Assembly: GCA_964252035.1 (NCBI GenBank)
Contig: OZ176200.1
Strand: one strand, 5' to 3'
DNA from: Podarcis erhardii
Lineage: Eukaryota
Length of the DNA: 64,000 nt
Shown: one piece after another, positions 1 through 64,000 of the stretch
Layout of the letters: each line of letters opens with the position of its first letter
How positions within the stretch are numbered: position 1 is the first letter of the stretch
Translations under genes and position numbers: made by a program
The notes under the pieces: model-generated
What the model was told of the DNA's origin: nothing
Databases searched by the model: none
Seen by the model: only the letters and a program-made list of their open reading frames with translations

Positions 1-1403
1 CAAATATTTGTGCTTGTGTGTAAGTGATCTTCTTTCCTACTTTGTCCCAAAATTTCCTGTCCTCTAATTGTGTTGTAATGCATTTGCAATGTATTGCTCA
101 CATGGGTCTGTTGCTATAATTTTGCTGGAAATGACTCTAGATGGGTGTCCAAGATTTGTGACAACAGAAACTTACAAGTGTTTAATCTGGTGGATATTTC
201 CAGGAAGCTCACCACGAGGGTGTTTCACATAATGGTGGGGGTGGTAGAGCTGTGAGCTGGCTGAAGGCACCTTGAAGATACAGGACCTCTCTGGGAGGAT
301 CTGATGTACTGCCGTCTTGGAAAATTGCTGCTTTCTTTGTGCAGGTTTCTCCCTGAAATATTGCTGGCTCATGTGTTGTAAAAATAAATAAATACATTTT
401 TTCAAAAGCCACCCTCTGTATTCAGAAGGGGGCAGGGGCCCTTCCCAGTATACCTTCTGAGGGGGAAATCCCATTCCCGCTTACTCAACCTGTGAAATTT
501 CATGGGCAATTATCTAGCATGTGTACAAGATGACTAAAATAATACTTTTGGGTAATTTCATGAGGATAACTGATATTTCTAATTATATTAAATACATTAT
601 GTAAATAAGTATAATAATATAATACTTATCAAGGAATAGCTATGAAGTACAACTTCAGTACAAGCTCACCATGAATGAAGAAGAGCAAGCTGTCAACATT
701 TTTTTGCTCCCCTTAGTCTGACTAGCCTACAATAAATGGGCAGTGCATGTGTATGTTTTATTGCCATTGCAGCTGCTTCTAAATTTTCGGTGTCCTTTCA
801 TTTTATCTGCCCTAACTGTGTGTACACAGTCTTCCCTTCACCGTCTGTATCAGTTTCTCTGCCGAAGTCTGGCAAGTGTTATATGATTATTTTATCTCTC
901 ACTGTAAAGTGTTTTGAGAGACTTTGTATGAGAAGCAATATAAAAATAAATTGAATTGAACTATGGCTTCACCTCCTCACTTTTTAGCACAAAAAAACCT
1001 TTTAGTGCAAAATCTGTAATACTGTTGGGGAGGAGGAAGAGAGAGACAAGATTAAGAAGGCTGAGAAAAGGTGGCACAAGTTGACAGCACAACCATCGCA
1101 GGAGCAGTTTGGATTTTTCTCAGTTGGCTGTTGGTTGGGCTGGTATACACAGAGATGTGGGGCTCACTTTCCCCAATGCAATGAGGTGCTCTTGAGGACC
1201 ACAGCCAAACTGTGACATTAATAAGAACTCTTTTCACAGGAACCCATGGCTATTTCTGCAGTCATGGTGCACTCATAAGCCACCTTGGAGGTGTTCCCTC
1301 AGGTAAAATGTGGAAAGTTAGGTGCATTTGTATCAGTGATGTAGCATGTAACACAGGGGCAGCTGCCCTGGGTGCAAAATTGTTTGGGGGCGCAAAATTT
1401 CAA

Positions 1404-1800
1404 CACCCAGTTCTGCCTCAATACAGCTGTGCGCTTCTGTAACTGGACTCCATTGAAAATGGCTTCTCCATGCAAACCATGAAATGACCTCTCCAAAAAA
1501 TGGAGCAACTCTTCTTCTCTTATCTCTGCAGCTGCGATCTCCTGGGTGACACAGACGCCATTATACAGTTGAACGTGTATGTGTACTCCTTAGGCACTGA
1601 TGTGGTGCTGGATCCCAAAGTTTTGAGGGTACAGAATGTTGTCAGGAGCATCCTCAGTCCCTTGGAAGAGGTGGTGGCAGTGAAGAGCAAAGGCCAGCTT
1701 TAGGGCTGATTCCAAGCTTGCAGCCAGGGTGGGATCACCCATCCAGTGCTAGAGACCTACATCAAGGGAGAGTCTGTTTTCCCAGGGTCAATAAGTAATG
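1404..1800 (+). pseudogene. Unidentified decayed coding-like segment (possible processed pseudogene or TE ORF relic)
   Basis: One frame reads HPVLPQYSCALL*LDSIENGFSMQTMK*PLQKMEQLFFSYLCSCDLLGDTDAIIQLNVYVYSLGTDVVLDPKVLRVQNVVRSILSPLEEVVAVKSKGQL*G*FQACSQGGITHPVLETYIKGESVFPGS, with protein-like composition and many C/G-ending codons, interrupted by in-frame stops. No family recognised. Confidence 0.3.
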
Positions 1801-1954
1801 TCATGACCCTGATGCCACTGCCAAATGTTGCCTTGCATCTTCATTCTGAGTGGGGAGGGCAAAACAGGCATGCTCTCTTTTTTTGACCACTCAGTCAACA
1901 ACCTCTAAGATTAATGTTATCTGGTAAAGAGGGGATCCAAAATAAATTTGCCAT

Positions 1955-1975
1955 GGGGCGGGGGGACGGGACGGG
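1955..1975 (+). promoter_or_regulatory. Canonical G-quadruplex motif overlapping a GC box
   Basis: GGGG-C-GGGGGG-AC-GGG-AC-GGG: four G-tracts with 1-2 nt loops; contains GGGGCGGGG. Confidence 0.5.
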
Positions 1976-2731
1976 ACTCAAGAATGTGAAACACTGATCT
2001 TGCCACATTTATTAGAAGAGGAAGCGGAGCCTTAATCTGTCATACAGAATTCCAGGGAAGTTGAGCAAACTCAGATCTCTTTTCTAAAGACTTAGTGAGA
2101 CAACGAGCTCTTTGCAAACATACACCAAAATGTACAGATTGCAATTCAGCTTAAATGAATACTTGGGATTTCTTATCTTCTAGAGTTTAGGCTGTTAGGT
2201 TGCTTTAAGTTTATGGATGTCTGCATTTCTAATCCCATTCTTCCTCCAAGACATTACAAGACGTTAGGTAGTATATCCTAATACTAGGTGGTATAGTCAG
2301 CATTAGTTAGTATATCCAATGGAATATCTGAAGCATTACAGGAGATACATATCTATATGGGATAGTATTAAATGCTATTTCACTCAGAGTAGACCCACTG
2401 AAGTTAATAAACTTGACTTAGGTTCTGAGTAGGACTTAATTGAATACAACCCATGGTTCCACCTTGTTTTGTCAGCATATCAACCCTCTGTGAGTGATAA
2501 TGACTGACTCCAGATCACCCAGTAACCTTCATAACAATCCTAAATGCAGTTGCAGAGCCATAAGGTGACTGACTGACTGACGCTTCCAAAGTTCTGCCCA
2601 CTTGTGTCAGTCAGAGCAGGACGTCATGTGGGTCTGGGTGGTGGTGGTGGTGAAGGGGACAGAAAGAAACTAAAACCAGTGGACACTGGACACCTCAGCC
2701 CAGAGAGAGTGGAGACAAGTGAAGGGTGCTG

Positions 2732-2773
2732 CTTCTCCTTCTGGTCTTGTTTACCTGTCCTCTACAGGTAAGT
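2732..2773 (+). promoter_or_regulatory. Juxtaposed 3' and 5' splice-site motif (Y-tract-TACAG|GTAAGT): first-exon donor or recursive splice site
   Basis: 27 of 32 pyrimidines at 2732-2763, no AG between 2725 and 2765, AG at 2766-2767, then consensus GTAAGT at 2768-2773. Confidence 0.45.
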
Positions 2774-2853
2774 GATGAGAGCAACAGTGAGGAAGAGAAG
2801 GAGCAAGGTCATGTGGTTTACAGTGTTTGTTGTTGTTGTTTCACTTGCTGTTA

Positions 2854-3040
2854 CAGTGGTACCTCCGGTTGCAGACGGGATCTGTTCCAGAGGTCCGGTC
2901 AGATCCTGAGGTTTCTGCAACCCAAGGACTGCTTCTATGTATGTGCATGCAGCGAAACCCAGTAAAATACTTCCGGGTTTGCTGTGCGTGCATCCCGAAG
3001 TTTATGTAACCAGAGGGTTACGTAAACAGAGGTACACCTC
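2854..3040. mobile_element. Tc1/mariner (Tigger/pogo-like) MITE
   Basis: TA-CAGTGGTACCTCCGGTT left end; degenerate right end GAGGTACACCTC-TA; TA flanks at 2852-2853 and 3041-3042. Confidence 0.7.
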
Positions 3041-3206
3041 TATTACAGACATGGAAGGGGAGGGGAAGCCCCAGTATCAGAAGATGAAAGCAACTGTCCA
3101 GAATCAAACCTTTTTTAAAAAATGTTATTAGCCAACATTGTTTCACTATGAAAATTCAGTTTTTCCATATGTGGCAGTTCTGATTTTACAAGCCTATTAG
3201 CGGAAG

Positions 3207-3211
<5 letters not shown>

Positions 3212-3251
<40 letters not shown>
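3212..3251 (+). repeat. (AC)20 microsatellite
   Basis: Direct reading. Confidence 0.97.
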
Positions 3252-3254
<3 letters not shown>

Positions 3255-3396
3255 AAACAACATACCCCTATTTCTCATATTTCCCAGCCTCCAAAATCTT
3301 TCCATTTGGTTAAAATGCAAATATGCTTCAGTCCTTTTCTCCCTCGGCTTGCAAATCTCTTGACACCACCCTAGGTATAATTAGTATAAGCAGGGA

Positions 3397-3398
<2 letters not shown>

Positions 3399-3434
<36 letters not shown>
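3399..3434 (+). repeat. (TG)18 microsatellite
   Basis: Direct reading. Confidence 0.97.
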
Positions 3435-3435
<1 letters not shown>

Positions 3436-4080
3436 TGGTTGCTCAACAGTAATGACTGCTGTTATAGCAGCTCACAGAACGAGAGATATATGATATTGCA
3501 TATTATGTCAACGAATTACAAACATGCTTCATTTCTTCATTAGATAATGTTTATTTATAGCACAATATATATTTACCTCCACTGTACCATTAAAGTTTTG
3601 ACTGCTTTTTTAACTATAAAATTTGATATTGTAGTGGCAGCTGCACTCCTCAAATGATTGCTGTAGTACAGCTGTTATCAAAGAATGAGATTTATAGCCA
3701 CCCTACATGGTGTAAAGATATGTGCATATTTACTTTGTTTTTATTACTTGCGTCCTATATTTTAATGACACAAGGTGGGATGAAATAGCACAATAATAAA
3801 TTTTTGAAGGTTGGGAAGCGAGTGAGAAAATGGATCAATTCGGTAGAAAGGGCGAGTTGTGTTTAATTGTGTTTTGTGAAAATTGTAATATAAGTAAGGT
3901 TGTTCTCCCAAACAGGCATAGCTTCTCATCTGAAATAACTTGCAATCTATTTGCTTAGGAGAACTTTTTTCATGTCAAGGGCCACATTCCCTTCTGGACA
4001 ATCTCCTGAGGGCCGTAAGATGGGTGGGAAGTGGGTGGAGCAATGGATGCAAATGTTTCCTTTACAGAATAGGCAAGCTG

Positions 4081-4082
<2 letters not shown>

Positions 4083-4126
<44 letters not shown>
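4083..4126 (+). repeat. (AC)22 microsatellite
   Basis: Direct reading. Confidence 0.97.
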
Positions 4127-4131
<5 letters not shown>

Positions 4132-4574
4132 CCCCCACTGCTTAAGCAACAGTGTGGCTATTCTGACACATGCCAGCTAAACTTGTCACAGGCTACTCAA
4201 AGTGGGCATGAACTTTTCAGTGAATGCGCATAGGTCCTGTTCACTACCATTCAGAGCAGACTAATTCGATCCAAGAGGTTTGGCCAAGGCCTTCATTTGC
4301 TTCCCTGCCTGGGAGAGGCTGCGCGCGGCTAAGGCTCCCCCAAGAGCCATGCTCCCTTTAAAGAGCCACGTGGAGTGTGTGTGCAGCTCTTGGGGGCTTT
4401 TCCTGAGGAGGGAGAAGCGCAGCCCACATGCTCCACGCGGCTCTTTAAAGGGAGCCCTGACAGAGCCTCCTGCCTGCATTCACTGCATAAGATGCACACA
4501 CATTTCCCCTTACTTTTTAGGAGGGGAAAAGTGTGTCTTATAGAGCAAAAAATACGGTACATACTCAAGGTCAG

Positions 4575-4672
4575 AGATTCATAGAGTTGGAAGGGATCGT
4601 GAGGGTCCTCTAGTCCAACCTCCTGCAATGCTGGAATCTTTTGCCCAATGGGGTTTGAACCCACAACCCTAA
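4575..4672 (-). mobile_element. SINE fragment with CR1-type 3' end
   Basis: CATAGAGTTGGAAGGGA...CTAGTCCAACC...CTGCAATGC block, shared with the copy at 28022-28160. Confidence 0.6.
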
Positions 4673-5238
4673 GACCATCCTAGAATCTCCCATTCAAAAG
4701 CTCAAGCAATAGGTGACCTGAAAGATTCCTTACCTGAAGCCTAAAAGAGCCAGTCAAAGTAGACCGGAGGTGATTACACTGGTCAACAACAAATTTGGTG
4801 TCTGCGTTTTTTCAGTTGATTTAGGACGAATCTGATGCGCTGAATCCAAAAATCACATTGGTTTTGCTCAATCAGGTCAAGTTTTGTTCACATGTACGCT
4901 TGTGTGGAACATTTTAGAAGAAGTTGGTGGGGGTAAAATGCCATGTCGAATAATTGTTTTGATTGTAAATGATTATTTTAATGACAAGAAGTATTCAGGT
5001 CCGATAGTTCTGGGTGATTATGTCAAAAAGGGATCAGTTTGAAGTCATAAAACCTCGAAATCTTCCATAAATTGGTGCACAAGTTTCATAAGGCGTGCTT
5101 ACCATGCTTATTTTGGTATTAAACTTGGTGACCAGGATAAAGCTTGGGCACCACACATGGTGTGTAAGGCATGCACCGAGACTCTACATGGGTGGACCAA
5201 TGGCAAGAGGAGTCTGAACTGTGGAATTCCCATGGTTT

Positions 5239-7330
5239 TTTTTTTTTTTTTTTTTTTTTATAAATATTTATTAAGGTTTTTTTTAAAATATAAATGCACA
5301 CATAAAACAATCTTACTTTTATAACAACAAATTCTTCACTTCTTTGGACTCCCTCACGTCCCCCTCTCCCATTTACATCATTAAAAAAAAATTTTTCCAA
5401 ACAAATTATCAACTTGTTTACAATCTCATGTCCACACATTCCAATATGATTTAACACTTTTTCCAATAAAATTTTTATATTTTCTTTAGTCTCACTTATC
5501 ATCAAATTTAAATCTAGTTTAGTGGTGGCCAGTTTTTTATAATCTAGCATCCTTCTTAACATTCAAACAAATTACAATGTTTTTGTAGATACATCTTGAA
5601 TTTCTCCCAGTCTTCCTCCATCTTTTCTTCTCCCAGATCTCGGATTCTGCCAGTCATCTCGGCCAGTTGCATATAGTCCATCAGCTGCATCTGCCACTCT
5701 TCCAGTGTGGGTAAATCTTGAGTTTTCCAATTTTTTGCGATGAGAATCCTTGCTGCCGTTGTTGCATACATGAAAAATGTTCGATCCTTCTTTAACACCT
5801 TCTGGCCGACAATACCCAGAAGGAAGGCCTCTGGTTTCTTAGTGAAGGTATACTTAAATACCTTTTTCAGCTCATTGTATATCATTTCCCAGAAGGCCTT
5901 CACCTTAGGGCATGTCCACCAGAGGTGGAAGAATGTTCCTTCATTTTCTTTACATTTCCAACATTTATTGTCAGACGAATGGTATATTTTGGCAAGTTTA
6001 ACTGGGGTCATGTACCATCTATATATCATTTTCATAACATTTTCCTTCAGAGCATTACATGCAGTGAAGTTCAACCCAGTGGTCCACAACCTTTCCCAGT
6101 CCTCAAACATAATGTTATGCCCAATATCCTGTGCCCATTTTATCATAGCCGATTTAACCATTTCGTCTTGTGTGTTCCATTTTAGCAGCAAGTTATACAT
6201 TCTAGATAGTACCTTGGTTTTGGGTTCTAACAATTCTGTTTCTAACTTCGATTTCTCCACCTGGAACCCTAACTTTTTGTCATTTTTAAAAACTTCTTTA
6301 ATCTGAGCATAATGTAACCAGTCTCGCACCTTATCCTTCATTTTCTCCAAACTCTGCAATTTCCAATTGTCTCCATCTTTTTCTAATAATTCCCAATATT
6401 TTGGCCATTTGGCCTCCATATTGGGTCTTTTTCGGGCCTTAGCCTCCAGAGGTGAGAGCCACCTTGGAGTTTTGTTTTCCAATAAGTCTTTATATTTCGT
6501 CCAGACATTGAACAGTGCTTTCCTGACAATATGGTTCTTAAAGGCCTTATTGATCTTAACTTTGTCATACCATAAGTATGCATGCCAACCAAAAGCATTG
6601 TTAAAACCTTCCAAATCCAGCACGTCAGTGTCTTCGAGAAGTAGCCAATCTTTTAGCCAGCAGAAAGCTGCGGCTTCATAGTACAACTTTAAGTCTGGCA
6701 GGGCAAAGCCACCTCTTTCTTTCGCATCTGTTAATATCTTAAACTTAATTCTGGGCTTTTTGCCCTGCCAGACAAATTTAGATATATCTTTCTGCCACTT
6801 CCGGAAGCACTCCGTTTTGTCCACAATCTGTAATGTTTGAAACAAAAACAACATTTTTGGCAATACATTCATCTTAATAGCAGCAATTCGGCCTAACAAA
6901 GAAAGCTTCAATTTTGTCCAACTATCCAAGTCTCTCTTAATTTCAGACCAACATTTTTCATAATTATCCTTAAATAGGCTCAGGTTTTTTACTGTTATGT
7001 TTACCCCTAGGTATTTTACTTTTTTAACCATAGTTAGTTCTGTTTCTCTCTGAAACCGTTCCGACTCTATATCTGTCAAATTTTTCCCCAACACTTTAGT
7101 TTTCTGTTTGTTTAGTTTAAATCCCGCCACCCGACCAAAATCCTGTATCAATTGTAATACTCTTTTCGTACTAGACTCTGGCTCCTGCAGGGTCAAAACT
7201 AGGTCATCTGCAAAAGCTTTCAATTTATATTGTTTCGCTCCGACCTGAATCCCTTCCACCAACCGGTCCCCTCTGATCAAGTTCAAAAGCACCTCCAGAA
7301 CCGAAATAAATAACAAAGGGGAAATCGGGC
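5239..7330 (-). mobile_element. 5'-truncated L1 LINE, young insertion
   Basis: 13-bp TSD ATTCCCATGGTTT (5226-5238 and 7331-7343). PolyA tail (T-run 5236-5259) preceded by AATAAA (5267-5272, minus strand). ~300-nt 3' UTR with a G-rich tract. Open ORF2 remnant. Confidence 0.95.
5556..7330 (-). CDS. L1 ORF2 C-terminal ~591 codons (RT motif B onward plus Cys-rich domain); no native start
   Basis: CPISPLLF (the QGCPLSP RT motif, cut at the truncation point), FADD catalytic motif, KYLG, and CWKCKENEGTFFHLWWTC zinc knuckle. No stop or frameshift before TAA at 5556-5558. The ORF-track start at 7358 lies outside the insertion. Confidence 0.9.
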
Positions 7331-9936
7331 ATTCCCATGGTTTGGAGGGAGCCGACAAACCATGTCACTGACTGCTACTTCTGTGCTGTTGATGTGACTG
7401 GGATCAACAGAAAGAACCAGAGCAGCCTCAAGTATCCTGATCTTCAATCAGCACATCGTCCTGTAGCTCATTGTGATGAAATTCCAGTGCCTATCTTCAG
7501 AGAGCTTCCTGACATTAGTGACGAAGATGCCTCCAGTGTTGAAGGACATGAAGAAGAAGAAGTGGTTCTTGAAGATAATGCTCCACATCCATTTTCCCAA
7601 AAGGAGTTGAATGATCTAGTTCGCGACCTCAGCTTGTCAAAGGACTCTGCCGAACTGTTGGCATCCAGATTGAAGGAAAAAAACCTCCTCTCTGACAGTG
7701 CTCGAATCAGCTTCTTCCGCAACAGGCATCAAGAGTACCTCCGTTTTTTTCTCGGAAGAGAAGGACTTGGTGTACTGTGCAGATATTGCGCAGCTTCTGC
7801 TCAAGCTTGGAGTGCCACAGTACGAACCCAAAGACTGGAGACTGTTCATTGACAGCAGAAAGTGATCACTGAAATGTGTTCTGCTACACAACGGCATCCA
7901 GTTTGCCTCTATACCCATGGCTCACTCGACTACACTGAAGGAGAAATATGAAGCGGTGAAGTATGTGCTGGAGAAAATTGGTTATGATCAGCATAAGTGG
8001 TTTATTTGTGTTGACCTGAAGATGGTGAACTTTTTGTTGGGACAACAGTCTGGCTTCACCAAGTACTCATGTTTTCTGTGCATGTGGGATAGTAGGGACC
8101 GTGCTCAGCATTACACAAAGAAGGACTGACCTGTGCGGGAGGAATTGGTGCCTTGCAAAAAAAGGAACATCATCAATGACCCTCTGGTGGACAGAGACAG
8201 AATACTCTTCCCACCGTTGCACATCAAGCTCGGCTTAATCAAGCAGTTCACCAAGGCACTGGACAAGGATGGTGACTGCTTCACTTACTTATGCCAGGCT
8301 TTTCCAGGATTGACCATGGAGAAGTTGAAAGCTGGCATCTTTGACGGTCCTCAGATCCATCAGCTCATCAAAGATCCAGAGTTCGGAAAGTCAATGAACG
8401 AAGTGGAACTGGAAGCGTGGAAGGCATTTGTTCTGGTAGTGAAGAACTTTCTTGGCAACAATAAGGCCAGAAACTACGCAGAACTTGTCAACAACATGCT
8501 GACTGCTTTCAGAAACCTGGGCTGCAACATGAGCGTCAAGATGCACTACCTATTTTCACATATGGACCAGTTTCCTGAGAACCTGGGTTCAATGAGTGAC
8601 GAGCAGGGGGAGAGATTCCATCAGAACATGAAAGAGATGGAGGCCAGGTATCAGGGTTGCTGGGATGCAGTCATGATGGCTAGTCTGAAGAGAGACCTCC
8701 CTGCCACTGAGCATTCCAGGAGTTCCAAGAAATGGAAGTTCAAGCCCTGAAGTTTGAAAAATGGTGAAGCAACATGCAATTTATGTGTACTTACCTTTAT
8801 CGATGCCCACCATTCAGCTTACAGTAATCGATGTTTCTATCAGGTAATCAATATATGTTGCTGGGAAAACATTTTTTTCTCTTAAAAACATATTTAGGAT
8901 GGTATGTGTTGACAAAAATCAGCTGATAATGCCACAAAAATGTAATCGATTTTGTCACAAGATCTCATTTTTTTCAAATCAACATAGCACAAAAACCTGA
9001 CCTGATGGAGAGAAACGGATGCCATTTCCTGATTCAGCAGTGCAAAAATACTCTAAATCATTTGTAGAAATCTAGACAACATTCAAAAAGTAAAAAATTG
9101 TTGCCCAGTGTTATCATAGTGGCATTCAGATACTGTTGGACTACAACTCTCAGCAGCCCCAGCCAGCATGACCAATGGTCAGAGATGATAGGAGCCGAGT
9201 CCAGCAACATCTTGGGAGCACCAAGTTGCCCACCATTGGAGTAGACAATACTGAAGCAGAGAAAGCAATAATCAGACTACATATAAAGCTGCTTTATATG
9301 CTTATTCCTAGGACTTGTATTTCTATTAGGATATATTTTTGGGGAGGGGCAGGGGAATTAAAATCAAGCACAAGCTTTTTATTCAAAGTCTGGAAGACCA
9401 TTGTTCTAACTGCGTAAGGCCACTGGTATATGCTTGCAATGTATGAAATCTGGATGTCTTAAGCTTCAGTGGACACAAACCAGGCGCAGCACTCCTGCTA
9501 TAAAATGTTTTTTATATCACCTGTTGGGGTAATTTTGCCAGAGCATAAAGACAAAACAAGCAGTGGTAAAAAAGATAGAGAGTAAGTAGCAGGAAAAATG
9601 TTAAAATAACACCAGCAGTGAAGCACTAAAGCTGTAAAAGTGAAGGGAAATTTGAGTTAAAGAATAGGAAAATATTTATACCACTGTTCTCTTGTGGCTA
9701 GTCTTTACTACACAGGCCCTCAGGCACTGTGCTGGAAGCATCCGATGGTACGTTCAAGTGCTGGCCATTTCTTTTTAGAAAAGATCATAGTATGTGCAAC
9801 TGAAATGCCTTGGCAGAGTAGAATGAATCCATTCCTTCCGTTTCTGGGGTGGACCCCTCAGGTTGTGGCTAGGACTCTCTGAGCACATAACTCAATCAAT
9901 AAATCATTTTATTTATTTGCCGCCTTTCCAAAGTTA

Positions 9937-10182
9937 GAAGAAGAGTTTGGATTTGATATCCTGCTTTATCACTACCCGAAGGAGTCTCAAAGAGGCTAAC
10001 ATTCCCCTTTCCTTTCCTTCACCGCAACAAACACTCTGTGAGGTGAGTGGGGCTGAGAGACTTCAGAGAAGTGTGACTAGCCCAAGGTCACCCAGCAGCT
10101 GCATGTGGAGGAGCGGAGACGCAAACCCGGTTCCCCAGATTACGAATCTACCGCTCTTAACCACTATACCACACTGGCTCTC
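9937..10182 (-). mobile_element. Full-length tRNA-headed CORE-SINE, Squam3-type (TTC tail)
   Basis: On the minus strand: tRNA-like head with A box TGGTATAGTGG, CORE-like CTGGGTGACCTTGGGCTAGTCAC, L2-like 3' end and CTCTTCTTC tail. Near-identical copy at 19033-19269. Inserted into an older L2-type tail. Confidence 0.85.
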
Positions 10183-12120
10183 GAGTGAGAACCATGCTCA
10201 AGGCGACTTACAACACATTTAAAAATTACAGAACTAAAAACATAGCAAAGGGAGTAGTGAACAATAAACAAAACTTCCAAAACTACCCCCAAACAGCACC
10301 TCAGCCCAAGAGTCTGTTCAGCAGCAGCATCTTTTGTAGCTGGAGTCAGTCAGGGCTCCCCAGCCCAAGTGGGGAAAGGCCTGCAAGGCAGGGAGCGGGT
10401 CTTCCAAGACTCTCAGCCAAGACCGTCTCATGAACCAAGACAGGGTTGCATTAAGTTTCCTCTATCTGCTCCAACATCCAAAGCAGTGAAGGCGAGGGAG
10501 AAGTGGGGGAATGTTGCATTTTGAAGGGCAGGAGCGCATCAGGAACACTTGTAATTAAATAGAAAAGAGTATGATGGCAAATTGATGGACATGTGTTTGT
10601 CTCATGACCCAATAAAGACATAGATACACATGAAGCAAGGTTAGAGAGAGAAAGTGGGATGGGCACTTTACTACTGTAGGAACTTAAAAATCAAAACAAA
10701 ATTCTCAGTTTGCATTGAGAAAGTTTTGGTCCGTGCTTGACTCAATCAATAGATTAGCTCCTACTCTTCTGATAAAGGAGCATCTCAAGGAGAAAATAGA
10801 TGTATCCAGCAGTTGGAGTTAACTGCTTAAGAGAGAACCGGAGAGCACTCTGTGTCACCATTTTTTGTTTCAAGATCAGGATTTGCTCCCCAACCCTGCA
10901 AAATAACTTCAAAACAGATGGGGTCTTGGCTCCTGAGGAGTTTCTCAAATGGAAAATGTAATTAATGCATACCGTTCCAAATTCAAGTATTATTTTTTTT
11001 CTGTACCCAGTTAAGGAACAGTAAGTGGGATCAATGGCACTATTAGGAAGGAATAATGCTAGAGTTTAAAAAACAGAAATGTATTCATCCATTATATGAC
11101 ATAAATTAAAGCAAGCTGTCAAAATGCAAGCACAACAATGCATCTTTACAAAATCATTTTCCACACTACAGTTAAATCACAGGACCATTAGAGTAGAATT
11201 ACATAAGAGACCCAATTTTTTTTTAAAAAAATGCTGAATTGCTGGATGTATTTTTTGGGGGGAGTGCCTCAAGAATCTCAATCACTACCAGAGATTCACT
11301 ATAAACATATAAATGCACAATAACTACAAATAAATCATGATAATTTATATCACTGCGGATTCTGGGGAAGAAGCATCAGGGGTTATACTTGAGTCACACT
11401 TCATATTACTCAAACTATAATTATTTTCATTAAAAATCTAAAATTGCTTACAGCAAATTTAATTCCAAACACACAACCCTACATGTTTAGCAATGCACAC
11501 AACAGAGCCACAAGTGTGTTTGAAATAACTGAAGTCAAGTGCAAAATAACAACCAACCTTTGATTTATACTTTTTAATCATACATCACAAAATCAAAGCA
11601 CTTTTGTGCGCTTCTAATATCCCTTTTAAGCACAACATCCAACCGGCTCATTGAGTTGCCGCTCTGTTGATTAAAAGTCAATGTCGACTCGTGAAAATGC
11701 TGTCAGGTGCTTGTAAACACTGCCTCTTTAATGGCTCGAGCATGTCAAGAGGGCACACTTTGTTTTAGAAGGAGGAAGAAAGTGCTTCAGTCGTTCATGG
11801 GAAGGAGAGCACAGTCTGATAAAGAGACTGAAAGTGCTCTTGAGAGATTCTAATAATCTACAACCTCACCTTATCCTAATGCCTCCCCTCTTAGAATTTC
11901 AAATAATTTTGATGAACATTTAATTAAGGTTGAACTCTGTTTTGATGCATAAGGTACACACTGTAGTCATTAATTTCTGCTGAACACTGCTACCTTTTTT
12001 ATCAGGATCATTGAAATCAATAACATTTCCCCCTCAATAAACGGAAGGGAGCTTTAGACCAGAAAACAGCTGATATTCAAAAGTTGCTTTACATTATAAT
12101 CTGCTATCAAAAGTTAATTT

Positions 12121-12207
12121 AGAGTATGGTGCTGATAACACCAAGGTTGCGGGTTCAATCCTTGTATGTGATGGCTGCATATTCCTACATTCTACAATTC
12201 TATGATT
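12121..12207 (+). mobile_element. tRNA-Ile-like-headed SINE fragment with CR1-type tail
   Basis: GCTGATAAC anticodon-like loop, B box GGTTCAATCC, tail CTACAATTCTATGATT. Confidence 0.55.
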
Positions 12208-12209
12208 TA

Positions 12210-12454
12210 CAGGTGAACCTCGGGTTGCGAACATGATCCGTGCAGGAGGCACGTTCGCAACCCGCAGCGCTGCGTCTGCGCATGCACAGGTCGTGATTCA
12301 GTGCTTCTGCGAATCCACAAAGCACAATTTAGTGCTTCTGCACATGTGTGAGTGCCGAAACCTGGAAGTAACCTGTTCCAGTACTTCTGGGTTCGGCGCG
12401 GTGCACAAACCGAAAATGCGTAATCTGAAACGTCTGTAACCCGAGGTACCACTG
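12210..12454. mobile_element. Tc1/mariner (Tigger-like) MITE
   Basis: TA-CAGGTGAACCTCGGGTT ... AACCCGAGGTACCACTG-TA. Confidence 0.85.
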
Positions 12455-13021
12455 TATATCCCTTTTATCCCTTTCTACATGTTCAAAGGACCATGGTGTT
12501 TAAAGTGGTTATCCTCCAAAGTGATAACTTTTCAAGACAGCGGGAAATATATCCCAAAGTCGCTTTCTCCAAAATGAAAATAAAGGAGAATGGTGTTTGG
12601 GGGTTGTTGCCTGCAGGAAGTGAGGGGAGGCTAAGAATTAGGTGGGCCACTTCCTCTTATAGGCTAAGAATTCTGGTGGGTTTTTAGAGGGATGGGGGAA
12701 GTTTAGGTCTGTGGCTTTGAGATAATAATAAAGGGATTTTATAGTATTAATGGATGGGGGGGGGGCTTTTTAAAAACAAGATTGGTTGCAGGATGGCAAG
12801 GTTAGGGAGAGTTGAGTAGACACTGTGTTTCACCCACTGCTGGGTGAAACTGGCTTTACAGCTTGCCCTGTCACCTCCTTCTAACAGGGGAATGATATGT
12901 AATTGTTGTATTTAGATTTAGTTAGAACATAAAGATGGCTGGGCGATGGTGGGGAGGCCTTAAAGACAGGGTGAGGAAAGCAGGGATTTGACGAAAGTAA
13001 GAGAAATGGCATCACACCAGT

Positions 13022-13150
13022 GGGGATGGAGGAGAAATCCAATTCGGTTCACATTGAAAGGGGAACCTACCTAATTTGAACTTTGAAAAACAATTTATTG
13101 ACTGAGACACTCATTCTGTGAAATTCATGCTTCTCTGAATTTTGCAGATT
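13022..13150. repeat. Unclassified squamate interspersed repeat fragment
   Basis: ATGGAGGAGAAAT..ATTC block shared with ~17607. Confidence 0.4.
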
Positions 13151-13162
13151 GTCAACCGAGTA

Positions 13163-13302
13163 CCGTATTTACTTGCGTCTAATGTGCCACTGAATCTAAT
13201 GCGTACTTCAATTGTAAATGTACCATCAAAACTAACATGCGCCTTAATTTTCATAATGTAATTTGGCCAAAAAAGGTGAGCATTAGATTTGAGTAAATAC
13301 GG
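13163..13302. mobile_element. 140-bp pogo/Tigger-like MITE
   Basis: TIR CCGTATTTACTTGCGTCTAATG vs CCGTATTTACTCAAATCTAATG (18/22); TA TSD at 13161-13162 and 13303-13304. Confidence 0.85.
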
Positions 13303-16300
13303 TAATATGCACACAAAATAAAACACTAGGGTAAAGTATATATTCATGAAAATAGTAGTGGTGCTGTCTGCTCCTGCATTAACTTTAGCAACACATGCTT
13401 TTGCCAGAAGGATTACTCCCCCCCCCCCAACATTTGGGAATGGGGCTGGTGTGCAAATGCATGGAGTCTAGAATAAGGATGGAAGGCACCATTCCCAAAG
13501 GATGTCTCTTGAAGGTGGACTTCCCCCTCCCATGAAATAAAAGTCTATGGATCAGAAGGAACTTTATGGTCATTAAGGCATGCCACCTTATAATGGAGCC
13601 ACATATGTGATTTGATTACAACTGATCAGTGGTACAGAAGAAATTCCTTGGTTCTGTCACTGGCATCTCCAGGTAAGGCTCCAAATGTTCACCGTCCCAT
13701 ACCTTTGAAAGCAGAACACTCCAAAAATATTTTAACTAAGTATTCCCATTTTCCCCAGCCCAACCCCTTCTATATGTTTGGGGTGCAACTCCCAACAGCT
13801 CCAGCCCAATGGGAGTTGTAGTCCAACAACTTCTATAGGACAACATAATGGGTAAGGCTGCTGTACTCAATAAAGATTTCTTCCCAGTAATGTATTAGAT
13901 TATGAAAGGCCATTCTTTCATTTGCTGCTGAAGATTCCATGCCCTGCACAGAGCAGTAATATTCCACGTGAAGACAGCTGGTGGAAAGGCTACATTGAAA
14001 CCACTATGCACATTGTTATGAAGGGAACGATAGATATTGGCAGCATTGTTTGATCCACTCTCCAAGGGAAAATGAATGCCACATGTTCAACCCATCACAC
14101 ATAGCTCTGGATGGATGTTTATATAAACAAAAATGGGAAAGGAAGACCATGTTATGATCCTGTCCCTTTATCTCTAGAGCAGGTACGTAAGATGCAATAT
14201 CCCATCTTTTAAAAACATCAAGAACATCAATGTCATTCACTTGCAGAAACTTCAGTTTCAGATCATCTGGATGCAATAACACTATTGAACAGGTCTCCTG
14301 GAATACCAAACACAGGGAAATTCAACATAAGCATGATTTAGCTAACTATAGGAAGAGTACTGCTGGATCAGACCCAGGGTCTGTCTCAGTGGTGACCAGC
14401 CAGGGACTTCCAGGAAGCCTACAGGCATTAAGGCATTGGCTCTTCCTCATTAAGTATCTCCAATTTTCTGTCTCTCAATATGGCTGTTCCATGACCTTCA
14501 GTTGACATCCTCCATGCATTTGCTTGATTCATGGGTAGCTAGTGTGGTGCCCTGTAGATATTGTTAGATTACAGCTACTCCTATCCCTGGCCATTGGCTG
14601 TACTGGCTAGGACTGGGAGTTGTAGTCTAAAACATCTGGAGGGCAGGACCTTCAATTGGCCATCAATTTCACATCTGATTTCTTGACTCCTCTTGCACTG
14701 TGTTGAATTGCTAATTCATTTAATTCTAAAATATTGTTGCTTGTCATTTATAGCTCATCAGATGCCCTCAACAGATACAACAGTATGGCTGTGATAGCCA
14801 GCATGACCCCTGCAGGTGCACAAAGACCTTCTCTGGTGTCTGCAGGATCCTCAAGTATATTTTTTTGTAGTCAATAGAATAGACAGTTGTGTGTGCTTGG
14901 TTCTGGTGCATGTGCAGGGGTACCCACAACAGTTTCTTTCAGTTGCATTTGGACCCATGGGCCCAAAAAGGTTGGCAACATCAGGTCCACAGTGATGGCT
15001 GATACAATGAAGACATTTATCCTCTCCACTTCTCCCTGTTCTTCTTCAGGGCTTATTTCACACTCCCACTGTCAAAAGGTCTACCAACTCCCTGGCGAGC
15101 ATTCTTTTATTGCTTGTTTTTATGCATCTAGCATAAATTCTGCTACACACATTCTTTCGCTCTTGCCTTATCTTCAGTTTTCATTTGTTTGCCAGAATTC
15201 GTGCTCTTTTAAAATTGTCCTTTTATGGGCAAAAGTTCAACTTTCTAAAGGAAGTCTTCTTGCCTGTCTCCCTCCCAAACCCACCTTATCCATTCTTCGT
15301 CGACTCTGCTAGATCTTTGTGCTGCCATCCTATTTATTGACTTCTATATTTATAGGCCATATTTCCAAGGGCCACAAAGAGAGGCCTGGACCACCACATG
15401 TGGCCCCCAGGAATGAGTTTCCCCAGTTCTGGTTGTTTAGTGTTTTAAATTGGCCCCAGAAACAAACTGGTGACAAGCACTGCTGATACAAAATAGATGT
15501 TACATTCTCCAATTGCCTGGCCCCTGCAAACATCTTTAAAGGCCACCTTATGCAGCATGCATCACAGTAGATTAGTGAGGATATAACCAGGTTGTGTAAG
15601 TCAGTAGCAAGAGTCATTTTCTATAAATAGGGTCAAAGCTGTTAAATCAGTTTAAGCCAAGAGTAGCCCACAGAGTGCCTTAAGCTGTAAAAGGCACTCT
15701 TTAATTTGTAGTCTACATTTTAACTGGGCTTCTACTATAGCTGTTTTAATATAAGTCTGAAATGACTTGCAGTCACCCCATTCTGGAGTGTTACCCCATT
15801 CTGGAGTGATGGCAGCAACATTTGTGGCAGCCGCTTGTTTTTGTGGCTGTATGCTTATTTTTCTAGTTTATCTTTCCTAAGATTCTCCTAGCAGCTGCAA
15901 GTCACCCATTTCAAGAGAGTCAGGAAACTGCTCACCCACAGGCTGAAAACAGCCTCAAAAGCCTTTCTTAGGGGTGCAACAGACCATTAATTAATTTATC
16001 AGTGCCTGTGGTAGCACTCCAACCTACTCAGACTGGTATTATGAGTGCCTCAGAATGGGGTTATTGTGGGAGGCAAAAGCTATGACTGCAGAAAAAGAGC
16101 TCCCCTCTTGTTGACCCTCCTGAATTCTACCCTTCAACTACTTTCGAAATAATCCCTTCAGTTTTGAGAAATCCTCTCTTTCTAAATTAAAAGTGACTTT
16201 TTATGCAATTTCCCACTAACACATGTGCTGAATTTGATACTGCTGTTCCCAAGCAATTCTGCAACACTCATATCTCTAACCAGATCCTGGGCACTGTTAA

Positions 16301-16418
16301 GTATTAAATCAAGGGTCGCCTCTTCTCTTGTCAGCTCATGACTAAGTGTTCTAAGGCGCCATCATTTATTGTATCTAGAAATTTTGTCTCTTTGTCATGA
16401 TCTGAACGTACATTTTAA

Positions 16419-16736
16419 CCAATCAGTGTGAGGCTAATTGAAGTCACCCACTATCACAACATCCCCCGCCCCACTTTTGGCCGCCATCCTGATTTCTTTC
16501 TCCATCTCTAGATCACCACCAGTGTTTTGGCAAGAGTATGTCCCTCAGTGATTCTGTGACTTCAAGCACTCCTCCTAAGGTTTCAGATTTATTGTACTCA
16601 AAGCCTACTTTGACATACAGAGCAGCTCCGCTAGCAGTCATCTCCATTCTGTAGATTGCTTATGCGGGGACAACTATTTCCTACTGCTTATTGATATTGC
16701 TGTCACATTCGTGTTCTCAGCCTAAAATGGGTGAGT
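16419..16736 (+). promoter_or_regulatory. Promoter-like motif cluster followed by a candidate ATG-containing exon end
   Basis: CCAAT 16419-16423, GC box CCCCGCCCC 16464-16472, YY1-like CCGCCAT 16481-16487. Downstream TTCTCAG|CCTAAAATGG|GTGAGT with ATG at 16727-16729 in a strong Kozak context (A-3, G+4). Confidence 0.35.
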
Positions 16737-17605
16737 TAGAGTGCCTGACTAAGGATGCTTGCAGATGGGGGCTTGATAAATGCAGATGGGATGTCCAGAT
16801 GTTACAAATGGATCATTGACAAAAGAGGGTTAAACCCCTTCCCCCCGATTTTCCCCACAATGGGAAAAATCCAGACTAAATTGGCGGGTACGGGCTGGCA
16901 TTTTGGTGTCAATGACGTGATGTAGATGCTTCCAAAATTCAGTATGCATGAGAAACGCTGATTCTACATTGAAAACCCATTACCGCCCTTATGCAGTTTA
17001 ACTCGCAAGTCTTGGCCTTGAGGCTAATAGTGCCAGTATCCAATCACATTATATTTTTGCTCTCTTTCTATGCCAGCTTTGAGCATTCTGTTGTCTTTGC
17101 ATTGTCATTGTCTGCACAAGCTCATTGAAATCTTCTATCCTGGCCCCATTTTGTGGGCACAGATCATCCCCGAGGGAAGTGTTGTTATCATGCACCTCCA
17201 GCTAATGTCAGCATTCCCACCGTACATCATTTTAAGAGGTGTTTCTTAAATCTTAAAATGCCTGTCTTGTGCTGAACTCCCAGATTGCTTTTTTGAATGT
17301 GAGCAAATATTTTTTTAAAAAGAAAAAGTTTGAGGATTTTGGAAATGTGCCTATTAATGTGCTAGTTATGACTGGGAGGATGGAGGGATGGTTGTACTGC
17401 ACGGCGTGGGAAGATAACCTTTGGATCACAGTCTCCACCAGAACACAGGAACAACTCTCCTAGATTTGATCCGTGACATTCACAAAGGATCTAGTACAGT
17501 TCACCAGTGAAATTTGCAACTTTGGTGAACCATTTTGTAGAAATCTCATCATTTAGGAATACCAAACTTAGTGAGAGGGCAGAGAAGAGAGATTACTTAC
17601 TGCTC

Positions 17606-18035
17606 AGAATGGAGGAGAAATTCCATTCTGTATGGATTTAAGGATGAATCTATAGAATCTGCACTTTCCAAAATAATATGAGAAGCAAAACACAGCCACC
17701 CTTCAAAATTAACACTTACCTGAATTTTGCAATGCAGTTCCCAAACTAGTGTTGACAAAAATGTTTATATTAGGGGGGGGGGAATCGGCATAAAGATATT
17801 AGTGAAAATAGCATACAAAAATTAATTATGCTTGTGAAAATTGCTTGTATAAGTGTGAGCTTCAGTCAGTACTGAATGCAGTATTGTGTTTATTGAGAGA
17901 AATTCGCACTAAAATGCTGATAAATTTTCATGAGGATTTTTTAAGAAAAAGAAATTGCAAATTGCTGTTAAATGTGGAGAACCAAGTATATTATTGGAAA
18001 AATATGGGACATAAAGAACTACAACTGGCAGATCC
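17606..18035. repeat. Unclassified squamate interspersed repeat
   Basis: GCACTAAAATGCTGA identical at 17906-17920 and 53720-53734 with similar flanks; head shared with ~13025. Confidence 0.5.
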
Positions 18036-19032
18036 TTCATCCCTAGTTACTGAAACCTGTGTCCTTGGTCTTACCCATGGGCACAACACTTCAACTTAGA
18101 CCATAGCAGCAATGTTTTCCATGCTGCTGGGCCAGTTACAATTAAAGCAAGAGCATAGGTGAGAGTTTGCAAGAGCAGAAGTTGAAGCAGACACAATGTC
18201 ATGTCAAGATTTGAAGCAAGTGAAAATTCAGCAATCCCAACTGTACTGATAACTTCATTCCAATGTATGTGACTGGGAATTTCTGATAAAACAACGCCTA
18301 CTTGATAAAACGATATTGCAAGTCTCATGCCACTGAAATGAAACAAGGGCTGATTGTTATAACTGGTCTAATGCTATTCTTCTCATCTGCTTGCAGAGAT
18401 CTGAAAGCTGTTGGAGAGATATCATTGGAAGCTCTGGGATTTTCCTCTGAAGTCATTCTGAATTAACTGCTAATGGGGAGCCTTCTTTGATAGCTCTTTT
18501 ATAATTAAATGCAGCTGGATGAAAAATCAACCACAAAGGAACTCAAGTTTGTTTATCATTACTCCTGATTTTGTAAGCAGATGTTTTGTGAGTACCTTCG
18601 TAGCCTACTTAATTTGTCTCCATTTAATATGAAGCAGGTAAACTTTGATTAATAAACTGAGCAATGAATTCCTTAGTTCAGTTTCAAATCTCTCTATGGC
18701 TACAATCTTAGGATGCTGATGTGGATGCATTTTTAAAAAACTGGATTTCATGGAACATGCTTCTGCATATGCGAGTCTAGAACAGATTAAGAACTGTTGA
18801 ACTGCGCCACAATTTAAACCTTTATAAATGATCTGAGCCTGTGCAAGTATAATCGATAACTCCACTTGCCATCCCAGTCACTACTTCTGTGGGTTAATAG
18901 CCCCCTCCTATGGATTAGCTTTAACAGATGCAGGAGAAATAAACATATTTCTCCATGGCAGCTAAAGGAACGTCCCATTCTTAGTAAGCAGAAAGGCAAA
19001 ATTACACCACCGTGATTGTTTCTTAGGCCTGT

Positions 19033-19269
19033 AAGAAGAAGAGTTTGGATTTGACATCCCGCTTTATCACTACCTGAAGGAGTCTCACATTCTCCTTTCC
19101 CTTCCTCCCCCACAACAAACACTCTGTGAGGTGAGTGGGGCTGAGAGGCTTCAGAGAAGTGTGACTGGCCCAAGGTCACCCAGCAGCTGCATGTGGAGGA
19201 GCGGAGACGCAAACCCGGTTCCCCAGATTACGAAACTACCACTCTTAACCACTACACCACACTGGCTCC
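19033..19269 (-). mobile_element. Squam3-type CORE-SINE, second copy
   Basis: Highly similar to 9937-10182, with a 10-nt deletion (AAGAGGCTAA) near the 3' end. Confidence 0.85.
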
Positions 19270-20457
19270 AGTGTAATGGCTGAGAAGATGCTGAATAATA
19301 AGGGGGTGAATACATCCTACACCTCTTTGCCCCAGCCAGGGCTGGCCCTAGTGTTTGGCAGAGTGAGGCAACTGCCTCAGTCAGCAGATATTGAGGGGCA
19401 GAGTTGTGTGTCATGCAGCCTGCCCTGCGCCCCCTGTGCTAGCCTGATGCCCTCATTTGCAGTGGAAGGCTCCCTAGTCAGCTGTAGTCTATGGAATGGG
19501 GGAGGTGTCATCTGGCATTTTGCCTTGAGGAAAGTTGAATGTCTTGCACCAGTCCTGCCTTCACCTTAGAATGACTACTTGCCTGGCAGAGGTCTACACA
19601 ATGAGAAAGATGAGTAGTGCTCACACTGCATTGTTTTTCATGGTTAACGTCAAGATCCTCCCCAGTCATACAGACAGCAACCTTGTGCTTTCTCTGGGAT
19701 CCTGGGTAATAATTAAATAAATAGTTGCTACAGGGTAGCGCAGTCACTATTCAGAAACATTGATACCATCTTTGGTTGACCATCTTTCACTTTCCAAGCT
19801 ATAGGCTTCGCACTACAAATCTGTTAGGTGTATTAAGGAGAGGAGAGGAGGCGTGTGCAGAACTTCTGGCCAGTCACAACTGTTTCTGAGTCATTTCCTA
19901 CCTCTTACCCCGCAGACATGTCTCAATATTATGATTCATTTCCTTCTAGAAAATGGAGGAGGAGATGTGAATGGAACATGAGGTGGTGAGTTGTGCACCC
20001 ATTACATTTTTGTGACATGTCAGAGCAGTTAGCCACACCCACCTGGGCTCTTTCTGGAGGAAAGAGTTGGAGCGGTGGGTAATCACCACTGTTATCATTT
20101 CTGCAAATCAAATCAGATGGCTTCATTGCCTCAGAACATTCCCATGAAACCACCTTTAACCACAGGTTTGGGAAGATGAACTTCAGGAAAATGTCTCAGG
20201 CTTCCATGGTGAAAGACATCAATAACTAATAAGTTTCATCATCTGTATGTGTGCCGCATGTGTGACAATTTTATATGCATTTTATATTGCAATACTTTGT
20301 CATCGCCAAAGACTAAGGCTGCAATCCAACTGGATTGAGAGCTGGGTGCAGAAGGATTCCATTCAAGTCTAGTATAACCTTCCCCAACTCTGCCATGTTA
20401 CATCCATACCGAGTGTTACTGCTATGCTAGGAGTACTGCAGAAGAGCAAAGCCGCTA

Positions 20458-20698
20458 CAGTGGTACCTCAGGTTAAGTACTTAATTTGTTCCAGAGGTCC
20501 GTTCTTAACCTGAAACTGTTCTTAACTGAAGCACCACTTTCGCTAATGGGGCCTCCTGCTGCTGCCACGCTGCCAGAGCACAATTTCTGTTCTCATCCTG
20601 AAGCAAAGTTCTTAACCCGAGGTACTATTTCTGGGTTAGCGGAGTCTGTAACCTGAAGCGTATGTAACCTGAAGCGTATGTAACCCCAGGTACCACTG
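20458..20698 (-). mobile_element. Tc1/mariner (Tigger-like) MITE, CAGTGGTACCTC family
   Basis: TA TSD and CAGTGGTACCT TIRs; reverse complement of the copies at 28363 and 36597; internal 16-bp tandem units. Confidence 0.9.
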
Positions 20699-22989
20699 TA
20701 TTCTTTTTTGAGACCTTCTCAGTTCCCAAGTGGGGATTCCTTTGGGTTTATTGAGAATTCATCCTGCTTTACTTGCAAAGAGCTTATATGCAGGTTAGAC
20801 AATGCCTGCTGTTTATTGACATTCTGATTTGTTTGTAGGGAGGTTATACATCCATAAGCATTGAATGTACAAAAAATGACATTCTTGATGTCAGTCTGGA
20901 GCCAATTCCCATTAACCTCAGGGCCAGTGGTCAAGCCAGAGCAATCCTTGGCAGGAACCTGCTTGGGAAAACTTGTTCCAGAGGGTATTGGGAGCCTTGA
21001 TTGTGGGCTACAAATTGCTCTTCTTATTCATTCCTTTTCAGGCAGCCCATTTGTTGTTCCTTACTCTCTCCCTCCTGTAGCTGCTTTTTAAAATAATTGC
21101 TTTGATACATTTTTCTAAATGGGTTTAATGAGTCAGAAATTGAATTAACACGAAAAAAAAATCTTGCTTTTTCATACAAGTGTCTTGAAATTACACTTTT
21201 ATAATTTCAGATCCATGTCTGAGGATTTGCTACGAAAGATACATTCATTCTTATTAGTTTCCCCGTGCTTTGCATGATTTTTGAGGCTGATCGTGGCATT
21301 GTGACTGATATAGGAGATTGCAGAAAATTAATAAAAGATAAAAAAAGAAAACCTTTAACGATAGTTCAGTATAGCACAATACTCTATGGCTTATCTTCCT
21401 TTCAATGGTGATTTGTGGAGAAATAAAGCAAGGCTAATTATATTAACTGAGACTTTATATTTTGGAAACTGTAACACTCAAGATCGTTGTGGCCCACAAA
21501 GGAAAACGAGTTGACATTGAAATTTCTCCTAGAGTGAAGTTTGAAACATATCTGTGGGTTCTGTTTCAAATAAGGCAGCAGAGGAGTTTTGAGGAATGGT
21601 GAAAGACTTTTCAGAAGCTTAGCTGGAAATGGTGAGCAGGAGCACTTGCTGAAGTTCTGCTTTCTACAAAGGCCTTAAAGGGACAACTTTTAAAGTGTGT
21701 ATTGTGGACTCAGGGTGACCAGGAGTCCTGCTTGAAAATAGGCAGAGGGTACATATTTGCATGTGACACAAAGTAAATTTGATGCTAATTTGTGTCTTCT
21801 TGGACGGTCCAATCTGCATACAGTATTCCAGCTATAGGAAATCCTCTTGGAACCTCTGGACTCAATATTTCATGCTGCATTTTCTTTCTGAGATTGCCCA
21901 TGACTGATAATTATATTTTTTAAAAACCCAATAATGGCCTTTCATTGAAAGGACTTTTGTGTTACATTTCACCATGATAATCACAATGGGTCTGGGTAGG
22001 AGGTGGCTATTAATGTAAAAAATTAAAGAAATACATCCAGAATTAACACAGGGCTTTTTAGTTATAACCACCAGCTTGATCAATACCCTTTTGAAGAAAG
22101 AGAGGGAAAAACAAACTGCAAAAAATGACAACATCCAAGGCAGCACATTGCCTTCCAACCCGAGTAATTGGGTTTTGTAAAAAAATAATTCATCCACCCC
22201 CCTCTTAACAATAACAAATAAAAGTAAAAGAACAACAAAGAGGAAATCACCCCCAACTGGCCTCCACCTCCTTGTGAGGAATGCTGTGATATTGGAGGAA
22301 ACGGTCCTGCTGAGCTCTGATATGACACTCAAGAAGGTTCCCGAGAGCCAATCAGGTACTGCCTGCAGAGATGGTTTTTGTTTGCAACATTTTCACACAT
22401 ATTTATTCAAATAAAGCCTTTGTTTTACCAGCATGGCAAAACACTATGGCACTTTATACTGTGATTTGGAAATGACAGCACCTAGGGGAGTGCCGGAAAA
22501 GAACTGACGGCAACTGAGGCTGAACCCTAAAGCTCTGCTATTTGTGCTATTCATTTTGAAGTCACGCCTTAAATTTAAAGGTTTACATGGGGGCAGGAGG
22601 GGAACCCGCTCCAAATCAATGTTTGTCACTGCTCCATTTTTTTCTTCAGTGCAACTATTTCGGTCTAATTATTTCTGAGCAACTCCCTGTTATTTCTGAA
22701 TTTGGATGTTTAAAACCCCACTTCTCACTATATTTGCAGAACCTCCAGTAGATTAAGTGGTGGTACAGAATGCCTACAGTAAAACAAGGTGTTTTTAAAC
22801 ATGTATACTCAGAAGTAATCATCAGTAGTTATTAGAAATGGATTAGCCAACTTTGTGGAATACTGATCTGTTTTCAGACACTTACCATGACAATCTGTGA
22901 TTAGGACAATGCATTTCTAATACTTGGGGGAGAGGACAATTAGGCCATGGTTATTACATTATGACCTACACAGGCCCTTTTGATGACCA

Positions 22990-23125
22990 ATGAGACAGAA
23001 TTCTCCAGGTAGGGCTGGCAACAACCCAAATCTGAAACCCTGGAGAACTGTTGGCAGGCAGTGTAGACAATAGCTAGATGCACTAAGCTAGATGCACTAA
23101 GGGTCTGACTCTGTATAACCTAGCT
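22990..23125 (+). mobile_element. SINE 3' half with CR1-type end
   Basis: CTGAAACCCTGGAGA...GCTAGATG...GTCTGACTC block shared with 48340-48454 and 39545-39620; contains a tandem duplication of AGCTAGATGCACTA. Confidence 0.55.
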
Positions 23126-24384
23126 CCTTTCTTCTTCTTCTTTTTAAATACTGTTTTTATTTATTTTCATGGTACAGATGATACCTTTTGAGACAACAAT
23201 TGTTACAACAGTAAACAACAAGCAACTTTTCCTGATAAAATTACAGACTTTTATCATGCCATGTGTTAAAGTTTCGTTGGATTACTCTAAGAGATCATGC
23301 CACATTTCCCCATTACATTCCTAATGCCTTTGGGGAAAAATAGATAAATAAATAAACAGAATTCTGGACCAGATGCACCTTTGGCCTCTTTTGCAGAAAG
23401 ACAATTACATGCCTAAGTTTGCAGCCTAAAGTTAAGTCCAATTGATTTCAGTGTGAAAAGTAGGGGATTATTGTTAAGATATGTACTGATAAATAAAAAT
23501 AAAACATATCTCATATGCAATTTTAACAAGTTCTGAGAGTACAATCCTACATATGACTAGAAAGAAGTACGTTCCATTTAATTCAGTGGCCCTTACTCCC
23601 AGCTAAATGGGTACAGTATTGTTGCATGCACTTCAATCAAAGTCATGTGTCTTCCTCTCAATCAGCATAGAACTCCAAGTGTAATTTATGGTGTCATGGG
23701 TAAGAAGGCAATGAGACTGCAATTCTATGCACACTTACTTCTGAGTGAACATATAAAAGAACTGACTCTGTTGTGAAGGTCACATCCGTCAAAATCCTTT
23801 GACCTTTTGCCACTGAAATCTACAAGAGCTGGATTATACCTTTCATCTGCTTTCTTGTGGACAAGTGTTAACAACTGGAGTTCTGCTTTTATCACACAGT
23901 TCAAGCTTTTGTGCTTACTTTGTATGGTGTTTTGCACACCTACAACTTGCCTTGTTGGACAGGTTCTGCCATCCATGCTGATACTGCCATTGCTCTGGTG
24001 TGCAATTACCAGGTGTTTGGTGCAATGGTCAGCGAAGCTGCTATAAGGCTTTGTGAATCTGTGCAGGCGAGCCTTGTGGGCCTTCCATAAGAGACTATTC
24101 TAGACCTCCAACAAGGGAAAAAATGGGCTTTGTGACAAAACTGAGTAATGAAATTCAAACCTTCACTTGGAGTCTCCTTGGCCCTCATCTATAGTTGCTC
24201 CTTATAGATATCTTTATGATGAGTGCCTCATATAGCACAAAGAACCAGCACGAAGAACCAATACTTTTGTCTGTTTCCAGCAGATTTTGGAGAGGCTCAC
24301 ATAAAGACGCAAGAAGACCGCAAAGAGAAAAAAATATCCTGGGACTCCAGCTCATCACACGATGAAGATGTGTGTTGCTGTGCA

Positions 24385-24545
24385 AAGATCAAGAGGAGGA
24401 AACTGGAATATTTTGGGCACTTTTGAAGGGGAGATGGAGACCATCTGGGGAAGAGGATGCTGCAAGGAAGAGTGCCAGGACAGAGATAAAAGTGACGGCA
24501 AAGGAAATAGTGGCTTGGAAACATCAAAGAGATGGACTAAATACA
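24385..24545 (+). mobile_element. Degenerate RTE-clade LINE fragment
   Basis: KIKRRKLEYFGHF...LQGRVPGQR...WLGNIKRWT resembles the RTE C-terminal KRKLxYFGH / QGKIxG / WLxNIxxW pattern; contains stops. Confidence 0.5.
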
Positions 24546-27500
24546 CAGTTGAGATGAAAAAGTAATCTTGAACTAGAGCAGGCAAATTCATGATAATGTC
24601 AGGATCCAGCGTCAGGGTTTAGATCAAGGTGGTCAAGCTGGACCTAGGTCAAGAGTCTGGGCACAAAGTCCCATTTCAGAAAACCAGAAATTCAAAAGCA
24701 CCACCAGGAAGCCAAATCAAGTCAGAAAGCAGGTTACTAGAGCCAAGAGCTCATAGCTGGGGCTTCAAAACGGCACCATATTAAATAGCACCAGGCAGCT
24801 GAGCAAAGGCCAAGTCACTGCCTTGTAGCAGGCACTGAAATCAGTCAGCATCAGACCAAGCAACTGCAGGACTGCAAAGGCCTTTACTACAGTTTAAAGA
24901 AACTTTGGGGAATGGGTCTCAAAGGGCCACAGCAAGTTGATCTAAGTTACTAAAATGAGTCTAAAACAAATGACAAATTCTGTAAAAAGTTGACTTCAGA
25001 AACTTGGGTCAAATAATAAATATGGACCTTTAAATTCAACTCAGATCCAAAAGCTTTTGAACTTCAAGACTGTGACATATGGATATTGTAAAATTCAAAA
25101 CGTTAGAGGATTACATTTTGACGTTTTGAACGCACAGAAGCACTGACAGCCAACAGTCTGATGGTCTCAAAACTTTGAAACACAGTGATTCAGAACTTCA
25201 AAACCGTTGGCCAAGAGTGCCAGTCAACAATTGACATGGGAAATCATATACTTAGAGCTGTACTAGCCATTAGGCTAAGTACTATTGTATACTCAAAAGG
25301 AGTAAAATCAGGATGCTTCTGCTATAGAGCATTGGTCTCTGTGAATATCTGTGAGGCAAAAGGGAATCTATTGTGCAACCTGGGCTCATCTCAGAGAAAA
25401 GCAATGTCCATAATAACCACCTCCTGGTATCATATTCACATCTTGGAGACTGGGAAATTGAGCCATGGGAAGGAGCCATATCAGTTTGTAACCGATGTGG
25501 TTCCTCTGAAATTTCAGGATTACCATGCAACATGGAATCAGCTCTCTCTCACACCCTATTCTGGTAATGTATGAATCATCTCTGTGTTTAGGAATTGAGG
25601 GTGTGTTCAGACAGAGAAAGGTGTGAAAGGGGCAAGTGTGGTAGCAGTAAGTAAGGCCCTTGTAACTGTCTTCTGAGGCTTCCTATCACTGTAGCCCTCA
25701 TTAGCCTCCGCATGAACATACCCTGAAGTCATAAGCACATACCATGGAGATGATTTGTCCAACAAAACTGCAAACAGCAGATTACCTCAATTCCCAGCTC
25801 CGTGTGTTGTTGGATTGTTGCTTTTAAATAAGACATCAGCTTATGACATAATGAGTTTGATGAAAAAAAACAACAAACCCCAAAAAAACTTTACACCACA
25901 AAACATTTGCCCCAAAGCAAAATAGGCTGCACCAATCTTCACCATACTTTAAACATGGAACCTTTTAATTGGATCTCGTCTTCTCACTCTCTATATCATT
26001 CTGTCCAATCAGGGACTGCAAAGTCAATGTGGTAACATCACCACACTAGATTTGCCTCCATGAGTCTGTTGCCTTCAGTTTAGAATGATGGCAATGCTTC
26101 CAGCCTTCACTCTGAATTGTTTTTATTATGACACCATGTAGCCAATCAGATTTCATTATGAGATTATGTCACAAAACCAATTAAGAGTGAGCATTACCCC
26201 CATTCTGCTTTAGGGGTGGGACTACAGTGCAGCTCGCTTAAGGTGAACACTTCATCCCTGAATGCATCCCTCTAAAATAATCGACAGGAGATTCAGTTTA
26301 CAAAGGCAAGCATGGATTTGGTAAACCCTTCACTAATTTTAGCTCAGTCTTAAAAAAAAAACCAACAACATCTCTTTAGCTGTAATGCTTATTACATGAA
26401 AGACTATTTTTTATACTCAAGTTAAGCTTTTTTGAGAAAGCACTTCTTTGCTGTTTCTTCAGCATGCTGTGCTATGGATTCTTAATGGTGATATGCGCCA
26501 CTCAATGGATTCTTCCTTATAATTCATGTTTGCTATTTTGTGTGTACCTGATAACTCTGTAGCTGAAGTTGTCTTGGGAGAGCCCTGAGTGGAGAGCTAT
26601 TTCTGGTAGGGAGCAGGAAGCAAGCTCCCTACAGCTGGTCCTTCATGGGCTGAAGGTGGTTTTTTTGCCACAGTCTTCTTATTGGGAGGCAGAAGTTGTA
26701 GCCTCTTAATGGTCTTTGGTTCCCTGGCAGACCACAGAGATCAGAGCTAAACACAGAGGAGCAGGGGCAGGGAAATTTAGCAACCTTAATGACATGGGCA
26801 ATATGGAGTCAATTAGCCCTGACTCTGGGTTGGCAAATGCCAGGAGTGGTATTTTTTCAAGCTTGAAGGCCAAATTCCCTTCTGGACAACTGCTTGAGGA
26901 CAGTGGTGGGCAGAGGCAGAAGGTTTTTTTTAAAGACTTTGTATAGTAGGTTCATGTATAAACACAACTCTCTATCCTCGACCCAGACCAGTAATAGGCA
27001 TTATCAGGACAAGTTCAAGCCAGGTAAATGCTCTAGGGGTGTGAAGCAGGAACACTGAGGTGTGGCCTGGAAAGAGCTCTGAGAGCCAGATAGGGAAGCA
27101 TTTAGATCTGGGCTTGAGGTTCCCCACCCCTGGCATAAGAAATGGGAAATATCACAGTTTTGCTTTTCCATATTCCATTCCTTGGCCTCACTTCCACCTA
27201 TGGGGAAGTGCCTGGAATATTTGCCCACGACATCCCTGTTGAATTTATTTACCTAAACGAAGATTCCCTGGAACTCTTTGTGTGTCCGATTGCTCCTTAA
27301 TGGGGAATGATAGTTTGAAAAGCTGGAAGCAAGAAGAGCAGGGCGGGGAGGGGAATGTCTTAATGCTGATGATACTACGTCAAATAAAACAGAAAAGAAC
27401 AGAGGCAGTAAGGACTGCAGATGGTTAACATTTTTATTTGCCTTCCCTCACTCCCCCTGGAAGTATTGTTTTTATTCTGCTGTTAAATCTTCCCAGACTT

Positions 27501-28021
27501 TAGTTCCTGTTTGATCTGAAGAAGAAAAAGTTGCCACCATCACCGCTTTGGTGAGAGTGGGAGCTGCAGAGACATGGGTAGGATTAAGTAGCAAAGTGTC
27601 CTGTTCCTGTGTAGGGTCATTAATCCATGAAGAGAGAGAGAGAATTTGCAAGACATTTGGAAGGTTTTGTGTTTGCCAGCACTTTTATTTGAAATATGTC
27701 TCTTTTATTTTGTAAATGATGTTCCCACCCAGAGGCCTGACACTGTCAAGTTTGAGAGATTTGGCTTGGCATGAATCGTGTGGCCAGATCATACGGTTTC
27801 AGTTGCTCTGAAAGAACCCAAAAATGCCATTTAGGAATATTAATCGTCTAAGCTGCTCCCAAAGGATTGTGTTGCATAAATAGACACAGGCTGTGATCTG
27901 GGCTACAAAGCTTCGGCAGAGAGACCGTTTCTTCCACCCCCTTCCTACTTCACAGCACCATTAGTTTGTGCTATAGGGTGCTTCAGAGGTACTGCTCCTG
28001 CTTTTCTCTCACTAGAAACAG

Positions 28022-28160
28022 AAGAATCATAGAACTCTAGAGTTGGAAGGGACCTTGAGGATCATCTCTAGTCCAACCCCCTGCAATGCAGGAATTTGCA
28101 GCTGCCCCGTACATGGATAGAACTTTCAACCTTGGCATTATCAACACAACACTCTAACCA
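28022..28160 (-). mobile_element. tRNA-headed SINE with CR1-type 3' end
   Basis: Reverse complement of the 12121-type element; GAATCATAGAA...GAGTTGGAAGGGACC...CTAGTCCAACC. Confidence 0.6.
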
Positions 28161-28362
28161 AATGCATACTTAAATTAGTATGAAAGAATCTCTGTCCCGC
28201 CCCCATATTAACCTTTAGTTTACCAGACTCTGGAGTTCTGATCCTGAACCATTGCAGTACGGTGGCTTCACCCCTTTCCTGCTTTGATGCTCCTGCAACA
28301 TCACAACAGCATCAAACATTGTATCATGTTGCTCTAATTCCTTATGCATAGTAAAGTTAATA

Positions 28363-28604
28363 CAGTGACACCTCGGGTTACATACGCTTCAGGTTACATA
28401 CGCTTCAGGTTACAGACTCTGCTAACCCAGAAATAGTGCTTCAGGTTAAGAAATTTGCTTCAGCATAAGAACAGAAATCATGCAGCGGCAGCGCACCGGC
28501 AGCAGGAGGCCCCATTAGCTAAAGTGGTGCTTCAGATTAAGATCAGTTTCAGGTTAAGTACGGACCTCCGGAACGAATTAAATACTTAACTCGAGGTACC
28601 ACTG
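28363..28604 (+). mobile_element. Tc1/mariner (Tigger-like) MITE, CAGTGGTACCTC family
   Basis: TA-CAGTGACACCTCGGGTTA ... CGAGGTACCACTG-TA; colinear with the 36597 copy. Confidence 0.9.
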
Positions 28605-29799
28605 TATGAGTAGAGCCACTACTCAAGGTTTCGTCAGTGTCTCCTCCAGGTTATCTGTGGCCAGATTGTGTTTCTATTAGCCAAAGCACAGGTTAGTCTC
28701 TGTTCTTCAAATAAATGGCTTATTGTGTGATACATGGTGTTGCATCCAATAACAATGCCTGGAAATGTCTGGGTGGGATAGATGCTCAGGTGTACATAGC
28801 TTGCGCTATGCAGGGATTCCTCCCCACTCCCAGGACAGAGATGCTTGTGAAACTACATGGTAGTGGAGGAAGTGGTTACATCCTCTGTTGCTTATGGTTT
28901 GTCTCGCTTGCTTAAGCCACCTGGAGCTAATTCCTTGAACTAATTCTTTCACGAGCTCCCGTGCTTTCCCCTTATGCTGCACAGTGACAATCTGAATTGA
29001 ATATTGAGGCAGGGCTATTGGGTGGACGGTCCTGTCGCAAAGCAAACACATGAGGCAGGTGAGCTTTTTGATGAACACAGACCCAATAGTTGTGAAGAGG
29101 AGGGAATTTTGTAGGTTTCTTTGATAGCTTATTTATTACACATAAATAAGGAGGTATTGCAGGTTTGGTTCCAGATCCCTGCAATAAAGCGAATATCTGA
29201 ATAAAGCAAGTCACACTTTTTTCTTCTTCTTCTAGTGCATAGAAAAGTTATGTTTACAACATATTGTGGTCAATTAAGTGCACAATAGCATAGTGTTTTT
29301 GTTTTTTTAAAAAAACAATGTGCATGCCTTAATTTAAAAAAGACAAACACTTTATCACTTATAAAATGCTAACCATCTTTGCAGCCTTCAGCAAGACATA
29401 ATTTTTTTGCTGATGAAGGGTCTTCCCTCAATGTTGATGACCACAGACTGATCGGGGGGGGGGTAGTAGCTGATGGCTGGGGGGACTGTGGCAATTTCTT
29501 AAAATAAGACACCTTCGAAGTTTACCACAGTCCTCCTCCAGTCTTCCAACTGCCCCATTTTTAGCAGGACACCCTCAAATTTACAGAAGCATCCCAGCTT
29601 CTTTTTGGATCTAGGAATGTCTTGTTTTCCCCCTCCGGTGCTGCCGCCGCCACCAAGCTTAGGGAAGATGATGAGCAGGGAAGAGTCCGATGTCTATCCC
29701 CCAACGCTGCCATCCTTCCTTGAGCAGCTTGTAGTGACTGTTGTTGAGTGGGTGTCTGTATATCCCACCTCCCCTCCAAGCAGCTCCAGGCAGCACACA

Positions 29800-29900
29800 A
29801 GACCCCCCTCTCATTTTATCCTCAAAATAATCCTGTGAGGTAGGCACAGCTGTGAGAGAGTGTGACAAGCCCAAGGCCACCAGCGAGTGAGCTTCATGTG
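29800..29900 (-). mobile_element. Old MIR/Squam3-like CORE-SINE fragment
   Basis: ATCCTC..AATAATCCTGTGAGGTAGG...GTGAC.AGCCCAAGG.CACC. Confidence 0.5.
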
Positions 29901-32900
29901 CACAGTGTTATGGTGTGAATTCTCACTCATTAGTAGACCCTGCCATATTCAGTAGGGCTTGGCAGTGCCGTTGCTGTTTTTCAACCCCCTGAACAGCAAG
30001 TTGCATCTGCACAAATCCTTTCTGCTTCACAAAGGGCAAAGCAAAGGCATGGTCCCATTTGTTCTTTTCCTTTGGCTCACCCTAACAGCACAGAAGAGAA
30101 TGCTAATGGGCAGTCACCTTGCAGCTGGTCAGAGGAGGCAAGGCAGTGAGTCCTTGTCTGCTTTCTCCTGGGACCAGTAGCCGCTTGGCCCCTTCCTATC
30201 AAAGCCCATCAGTGGACAGCACACTTCCACAACTCGCAGGAGGAGAGAGAAAAAGAGAGAAACATAAGAACCTTAAGTACAGAAGGATCAGTGGTGTGCA
30301 GTGAAAATTTTCATGGGGGAACAGTTAGGGCCAGAGGTGCCAGCTTGCAAGGAAAATGGGGAGGCGAGGCGTTGAATGCTTGAGCATCACACCAGGCATG
30401 GCCTCCCTAAGCCAGGCAAAAGCTTCCCAGGCTTTGGGAAAGAGACGTTAGGCCTCTGACAGGATGCTGCAGCTCCCCTGCCTCCTTCCCAAACACAGCC
30501 GTCTTTCCCATACGGTTTAGTGGTTCATTGCTCCAGGGCGCCAGCCTCTCAGGGGCACCCCAGCCAGTGGGGGAGCTGCGCAACTTTGCCAGCGGCATCC
30601 CCTTTCCCTGCACGCCCGCCAGCTGCGTCCCACAAACCATATGGCTGGTGGGCGTGCAGCTTGCCTCCCAAGCCTCCGTGGGAGGAGAGTGATTCCCACA
30701 GAGGCTTAGGATGGAAGCTGTGGCCCGCCAACTGTATGGCTGGTGGGTGTGCAGCTTCCTTCCCAAGCCTCTGTGGTAATTTGGGGGTGCTGAGCGGATA
30801 TTTGCACCCTGGCACCACATCTGCTAAAGATGGCCCGGTTCCCAAAGTCAGATAGGCTTAGGGAAGGTGGCAGGAGGGCACTGGGACCCCATCAGAGCAC
30901 TGTGCCTCCCTCCCTAAGCAGGTAGAAGCTTCCTGGGTTTTGGGATGGAGGAGCCAGGCTTTAATACTGGGAACATTTAGGGGACTAGCTTAGTGCCTTT
31001 AGTCCACTGACAGCATATAAGGCAATGGCCCATCTGGTCCAGCGTTCTGTTCTCAGTGGCTGACCATATGCCTGTGGGAAGCCCAAAAGCAGTTCCTGAT
31101 TGCAGCAGCACTCTCCCCAACAAATTCTTGGGTCAAGCATCTTGGATTTTTTGCCTTTGAGAAAAAAAGAGGGGCATTTGTTTATGTATTGTATGTGCAT
31201 GTGCCCATTAGATCACATAGCCCATAAACTTAAGGTATATTACAGGTTGAACAATCTTCACATCCCAAGTTAGTTAAAAGGCACATTTGGACACAGAAAT
31301 CATTTGGTACTCAAATCAAGGTACCCTCAGGACAGCCAAAGTAAAAATGGATTGAGGTATATTGTTCTGTACAGGGTTTATTTTTAAAAATGGGAAATTT
31401 GGAAAAATGCCTTGTTTCAATTTATATTCCCTTTGTGATCCATCAAGGAGGATTCATCCCTTATTCAAATGACTAGTCAATATGTTAGTCGGATCAAATG
31501 CCATTAATAAGATACTAAAAATGCTTCTGAGGAACAAGGGGATTTCTTTAACAAGTCATAAAGTGCTTTTTAATCCATTTCTGACTTGTTAAATTCCCAC
31601 AGATTGTTCTATCATGATGCAGTTTCAATGACAGTCGGTGTGAGGGGAGGAAAAAAGAGAAGGGGTTGAGTTTAAAACAAGGACAGCCTGCAGATAACAT
31701 CTTTTCTCTCCCAGACTCCCAAACACTTCGGTCAAACCATTTCAGGTGGAGTGATTTTATTGACCTGGCCCCAGTGCAAGCAAAATACGTTCCCTTTAAA
31801 GTTCCGCAGGGATGTGTTGTGCGACAGTGTGTCTGGTTAACAACTGTGCTGATCTTCCCAAGCCAGGATAGCGGAAGTCCCAGGGATATTCACAGGAATT
31901 GCTTGCACTCTGTCCTCCAAATTTGGCTTGTAACAGTGTCAAGGACTGGAACTCAGCTCTCCCAGAGAATACGAAAGAGGCAGTCCCTATTGGCATCTGA
32001 GGCTGAAAGGGCCAGCTGCTCTTCTGACAGAGGGAGAAATCAGGAGCACCACTTGAAGAACAGAGAGTGGGCACTCCTCTCCATTCCTGTCAATTATGAT
32101 TATGATGGCTGTGATAGCAAAGTGCAACCTCCATAGTTAGGTGCAATATACCTCTAAATGATAGCTGCTAGGCACAAACCAAAGGAAATGGCTGTAGCCT
32201 TCATGCCCTGCATCCAGGGCTTGCTGGATGCTCCTGGCTGACCACTTTTGGCCACAAGATGCCAGACTAGATGAACCTTTATGTGCTCTTCTTACGTTCT
32301 TTGTTTTAGACCACAAGAGATTATTCCTCAGGGCACTTACATCTCTCCAGTTATTATAAGACTAAGCCCTCCCACAAAACATACGCACAACTTTGTTTTG
32401 CTTTTTTTGTGAACAACAGGCTTTGAACCTCTCTGGGAATCTTCTCCACTATTGAAATATTTTCCTCCATCCCACCCACTGCCTCAAAACCTGATTTTAT
32501 TTCACTGGAAGAAAATGAGAAGTAGAATGCAGATGGGATGGTGAAGATTCATACCCTCTTGGTCTTCAAAGTTTGTGCCTGTAGATTGCTTAGCTAAACT
32601 TCCAGCCTTTACAAGAATGTTTAAACTAGAAGTTTCTCAGTATTGTTTCTCTGAATTCCTTCAACTGTATTTTTTTAAAAGTGTGGTGGGTCACTGACTT
32701 GAGATTGAGGATCAACTGGAAGTGTAGTCATACTCCCTGTGCGTGAAAGTTTGGCCTGGGCATTGTGTAGAATTCCTTTTGACATTTTTTATCGGAGTCC
32801 TATAAAGTTGTCTTTGGAACTGGGACAACAGCGGCACAGGTAAACTTCCTCCATTTAAAAAAAGAAAAGAAAAGAAAGGGGGATCTGGGATTTAGTTCAT

Positions 32901-34959
32901 GGGAACCAAGCCTAAGCAGATGTGAAAAGTTCAAATAAAGGAAGGCCAGATTAAATGCACTTTTGTGGTTCAAAAATCAAAACAGATGTTATTATTCAAC
33001 CACAAAAAAATCTACGAACATTTTAAGTACCGTTAGGTGACTGACCATCTGAGATCCTTAGTTCCTACAATAATGAAGTCCTTTTTAAAAGATATAGCAG
33101 CTGAAGGAAATGTATTTTGAATCACAACAAATATTTTTGCACTACTATAATATCATTAATTCCAGGGCTCCGGATACTGGCCTGTAACATATAACCAGGG
33201 ATAACCAGGGAAAAGCTGATACAGAAGAACTCAGGAAGCAGATTAATTATGTATCTTAAGATATGCAAAGCAATGTAGGAAATGACACACCCTCTTTATC
33301 GTCACCCCAAAAGTTTGTTATAAGAAAAAGGTTTAAACAGATAAACAAAAGAGTATGAACTCCCTCTTTTGCCAGTGGTAAAATGAATGCACATTAAGGG
33401 ATGTATGTAATAGAGATGAAACCTTACAGGATTGGAAATCTATTTGATCTATTTTAAAGAGCTCCATTAACTCTTTGTTTGCCTTGATTAGGGCTGAAAG
33501 TTTTACTGCTGAAGGGTAAAGCTCCTGCCTGTAGTGAAATTTGAGGTACCAAATGGTCTCTGTGTTTGGGGAAAATATGTTACCTATGAGCACCATCAGT
33601 TTAAAAAGGTGGCAGCCCTGTCCAAACCCCACACGGTTCTCACAAGGCTTAATCTCAGCTAGGCTTCACCTTACAGCTTATTGTCATTTCCAGGATTCTG
33701 CCTTAGAAGCTGAAGAGCAATAATACAACTTCTCTGGAGCATGTGCAAAGTGCTTTCCTCTCACAGATGAACAACAACAGCCAGCATATGCAGATGTATC
33801 GGGCAGTAATGCTTGCCATGTAAGATAGCATTTATTTCAGGAAGGCAATAAAATACCCTTCTTCTTCTTTTTAAAGAAATTCATTAGAGACCAGTGCTGT
33901 AAACTTTATGGTGTGCCACTATAAAGCAGAGCAGAGCAGAGATTAAGTATGCCAAAATAAAGTTAGCATAATCCCATTCAGACAGTTCAAGGAGGTAAGA
34001 TTAACCCAAGCAGACATTTGGGGAATTCACTTTTTCTCCCATTCAGGGAAATGACTGGATCCTGACGAGTCATTCCAACAGGTGTTCCTGTGCTCTGATA
34101 CTAGTAAATGAATATCTATTACCACATGAGAAATAAATGTTCATTCCTGTCATGGGCTGAGCTCAAATCCCATGAAAAACCAGATCAGCAGATCATCACC
34201 CAATAAATCAGACGTTTGGGTTTACGACAAATGACTCTTATACATGCCTTTCCCCCTCTGAACAACAAATGATTGGCAGTAGGTAGGGTTGCCCTATTTC
34301 AAAAAGTAAAAATCAGGATACCTCAAAAGTTGTTGAGCTTTTGGTATAAAAAACGCCCCAAAAGCAGCAATTTTTTGACTGACTTGCCAAAGATCCAGGA
34401 CAAAGCATCAGAAATCCCCCCCCCCGATTCCGCCTACTGTATGTCAGCTCCATTTTCTTAACAGATGGGACAGAACCTGCAGATGTACTTCCAGATTCCT
34501 GAACTGGCACCTTCTTCATAGGGTATCTGGATAACAGGAATTCCTCCCGACAAACCTGCCAGTGTCATGCTTCCTTGAAGAAAGCCCTCCCTGGTAATCT
34601 TTTGATTTTTTAAAATTGTTTACACTTGTCACATTAATATATGTCCCTGGTGAAGCTACAGAGAACTCTGGTTGTTCTCCCAAACTGTTCACATTTAGCT
34701 AGTAGTTATGCATACTGTTGATGGATAAGGAATTATGTAAGTGACAAGGGATCTTGTTTCCGATCTGGTTGCCTTTCTGAATACCACAAACTTGTCTCCT
34801 GGTTCATTAAATAGCAAGCACAACTATGGAGGACTCAGAGCTTGGGAAGTTCATTTTTTTAAAAAAGAACTCATTCTAGATCAAGTTCATCATATCCAAG
34901 AACAATCCAGTTCACATTTGTCATTTTACAAAATGAACTAGTTTGGTTCATGTTCACTT

Positions 34960-35520
34960 CACAGTTCAATAAATTAATCTGAGTGATCAGGGCTGCCAGG
35001 GGGGTGTGTGTGTCTGTTGGTATCCTTCAGAAATTCTAACCACAGCACACTTCTTTTGACTCTCTATTTTTTGACCAACCCATTCCATTATTTCAGGTCT
35101 TAACAATTTGTAGCACATGTACCTTCCACCCCACCCACTTTTCTTTTTCCTTAATTTGCCCGTTTGATGTATTTTCAACACAGTGTTTCTTTCTTGCATT
35201 AAGTTCACTATTATGGCTATCCTCTTTCCACTGGCTGCCTTTTGTGTCTCTTCCATTCATTTCTGAAAGTAACTTTTGAAGGCTCTCCATAGTTTGTTCC
35301 CTTCTTATCTCCCCTTTTTGATTTCCCATCTAATCTGGACTCCTTCCTCATCTGATTCTTTCTCTTTCCTTTCAGTTAAGTCTAAGAAGATCTGCCATTG
35401 TGTCAAACATCTCTATCCTTCTTTCGTTGGCCTCTTCCTCTACTTGGAATGATTTTCATGAGCACTTCTTTGACTCACTCTGTCTCTTTCATCTTTTAAA
35501 TTAACATCTTTAAAAAGACA
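34960..35520 (-). mobile_element. Possible degenerate L1 ORF1-like relic
   Basis: Strongly purine-rich minus strand with K/E/R-rich broken frames. The resemblance is compositional only. Confidence 0.25.
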
Positions 35521-36596
35521 GTCCCCCCCTCCTAAATCACTATATTTTTATGCACTCTTAATATATCTCATGACTAACTTTGCCCAGGTTAGTGAGCATG
35601 ATCAGAGCATGACAATGCCTGCATTTCCTAAAGTTAACAGTCGTGACCTGAAGAAGTGTGCATGCACACGAAAGCTCATACCTAGAACTAACTCAGTTGG
35701 TCTTTAAGGTGCTACTGGAAGGAATTTTTTTATTTTTTTATTTTGTTTTGACCATGGCAGACCAACACGGCTACCTATCTGTAGTCGTGACCTGAAGTTG
35801 GTGCTGTGCACTCACAAGTCACAGAAGATTGAGAAATGGGGTTGTTTTAGGACCATATGTGGTCAGATGAATGCCTGAACATGGCTATAGTCTCAGCAAG
35901 ATTGTATTAAAATAGAACCATCACTTGTTGGGGAAAGGACAATTTGAAGTTCTCTATTCCCTTTCCAATGATATTCTGCTTGCTGGCAATAATCTGACAG
36001 GGGCTGCACATGTGGAACCCTGGTTTTCTGTTGGCACCTGACTGAGTGCGCCTTCGAGAGTAAAGTCAAACCACTGGAGAATCACAGTGCCTTCTGTGGC
36101 TGCAGAGACAGGTAACTTGTAGCCGTTGCCTCCTGGGTTTATGGAAGGGATTTTCAGCTTGGAAACATAAGCACAGAACAGTCTATTGCACATTTTTTCA
36201 TGGCCATAAAGAAGACAATGGATATTGCCTTGACTATGCAGTTTGGACTACTTCTACTGAAACTAGTGGCGTTCAGGCAAACAACATTCACACATCATGG
36301 GGCAACTGCACTTGTGTGTGGTGGCCAGGCTCCCTTTTGCTGACCTGCATACCAGTTGTGCTCCTGGCAGCCACACATTGGGCACACATCAGATGTGACC
36401 ATATGCATGCACTTATGTACATGTGTAGAGGTTGTCCACCCAAGAGTGGGATCCTAACTCCAACAAGCCCTTCACACATTCTTTAGCATGTACGAGCAGT
36501 TGCTTATAGTGATTGGAGTTTATGAGCTAAGGAATGAGGTGAAGGCTGCAATCTGTATCCCACGCACATTCACCTGAGTGAAGTCAGTGGGTTATA

Positions 36597-36838
36597 CAGT
36601 GGTACCTCGGGTTACATACACTTCAGGTCACATACGCTTCAGGTTACAGACTCTGCTAACCCAGAAATAGTGCTTCAGGTTAAGAACTTTGCTTCAGGAT
36701 GAGAACAGAAATTGTGCTCCAGCAGCACGGCAGCAGCAGGAGGCCCCATTAGCTAAAGTGGTGCTTCAGGTTAAGAACAGTTTCAGGTTAAGTACGGACC
36801 TCCGGAACAAATTAAGTACTTAACCCGAGGTACCACTG
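36597..36838 (+). mobile_element. Tc1/mariner (Tigger-like) MITE, CAGTGGTACCTC family
   Basis: 18-bp perfect TIR CAGTGGTACCTCGGGTTA (21/23 extended); TA TSD at 36595-36596 and 36839-36840. Confidence 0.92.
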
Positions 36839-39130
36839 TACTTCTGAGTAGAGATGCCTAGGATTGCATGGTAAAGAACCATGAGATTCTGGGGCCAACT
36901 TAAGTAGTTGGTCTATGTAGTAAATATGTGTTATGAAGCAACTATGTGTTATGAACTATTTGTTCATAACTATGTGTTATGAAGATTTCTGCAAACATAA
37001 CATGAAGGCTGGCAACATTAAACCTGCTGTGTGGGAATACCTTGCAGACAACCACCATGCCCAGAGACCGCCAGCCAGGTTGTGCAGAGAAATGACCACT
37101 GGGAGGAGTGCAGAGAGATGAAACACCATAGTGCATCTGGATGCCTTCATCTGCCCCGCCTGCAACTAAAAGGGTCTCTCCTGTATCAATCTCTACAGCC
37201 ACAGCAGGAGCTGTAACTCTTCAAACAGTTTGACTATACCCCCAATGGTGCACTCTTCCATTGTCTCTTGAGACAGACCAATACCAACAATAACAATAAG
37301 GTTGGGTGAGTTCAGCCTCCCCATCTGTATGTCATCAAATACTTCTCTGGTTTATAGATCAGTCTCTAAAGTAGGAGTAGGGAAGCTGTGGCTCTCCAGA
37401 GGCTTTGAGACCGCAACTCCCATCTGTTGCACTCATGTCCTGCTTGTGGACTTCCCATAGGTGTCTTGTTGGCCATTGTGAGAACAGGATGCTGGACTAG
37501 ATGGGCTCTTATGTTACTATCCCTGGGGCAGATGGGAGCTGGAAGCCAACAGCTTCTGCAGGTCAAAGGTTCTCACTCCTCCACTACATAAATGTTCCTC
37601 TTAAGGAAGGCAGGAAGGAACGAAGGAAGACCTTAAATATGTGATTGCTGCATAAGGATTCTTTGGTTCCTTCCACACCCCCACAGCTGAGTCAGTCTAA
37701 TGAGGCACCATTGAGAATACCTAGGTCCGCTGATGGCGTCACTCAGGACGAAGAGAACATTTGAGGGCTGTAGGCCAGCTGTTAGCTAGTCAGGAAAGCT
37801 ATGCAGGAGTAATACCATTTTTAAAAAAGATTCAGACCAGAATTGTGGAAGAAACTCAGATTTCCCTCTTTCCACTCAAGAGGGGAAAAAACGGCTTGCC
37901 AAAAATATCAGCATTAAATATTTGTGACAGCAGCAACAAAAATGGCCAAGGGTGCCAACTAGGAAAGAGTACTCAGCTGCTAGGAAAAAAAGGGTTCTGT
38001 GTCCAGCTCAGAGATGGGAATGCTCTTTGCTTTGAGAGCAGAAGGAACAACAACAAAATGAATATCCCCTGTGCCTCTTGCATCAGCCTGGGATGAAAAT
38101 GCTTGATTGCATGAAACGTCATCTGCTCCTAGTTAGAGGAATGCTGCAGACCAGCCCCAATGCAGTTGGCAAGCCAAATGCATTCACACACACACACAGA
38201 AATGGCATGGCAAAAATGCACACAGCTGACATGCTCAAGGGAGGCATAGCCGCCATCCTCTGCCACTTCAGATGACCCTCGTGGCAGGGCCCCAAGCTGC
38301 TAATCTTGACAGTTGAAAAACAATCCACTGGTGCTTCAAAAACAAAATGAAAATACTCATCGCCCACTCCCAGCCAATACTGAAAGGAAACCTGTTGTGG
38401 TTAAATGACTTGGTCAGTTCTTCGGGGATTTTCCAAAGTTTCCTATAAAAAGGAATCTGTGGGAAATGAACAATTGCATAATAGCTAACACATGCCAATT
38501 CATATAAGGGTATTATCTTTTACGGCATGTGGGTCTCAATTGTCCTTACTCTGGCAAATTGCTGTCTTGCAACACTTCTTCCTATTCAACTATTTACACA
38601 GTTTATTCCAACCCAAGCTTTCTTGTTGTTAAAGGCATTTGCCATCTGCATTAGGAAAACAAAACAAAAGCAAGGCTATGCTTATTGTTATTGTTGTTGT
38701 TTGGCATAATATATTCTCATTTTTCTCACCTACCACAAAATATATTGAAATAAGAGATCTATTGAAAATGGAAGGGCTGTTAAAGGCTGAGAGGACTTAG
38801 GAGTTTTATATCTTGAGAAAGCTGAAGACAAACACTGCTGCTGTGATCTTTCCATTCATCCCACTGGAGCTGCAAAGAGCTGTGAACCCTGCCAAAGAAA
38901 TGGGGAAGATGTCCTAGCAAATAGATCCCACTGATTCCATGGCTTTAACAATTTGGGCTATTAAGTGTGTTGGCAAGGAGATGGCAAATACACAATCCAG
39001 CTATAGAGCCTGTTCACATGTTTCTGTTCTAATGGTGAAAGGGAAAGCTGTTAAATGGATCGCCCACCTGGAAAATAGTGAACTGACAATGGGACCATAT
39101 AATTAAGATGTGGGTGGATTGTGGGGGGAA

Positions 39131-39436
39131 TAGTGTCAGACTTACATATAAGCTAAACAAGTTATAGCTTAGGGTCCCACTCTCTTGGCCCCCCCCAAAA
39201 AAAAATCACTATTAATATAGTTCTTAATTGTATTTCAGTTCAACAATTACAATAAAATACATATTTTGTTATGTGCAAATTGCTTTACATACCTATTAGG
39301 TCCACAGATTACTATATAGCATATATTCAACACAAAAAACAGCGACAATTTGTTGTTGACAAAGGACAGCTGGACATATGAAGAGCCCCATTACCTTCAG
39401 TAGCTTAGGGCCTCATCAAACCTAAATCTGGCCCTG
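39131..39436 (-). mobile_element. ~305-bp non-autonomous hAT element
   Basis: Reverse complement of 52328-52632; degenerate 8-bp TSD GGGGGGAA / CGGGGGAG (6/8). Confidence 0.8.
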
Positions 39437-40370
39437 CGGGGGAGCAGGGAGAAAGAAAGAGGAAGGGGAGCAACACAGTCGTGCAGTATCTGCTTTGCAC
39501 AGAAAAGGTCTCCAATTACAGCTGGGAAGGACCCCTGCCTGAAATCCAGGTAAGGTAAGACCATATTGAACTAGATGAACCAACAGTCTGACTCCACATA
39601 AGGCAACTTCCCATTCCTAATGTGTTGGTGTTAATAAGCCAAAAGTGGGGCATCAAGTCATGCAAGGAGGTTGAGGAAATCTTTGAAGAGCACCTTCCCG
39701 CTGTGGGCACCTTAACTCAGCTAGAATATTACAGGAGGATGTTCTTTTTGTCAGTTGAGCTTGTTCCCTACCTAGAAAAGCAGAAGGAGAAGAGGCAGAA
39801 AGCATCACAAACAGCCACAGAAGCAAAAAAGAGAGAGGCGCAAACTTGCAGAATGGTGCCTGGAGAAAAAATTGTTAGTTCAAATGCACGGCCCAACACA
39901 TTTTGACAAAAAGTTCCCTCAGGGGAGATAGTTATAATTTTCTCATTCCTTGACAAACATCTGGGTGAACTACAACTCCAAGAAAGCACCTTTTTGAAAT
40001 AAAGGAATTTGTAACTTATGCCCCTGAGGAGCAGATTTTGTCAAAATGCATCGTACAGTCTCTATGAGCATATTCCTGTTCAGGCACTCCTTAGAGATTT
40101 GGCGTTTTCTTCTTTGACTTTTTTGCCTTGAAAAAAAGGGGGCATATCATGACACTGGAAAGCATTTTATGAATGGATATGAGTCAGTGGCGGCTGGTGC
40201 CCATTGAGACTGGTAAGACAGAAAGCAGAGAGCTCAAAACTGGGTGCAGCCAGAGCCACTGACAAGCACAGCCAACCAACTCTACTTTGGTCTCCATTCT
40301 CCTCCCTGTTGAGTTCTACAAGTGCAACACTGAAACTTGGAAGGAGGAAGCTGGCAGCCAGTGCTAGTTC

Positions 40371-40417
<47 letters not shown>

Positions 40418-40742
40418 TTGTACCCCGCCCATCTGGCTGGGTTTCCCCAGCTACTCTGGGCGGCTTCCATAAAGACCAAAAATACATTAATATGTCATAC
40501 ATTAAAAACTTCCCTGAACAGGGCTGCCTTAAAGTGTCTTCTGAATGTCAGGTAGTTGTTTATCTCTTTGACATCTGATGGGAGGGCGTTCCACAGGGCG
40601 GGTGCCACTGCCGAGAAGGCCCTCTGCCTGGTTCCCTGTAGCTTTGCTTCTCGCAATGAGGGAACCGCCAGAAGGCCCTTGGCGCTGGACCTCAGCGTCT
40701 GGGCAGAATGATGGGGGTGGAGATGCTCCTTCAGGTACACTA
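40371..40742 (-). mobile_element. L2 LINE 3' end with (ATT)n tail
   Basis: Minus frame ...TRQRAFSAVAPALWNALP... (L2 RAFSxAAPxLWNxLP motif); (AAT)~15 at 40371-40417 forms the tail. Confidence 0.88.
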
Positions 40743-40861
40743 GACTGGATATTACTAAAAAGGTAGGCAGGTGGTAGTGCAGAACTCCATTTGTTCTACT
40801 AATACAGAGTGAGCAATCAGAGTGAGCAAAGAGGCAGGTGTGTTGAACCCTACTCTGTCAT

Positions 40862-41160
40862 CTTGAGCTTTGTGCAACTTTTGATACTATTAAATCATGG
40901 TATCCTTCTGGAACAGCTCGGGGAGGTGAGGGCTGGTGGTTCTGCTCCTACCTTTGGGAACATTCCCAGGGTGTAGTTATAAGGGATATTGCCCAGCAGC
41001 ATGGGAGTTGCCCTGTGTGGTGTCCCTCTGTGCTACTTAATATTTCATTTGAAGCTGCTGGGAACTGCCATCCGTAGATTTGGAGTGAGGTGTCATCAAT
41101 ATGCAGATGATTCACAGCTCTGGCTTTCCTTTCCACCTGAATCAGGTTCTAGCCCAGCGC
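40862..41160 (+). mobile_element. Degenerate L2 RT fragment
   Basis: ...DT.NHGILLE... and KLLGTAIRRFGVRCHQYADDSQLWLSF (YADD motif). Confidence 0.75.
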
Positions 41161-42792
41161 TTAGAGGTGGCAATGGGCTGGATATTGCCTAATAAATTAA
41201 AAGTGGATGCAACCCCCTCTTCCAAAAGATGGGCAGCCATTTTGGAAGGCAGGGAGCCTTCTCCAGTTTGGAGAGGGACACTTCCATTAGCAATATGTAT
41301 TCTTCAGGTGAGATGGGAAACATGGCAGTGGCTGGAGCTCTTACTAGAGCTCTGGAATAAAAACTGGGCAGAGATGAATTTTTTTTGGCTCTGCAGAACT
41401 GGTTGGATTCCAGTTCCCATCAGCCCCAGCCAGCAGGGCCAATAGTAAGGGATGATTAGAGTTACAGTCCAGCATCACTCAGAGGGTGACAGGTTCCCAA
41501 TCCCAGCTGTAGGTGACAACATTACAAGGCGGTGTGGGTGGGTGTTTGGTGTTATTTCTTTTTTATGGACCTCCCACTACTGCTCCTAAGGTATGTAGCT
41601 TCCCCACCTGGACAAGATGAGGCACTTCAGCTCTCTTCTAAAAATAAATTGAAATTGCTCATTTGAAGATGATCACATGAAGATGATTGCTAGCTTGATA
41701 AATTGCTCAAACCAAGAGCTAGTGCATGTCATATGACACACACACACACTATATGTATTCCCATTCCTTCTCTACATTCTATAATTCAGCAGGAATTTAC
41801 CATATGCAAGCCATCATAATAATTATATCCTTTCATGATGCATCTATCCTTGTCGGGATAAACTTCCCAGCTGTGACCTAATTGTACTCGCAATCCTGAA
41901 ACTACTTTCTAGAGAGTAGCCCCATTGACATTAATAGTTTTCTTCCAGAGTAAGTGGCCCATGGTGGCTGCCTGACTCACTGTCTTCTGTTTTCAAAACT
42001 GTGCTTAGTTGAAAGCAAGGAGTTCAGAATAATGTTTATTACCCATATTTTAGTGACTTGTCAGTTTTTTAAAACACAAGCTGAAATATTTTAGAAATCC
42101 CTTAGTAAATATAGCCCCAATTCCCTTGCTGTATTTCATGGGCTGCTATTTCCCTTTCAAAAACAGAGATTAGACGGTTCAGATTTAGAGAAGAAAATTG
42201 CAGCGCTAATCTGCAGGTATTTCTCTTCTCGATAGGACCACTAATGTCTAATCTGCACAAAGCAGGCCAAATTGTTGCAGTTTTCATTAAAGCTGAAAAG
42301 AATGATTTGCCAGGGATTTGAACTGGAGTGAGGCAACCTCTCCAACCTGCCAGCGATTGTACCAACGCGTATCGCATCTGTGCCAAAGAGCAAGCCAAAA
42401 AGCAACAATCACACCCCAGAAAAACTCATTGAAATGTTGAAATGATAACAGCAGAATGGATTGAAATCTCTAGGCAAAAAAGTATTGCTCTGTTGGAATA
42501 TCATGGCCATGAACCAGCTGAAGGTGGGGACTGGGAAATTTAAAGGAGCATACAACCTTGGCAATAAGTTTGTAAATATTGTTACATGCCACCACAAGTG
42601 CTGAGAGACCACAAGGGTTCAAAGCACCTACGCAGGTCTGGTTTCACTGGAGTGAGGGTCAGTGGAGACTGTGATATCTTCAGGATATGTGGTTATATTT
42701 ACACATTTATACAGTGCTTTTCTTCTAGGAAAGTGCAGGTACTCACCATGAAGTTGTTGCAGTAAGGGCCACACTTTTAACCAGTGGTTTTC

Positions 42793-42923
42793 NNNNNNNN
42801 NNNNNNNNNNNNNNNNNNNNNNNNNNNNNNNNNNNNNNNNNNNNNNNNNNNNNNNNNNNNNNNNNNNNNNNNNNNNNNNNNNNNNNNNNNNNNNNNNNNN
42901 NNNNNNNNNNNNNNNNNNNNNNN
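42793..42923. other. Assembly gap (131 N)
   Basis: Run of N. Confidence 1.
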
Positions 42924-42980
42924 GGCTGCCATCTGCCTTCATGTAACCACAGCAATTCCTTCCAACAGAATCTCACTCAC

Positions 42981-43015
42981 CTTTAGGGATTCCTTTGTTG
43001 TTGTATCTCTGAGAG
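42981..43015 (-). other. Candidate 35-nt exon of an unidentified minus-strand transcript
   Basis: GTCTCTTTCTTTCTTTTTTCATTAG|CTCTCAGAGATACAACAACAAAGGAATCCCTAAAG|GTGAGT; two frames open (LRDTTTKESLK; SQRYNNKGIPK). A second consensus donor ATG|GTGAGT lies at 42741-42749. Confidence 0.4.
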
Positions 43016-44298
43016 CTAATGAAAAAAGAAAGAAAGAGACGGCCACATGGAAAGCATTGAAAAGGTAGATGTATACAGAGGTTGTCTGCATGGCTCATAA
43101 CACATTTAAAAGGGTCTTACCCATCCCTGCATCATTTGCCTGCCAGAGCAGGAATCTTTGCCACCCACCGCATGGAGTACTGACAGGGGCAAGTGTTTGT
43201 TTGTTTGTTGTTATTTTGGCACCTTCTGTGTGGCTCTCATCTCATTTAGAAGACTACTTCTTGCACCCAGCTTCCATGGGAGCTCAGCATGCCACTTGTG
43301 AAAGGGCTACAGGGTGATGGGATAGCAAAAACAGGAAGCTTCTGCACATGGAAAAGTGCAAGGATGAATGTGATGTGTGAGTGGATTTTGCTGAAGAACA
43401 CTGTCTGCCCTGAACATGAGTTGCAGCTGTCAAATAAACTGAAGAAATGATTTAATCGTATTTTTGTTCCAATGAAATAAATATAGGAATTATTTTTTTT
43501 AAAAAAATCAGTGAGATCCACACCCTGAATCTATTAGACAGTTCTCACTACAGGTGATATAGGACTTATGTGAGACAGGAATAGTCTAATGCCAACACCA
43601 CAGCATACTGGTAGCATATTAAAATAGTAGTACATACTAGTATCTGCTGACTACAAAAGGGTCTGTTGCACCAGCATAGTATACAACTTCCTCTATCTTT
43701 TCCAACTTTCTGTTTCCCATTTTCTAGCTCATTTGACAGGACATGCTCACTGAACATGAGGTTTGACCTTGCATCCTTCTGTAATGTTGCTAAGTCGCCT
43801 CACAATATCCAAACTAGCCCAAAAGTTGGGCATTGCAATTCCTGGAGTTTGAATGAATTTACATATTCAGATGTTATTCCAGGGAGAGGAGCATGACCCC
43901 GTGAAACCACCTCACTCTTCATTACCTTGTGTAATTGCACTTGGCCTTCGTCTTCTGAAGAGCTCTAACTCTCCAAACAGACGAGGGCCCCTCTTGAGGG
44001 GATGCTGCAGGGCACTAGAGCATCTCAGGTGCTGCCTGTTGGCTTAATAAAAGGATAGGATTTCCATTAACTTCAGGCAGGCTTAATGTATTGTTCTTGT
44101 AGTGAGACAGTCAGAATGAGTCAGGAGCCAACGAATACACTTTATAGACACAAATAATCGTAAATTTAGAATGTCACCTTTAGGCAAAGGCATTTTTATT
44201 ATTGTTAGTGGAGCTGCTGAGTAGGTTTGATGTTTTATTCTCCTGGGGACTAAATGTTCCAGAGTACCGAAGCCCTATCTTTATCAGGCTCACAAGAA

Positions 44299-44492
44299 NN
44301 NNNNNNNNNNNNNNNNNNNNNNNNNNNNNNNNNNNNNNNNNNNNNNNNNNNNNNNNNNNNNNNNNNNNNNNNNNNNNNNNNNNNNNNNNNNNNNNNNNNN
44401 NNNNNNNNNNNNNNNNNNNNNNNNNNNNNNNNNNNNNNNNNNNNNNNNNNNNNNNNNNNNNNNNNNNNNNNNNNNNNNNNNNNNNNNNNNNN
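44299..44492. other. Assembly gap (194 N)
   Basis: Run of N. Confidence 1.
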
Positions 44493-47199
44493 TTCCAGCC
44501 CACGACAGCTGTACAGGTGCAAATCTTTCATTAACTCTTAAACAGCAGTGAAATAAAAGTTACATTTTAATTTATGTGGGTGGAGGGGAATGTGCTACTC
44601 CAGGAATCAGGAGGGAGGCGAGGGAACTCTGCTGTTCAATGAAATAGGATGGGCTCTTCTTTTCCTTTTTTTCCTTTTTTCCTTTTCCTTTTTTGCTTCA
44701 CTTTTATCAACATTAAGCCATAATGTACTTTCCCTGCTAACCCCTACAGGTCATGTGGGAATTTTTCTATCCAGGTTTGTTTCTACGGAGGTAGTTTAAA
44801 TGGCAAATTGACAACCTCAGAGGGATATTTAGAGGGAGACAGATGGGCAGACAAAGAGGAAAGGATTCTGCTCTCAGTGACAGAAGCAGGATTGCTCCCT
44901 ATGCATCAGAACGCTGAAATCTGCCCATAAAAAGCAATTTCGTTTTGGTTTAATAGACATGTGCGAGTCTGTGGTTAGATTAGCCCTGCTCAAGACGAAA
45001 AAACATCAACTCCATTTCTGTATATGCTAATGCTGTGACAGGAAAAGCTTTAAAGTGTTGGTAACCAGTTTCCCCTTTTTAAATCTTGGTGATAAACTTC
45101 ACTAAAATATTAGTGCCTAAGAAAACTGTATCAGGCAGCGCATAAGAGTCATTAAACAAAAGATATCTGCCACTGACTAAATAGATTGCACCACTTTTAG
45201 AGGCAAAGCCACGTAGCTGACAGGGAGTCCTGAGAGACAAGGGCTCTTTCATTTAAAGGGATGTTCGAAAGACTAAGAGGCTAGGGGCTTTTGAGCTGGT
45301 AAATAAAATAACACAGCAAGGAAAGTTATATGAGCCATGCCATCTCATTAGTGGCTATCATGCCCACTGAAAAGATGAAAGAAAGGGACAAGTGGTGTTC
45401 TGAGGTAAAAAAGTTTTTTGTTTTGTTTTTTTTAAACGGGACATTTTCAAATAAATCCAAATCAACAGAAGGCAGGGAGAGGAAAGAGATGTAAAATGTG
45501 CTCTCAGCGTTTTGTAACCATGCAGGGTGGTTGGAGCTGCAAAAGGGATTTAGGAATATTAGATGCACATGTGGGGGGCACTGCTTATGACAGCTTAACG
45601 GCTCGAAGTTTTAATTGCTGGGCACCTTGGGTGGCTCATCTGTGGTGCAAATATTTTCAAATGCGACAAATACGTTTTAAAGCATTTTTTAAAAAATATA
45701 TATATATATCACAAAATATGACAAAATGCTAGACGCCGCAGGGAAGAGAAGCTGGTGGCAGCAGCTGTCTGTCTAGAAGCAAGTGTGAGTGTGTGTAGAG
45801 CTATAGGGAGTGGGCAACTTTGAAGACATGCTAGTGATATGTCAAGAAAGCATGCAAAGTACAAAGACTGAGGGCAAATTTTAAATAAACAAATAAAACA
45901 ACAAGATACAGCTCCTAGCTGGTCATGTAAATTCCAGCTGCTCTTAGTCAAAGACATAGTGTTGACCCAACTCGTGTGGTACTAAATATGTCATTTAAGT
46001 AGGACAAATTCTAGCCGTTCATTCCTCGTCTGACCATTTTACAAGGGAGAAGAGGTATATAATTGGTCACTCACAGGAGCAGCTGAGATTTTTCTCAGAA
46101 CGCTTTCCTAGAATTCAGAACCCTTTCGCCCACACAGAGGACGAGCTTCTGCTGTGTGGAGTTCAAAGGAATAGCATTCTTTTCAGCTGAAGCTCGGCTA
46201 TTTGTAGATTGGGGTGATCTTCACATGTGCTCCAAACCAGCATGGGAGCACTTTGTCTTGGTGTGATGCTAAGATTGCTGGTGTGCTTTTGGATCTTCTC
46301 AACCAAGCAGCTCTCTCCCTCTTGGTGGGTACCAAAAGCACACCCTGGAGACCTACCACTGACCAGATCACACAACATTTGCCTAGATGAATCCATGGTC
46401 CGGCAGCTTCTTATGGGAAAGGCACATATGGTTACATTAATCATATGTGCCCCCCTGTGATTTGGGATTGCAGCACATGGAAGTGATTCCCACATCATAA
46501 ATGTAAGCAAGAAATGCATTTATGAGTTCAAAGTATTTGTAAGTCTGAAAGTTTTTGATGTCCAACTACATATTTAGGACATTTAAGTTTGATATTCATT
46601 TATTTTGTTTTCAATATTTATATACCGTAAAATGACAAATGTTTTCTTGGCGATTTACATATCTTAGCCACTTGTGTATACCTCTCTCTTTTCTTCTTAC
46701 AGCCAAACACAGTTTCTTCAGAACTCAAGCTATCCTGCCTCACACTTCTGTCAAGCTGGCAAGCTGTCTTCTAAGCATGGTGCCTCTTCTTTATAAACCA
46801 AAATGTAAGCCATTCAACTAGCTTAGGTTTCAGATTTGTGTGTGTGGTCAGTGATTTTAAAATCTGAGGCCAGAGTGAATTAAACACAATTAAATTAGCC
46901 ACTCGTTAACATGCTAGGTGCATCAGTGCAGAGACAGGTTGCGGAAAGAAGATTCTACTCCTTCCTTCACATGGATAATGACTTCCTACCATAATTATAT
47001 GTTTCTTCTTGGATTGTCTTTAAGGGAGATAATCCCGTGTCTCCTCTGCCCCCCAAAGGCTGGCATGATGAAGTCTTTGGGGGTAGCTGCCTCAGGATCT
47101 AAAGTAGCAACACTGATCCTTTGATCAAATTCTTCCAGACTTAAGACAACCAATTTATTTAGATAGATTCAGAAAGAGTTGGATGCCACAATTAGAGCA

Positions 47200-47600
47200 A
47201 GTCCAATGGAGGCGTCCAGGGAACTGCTTGTTCCATCTGTACTGGAGCTGTTTTGATTATTGCAGCCTGAGGTTGTGGACAAGCAGCTTGAGGAATCACA
47301 GACAAGAACCCGCCCTCTATCTTGGCTTCTTAGAGCAAGCCATAGGGGGTGGGTCCAGGGAGGGATCAATGCTTCACTGGAGGAGAGGGAAGTACCACCT
47401 CCTTGAAGGAGGTAGTAATGTGTCTTCTCCTTAGGAAGAGCTCATTGGACCTAGAAATGATAAAAAGAATATTGCCCTGTGGTAGGGCAAAGTGATTGAG
47501 AATATGTCCAGCTTCAGGCATCCTTGGAGGAAGTTGACAACTTGGATCTATTCCAGTCCAACTTCAAGTCTTGTCATGGCAGTGACCACTGGCACAGCAT
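47200..47600 (+). mobile_element. Degenerate L2 ORF2 fragment (N-terminal to the RT core)
   Basis: Broken frames give PEVVDK...PLSWLLRAS...GWVQGGINASLEE and LDLFQSNFKSCHG, matching the L2 pattern SWLxKAS..GWVQEVINASL / LDPFQSGFRPGHG. Confidence 0.7.
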
Positions 47601-48269
47601 GTCCAGATACTCCTTCTGTATCCTGCCACTTTCACCTTTGCCCACTCAGTCCTTTCTCTCTGCCTAAGCAATCCTTGGCTCCCCCTTGCCTATTAACACC
47701 AGTGCTTCCAAACGGTAACGTTTTCTTTTGTCAGACCATTTGCATGTTCACTTGTATAACAGAATGCGAACTTCCAGAATGTCCAGAAAATATTTTCTCA
47801 TAGGTTTGGTCTGTTTCCTCAGTAAACAGGTCATTTCCTGAGATACCTATCACAGACAAACCCGTGTGAGGTTTGAGAATGTTCTGTGAAATGGGAGGAA
47901 GCCAGCCGTGAGATGGAATTTGGGTTTCTAAACAGTGTTTCCAACGTATTCTGCTGCTTTATCTTTGAGTCAACACCCTGTCCTCCCCCCCTTCTTCAAG
48001 GACCTCAAGGTATTTTTACTTAACTGAACTAAATATTATATCAGCCTACATTACAACGCACATCATTTTGGATAAGGAAATAGGTTATGGTAGATGACAG
48101 CCTCAAAATCATGTTATTGTTTCAGCCAATATCAACATATTCCATCAGTGTACAGTATAATACAGTGTTGTCCAAATATAAAGAACTATGGAGTTCTTCT
48201 CTTAGGGATGATTCATTGGCCTCATGTTTTATTATGTAGCTGTTCCTGACTCATGGCATCCTAGTCACA

Positions 48270-48454
48270 GGGGAAGGGCTGTGGCTCAGTGGCAGAGCAA
48301 CTGCTTTGCATGCAGAAGGTCCTGGGTTCAATACCTGGCATGTCCAGGTAGGACTGTGAGTATGATTGAAACCCTGGAGAGCCATGGTTGCAGAAAGTAC
48401 TGAGCTAGATGGACCAATTGTCTGACTCGGTAGAAGGCAGATTCCTATATTCCT
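48270..48454 (+). mobile_element. tRNA-Ala-like-headed SINE with CR1-type 3' end (Squam2-like; name tentative)
   Basis: A box TGGCTCAGTGG 48282-48292, TTTGCAT anticodon-like loop, B box GGTTCAATACC 48325-48335, tail GAGCTAGATGGACCAA..GTCTGACTC...TTCCT. Confidence 0.75.
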
Positions 48455-49020
48455 GTATGCAGTAGGCAACATACGTCTCATTAGAGTGTTTGCACCTCAC
48501 CATAACCTAAACTTAATGTGAGTTAGCAGCAGCATTGTAAAACCACAATGTGGCTAACCATAGATCCGAAGATGCAACATGCTCATGTGTGAAGCTGACA
48601 CCTTGAGAATATATTGAGAAGCTCTTACAAGAACTTTGTGAAAAGTGGCAAAAAATAAATAGAAAAGTTTCGTTTGTTACATTCAAATGCATATTCCTGT
48701 AGTTACACAGAGTGCTAATTTATCCTAATGTCAGTAGCCCTGGAGTCACTTCAGTTGTAAAATGAGGAGGTCAGAGTTATTTTATGAAGGCATAAGAATC
48801 CATGTCCACTCTAGCCATCTGACAATCTATTGCTTTTTTTGGTTATTCATTATGCATATTAAGGCTGTAATCACTATATCCATTTACTTGAGAGTGAGGC
48901 CCATTGAACCAAGTAGGTCTGATTTCTGATTAGAGTTGCACAGGATTGTGCTGTCAGTGTCCAAATCATCCTCACTCTTTGACCTGCTTCCTTGCATGTA
49001 CCATTGGCTCCTATGGAGTA

Positions 49021-49210
49021 CAATCGTACCTCAGAAGTCGAACAGAATCTGTTCCACAAATCTGTTTGACTTCCGAAGCATAGCTTCTGATTGGCAGATG
49101 TTTGGCTTCCAAAAGAGTGTTTGAAAACCAGAACACTGACTTTTGGTTTTCGATTGTTTGGGAGCCGAAATGTATCAGTTCTGGGATGTTCGAGAACCGA
49201 GGTACAACTG
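49021..49210. mobile_element. Tc1/mariner (Tigger-like) MITE
   Basis: TA-CAATCGTACCTC...TCGAAC / GTTCGAGAACCGAGGTACAACTG-TA. Confidence 0.75.
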
Positions 49211-51400
49211 TATATGATCAAAGGTATTTTGTCAAAACTTGATAGTCACCCCCCCCCCGGTATATGTCTCAAAAATATATATTCACAAGCTCTTTCTGAA
49301 ATAGTGTGGGATCATTTCGGTGTGGCTGGATCCACCTAGGGCAAGTTAGGTGCCTAATGATCTGAGTGGCCTTTGTTGTGGCACTACCTACATCTGTGTA
49401 TATGAATAAAATGATCTTGTTTAGAGCTGCATATAGATGTTGCAGGTACTTAAAATTACAGTAGATGCTTCTTTTCCATTCCAAATGCTCGGAATTTGGT
49501 GTAACAAAGGCAGCGTTGGCTAGGTTACATTTGGGTGGCCTTGTAACAGCTCACAGCCTGGGCTACAGTTTAGACGAGGAAGTGAATAAACACTCTAGCC
49601 AACTGGAACATGAGGGGAAAGGAAAGGGCCAGTTACGTTTCTTCTGAAGTCAGTGAAAAGGCACATGCTGAGTAATGGAGAGCTGGATGAGTGCCGCTGG
49701 TAGGTAGAATGAGTTGCACAATCTGGAATTCATCTGGAAGCTCGAGGTAATGCTTTAAAACTGTGCAATCCTGCTTCTTGGGCTATGAAGTAAGTAGCTC
49801 AGCTTTTCATGTCATCTGCTAAAACTTCCTGTGGCACAACAATGACTCCTGGGGCTGTTTGTCCACCAGTTCGGTGCTGATTCAGTGCTGGGAATGTTAC
49901 CTTTTGAATCACCAACCACACCCTGGGTAATATTATTTTTTGAGGAGGGCTCTCAGTGAACAGGCATGACTTAGTCTGCTTTGGGAGGAAGATTGCAGAT
50001 TTCCATGCTGCAGAGAAACACTGTGATTGCATTTCCTCTAGGGGTAAAAAAAATAAAATAAAAAATCCAAGCAACACCAAAAATCTGGAGGAGCCTGCAC
50101 CTCTTTCCTTGACTTTTCAAAATGAGGGCATATCTTGTGGCTGGGCGGTGCTGTCATTCGAACTGGCAGGTACAACAGAAACAGAAACAATCCATTAAGG
50201 GTGGGGGGGGGGGGAATAAACCTATTTGGAGAAGATTTTAAAAGTTTCCTGATGGATCAGCATCCTTGAGCTTAAACATTCCCATATGTACACTGACATT
50301 TTAAAATATAAGTCTTGGGGAAAGATAAGGAGGAAATTGTGCAAAATGCAACCTTAAATATTTTGAAGGACAACTTCCTGAACTATGTGGCAGTTGGCGA
50401 GACATCCAGGGGGAAAGGAGCGTTCGGTAAAGCCCAGCAAGTGTATTATACTTCTTTGAGTTGTGTGTGTGTGTGTTTCTTAGCATATATTTACTAATGC
50501 TCCCATACCTATCTGTGCTGGATTTCAATGTGGTTTTTCTTATATTAGTTGACATGTGTTTTGGATCAGTCATCCAGAATGTGGAAGTTTAGCCATCAAG
50601 AAAACACTGTCAAAAGGATTTGTTCTGCAAAGGCAAAACTGAAATTAAAAAATGGAGTTGTATTCACATGAGGATAATGTCTTGCTTAGAGGCTCCTGCA
50701 AACAGGAGCCTGAATCCGGCAGACTATGGAATACTGAGCAACAAAGGCAGAGTTGGGCAGCAATCAGGCAACACCACTGTGACGATTGTTGTGTGACCAC
50801 CACAGCAGAACAATACAGTGCTTGTATTTTGCATAATAGGCGCACCACTGATAGAAGCTGGGCAATAAGACAGAAAGAAGCCACTGACAACAGCCCAGAC
50901 TCCAGCATTTTTAACACACACATCCCTCTATTGTTGGTGGGATACACGAGAATGCCGAGAAGGAAGCCGAACAATTTCCTGTTTCGACTGCCCTGGCATT
51001 TGTCAAGGTGACAAAAAGTTTAATGCTCTCTGACAATTGGGGTCAATATTGCCTGGCTCCAGTAGTTACTCCTCTGGTAATTTAGGCAAACCAAATACAA
51101 ATGGAGCACATTATTCATCTGAAAATAGCACACAGAAACCCATGTGGTCAATTAATACAACTTTATCTACAGTAGCATCAGGGGAGAGACAACATCAAAC
51201 CTCTCACAGATGAGATCATTTATTCTGCCTCATCTTATGGTATCTGCTGCTCTCAATTTTTTTTTGGGGGGGGTTATTGTTTTAAAAACAACAACTTATG
51301 TGCTGGGAATTCCTTTGCTGAAACAAAGTAAAAGTCCTCCTCACAATGACAATTGATAAGGAGCTTTCATGTGCTGGCAAAAGTAGTGCTTTCAAGGATT

Positions 51401-51924
51401 GTTGTTGTGTTGTTGTTTAGTCGTTTAGTTGTGTCCGGCTATTCGTGACCCCATGGACCAGAACACACCAGGCACTCCTGTCTTCCACTGCCTCCCACAG
51501 TTTGGTCAAACTCATGTTGGTAGCTTCGAGGACACTGTCCAACCATCTCGTCATCCCCTTCTCTTTGTGCCCACCATCTTTCCCAACATCAGGGTCTTTT
51601 CCAGGGAGTCTTCTCTTCTCACGAGGTGACCAGAGTATTGGAGTCTCACCTTCATGATCTGTCCTTCCAGTGAACACTCAGGGCTGATTTCCTTAAGAAT
51701 GGATACGTTTGATCTTCTTGCAGTCCATGGGACTCTCAAGAGTCTCCTCCAGCACCATAATTCAAAAGCATCAATTCTTTGGCGATCAGCCTTCTTTATG
51801 GTCCAGCTCTCACTTCCATACATTACTACTGGGAAAACCATAGCTTTAACTATACGGACCTTTGTTGGCAAGATAATGTCTCTGCTTTTTAAGATGCTGT
51901 CTAGGTTTGTCATTGCTTTTCTCC
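51401..51924 (-). mobile_element. BovB (RTE clade) LINE, 5'-truncated 3' end
   Basis: LGRKAMTNLDSILKSRDIILPTKVRIVKAMVFPVVMYGSESWTIKKADRQRIDAFELWCWRRLLRVPWTARRSN is the classic BovB ORF end. (CAA)n tail. 8-bp TSD CAAGGATT at 51393-51400 and 51925-51932. Confidence 0.93.
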
Positions 51925-52327
51925 CAAGGATTAGAAGGCTACAATCTAGTGCCATTGAGCTGTGCTTGGTTTAATGGGCCGTGAATTGTACATGTTCCTG
52001 ATTTTAGGATATGCTAGCAGAATAACTGTTTCCCACCTTCTCCTTTTTCAACAGTAACGCAAGAGGCCACACTTCTTAACTCTGTAAAACTATGTCATAA
52101 TTAGGATTATTTAATGGGGAACCCATCAGTATTCAGCAGGTTGTATCTAACAAAGTCATTGTACAACAGGTGTGTCAACTCTAAGGGGTCAAGGGGTCTT
52201 TGGCTCCCTTGATATTTGATGGAAGGGGGGCAGGCACCCCAGTGTGTTGTATGCTGTGATATTTTTGTTTTCCTATGTTATTATGAAATTGTTTTTGTAG
52301 CTTTTGTTTGAAATGCATCCCTGGGTC

Positions 52328-52632
52328 CAGGGCCAGATTTAGGTTTGATGAGGCCCTAAGCTACTGAAGGTAATGGGGCCCTTTATATGTCCAGCTGTCC
52401 TTTGTCAACAACAAATTGTCACTGTTTTTGTGTTGAATATGTGCTATATGGTAATTTATGGACCTAAAAGGTATGTAAAGCCATTTGCACATAACAAAAT
52501 ATGTATTTTATCAAAGTAATTGTTGAACTGAAATACAATTAAGAAGAAGTACATTAACAGTGATTTTTTGGGGGGGCAGAAAGTGGGGCCCTAAGCTATA
52601 GCTTGTTTAGCTTATACATAAATCCAGTACTG
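52328..52632 (+). mobile_element. 305-bp non-autonomous hAT element
   Basis: Perfect 8-bp TSD CCTGGGTC (52320-52327, 52633-52640); imperfect TIR CAGGGCCAGATTTA / CAGTACTGGATTTA (10/14). Confidence 0.88.
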
Positions 52633-52931
52633 CCTGGGTCTTTGTTGTAAGACACTTTGAACATGATTTTTTGTGTGGGAAAGCAGCATACAAATTGAAT
52701 GAATGAATGAAAAAGTGAGTGTCAACAACAAATCCAAGGTACAACAGGAAGGGGAAAATGTAACCTCTGCCACATATGAATATTCATTAAAAGATTTGAC
52801 TTGGGCCATAGCTATACAGTGGCTTTTTCAGAGTGGGGTGGTCAGGAATATCTTTGCTGAACCATGCCCAAAGCAAAAGATTATAAGCTGACTGGAAATA
52901 TCTTCCTTGGCATTATTCTAACTATCTTAAC

Positions 52932-53018
52932 CAGGCATAGGCAAACTCGGCTAACAGGACAGGGATGATGGGAGTTGTAGTCCCAAAATATCTGGAGGGC
53001 CGAGTTTGCCTATGCCTG
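52932..53018. mobile_element. 87-bp internally deleted palindromic hAT-type MITE
   Basis: Perfect 20-bp TIR CAGGCATAGGCAAACTCGGC; perfect 8-bp TSD ATCTTAAC (52924-52931, 53019-53026). Confidence 0.9.
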
Positions 53019-53609
53019 ATCTTAACAAAATATTAGCTACCTTTACAGCACGATACCATTCCTTGACTCACAAGGAGTAGGAGTAGGAGTAGGAATGGGG
53101 TAGGAACTTGTACTTCCCCAAATGATACATGGACCCAAAGCACAAATACCCTTCAAAATTTGCACTTCTTCAAATTTTGGGACTACCAACCCAAACATGT
53201 GCACAAAATGCATATATGGGGGGAGGGAGGTAATGTGCATAAACATGCATACGTATGGGAAGATAGAATAAAGATTGCACTAAATTATGTAAAATTATAT
53301 ACAAAGATTGATGCATTTGGAGAAATGAGACTTAAGTGCTGATGAATTGTTATGAGAACACATTTGAAAAAATGATTCACAAACTCGTGTGCCTATGTAG
53401 TGAACTGAACTAGAAGAAAAAAGAGAAACTGAGGAAAACTAAAATGGCACATTTATCCATCCCTACCTTGTAGTAGCGATGAGGGAAAAGTTACAGTCAG
53501 TTTGCATTTAAAGGAGAACCTGCTTAATTTGTACTTTATGAAACAGTATGTGTTTCTTATATGCACAGGAAGGCATATACTAGGGGGGAGTGTGCAGAAG
53601 AATGCATGT

Positions 53610-53872
53610 GCTAGTGAAATGACCATCCACAAATGCACTATATTAGAGGAAATTGCTTTGCCAAAATGTGTTTATTAGGCAAAATGGCATATAAAAATGT
53701 GTATATCAGGAAAAAAATTGCACTAAAATGCTGACGAATTTTCATAAGGATTGTTTGGTTTTTAAATAATAACAATGAGCTCTTATGGAAATGTGGAGAA
53801 ACAAACTTAAGGTTGGAAAAACGGGAAACCAAGAAAAACTGAAATTGAAGGATTTGCCCATGTCTACTTAGC
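53610..53872. repeat. Unclassified squamate interspersed repeat (same family as 17606-18035)
   Basis: Shared GCACTAAAATGCTGA..AATTTTCAT.AGGATT block. Confidence 0.5.
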
Positions 53873-55250
53873 AGTGAGATCTTGTAAGGAGTGAATTTTT
53901 GCATAATAATTTCCTTCAACATTCAATATGCCCCCAAACTGAGAGACTGTTTCTGTAAATCCATATTAAAATAACAGATAATAACACTTTCTGCCATGCT
54001 TTAATCCCTCTAACATTGGACAAAGACAACACTGAAAGGATGGATTTCTCCATAAAGTGAGGTAACACTAAGAAATGTTGACAGATAATTCTACGAGACA
54101 AGAAACACAGAGGTGAAGCTGTACTTTGTGAATTAATTAATGTAGAATCTGAAATTGATACTAAATACCCCTTTCCCAAATCAATGTTAGATTGAGTAAA
54201 GGAGGTATCCTGACTATAAATGTGAAACAAGAAAGATACCAGTATTCACACACATTTCTCAAGGAGAAAACATTGAAAGTTCATGGAAGTGGATGAAACT
54301 AGCAAGGATTTAGAACTAATTGATCCTGAACAGGACTGTTTGTTTGCTAAATGTTCAGAGCAGCTTGTGATGAACTGAAATTTACAGTGAAGAATTTATA
54401 ACAAGCAGGAGGGAAAATAGCTCCATTGTTTATATTGCTTTTGTAATCTAGATCATTTGTGCTTTCTCTTGGAATAGATTTCATTTGGGATAAGCTACAT
54501 GGGCAACAGACCTTCTGAGTCTTCCTCCTTCCACAAGCAGCCCCTTATGCCCCTGGACAAGTTCATCAAATATGGAAAAACTTAAAAAGAGGATTCAATG
54601 CAGTAGCAGGACCTGATTTGGGGGTAAAGGCAAGGATCTCCATAGCACAGGAACATAACCTTCCATGTGCCCAAAGGGGCTCTTTGGTTTGCAGTTGCTG
54701 GTTGAGTGCAACTCCAGCATTATTCCTGATCCGGCACTGCTGAAAGTGACAGATAATGGATGATTTTCAACTAAATAGTTGTGCATGTGGAACGAGTTCT
54801 GCTTGCGCATCAGGACTTCCTCCCCCTGTGACGTTCCCAAATCTGCCTCAAGGGGATTGGGGGAACCCCAGAACTGATTTAGGGGACACACAGTGAGAGG
54901 AGAGGAGGCAAACATACCATTGCTCAAGGAGAAATCCTTGCACTGATAGAATGTTCCCCTTAGCACTACTAGGAATACAAGCCAATGTGCATTCCTGCAG
55001 AGGGAGGTGGTCGGTTTTCTGATGGCAGCCACCCTAATGAAGGCGGCAGAGCTGTGAAAGTCACAGATTTTCAGTGCTGGATTGGTTTACCAGAATTTGG
55101 AGAGTTGTGCTGGCTGACTCACCATGGGAGGCTGATATGGTGGCGTTACAAAGCATGGTGATTTCATGGAAACATGGCTCCCCTTTTATAGGTCTAACTT
55201 ATATGAGAATAATTGTGGAAACTTCATATTGTTTTGCTATTGTATCATTC

Positions 55251-55251
<1 letters not shown>

Positions 55252-55281
<30 letters not shown>

Positions 55282-55292
55282 CACACACACAC
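55252..55292 (+). repeat. Compound (AT)n/(AC)n microsatellite
   Basis: Direct reading. Confidence 0.95.
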
Positions 55293-56994
55293 ATGAATCT
55301 TGCAATGTCAAGAAGTTGAAATATGTGATCCAATGGATCTCTCTCTTTTCTAATTTCTAATTTTTCTTTCTCCTCTAATAGGAGAGGTTTGTTTTTCTTT
55401 GTGCACAACTTGGATAACTGCCCACGTTAAAATATAAACAGCAAGGGTTTATTTTGCGGATGTTCTCCAGCTTAGCAGAGAAGTCTTGAAAGCAAACAAA
55501 ATACTGTGAGAAACTAGAGGACGATCTGGCCTGGCCCACTCATTACCGTTGGAATGTGGAAACTATGAAGACATCTATTTTATTACTAGGGGTGGAAAGC
55601 ATATTCACTGAGTGGGCTGAAGCACAACTTTATATATATGACAGGCAGTAGTTTTAAAAACTGCAAAATGTGGGTGTAACTATGGGATTCAGTACAACTG
55701 GCCTTTTAGCCCTCACTTGAGATTGGTACAGCCAGCCCAAGAGGGAAATGAGGTTTGGAAAGGAGAGTGTGCATTTAATTATACGCCGAGAACATATTGG
55801 AGTTGGCACTCCAAGAAAGGCTCTGAAGTATATTTTTTGTCACGATTAGTTGCCCCCCTCGTTGCTGTGTTTGATTACTTTTGGGAGATGAAATGTTAGA
55901 ACCTTAACATACACTGATGTACAAATTGTGATCTGTCAGGTAGGGTGCCCATATTCTTAAAATAATAATAATAAAAGAACCAAATCTCACACAGTGCTGA
56001 GAGAATAAACCAGTCTCATGTCGGAAAGCTGAAAACATCTTCTCTTGTTTGCTCAGGGATTTTATTCTTCACAGAGAGTCTTTTTAAAAATTCAAATCCA
56101 AGTTATTCTGTCTCTGCTGAAAGCCACACAAAGCTAGCTTGACACCTCTCCTTGATTTCAAGGGTATCCCAGCCAAATTTTTATATATTTTTATCTTTGG
56201 TCCTTTATTCCCAATCTGATTATGCAAACATGAGTATCAGGGAACAAGGGGAAGATTCTAATTTTAAATCCCAAAGTGTTAGATATATTTAGAATATTTT
56301 TTCAGTTATTATATTTATTCTGAGATCTTATTTTGTGCATGTGAAGGTTTCGGTTGCTCCACTTAACGAAATGAAATGCAGCCAAGTGGGGAAGGTGAAT
56401 AGTTCTCTGTTGAGCCTATATGTTTCCTTGAATGATTTTTCTACTCCTACCTGAGCATTCTGAGCATTATTGCACAGTAGGACTCCCAAAGGATTATGGC
56501 CTAAAGCAGGTGTGGCCAACAGGGAGTGAGCTTAAATGTGACCCATGATGCAAGGCCATCTGGCCCCCTATTGGCCTTGCCAAATGCTAAGTAAAGAATG
56601 GTAAAGTTTTTGTGTATGGTTGCCCTTATAAGGAAAAAGAACATTGGCATGTAGCACCATACATTGAAAGCACATTTAGTGCACAACTAAAGAACATGCT
56701 TCCCTGCAAAGAATCCTGGGAACTGTTGTTTGTCCAGGGGTGATAGGAATGGTAGCACTGAGACCTAAACTCTCTAGATTCTAAGGAACCCAGCCATAGA
56801 AAAGTTAGATTGGCTCCCTCCTTGTTCTTCTGACGGCAGGTGAAGACTTTCTTGTTCCAACAGACTTTGGGAAACTGACTGCTTTTAATGAAAGGGCTGG
56901 GGCTGTGCTTTTTTTATCGTAATCATCCATATGGTTTTAACAGATTGTGTGTGTTTAAATGCTTTTCAATGGGTTTCCTCCCATGTTTTCAGCT

Positions 56995-57075
56995 GTTCTT
57001 ATTTTTAATCTGTAAGCCGCCTTGAGTCCCTGTCAGGGGAAAATGTGGGGTATAAATTGATAAACAACAACAAAC
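56995..57075 (+). mobile_element. L2-type 3' tail fragment
   Basis: TGTAAGCCGCCTTGAGTCCC...GGTATAAAT followed by (CAA)-like tail. Confidence 0.55.
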
Positions 57076-59819
57076 AGTACTTCCCAGGATCAATTTGAGG
57101 GAAGCCATTTTATTAAAATGTGCTTTAAGTGTATGCTGTGAAAATTCATGGAAGAAATGTCCCCCGTAACTTCCTCCCCTCGCCAACAGCCTCACCCACC
57201 CAAATCCTATGGGGAGGGCTGGGTCCCTCCTGAACAATGTGGTATGGGGTGTAGGGAATGGAAAATTGTCCAGACTTTAGGTACTTGGGGTTGTTCAGGC
57301 ATTTGGTACGCAGGCCAATAGCAACACAATAGCTCTGCCTGACCTATGCTACCCTGTGCATCAGCATCACAACCCCAGGGGACATGTGGTCAACCTCAAC
57401 CTGAATGCAATCGATTTTTTGCAGGTAGGGTTTCCAACATGAGGATGGGATGGGATGGGATGGACAATCTGCTGCAGCGCCCCCTAGCTGGCACCGCCTC
57501 TGGACTTGGTAGCTTGAGCCACTGTCAGTAAATTGCAGGGACCTGCTGAGTACTCCTGGGAGCATCTCAAGAGACCACCAAGGATCTGAATCAGGTCCTG
57601 GTCTCATTTGTGCTTGCAGGTAGCATTGCCTTCTGCGCTGGGAAGCAGCCACTCTGTCACTGGGGAGCAGGGGAATTGAAGGAACGTCAAAAGTCAAATG
57701 GAACAGAATTGGATGGTTCTGTGTGGTTGTAACTAGCAGGCTTATTCTATTATGTGCAAAATAGGCTAAAGTTCATGACAGCAGCCTACATGGTTGATTT
57801 AAACTGAAATAGCCATCCTTTGTCATATTATTAAGATGTTATGCAGCCACTTATACTCACCTTAGAACTATTGCTATCTGGCAAGTCAGGCATTTTGTCT
57901 ATATGATACTATTATAAATTTTCACACAAAATTGGTATAACCAAGGATTTGTAGCAGCAATATATGATAAGGCCATTAAAAAAAAAAAAAATCTATTCCT
58001 TATTTAGAAGGCCATCATGAGAACTTGAGGGACTAGCATCTTTGTAACTAGGCGCACACATTCATCTCCCCCACTTGTCAAACCGTGAGTTCATTTGCCC
58101 TGTTATTACAGCAGTGATTGCAATCTTAGCAAATCTCAGAGTCCACCAAAGGGAAAGAGTTAAGCTGCTTCTCCTCTCCTCTCCTCTCCTAGTTGGCAGA
58201 AAGTTTGCAGTTTAAAATTACACACTGACTCTGGTGTAGAGACACAAGAAATTATAGAGCAGACACTGTCCAGGACAACATATAATTTAAAACGTACTAA
58301 AGAATGTATACCGCATGGCAAAATAAGTGAAGTGCTTCTTCAAATATAAGTGTTTTGGATAGAAAAGCTGTAATTATCCACTCCTAGGGAAATGTTTGCA
58401 TTCATTCTAAATCAATATTTACTATTCATCTCTTGTGTTCAACAAAACAAGGATTTAACTTTTTTTTAATTTTAATGAGGTACTAAGACTACAATAATTC
58501 TACAATGTAATTGTCTTGATGCAAAATATTGCTAAATTGTGTTGCTATTCTGGGAAGGAGCCATTTATACAAAGGAAAAACGGGGGAGTGGGGGGCATCC
58601 CTATTTGTGAAATGTTACTGCAGTAACATACAATTCAAATTCAGCCAAGCAGGAAGATTCACCAAATTCAAGAGCTGTTAAGCTGTCTCTCTGTTAAGGC
58701 CCTTAACTGGGATCAGTCGGGTGTGAGTCTTCCGCCTCCCGCCCTACTCAAAATATGGACCTCTTCGTAATGATGCCTTTTCAGTTGAAGTTTCGACAAC
58801 AAGGCGAGGAGAGGGGATTATTCCCCCCCCCCCCGGTTTTACGAGGTTTATTTTATTTATTTATTTTAGCAACAACTCCCCTTCCCCTCCCCACACTGTT
58901 TTTTCCTTAGCTTCAGATAAAACAGCCATAAGCAATTAATGTTAATAGAGGCAGATTCTGCTTTTAACCGCCATAGAGAAAATCCAAAGCAATTCCAATG
59001 AGACTTATGGAACTGCTAAGATTTGATAATAAGATATACCATTTTTTACAGTCAGTGCTTTCATTTTGCAAAGAAGTTGGCTGTCGCCCAATAGCTGCTC
59101 AGCCTTTCCCTCCCAACATCCACAAGAAACATATTATGTGGAATGGATCAGAGCTTCGCTTTCAAGTCAGATGATTCCCAGACTTAATGAGGCCATTGCC
59201 GGGTTCTCAAAGAGTGACGGACAACTTCGCTTCCAAATCTTCCCCAATCCCCAAAGCACGGCCTCTGCCAGCCCCACCCCATTCTCCCTCCTCCATTTCC
59301 CATTGGTTGGTTGGATACAAATTATTATTGTTTCTTATATGGTCTGGTTTTCTCACCAGCCCTTCACCACAAGGTCCCAGGGTGGGTTACAGCAATATAA
59401 AATTAGAATATTAAAATCATTTAAAATAATTTACAGCCAGAAGAATAGGGTGAGTTATAGGTAGGTAGGTAGATTGTAGTGAAAGCATCAAATAACACCT
59501 CAGACCATTCTGTTCTAGACCCAGTAGGGTTCTGTTAATTACTAAACCAATATGTTTATTACAGTGACTAACAAAATAGAAATTCTAATTTATTGTAGTA
59601 AAATGTTTTGGCTTCTGCCTTCACTGGTTTCTCTGGAAAAATGATGCTCTGGAAAAAAGATGTGCCTCTGTGGGGAGGGAATGCCACAATTTAATGTGAA
59701 ACAGAAAAGAATTCTGAGGCTTTAAAAGCACACCTTTAATATGAGGTGGCCATTAAAGAGCCCTTGGTGTTTCTTTGCCGATATTGGCTCAAGAGAACTT
59801 CAATGGCACCCCAAAGTAA

Positions 59820-60050
59820 TCTTATTCATTTATGTACTTCATTTCAATCCCACCTTTTCCTCCAAGGAGCTCAAGGGGGTGTGTACATGGTTCTCTCACT
59901 CCTCACTGAATCCCCACAACAACCCTGTGAGGTAGAGGCTGGGCTGCGAGACAGTGACTGGCCCAAGGACACCCAGTGAGCTTCATAACTGAGTGAGGAT
60001 TTGAACCCTGGTCATAATCCAACACTCTAACCACTCTAACACTGGTTTCT
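59820..60050 (-). mobile_element. Older MIR/Squam3-like CORE-SINE
   Basis: CCCCACAACAACCCTGTGAGGTAG...GTGACTGGCCCAAGGACACCCAGTGAGCTTCAT...GGATTTGAACCCTGG...CTCTAACCAC. Confidence 0.75.
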
Positions 60051-60055
60051 TCAAG

Positions 60056-60109
60056 GAAGAAGAAGAAGAAGAAGAAGAAGAAGAAGAAGAAGAAGAAGAA
60101 GAAGAAGAA
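60056..60109 (+). repeat. (GAA)18 microsatellite
   Basis: Direct reading; followed by GACGAC. Confidence 0.97.
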
Positions 60110-60665
60110 GACGACTTTAGCAACAGTGAAAGGCAGCTTCAGAGTGATCTGTGTCTAAAAACGGGTCTACCTAATTTTGGTCTATTTAAAAAAGCTTGTC
60201 TCCAGGCCACTTGCATGCCAAGCTCCAATGAGATGGAAATGAAAATGGTTGTGATACAAAACCTTCAAAAAAAGGTTTTAAAGTGGAACCGGTAATTGGC
60301 CCTTAACTACCACTGGCTCAGAAATATAATACTGTAACTCCAGAAAGTTGGGCAGTTAGGAGCACATCTTTGATTTTAACCTTACGTTGGCAGGCTAACA
60401 CCTCGCCACAAAGCCAAGTAATGTTTATACTTGAATATTTTTTCCCCTGCAACATGGAAAGGAGAAAAGACTTCCAGGAGAAAAATAAAACACCGTAGTT
60501 CACAAGTTTTCTACCTTCATATGTTTTCTGCTTCTTTTCTGTACTCACCTGGCTTCATGAGGATGCATGAGAAGAAATCCCAAAAGTATGTGATTGAAGG
60601 AGAACAGCAGTTTGAGCTTTTAGTCTCTTGAATGAAGGAGGCAGCTTGAAACAGCTAAGTCCCCA

Positions 60666-60800
60666 CTAGGGGTGGCTAGCCTGTGGTCCTCCAGATGTGG
60701 CAGAACTACAGTTCCCCCCACCCCTGATCATTGGCCATACTGGCTGGGGCTCATGGTTCTAGTTCAGGAACATCTGGAGGCCCAGATTGAGTTCCCCCAT
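60666..60800. mobile_element. Degenerate palindromic hAT-type MITE
   Basis: CCTCCAGATG...CATCTGGAGG inverted arms. Related copies at about 13780-13860, 14540-14650, 37370-37560, 41385-41510 and 61438-61580. Confidence 0.65.
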
Positions 60801-62010
60801 CTCTTATGTATGCAATCCATGGGTTGTAAAGGGGCAGTTTAGACTTACAGGGCAGGATTTAGGGACTAGGCTGTGGGATCTTGTGCAATGACTCCGAGCC
60901 CAGTGCTGTATCTTCCCACTATCTTCCACAAAACCTCCCTTTTCCATATATCCATGCATTCTCTGAACCTGATGGCTCTGTGTGAACATTACTAACTTGA
61001 ATTACAGTGAAACGTAGGGCCCATCTGCACTATATATTTAAAGCACTAGATGTTTTAAAAGGTATTATTCCCAGAGTAGTTTAACATCCAGTCCCTCTTC
61101 CCAGGGAACACTGGGAACTGTAGTTCTATGAGAGTTAATTGGAACCAACTGACTGGTCTCAGTACCTTCAACAAATTACAGTTCCTCGGATTCTTTGAGG
61201 GAAACCATGACTACTTAAAGTGGTGTGTGTGTGTGTGTGTGTAGTGCAGATAGGGCCTGAGTATGCTCCTTAGTTCACTTTGAGTACTCCATTTTAATCA
61301 GGGATCACAACGGGAGCTTAAGTGCATATATGGTTCCATTTTTACCTGGGTTGGCAGTGCCTTAAGGGAGAGGGGCTCAGGTTTGTACAATGAGAGGATG
61401 CTAATGAGCCTGTGTAGCCTGCCAGCAACTCTTAAGCCAGGAGTAGGCAATGTGGTGTTCTCCAGCCGTTTCTGGGCTATGAGTCCCAACATTCCTGACC
61501 ATTGGTAATGCTTGGTGGGGCTGATGGGAGCTGGAGTCCAATGTGATCTGGAGGACAGCACCATGTTGGCTACCCCACTCTTAAATTCTAGTTTCATTGG
61601 AAGGTAAGTACAAAAACAAATGTCCATTGCTTTCTTTACTTTCCAGATTTAGTACTGGTCTTGGTCATTTATGGCTTGTGGGGAGATGTCCATTCCCAAG
61701 GAAAGTCTCTGTTCATTGAGGGGTCCTTGGTGAGCAACCAGTGGGATCCACCACCATCCTGGCCATTTTGGGGGCTGAGCCTTCACTTATAGATGTCAGT
61801 GAAGACTGTTCCTCCTGGCTTGCATGGGGGAAAAGAAGTGCAGTCTCAAAAACAGATGTCAGTGTTGGAGGAGGAGCCTGCAAAAACCTCATCGTCCCAA
61901 GAATCTTTGGCAGGAAAGAATTTAGCAATCCTATGTCATATTACTCATGGAGCTTGTCTGGCCAAGTGCTCAAACTGTTAAGCACTACAGAGAATTAAGT
62001 TCTACCACTA

Positions 62011-62011
<1 letters not shown>

Positions 62012-62043
<32 letters not shown>
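62012..62043 (+). repeat. (TTAC)8 microsatellite
   Basis: Direct reading. Confidence 0.95.
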
Positions 62044-62046
<3 letters not shown>

Positions 62047-63168
62047 TTATTGTACTCACCTTCAAGGGAATGCACATCAAGGCTCCAAGCAAACTTTTCC
62101 CATTCAAAATACTAATACAAAATGTCTGGTGGAGTGGGAGGGAGGAAGGAGAACTGACACGCACCATGGAGCTGAAAGCAGGACTTACATGTGAGCCCAT
62201 CTCCACTATTTAAACATCACAGGTTTACCTGCCTTATATTATGCACTTATTGCATGCATTTGAAAACTGCAAAATAAAGCAAACAATAGTTAATTAAAAT
62301 AAATGTGTAGATCTAGCACTGACAGCTCAATCAAACACAAGGAAGAATGAAGTCTATGGAGACAGTAACATTTCCAAAATAATCACTGGTGTAATAAAGC
62401 TCAAAACTGATGTTCAAACAAAAGGGAAACTATTCTCTCCCCCCTCCCTCTCCCCACTCTCCCCACCCCACTCCTACTGACTAGGTTTTAAGTTTGCTGC
62501 CTACACCAATCCCCAATAGTGTATTTTTAAAAACTTGATTTTCCTGGTTTGCCAATTGTAGGACTTGGCACACTTGGAGGACACAAATGCCACCCTTTCC
62601 CTGAACCAAACTCTGTACTATACTGTGTGCTGGCAGTTTCAGAATAATCAAAATAAAAGATCATTAATGAAGTGTGGAAGCTCCTGTTCTTCTTTCCTTC
62701 CTCAGGAGACATTCCTTAATCTCTGGCTCAAAGCCTTGTCAAATGCTGCAGGAAGGAACTGGCAAGCTCAGTGCTGCTAATGGATTGAAATCTCAACCAG
62801 GTTGCTCATGTCTTGCTGTTCCCAGTTCCCAAAGCATCCTCCACCAGATCCTTCAGTGATACTGGCACCAAGTCGTCCATTCTTCTTTGGCACTTGCTGT
62901 CTAAGGACTTTTAAAAGTGGAATTGTGGTTCATCATACAATAAACATCATGAGGGATTTTATTGCTTTGGTATAAAGAAAGAAAGGCTGAAGTAGGGAAA
63001 ACCAAATTTAACACAGATTTTATTGTCGAAAGGTAAAAAAGCCACATTTTTAATCTCATTTCTAAATGCTCTCCATATCATGAACCATGGGTATATTATT
63101 AATTTTATATCTTTTGAAGCATCAGGTTAGAAAACTGTTTCCTTCTGAGTAGCCTCCTCCATTTAGCT

Positions 63169-63593
63169 CAGGTGTGAGGAACCTTAGACCAACCAGATGT
63201 TGCTGGACTACAGAGAACAGCATTTACCAAATTGTTCTCCATTTACCAATTGGAGAACAGCCTTTACCAAAGGTGTCATGGGCTTTGAAGATGCTCAAAC
63301 ACAGGACAAAAGGGAGAAACATGCTAAGAAGAAGGCACACTTGACAAACCCTCAACTCCTGCCCAGAAACCTATGTCTCCACTGTGGAAGGACATGTGCA
63401 TCCAGAATTGGCCTCCACAGTCACTTACAGACTCACTGTTAAGACCGTGTTCATGGAAGACAATCTTACTCAGCTACAAGTGATCGCCAAAGACTACAAC
63501 CCCCATCACACCTGGCCATTGGCCATGCTTGCTAGGACTGATGGGAGTTGTAGTTCTGCAGCATGTGGCGGGCCAAAAGTTCCCCACACTCTC
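63169..63593. mobile_element. Palindromic hAT-type MITE split by an RTE insertion
   Basis: Left arm CAGGTGTGAGGAACC...CAGATGTTGCTGGACTACA resumes as GACTACAACCCCCATCA...GATGGGAGTTGTAGT...GTTCCCCACAC; possible degenerate TSD ATTTAGCT / ATTTGACT. Confidence 0.7.
63213..63491 (+). mobile_element. RTE-clade LINE 3' end (not BovB-like)
   Basis: WRTAFTKGVMGFED...CLHCGRTCASRIGLHSHLQTHC* (RTE C-terminal CxxCGRxCxSRIGLxSH motif); 7-bp TSD GACTACA (63206-63212, 63492-63498). Confidence 0.82.
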
Positions 63594-63609
63594 ATTTGAC
63601 TTGTCTATT

Positions 63610-63712
63610 GTGACTCTCCAGAGTTTCAGGCAGGAGACTTCTACAGTCCTGAAAATCTATGCTGGAGACTGAAGCTGGGACCTCCGGCATCAACCACTGA
63701 GCTACAGCCCTC
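63610..63712 (-). mobile_element. tRNA-headed SINE fragment
   Basis: CTCTCCAGAGTTTCAGG...CCACTGAGCTACAGCCC is the reverse complement of the 48270-type head and body. Confidence 0.5.
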
Positions 63713-64000
63713 TCTTAATTTCTTTTTTTTAACAAGTTAAAACAATTAAGTCTGAAATTAATTGCAAGCGTGCTCCATTGAACACAGTGGGACTTACTTC
63801 TGAGTACACATGCCCAGGAGCAGGTGGCACAGTAATTTGAATGTATGTCGAAATGGCCTCTGTTGGAAGTGCACAGTTTTCAGGTGACAGCATTGTTACT
63901 GATTTTAATGGGAATGGATACATCCAGTGAGAGCAAGGGAAGTTACAAGTACACATGTGTATGACACATCCTAGTCCCCTTGCAATCAATTGAATTTTAA

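Follow-up and report, generated by a model that had tools for sequence, protein, structure and literature searches.

A three-level nest of transposable elements, L1 within Chapaev3 within a hAT-type MITE, in a Podarcis-like lacertid genome

Examination of a 64-kb stretch of DNA (the window) from a Podarcis-like lacertid genome revealed a three-level nest of transposable elements in which an L1 resides within a Chapaev3 transposon that itself interrupts a hAT-type MITE (Table 1). The nest can be read directly from three pairs of target site duplications (TSDs), the termini and identities of the elements, a reading frame that is restored upon excision, and the relative decay of the three components. 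Both the identities assigned to the three elements and the order of their nesting had been proposed in a first-pass annotation of this DNA; they were upheld by testing and are supported by the TSDs, the termini and homology. The best explanation, which we regard as highly probable, is that three successive transposition events occurred in a lacertid genome, first that of the hAT-type MITE, then that of Chapaev3 and then that of L1. The ranking of the elements by decay follows the nesting order, in agreement with the age order in the same annotation: the MITE is ~19% off its family consensus, the Chapaev3 is 94% identical at the nucleotide level to another copy of its family (L004), and the L1 appears to have accumulated less than ~3% substitutions.

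Table 1. Features of the nested insertion, in window coordinates
Feature	Coordinates	Strand	Details
MITE TSD, left copy, AAGTAGAC	4757..4764		7/8 matched to 9239-9246
MITE, left part, CGGAGGTGATTA	4765..4776		12 bp; last 3 bp are the left Chapaev3 TTA TSD
Chapaev3 TSD, TTA	4774-4776 and 9111-9113		A (4773) before the left copy, T (9114) after the right copy
Chapaev3, whole element	4777-9110	+	2229 bp after L1 subtraction
Chapaev3 TIRs	4777-4789 (CACTGGTCAACAA) and 9098-9110 (CACTGGGCAACAA)		12/13 matched
Chapaev3, left part	4777..5238	+	TIR, subterminal repeats, degenerate N-terminal coding region
L1 TSD, ATTCCCATGGTTT	5226-5238 and 7331-7343		13/13; no extension in either direction
L1, whole element	5239-7330	-	5'-truncated, ~2.1 kb
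L1 poly(A) tail	5239..5259	-	21 uninterrupted A (T on the + strand)
L1 3' UTR	5260..5555	-	AATAAA a few bases ahead of the tail; ORF stop at 5556-5558
L1 ORF2, 5'-truncated	5556..7330	-	590 open codons and stop
Chapaev3, right part	7344..9110	+	remaining transposase and right end; tblastn against intact homologues
MITE, right part	9114..9238		125 bp; ends in ...CCCACCATTG (reverse complement CAATGGTGGGCAAC)
MITE TSD, right copy, GAGTAGAC	9239..9246		7/8 matched to 4757-4764

The L1 insertion and the interrupted transposase frame

The TSD of the innermost element is an exact repeat, as first annotated, and is the only exact 13-mer pair at its spacing among the 61,184 window positions examined; base 7331 is equally assignable as the first base of the L1 (1-2 nt microhomology). 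The T run that starts at 5236 is 24 bases long, and 3 of these bases belong to the TSD. The nick site on the primed strand, GTTT/GG, is T-rich. Excision of 5239-7343 yields a continuous transposase frame (...NCGIPMVWREPTNHVTDCYFC...), bearing out the earlier reading that removal of the L1 restores the coding sequence. In an intact 569-aa homologue of this transposase (P0121), the segment FGIPMVWREPTNH is contiguous and uninterrupted across the L1 insertion site, and the two tblastn segments obtained with this protein overlap exactly on the duplicated GIPMV.

The ORF2 fragment extends from the final portion of the reverse transcriptase (RT), including the FADD motif, to the C-terminal Cys-rich domain. 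It matches the Pfam family RVT_1 (E 7e-12), aligns to residues 662-1224 of the human L1 ORF2p (E 7e-60), with the CWKC...H...C block included, and shows 96% amino acid identity, from CPISP onward, to a Podarcis muralis L1 (P0235). Given that all 590 codons are still open, the L1 is estimated to have diverged by less than ~3% since insertion; in simulations with 3% substitutions, a 590-codon ORF remained open in just 4.5% of the runs. The description of this ORF as intact needs correction: it is an open C-terminal fragment of ORF2 in a 5'-truncated copy, and the L1 is not intact. The truncation maps to ORF2p residue ~662, and both ORF1 and the APE-type endonuclease domain are absent. Longer relatives from the same family contain PF03372 alongside RVT_1 and, therefore, the focal L1 is a truncated member of this family rather than a representative of a different one. 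In common with other vertebrate L1 elements (human L1 ORF2p, PDB 8sxt, and the Podarcis muralis copies), it combines RT with a Cys-rich C-terminus and possesses a poly(A) tail, a 13-bp TSD, a T-rich nick site and a 5' truncation; it differs in that only the 3' 2.1 kb are present. Because ORF1, the endonuclease and half of the RT are missing, this L1 is non-autonomous and was already inactive when it inserted.

The Chapaev3 element

Chapaev3 transposons insert between A and T and duplicate TWA, producing the pattern A|TWA...TWA|T (PMC4079192); they are recognized by ends of the form CAC...GTG and by a transposase bearing the motifs C(2)C, LH and H(4)H (PMC4079192, PMC3014272). The element interrupted by the L1 conforms to this description. 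The pattern A|TTA...TTA|T, spanning 4773-4776 and 9111-9114, follows the TWA rule, as expected from the TTA TSD in the first-pass annotation; the element has the invariable CAC...GTG termini and carries subterminal inverted repeats; and the three motifs are recognizable as SCFLCMW, PPLHIKLG and KMHYLFSHM, in the same order as in the intact homologues. In an independent copy of the family (L004), A|TTA precedes a left TIR identical to the focal one, and the copy ends at the same CACTGG...CCAGTG termini within A|TTA...TTA|T; two additional copies (L001 and L002) have the same termini, with right ends followed by TWA plus A. Close homologues of the transposase are present in Helobdella robusta, one of the species listed as containing Chapaev3 elements. 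Taken together, the TSD, the termini, the motifs and the ends of the relatives support the assignment of the middle element, on sequence grounds, to Chapaev3 (CMC superfamily). A scan of the transposase pieces and their intact homologues against Pfam matched no family. Harbinger was considered as a candidate for the middle element and rejected given that the TIRs begin with CAC, that the published Chapaev motifs are present, and that no Pfam transposase family, including the Harbinger type, was matched.

The lesions of the transposase gene agree with its initial description as damaged: its N-terminus is degenerate, it is interrupted by three stops and one frameshift, and it has lost 12 bp by deletion. 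The left part contains an in-frame stop at 5040-5042 and terminates in the L1 TSD copy at 5226-5238. In the right part, a frameshift in a T run (7744-7750) precedes the two other stops (7863-7865 and 8127-8129); four codons are gone after 8681, and the natural stop is at 8748-8750. The focal transposase shows 81-85% amino acid identity to intact homologues of 553-569 aa.

The outer MITE

When 4765-4776 is joined to 9114-9238, the result is a 137-bp element with its arms in register, in accord with the claim that removal of the Chapaev3 rejoins a MITE of this length: the arms are equal in length, and the register is kept at the AGAT..TGGACT block. The 8-mers that flank the rejoined element, now 4.5 kb apart, were located where annotated and match in 7 of the 8 positions. 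The family to which the element belongs is represented by about 9 copies in the window (nhmmer, E down to 5e-27), which are 15-26% away from the consensus, indicating that the family is old; the focal copy shows 81% identity to the in-window consensus. The element had been described as palindromic, and this applies to the family, the HMM of which matches both strands in each copy, but barely to the focal copy: with its arms in register, only 29 of the 68 positions (43%) match, and folding of its DNA gives a z-score of -0.76.

The focal MITE starts with C.GAGGTG, similar to what is seen at the left ends of further copies (CAGAGATG...). With respect to the YARNG pattern, the right end of the focal copy is CAATG, the left end is CGGAG, with one mismatch, and a sister copy (52932-53018) has CAGGC at both ends. 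This sister copy possesses a perfect 20-bp TIR and an 8/8 TSD, ATCTTAAC (52924-53026 with the TSDs). No TSD is recognisable in five further old copies from the window; the 8-bp duplication is thus documented here for 2 of about 8 copies rather than for the family as a whole. In a comparison by eye, the termini match the TIR of the Anolis hAT-HT1_AC, CAGTGATGGSSAACCT (PMC3014272), in 13 of 16 positions. The 8-bp TSD, the YARNG-like ends and the perfect TSD of the sister copy support the classification of the outer element as a probable hAT-type MITE. Because the left remnant is only 12 bp long and matches the consensus imperfectly, the outer level of the nest rests on the register of the arms, on a TSD matched in 7 of 8 positions and on the sister copy. 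A Tc1/mariner (TA) or PIF/Harbinger (TWA) identity of this element was rejected since the ends that it would require do not form inverted repeats. A literature search with a 15-mer from the MITE core returned only an unrelated primer match. The squamate hAT-Charlie-type MITEs (for example, hAT-HT1N1_AC and hAT-N1_AC; PMC3014272) have in common with the focal family the length of ~135 bp, the CAG-type termini, the 8-bp TSD and the high copy number, whereas the focal family is distinguished by its age and by the scarcity of TSDs among the window copies.

Order of the insertions, alternative explanations and context

Under the preferred scenario, a ~137-bp non-autonomous hAT-type element would have inserted first, duplicating 8 bp of the target. 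A Chapaev3 would then have been pasted, by a cut-and-paste mechanism, into an ATTAT site 12 bp inside the MITE, duplicating TTA. In the latest step, the L1 would have been copied, in antisense orientation, into the transposase gene by target-primed reverse transcription: a nick in the + strand at GTTT/GG would provide a T-rich end that primes at the poly(A) of the L1, reverse transcription would halt in the RT domain, yielding the 5'-truncated copy, and a second nick 13 bp away would give rise to the TSD. The mechanism of each step is extrapolated from the known behaviour of the respective family, and that no composite element ever moved as a unit is an assumption of this scheme.

An unlikely alternative is that there are only two levels of nesting, so that the Chapaev3 lies beside, or truncates, a MITE, with 4765-4776 being unrelated flanking DNA and the 7/8 TSD a chance match. 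The left MITE remnant is indeed short and diverged, the arms of the focal copy match poorly, and most of the old copies lack a TSD. However, a match of at least 7/8 at this spacing has a probability of 5.3e-4 per position and is found exactly where symmetric arms predict it; furthermore, target DNA is not deleted by Chapaev3 integration, and the 12 bp in question start in the same way as the left ends of other copies. With the outer flanks joined, no match spanning the junction, which could represent a fourth nesting level or a paralogous empty site, was detected.

Less probable still is the movement of a composite as a unit (Chapaev3 with the L1, or the MITE with Chapaev3), in which case the order of arrival would differ from the nesting order. 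Non-autonomous DNA transposons are capable of carrying foreign sequence, the hobo_AC elements of Anolis hold captured transposon fragments (PMC3014272), and the TIRs and TSD of the focal Chapaev3 are still nearly perfect. Against this possibility, decay is lowest in the L1, and the lesions in the Chapaev3 ORF together with the degenerate MITE termini make late mobilisation of either host element unlikely; neither composite has a second copy within the window, nor was another copy of the L1 or Chapaev3 family detected there by BLAST. Even more doubtful is an assembly artefact whereby one or more junctions are chimeric repeat joins: the region consists entirely of repeats, but misjoins neither make matched TSDs at both ends of an insert nor restore a reading frame upon excision, and no N gap occurs within 33 kb of the locus.

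Nested insertions are a standard tool for dating transposable elements, known as 'transposition in transposition' or TinT (PMC3014933). The logic is the same here: the inner element interrupts the outer one, the TSDs mark the events, and the interrupted element is the older. The present case concerns three superfamilies at one locus rather than a genome-wide statistic, and it introduces no new principle. Nests of this kind are ordinary in vertebrate DNA, nested chronologies are routine, and neither a new mechanism nor a new type of element emerges from the locus. It does provide a clean example of the time-ordering of transposon activity, with the modest additional implication that, in the lacertid lineage, the activity of a Chapaev3 family postdates an old burst of hAT MITEs and predates the current L1 activity.

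The locus could find use among lacertids as a presence/absence marker. More tentatively, we speculate that it might constitute a three-state marker in wall lizards, that the L1, at less than ~3% divergence, might be species-specific or still polymorphic, and that the Chapaev3 family might have entered lacertids by fairly recent horizontal transfer. The focal copy shares with animal Chapaev3 elements (Chapaev3-1_AC, Merrow, Garfield and Conan; PMC3014272, PMC4079192) the TWA TSD between A and T, the CAC...GTG TIRs (that of the Anolis Chapaev3-1_AC is CACTGRWAAACA; PMC3014272), the ~2.2-kb size and a single ~560-aa transposase with the three motifs. The Anolis Chapaev3 families, in contrast to the close similarity between the focal copy and L004, are 12-35% diverged and long extinct. 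The possibility of horizontal transfer is suggested by this 94% identity between copies combined with the affinities of the family, the closest intact relatives of which come from ocean metagenomes and invertebrates: the nucleotide identity to intact metagenomic elements is 84%, and the amino acid identity is about 80-85% to firefly and leech proteins and 78% to a shrimp protein.

Insertion order and decay of the nested elements

The nesting of the three elements indicates that the hAT-type MITE was inserted before the Chapaev3 element, and the latter before the L1. As the first-pass annotation had proposed, this order is matched by the decay of the elements, as measured by divergence, ORF lesions and agreement between target-site duplications (TSDs) (see the table); its reading of the locus was also accurate with respect to the TSD pairs, the restored transposase frame and the identities of the elements. 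The one logical loophole in the age order is movement of a composite element as a unit, which is unlikely because the host elements have decayed. Misassembly of the nest junctions is strongly argued against by the TSDs that match at every junction and by the reading frame that is restored upon excision. A three-level nest is by itself ordinary; methods already in use for dating transposable elements rest on nested insertions (PMC3014933).

Features of the nested elements, with terminal inverted repeats (TIRs) and TSDs, and with transposase lesions scored against intact homologues
Feature	Position	Detail
MITE, rejoined	4765-4776 joined to 9114-9238	~19% from in-window consensus; TSD 7/8
Chapaev3		94% identity to another family copy, several ORF lesions; TSD 3/3
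Chapaev3 left TIR	4777-4789	CACTGGTCAACAA
Chapaev3 right TIR	9098-9110	reverse complement CACTGGGCAACAA
Chapaev3 TSD	4774-4776 and 9111-9113	TTA; A before, T after
Degenerate transposase N-terminus	stop 5040-5042	start codon absent, CxxC lost, additional codons, in-frame stop
L1 insertion in transposase		after codon ~97
Transposase frameshift	7744-7750	T run
Transposase stop	7863-7865	R in relatives
Transposase stop	8127-8129	W in relatives
Transposase four-codon loss	after 8681	
L1		< ~3% diverged, pure tail; TSD 13/13
L1 TSD	5226-5238 and 7331-7343	ATTCCCATGGTTT
L1 ORF	5556-7358, minus strand	600 codons

The L1 insertion and the transposase frame

The L1 frame is the largest ORF of the 64-kb window, the second-largest having 205 codons. 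Identity between the flanking 13-mers stops at both of their ends, and they are the sole exact 13-mer pair at that spacing among 61,184 window positions. Immediately after the first copy come 21 more T, the poly(A) tail of the minus-strand L1, with an AATAAA signal just upstream when read in the L1 orientation. The primed strand (...ATGGTTT/GGAGGG) contains what we take to be a T-rich nick site of the type used by the L1 endonuclease; 1-2 bases of the 5' junction could represent microhomology.

The ORF matches the final portion of the Pfam RVT_1 model and aligns with residues 662-1224 of the 1275 residues of human L1 ORF2p (E 7e-60); this stretch contains the FADD motif as well as the Cys-rich block of the C-terminus. 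The top matches come from Podarcis only, which supports a lacertid host. Along 563 residues, identity to an L1 protein of Podarcis muralis is 96%, with homology starting at CPISP (base 7331/7330). The element is therefore a 5'-truncated L1 of 2.1 kb, incapable of autonomous movement; the earlier description of an intact ORF holds for the remaining 590 open codons but not for the element. Under simulated random substitutions, the ORF was still stop-free at 3% divergence in only 4.5% of the runs, and therefore this L1 copy is young.

The strongest test of the claim that removal of the L1 restores the transposase frame is provided by an intact relative, P0121, a 569-aa homologue of the Chapaev3 transposase. 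This protein is contiguous through the insertion site (...CLKFGIPMVWREPTNHVTDCYFCA...), and in a tblastn comparison with the window it yields two segments that overlap on GIPMV, the translation of the L1 TSD, one ending and the other starting on it, which bears out the claim.

The Chapaev3 element and its relatives

Without the L1 and one copy of the L1 TSD, the Chapaev3 element is 2229 bp long. Its TIRs agree in 12 of the 13 positions and are followed inward by longer, imperfect subterminal inverted repeats. The published hallmarks of Chapaev3, namely a TWA TSD between A and T, CAC...GTG ends and the C(2)C, LH and H(4)H transposase motifs (PMC4079192; PMC3014272), are all found in the window copy, the motifs as SCFLCMW, PPLHIKLG and KMHYLFSHM. 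A Pfam scan of the transposase matched no family. Judging from these hallmarks and the termini of its relatives, the middle element is a Chapaev3.

Two ocean-metagenome scaffolds (L001 and L002), each with an intact 569-aa ORF, are 84% identical to the window copy at the nucleotide level over 1.9 kb and end in CACTGGG, followed by TWA and A, with flanks that differ between the two. Copies of an internally deleted derivative (L004 and L005), 94% identical to the window copy over 1.3 kb, have perfect 13-bp TIRs in the arrangement A|TTA...TTA|T. These independent copies confirm the ends of the element.

The derivative is 1805 bp long (L004:142-1946, L005:31-1835, and also L006) and comes from three assemblies, an ENA metagenome and two Logan runs. 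The intact transposase of the Tara scaffolds (L001-L003) is identical in three samples. Among annotated proteins, the transposase pieces and their close relatives show ~80-85% amino acid identity to sequences from firefly and leech, and 78% to shrimp. Together with the 84% nucleotide identity to the Tara scaffolds, this pattern suggests horizontal transfer, which has been previously described for Chapaev3.

The outer MITE and neighboring repeats

Removal of the Chapaev3 element and one TTA rejoins a 137-bp MITE, in which a conserved AGAT..TGGACT block occurs at an equal offset in both arms, the expected outcome of precise excision. Iterated nhmmer detected ~9 copies of the family in the window, with both strands matched in each, and therefore the family is palindromic and abundant. 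The focal copy, also described as palindromic in the first-pass annotation, is degenerate and hardly so: with the arms in register, 29 of 68 positions match, and shuffled sequence folds as well as this DNA does (z -0.76).

The flanking 8-mers, AAGTAGAC and GAGTAGAC, match at 7 of 8 positions; the chance of at least 7/8 at this spacing is 5.3e-4 per position. The termini, CAATG at the right and, with one mismatch, CGGAG at the left, fit the hAT YARNG motif, and the right end matches the TIR of Anolis hAT-HT1_AC (listed in PMC3014272) at 13 of 16 positions. In five other old copies in the window, no TSD was recognisable, as expected at their divergence of 15-26% from the consensus; because of these copies, the hAT assignment is less secure than the L1 and Chapaev3 assignments.

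A shorter, 87-bp sister element (52932-53018; 52924-53026 with its perfect 8-bp TSD, ATCTTAAC) has a core in common with the old palindromic family and perfect 20-bp TIRs, CAGGCATAGGCAAACTCGGC, starting with CAGGC, and so lends support to the hAT assignment. It is far better preserved than that family and may represent a younger deletion-derivative subfamily. Another MITE copy, at 61438-61580, lies between exact 8-mer direct repeats (TTAAGAGT) that sit 2-3 bases off the termini inferred from other copies; the repeat may be a chance match, or the copy may have altered ends. The copy at 37350-37610 carries ~95 bp of additional sequence between its arms, which may be a small nested insertion or mark a longer family variant. 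Directly upstream of the nest, at 4582-4637, lies a 58-bp segment (catagagttggaagggatc...ctagtccaac...) that recurs at 28038-28095 with 88% identity and looks like an interspersed SINE-like repeat.
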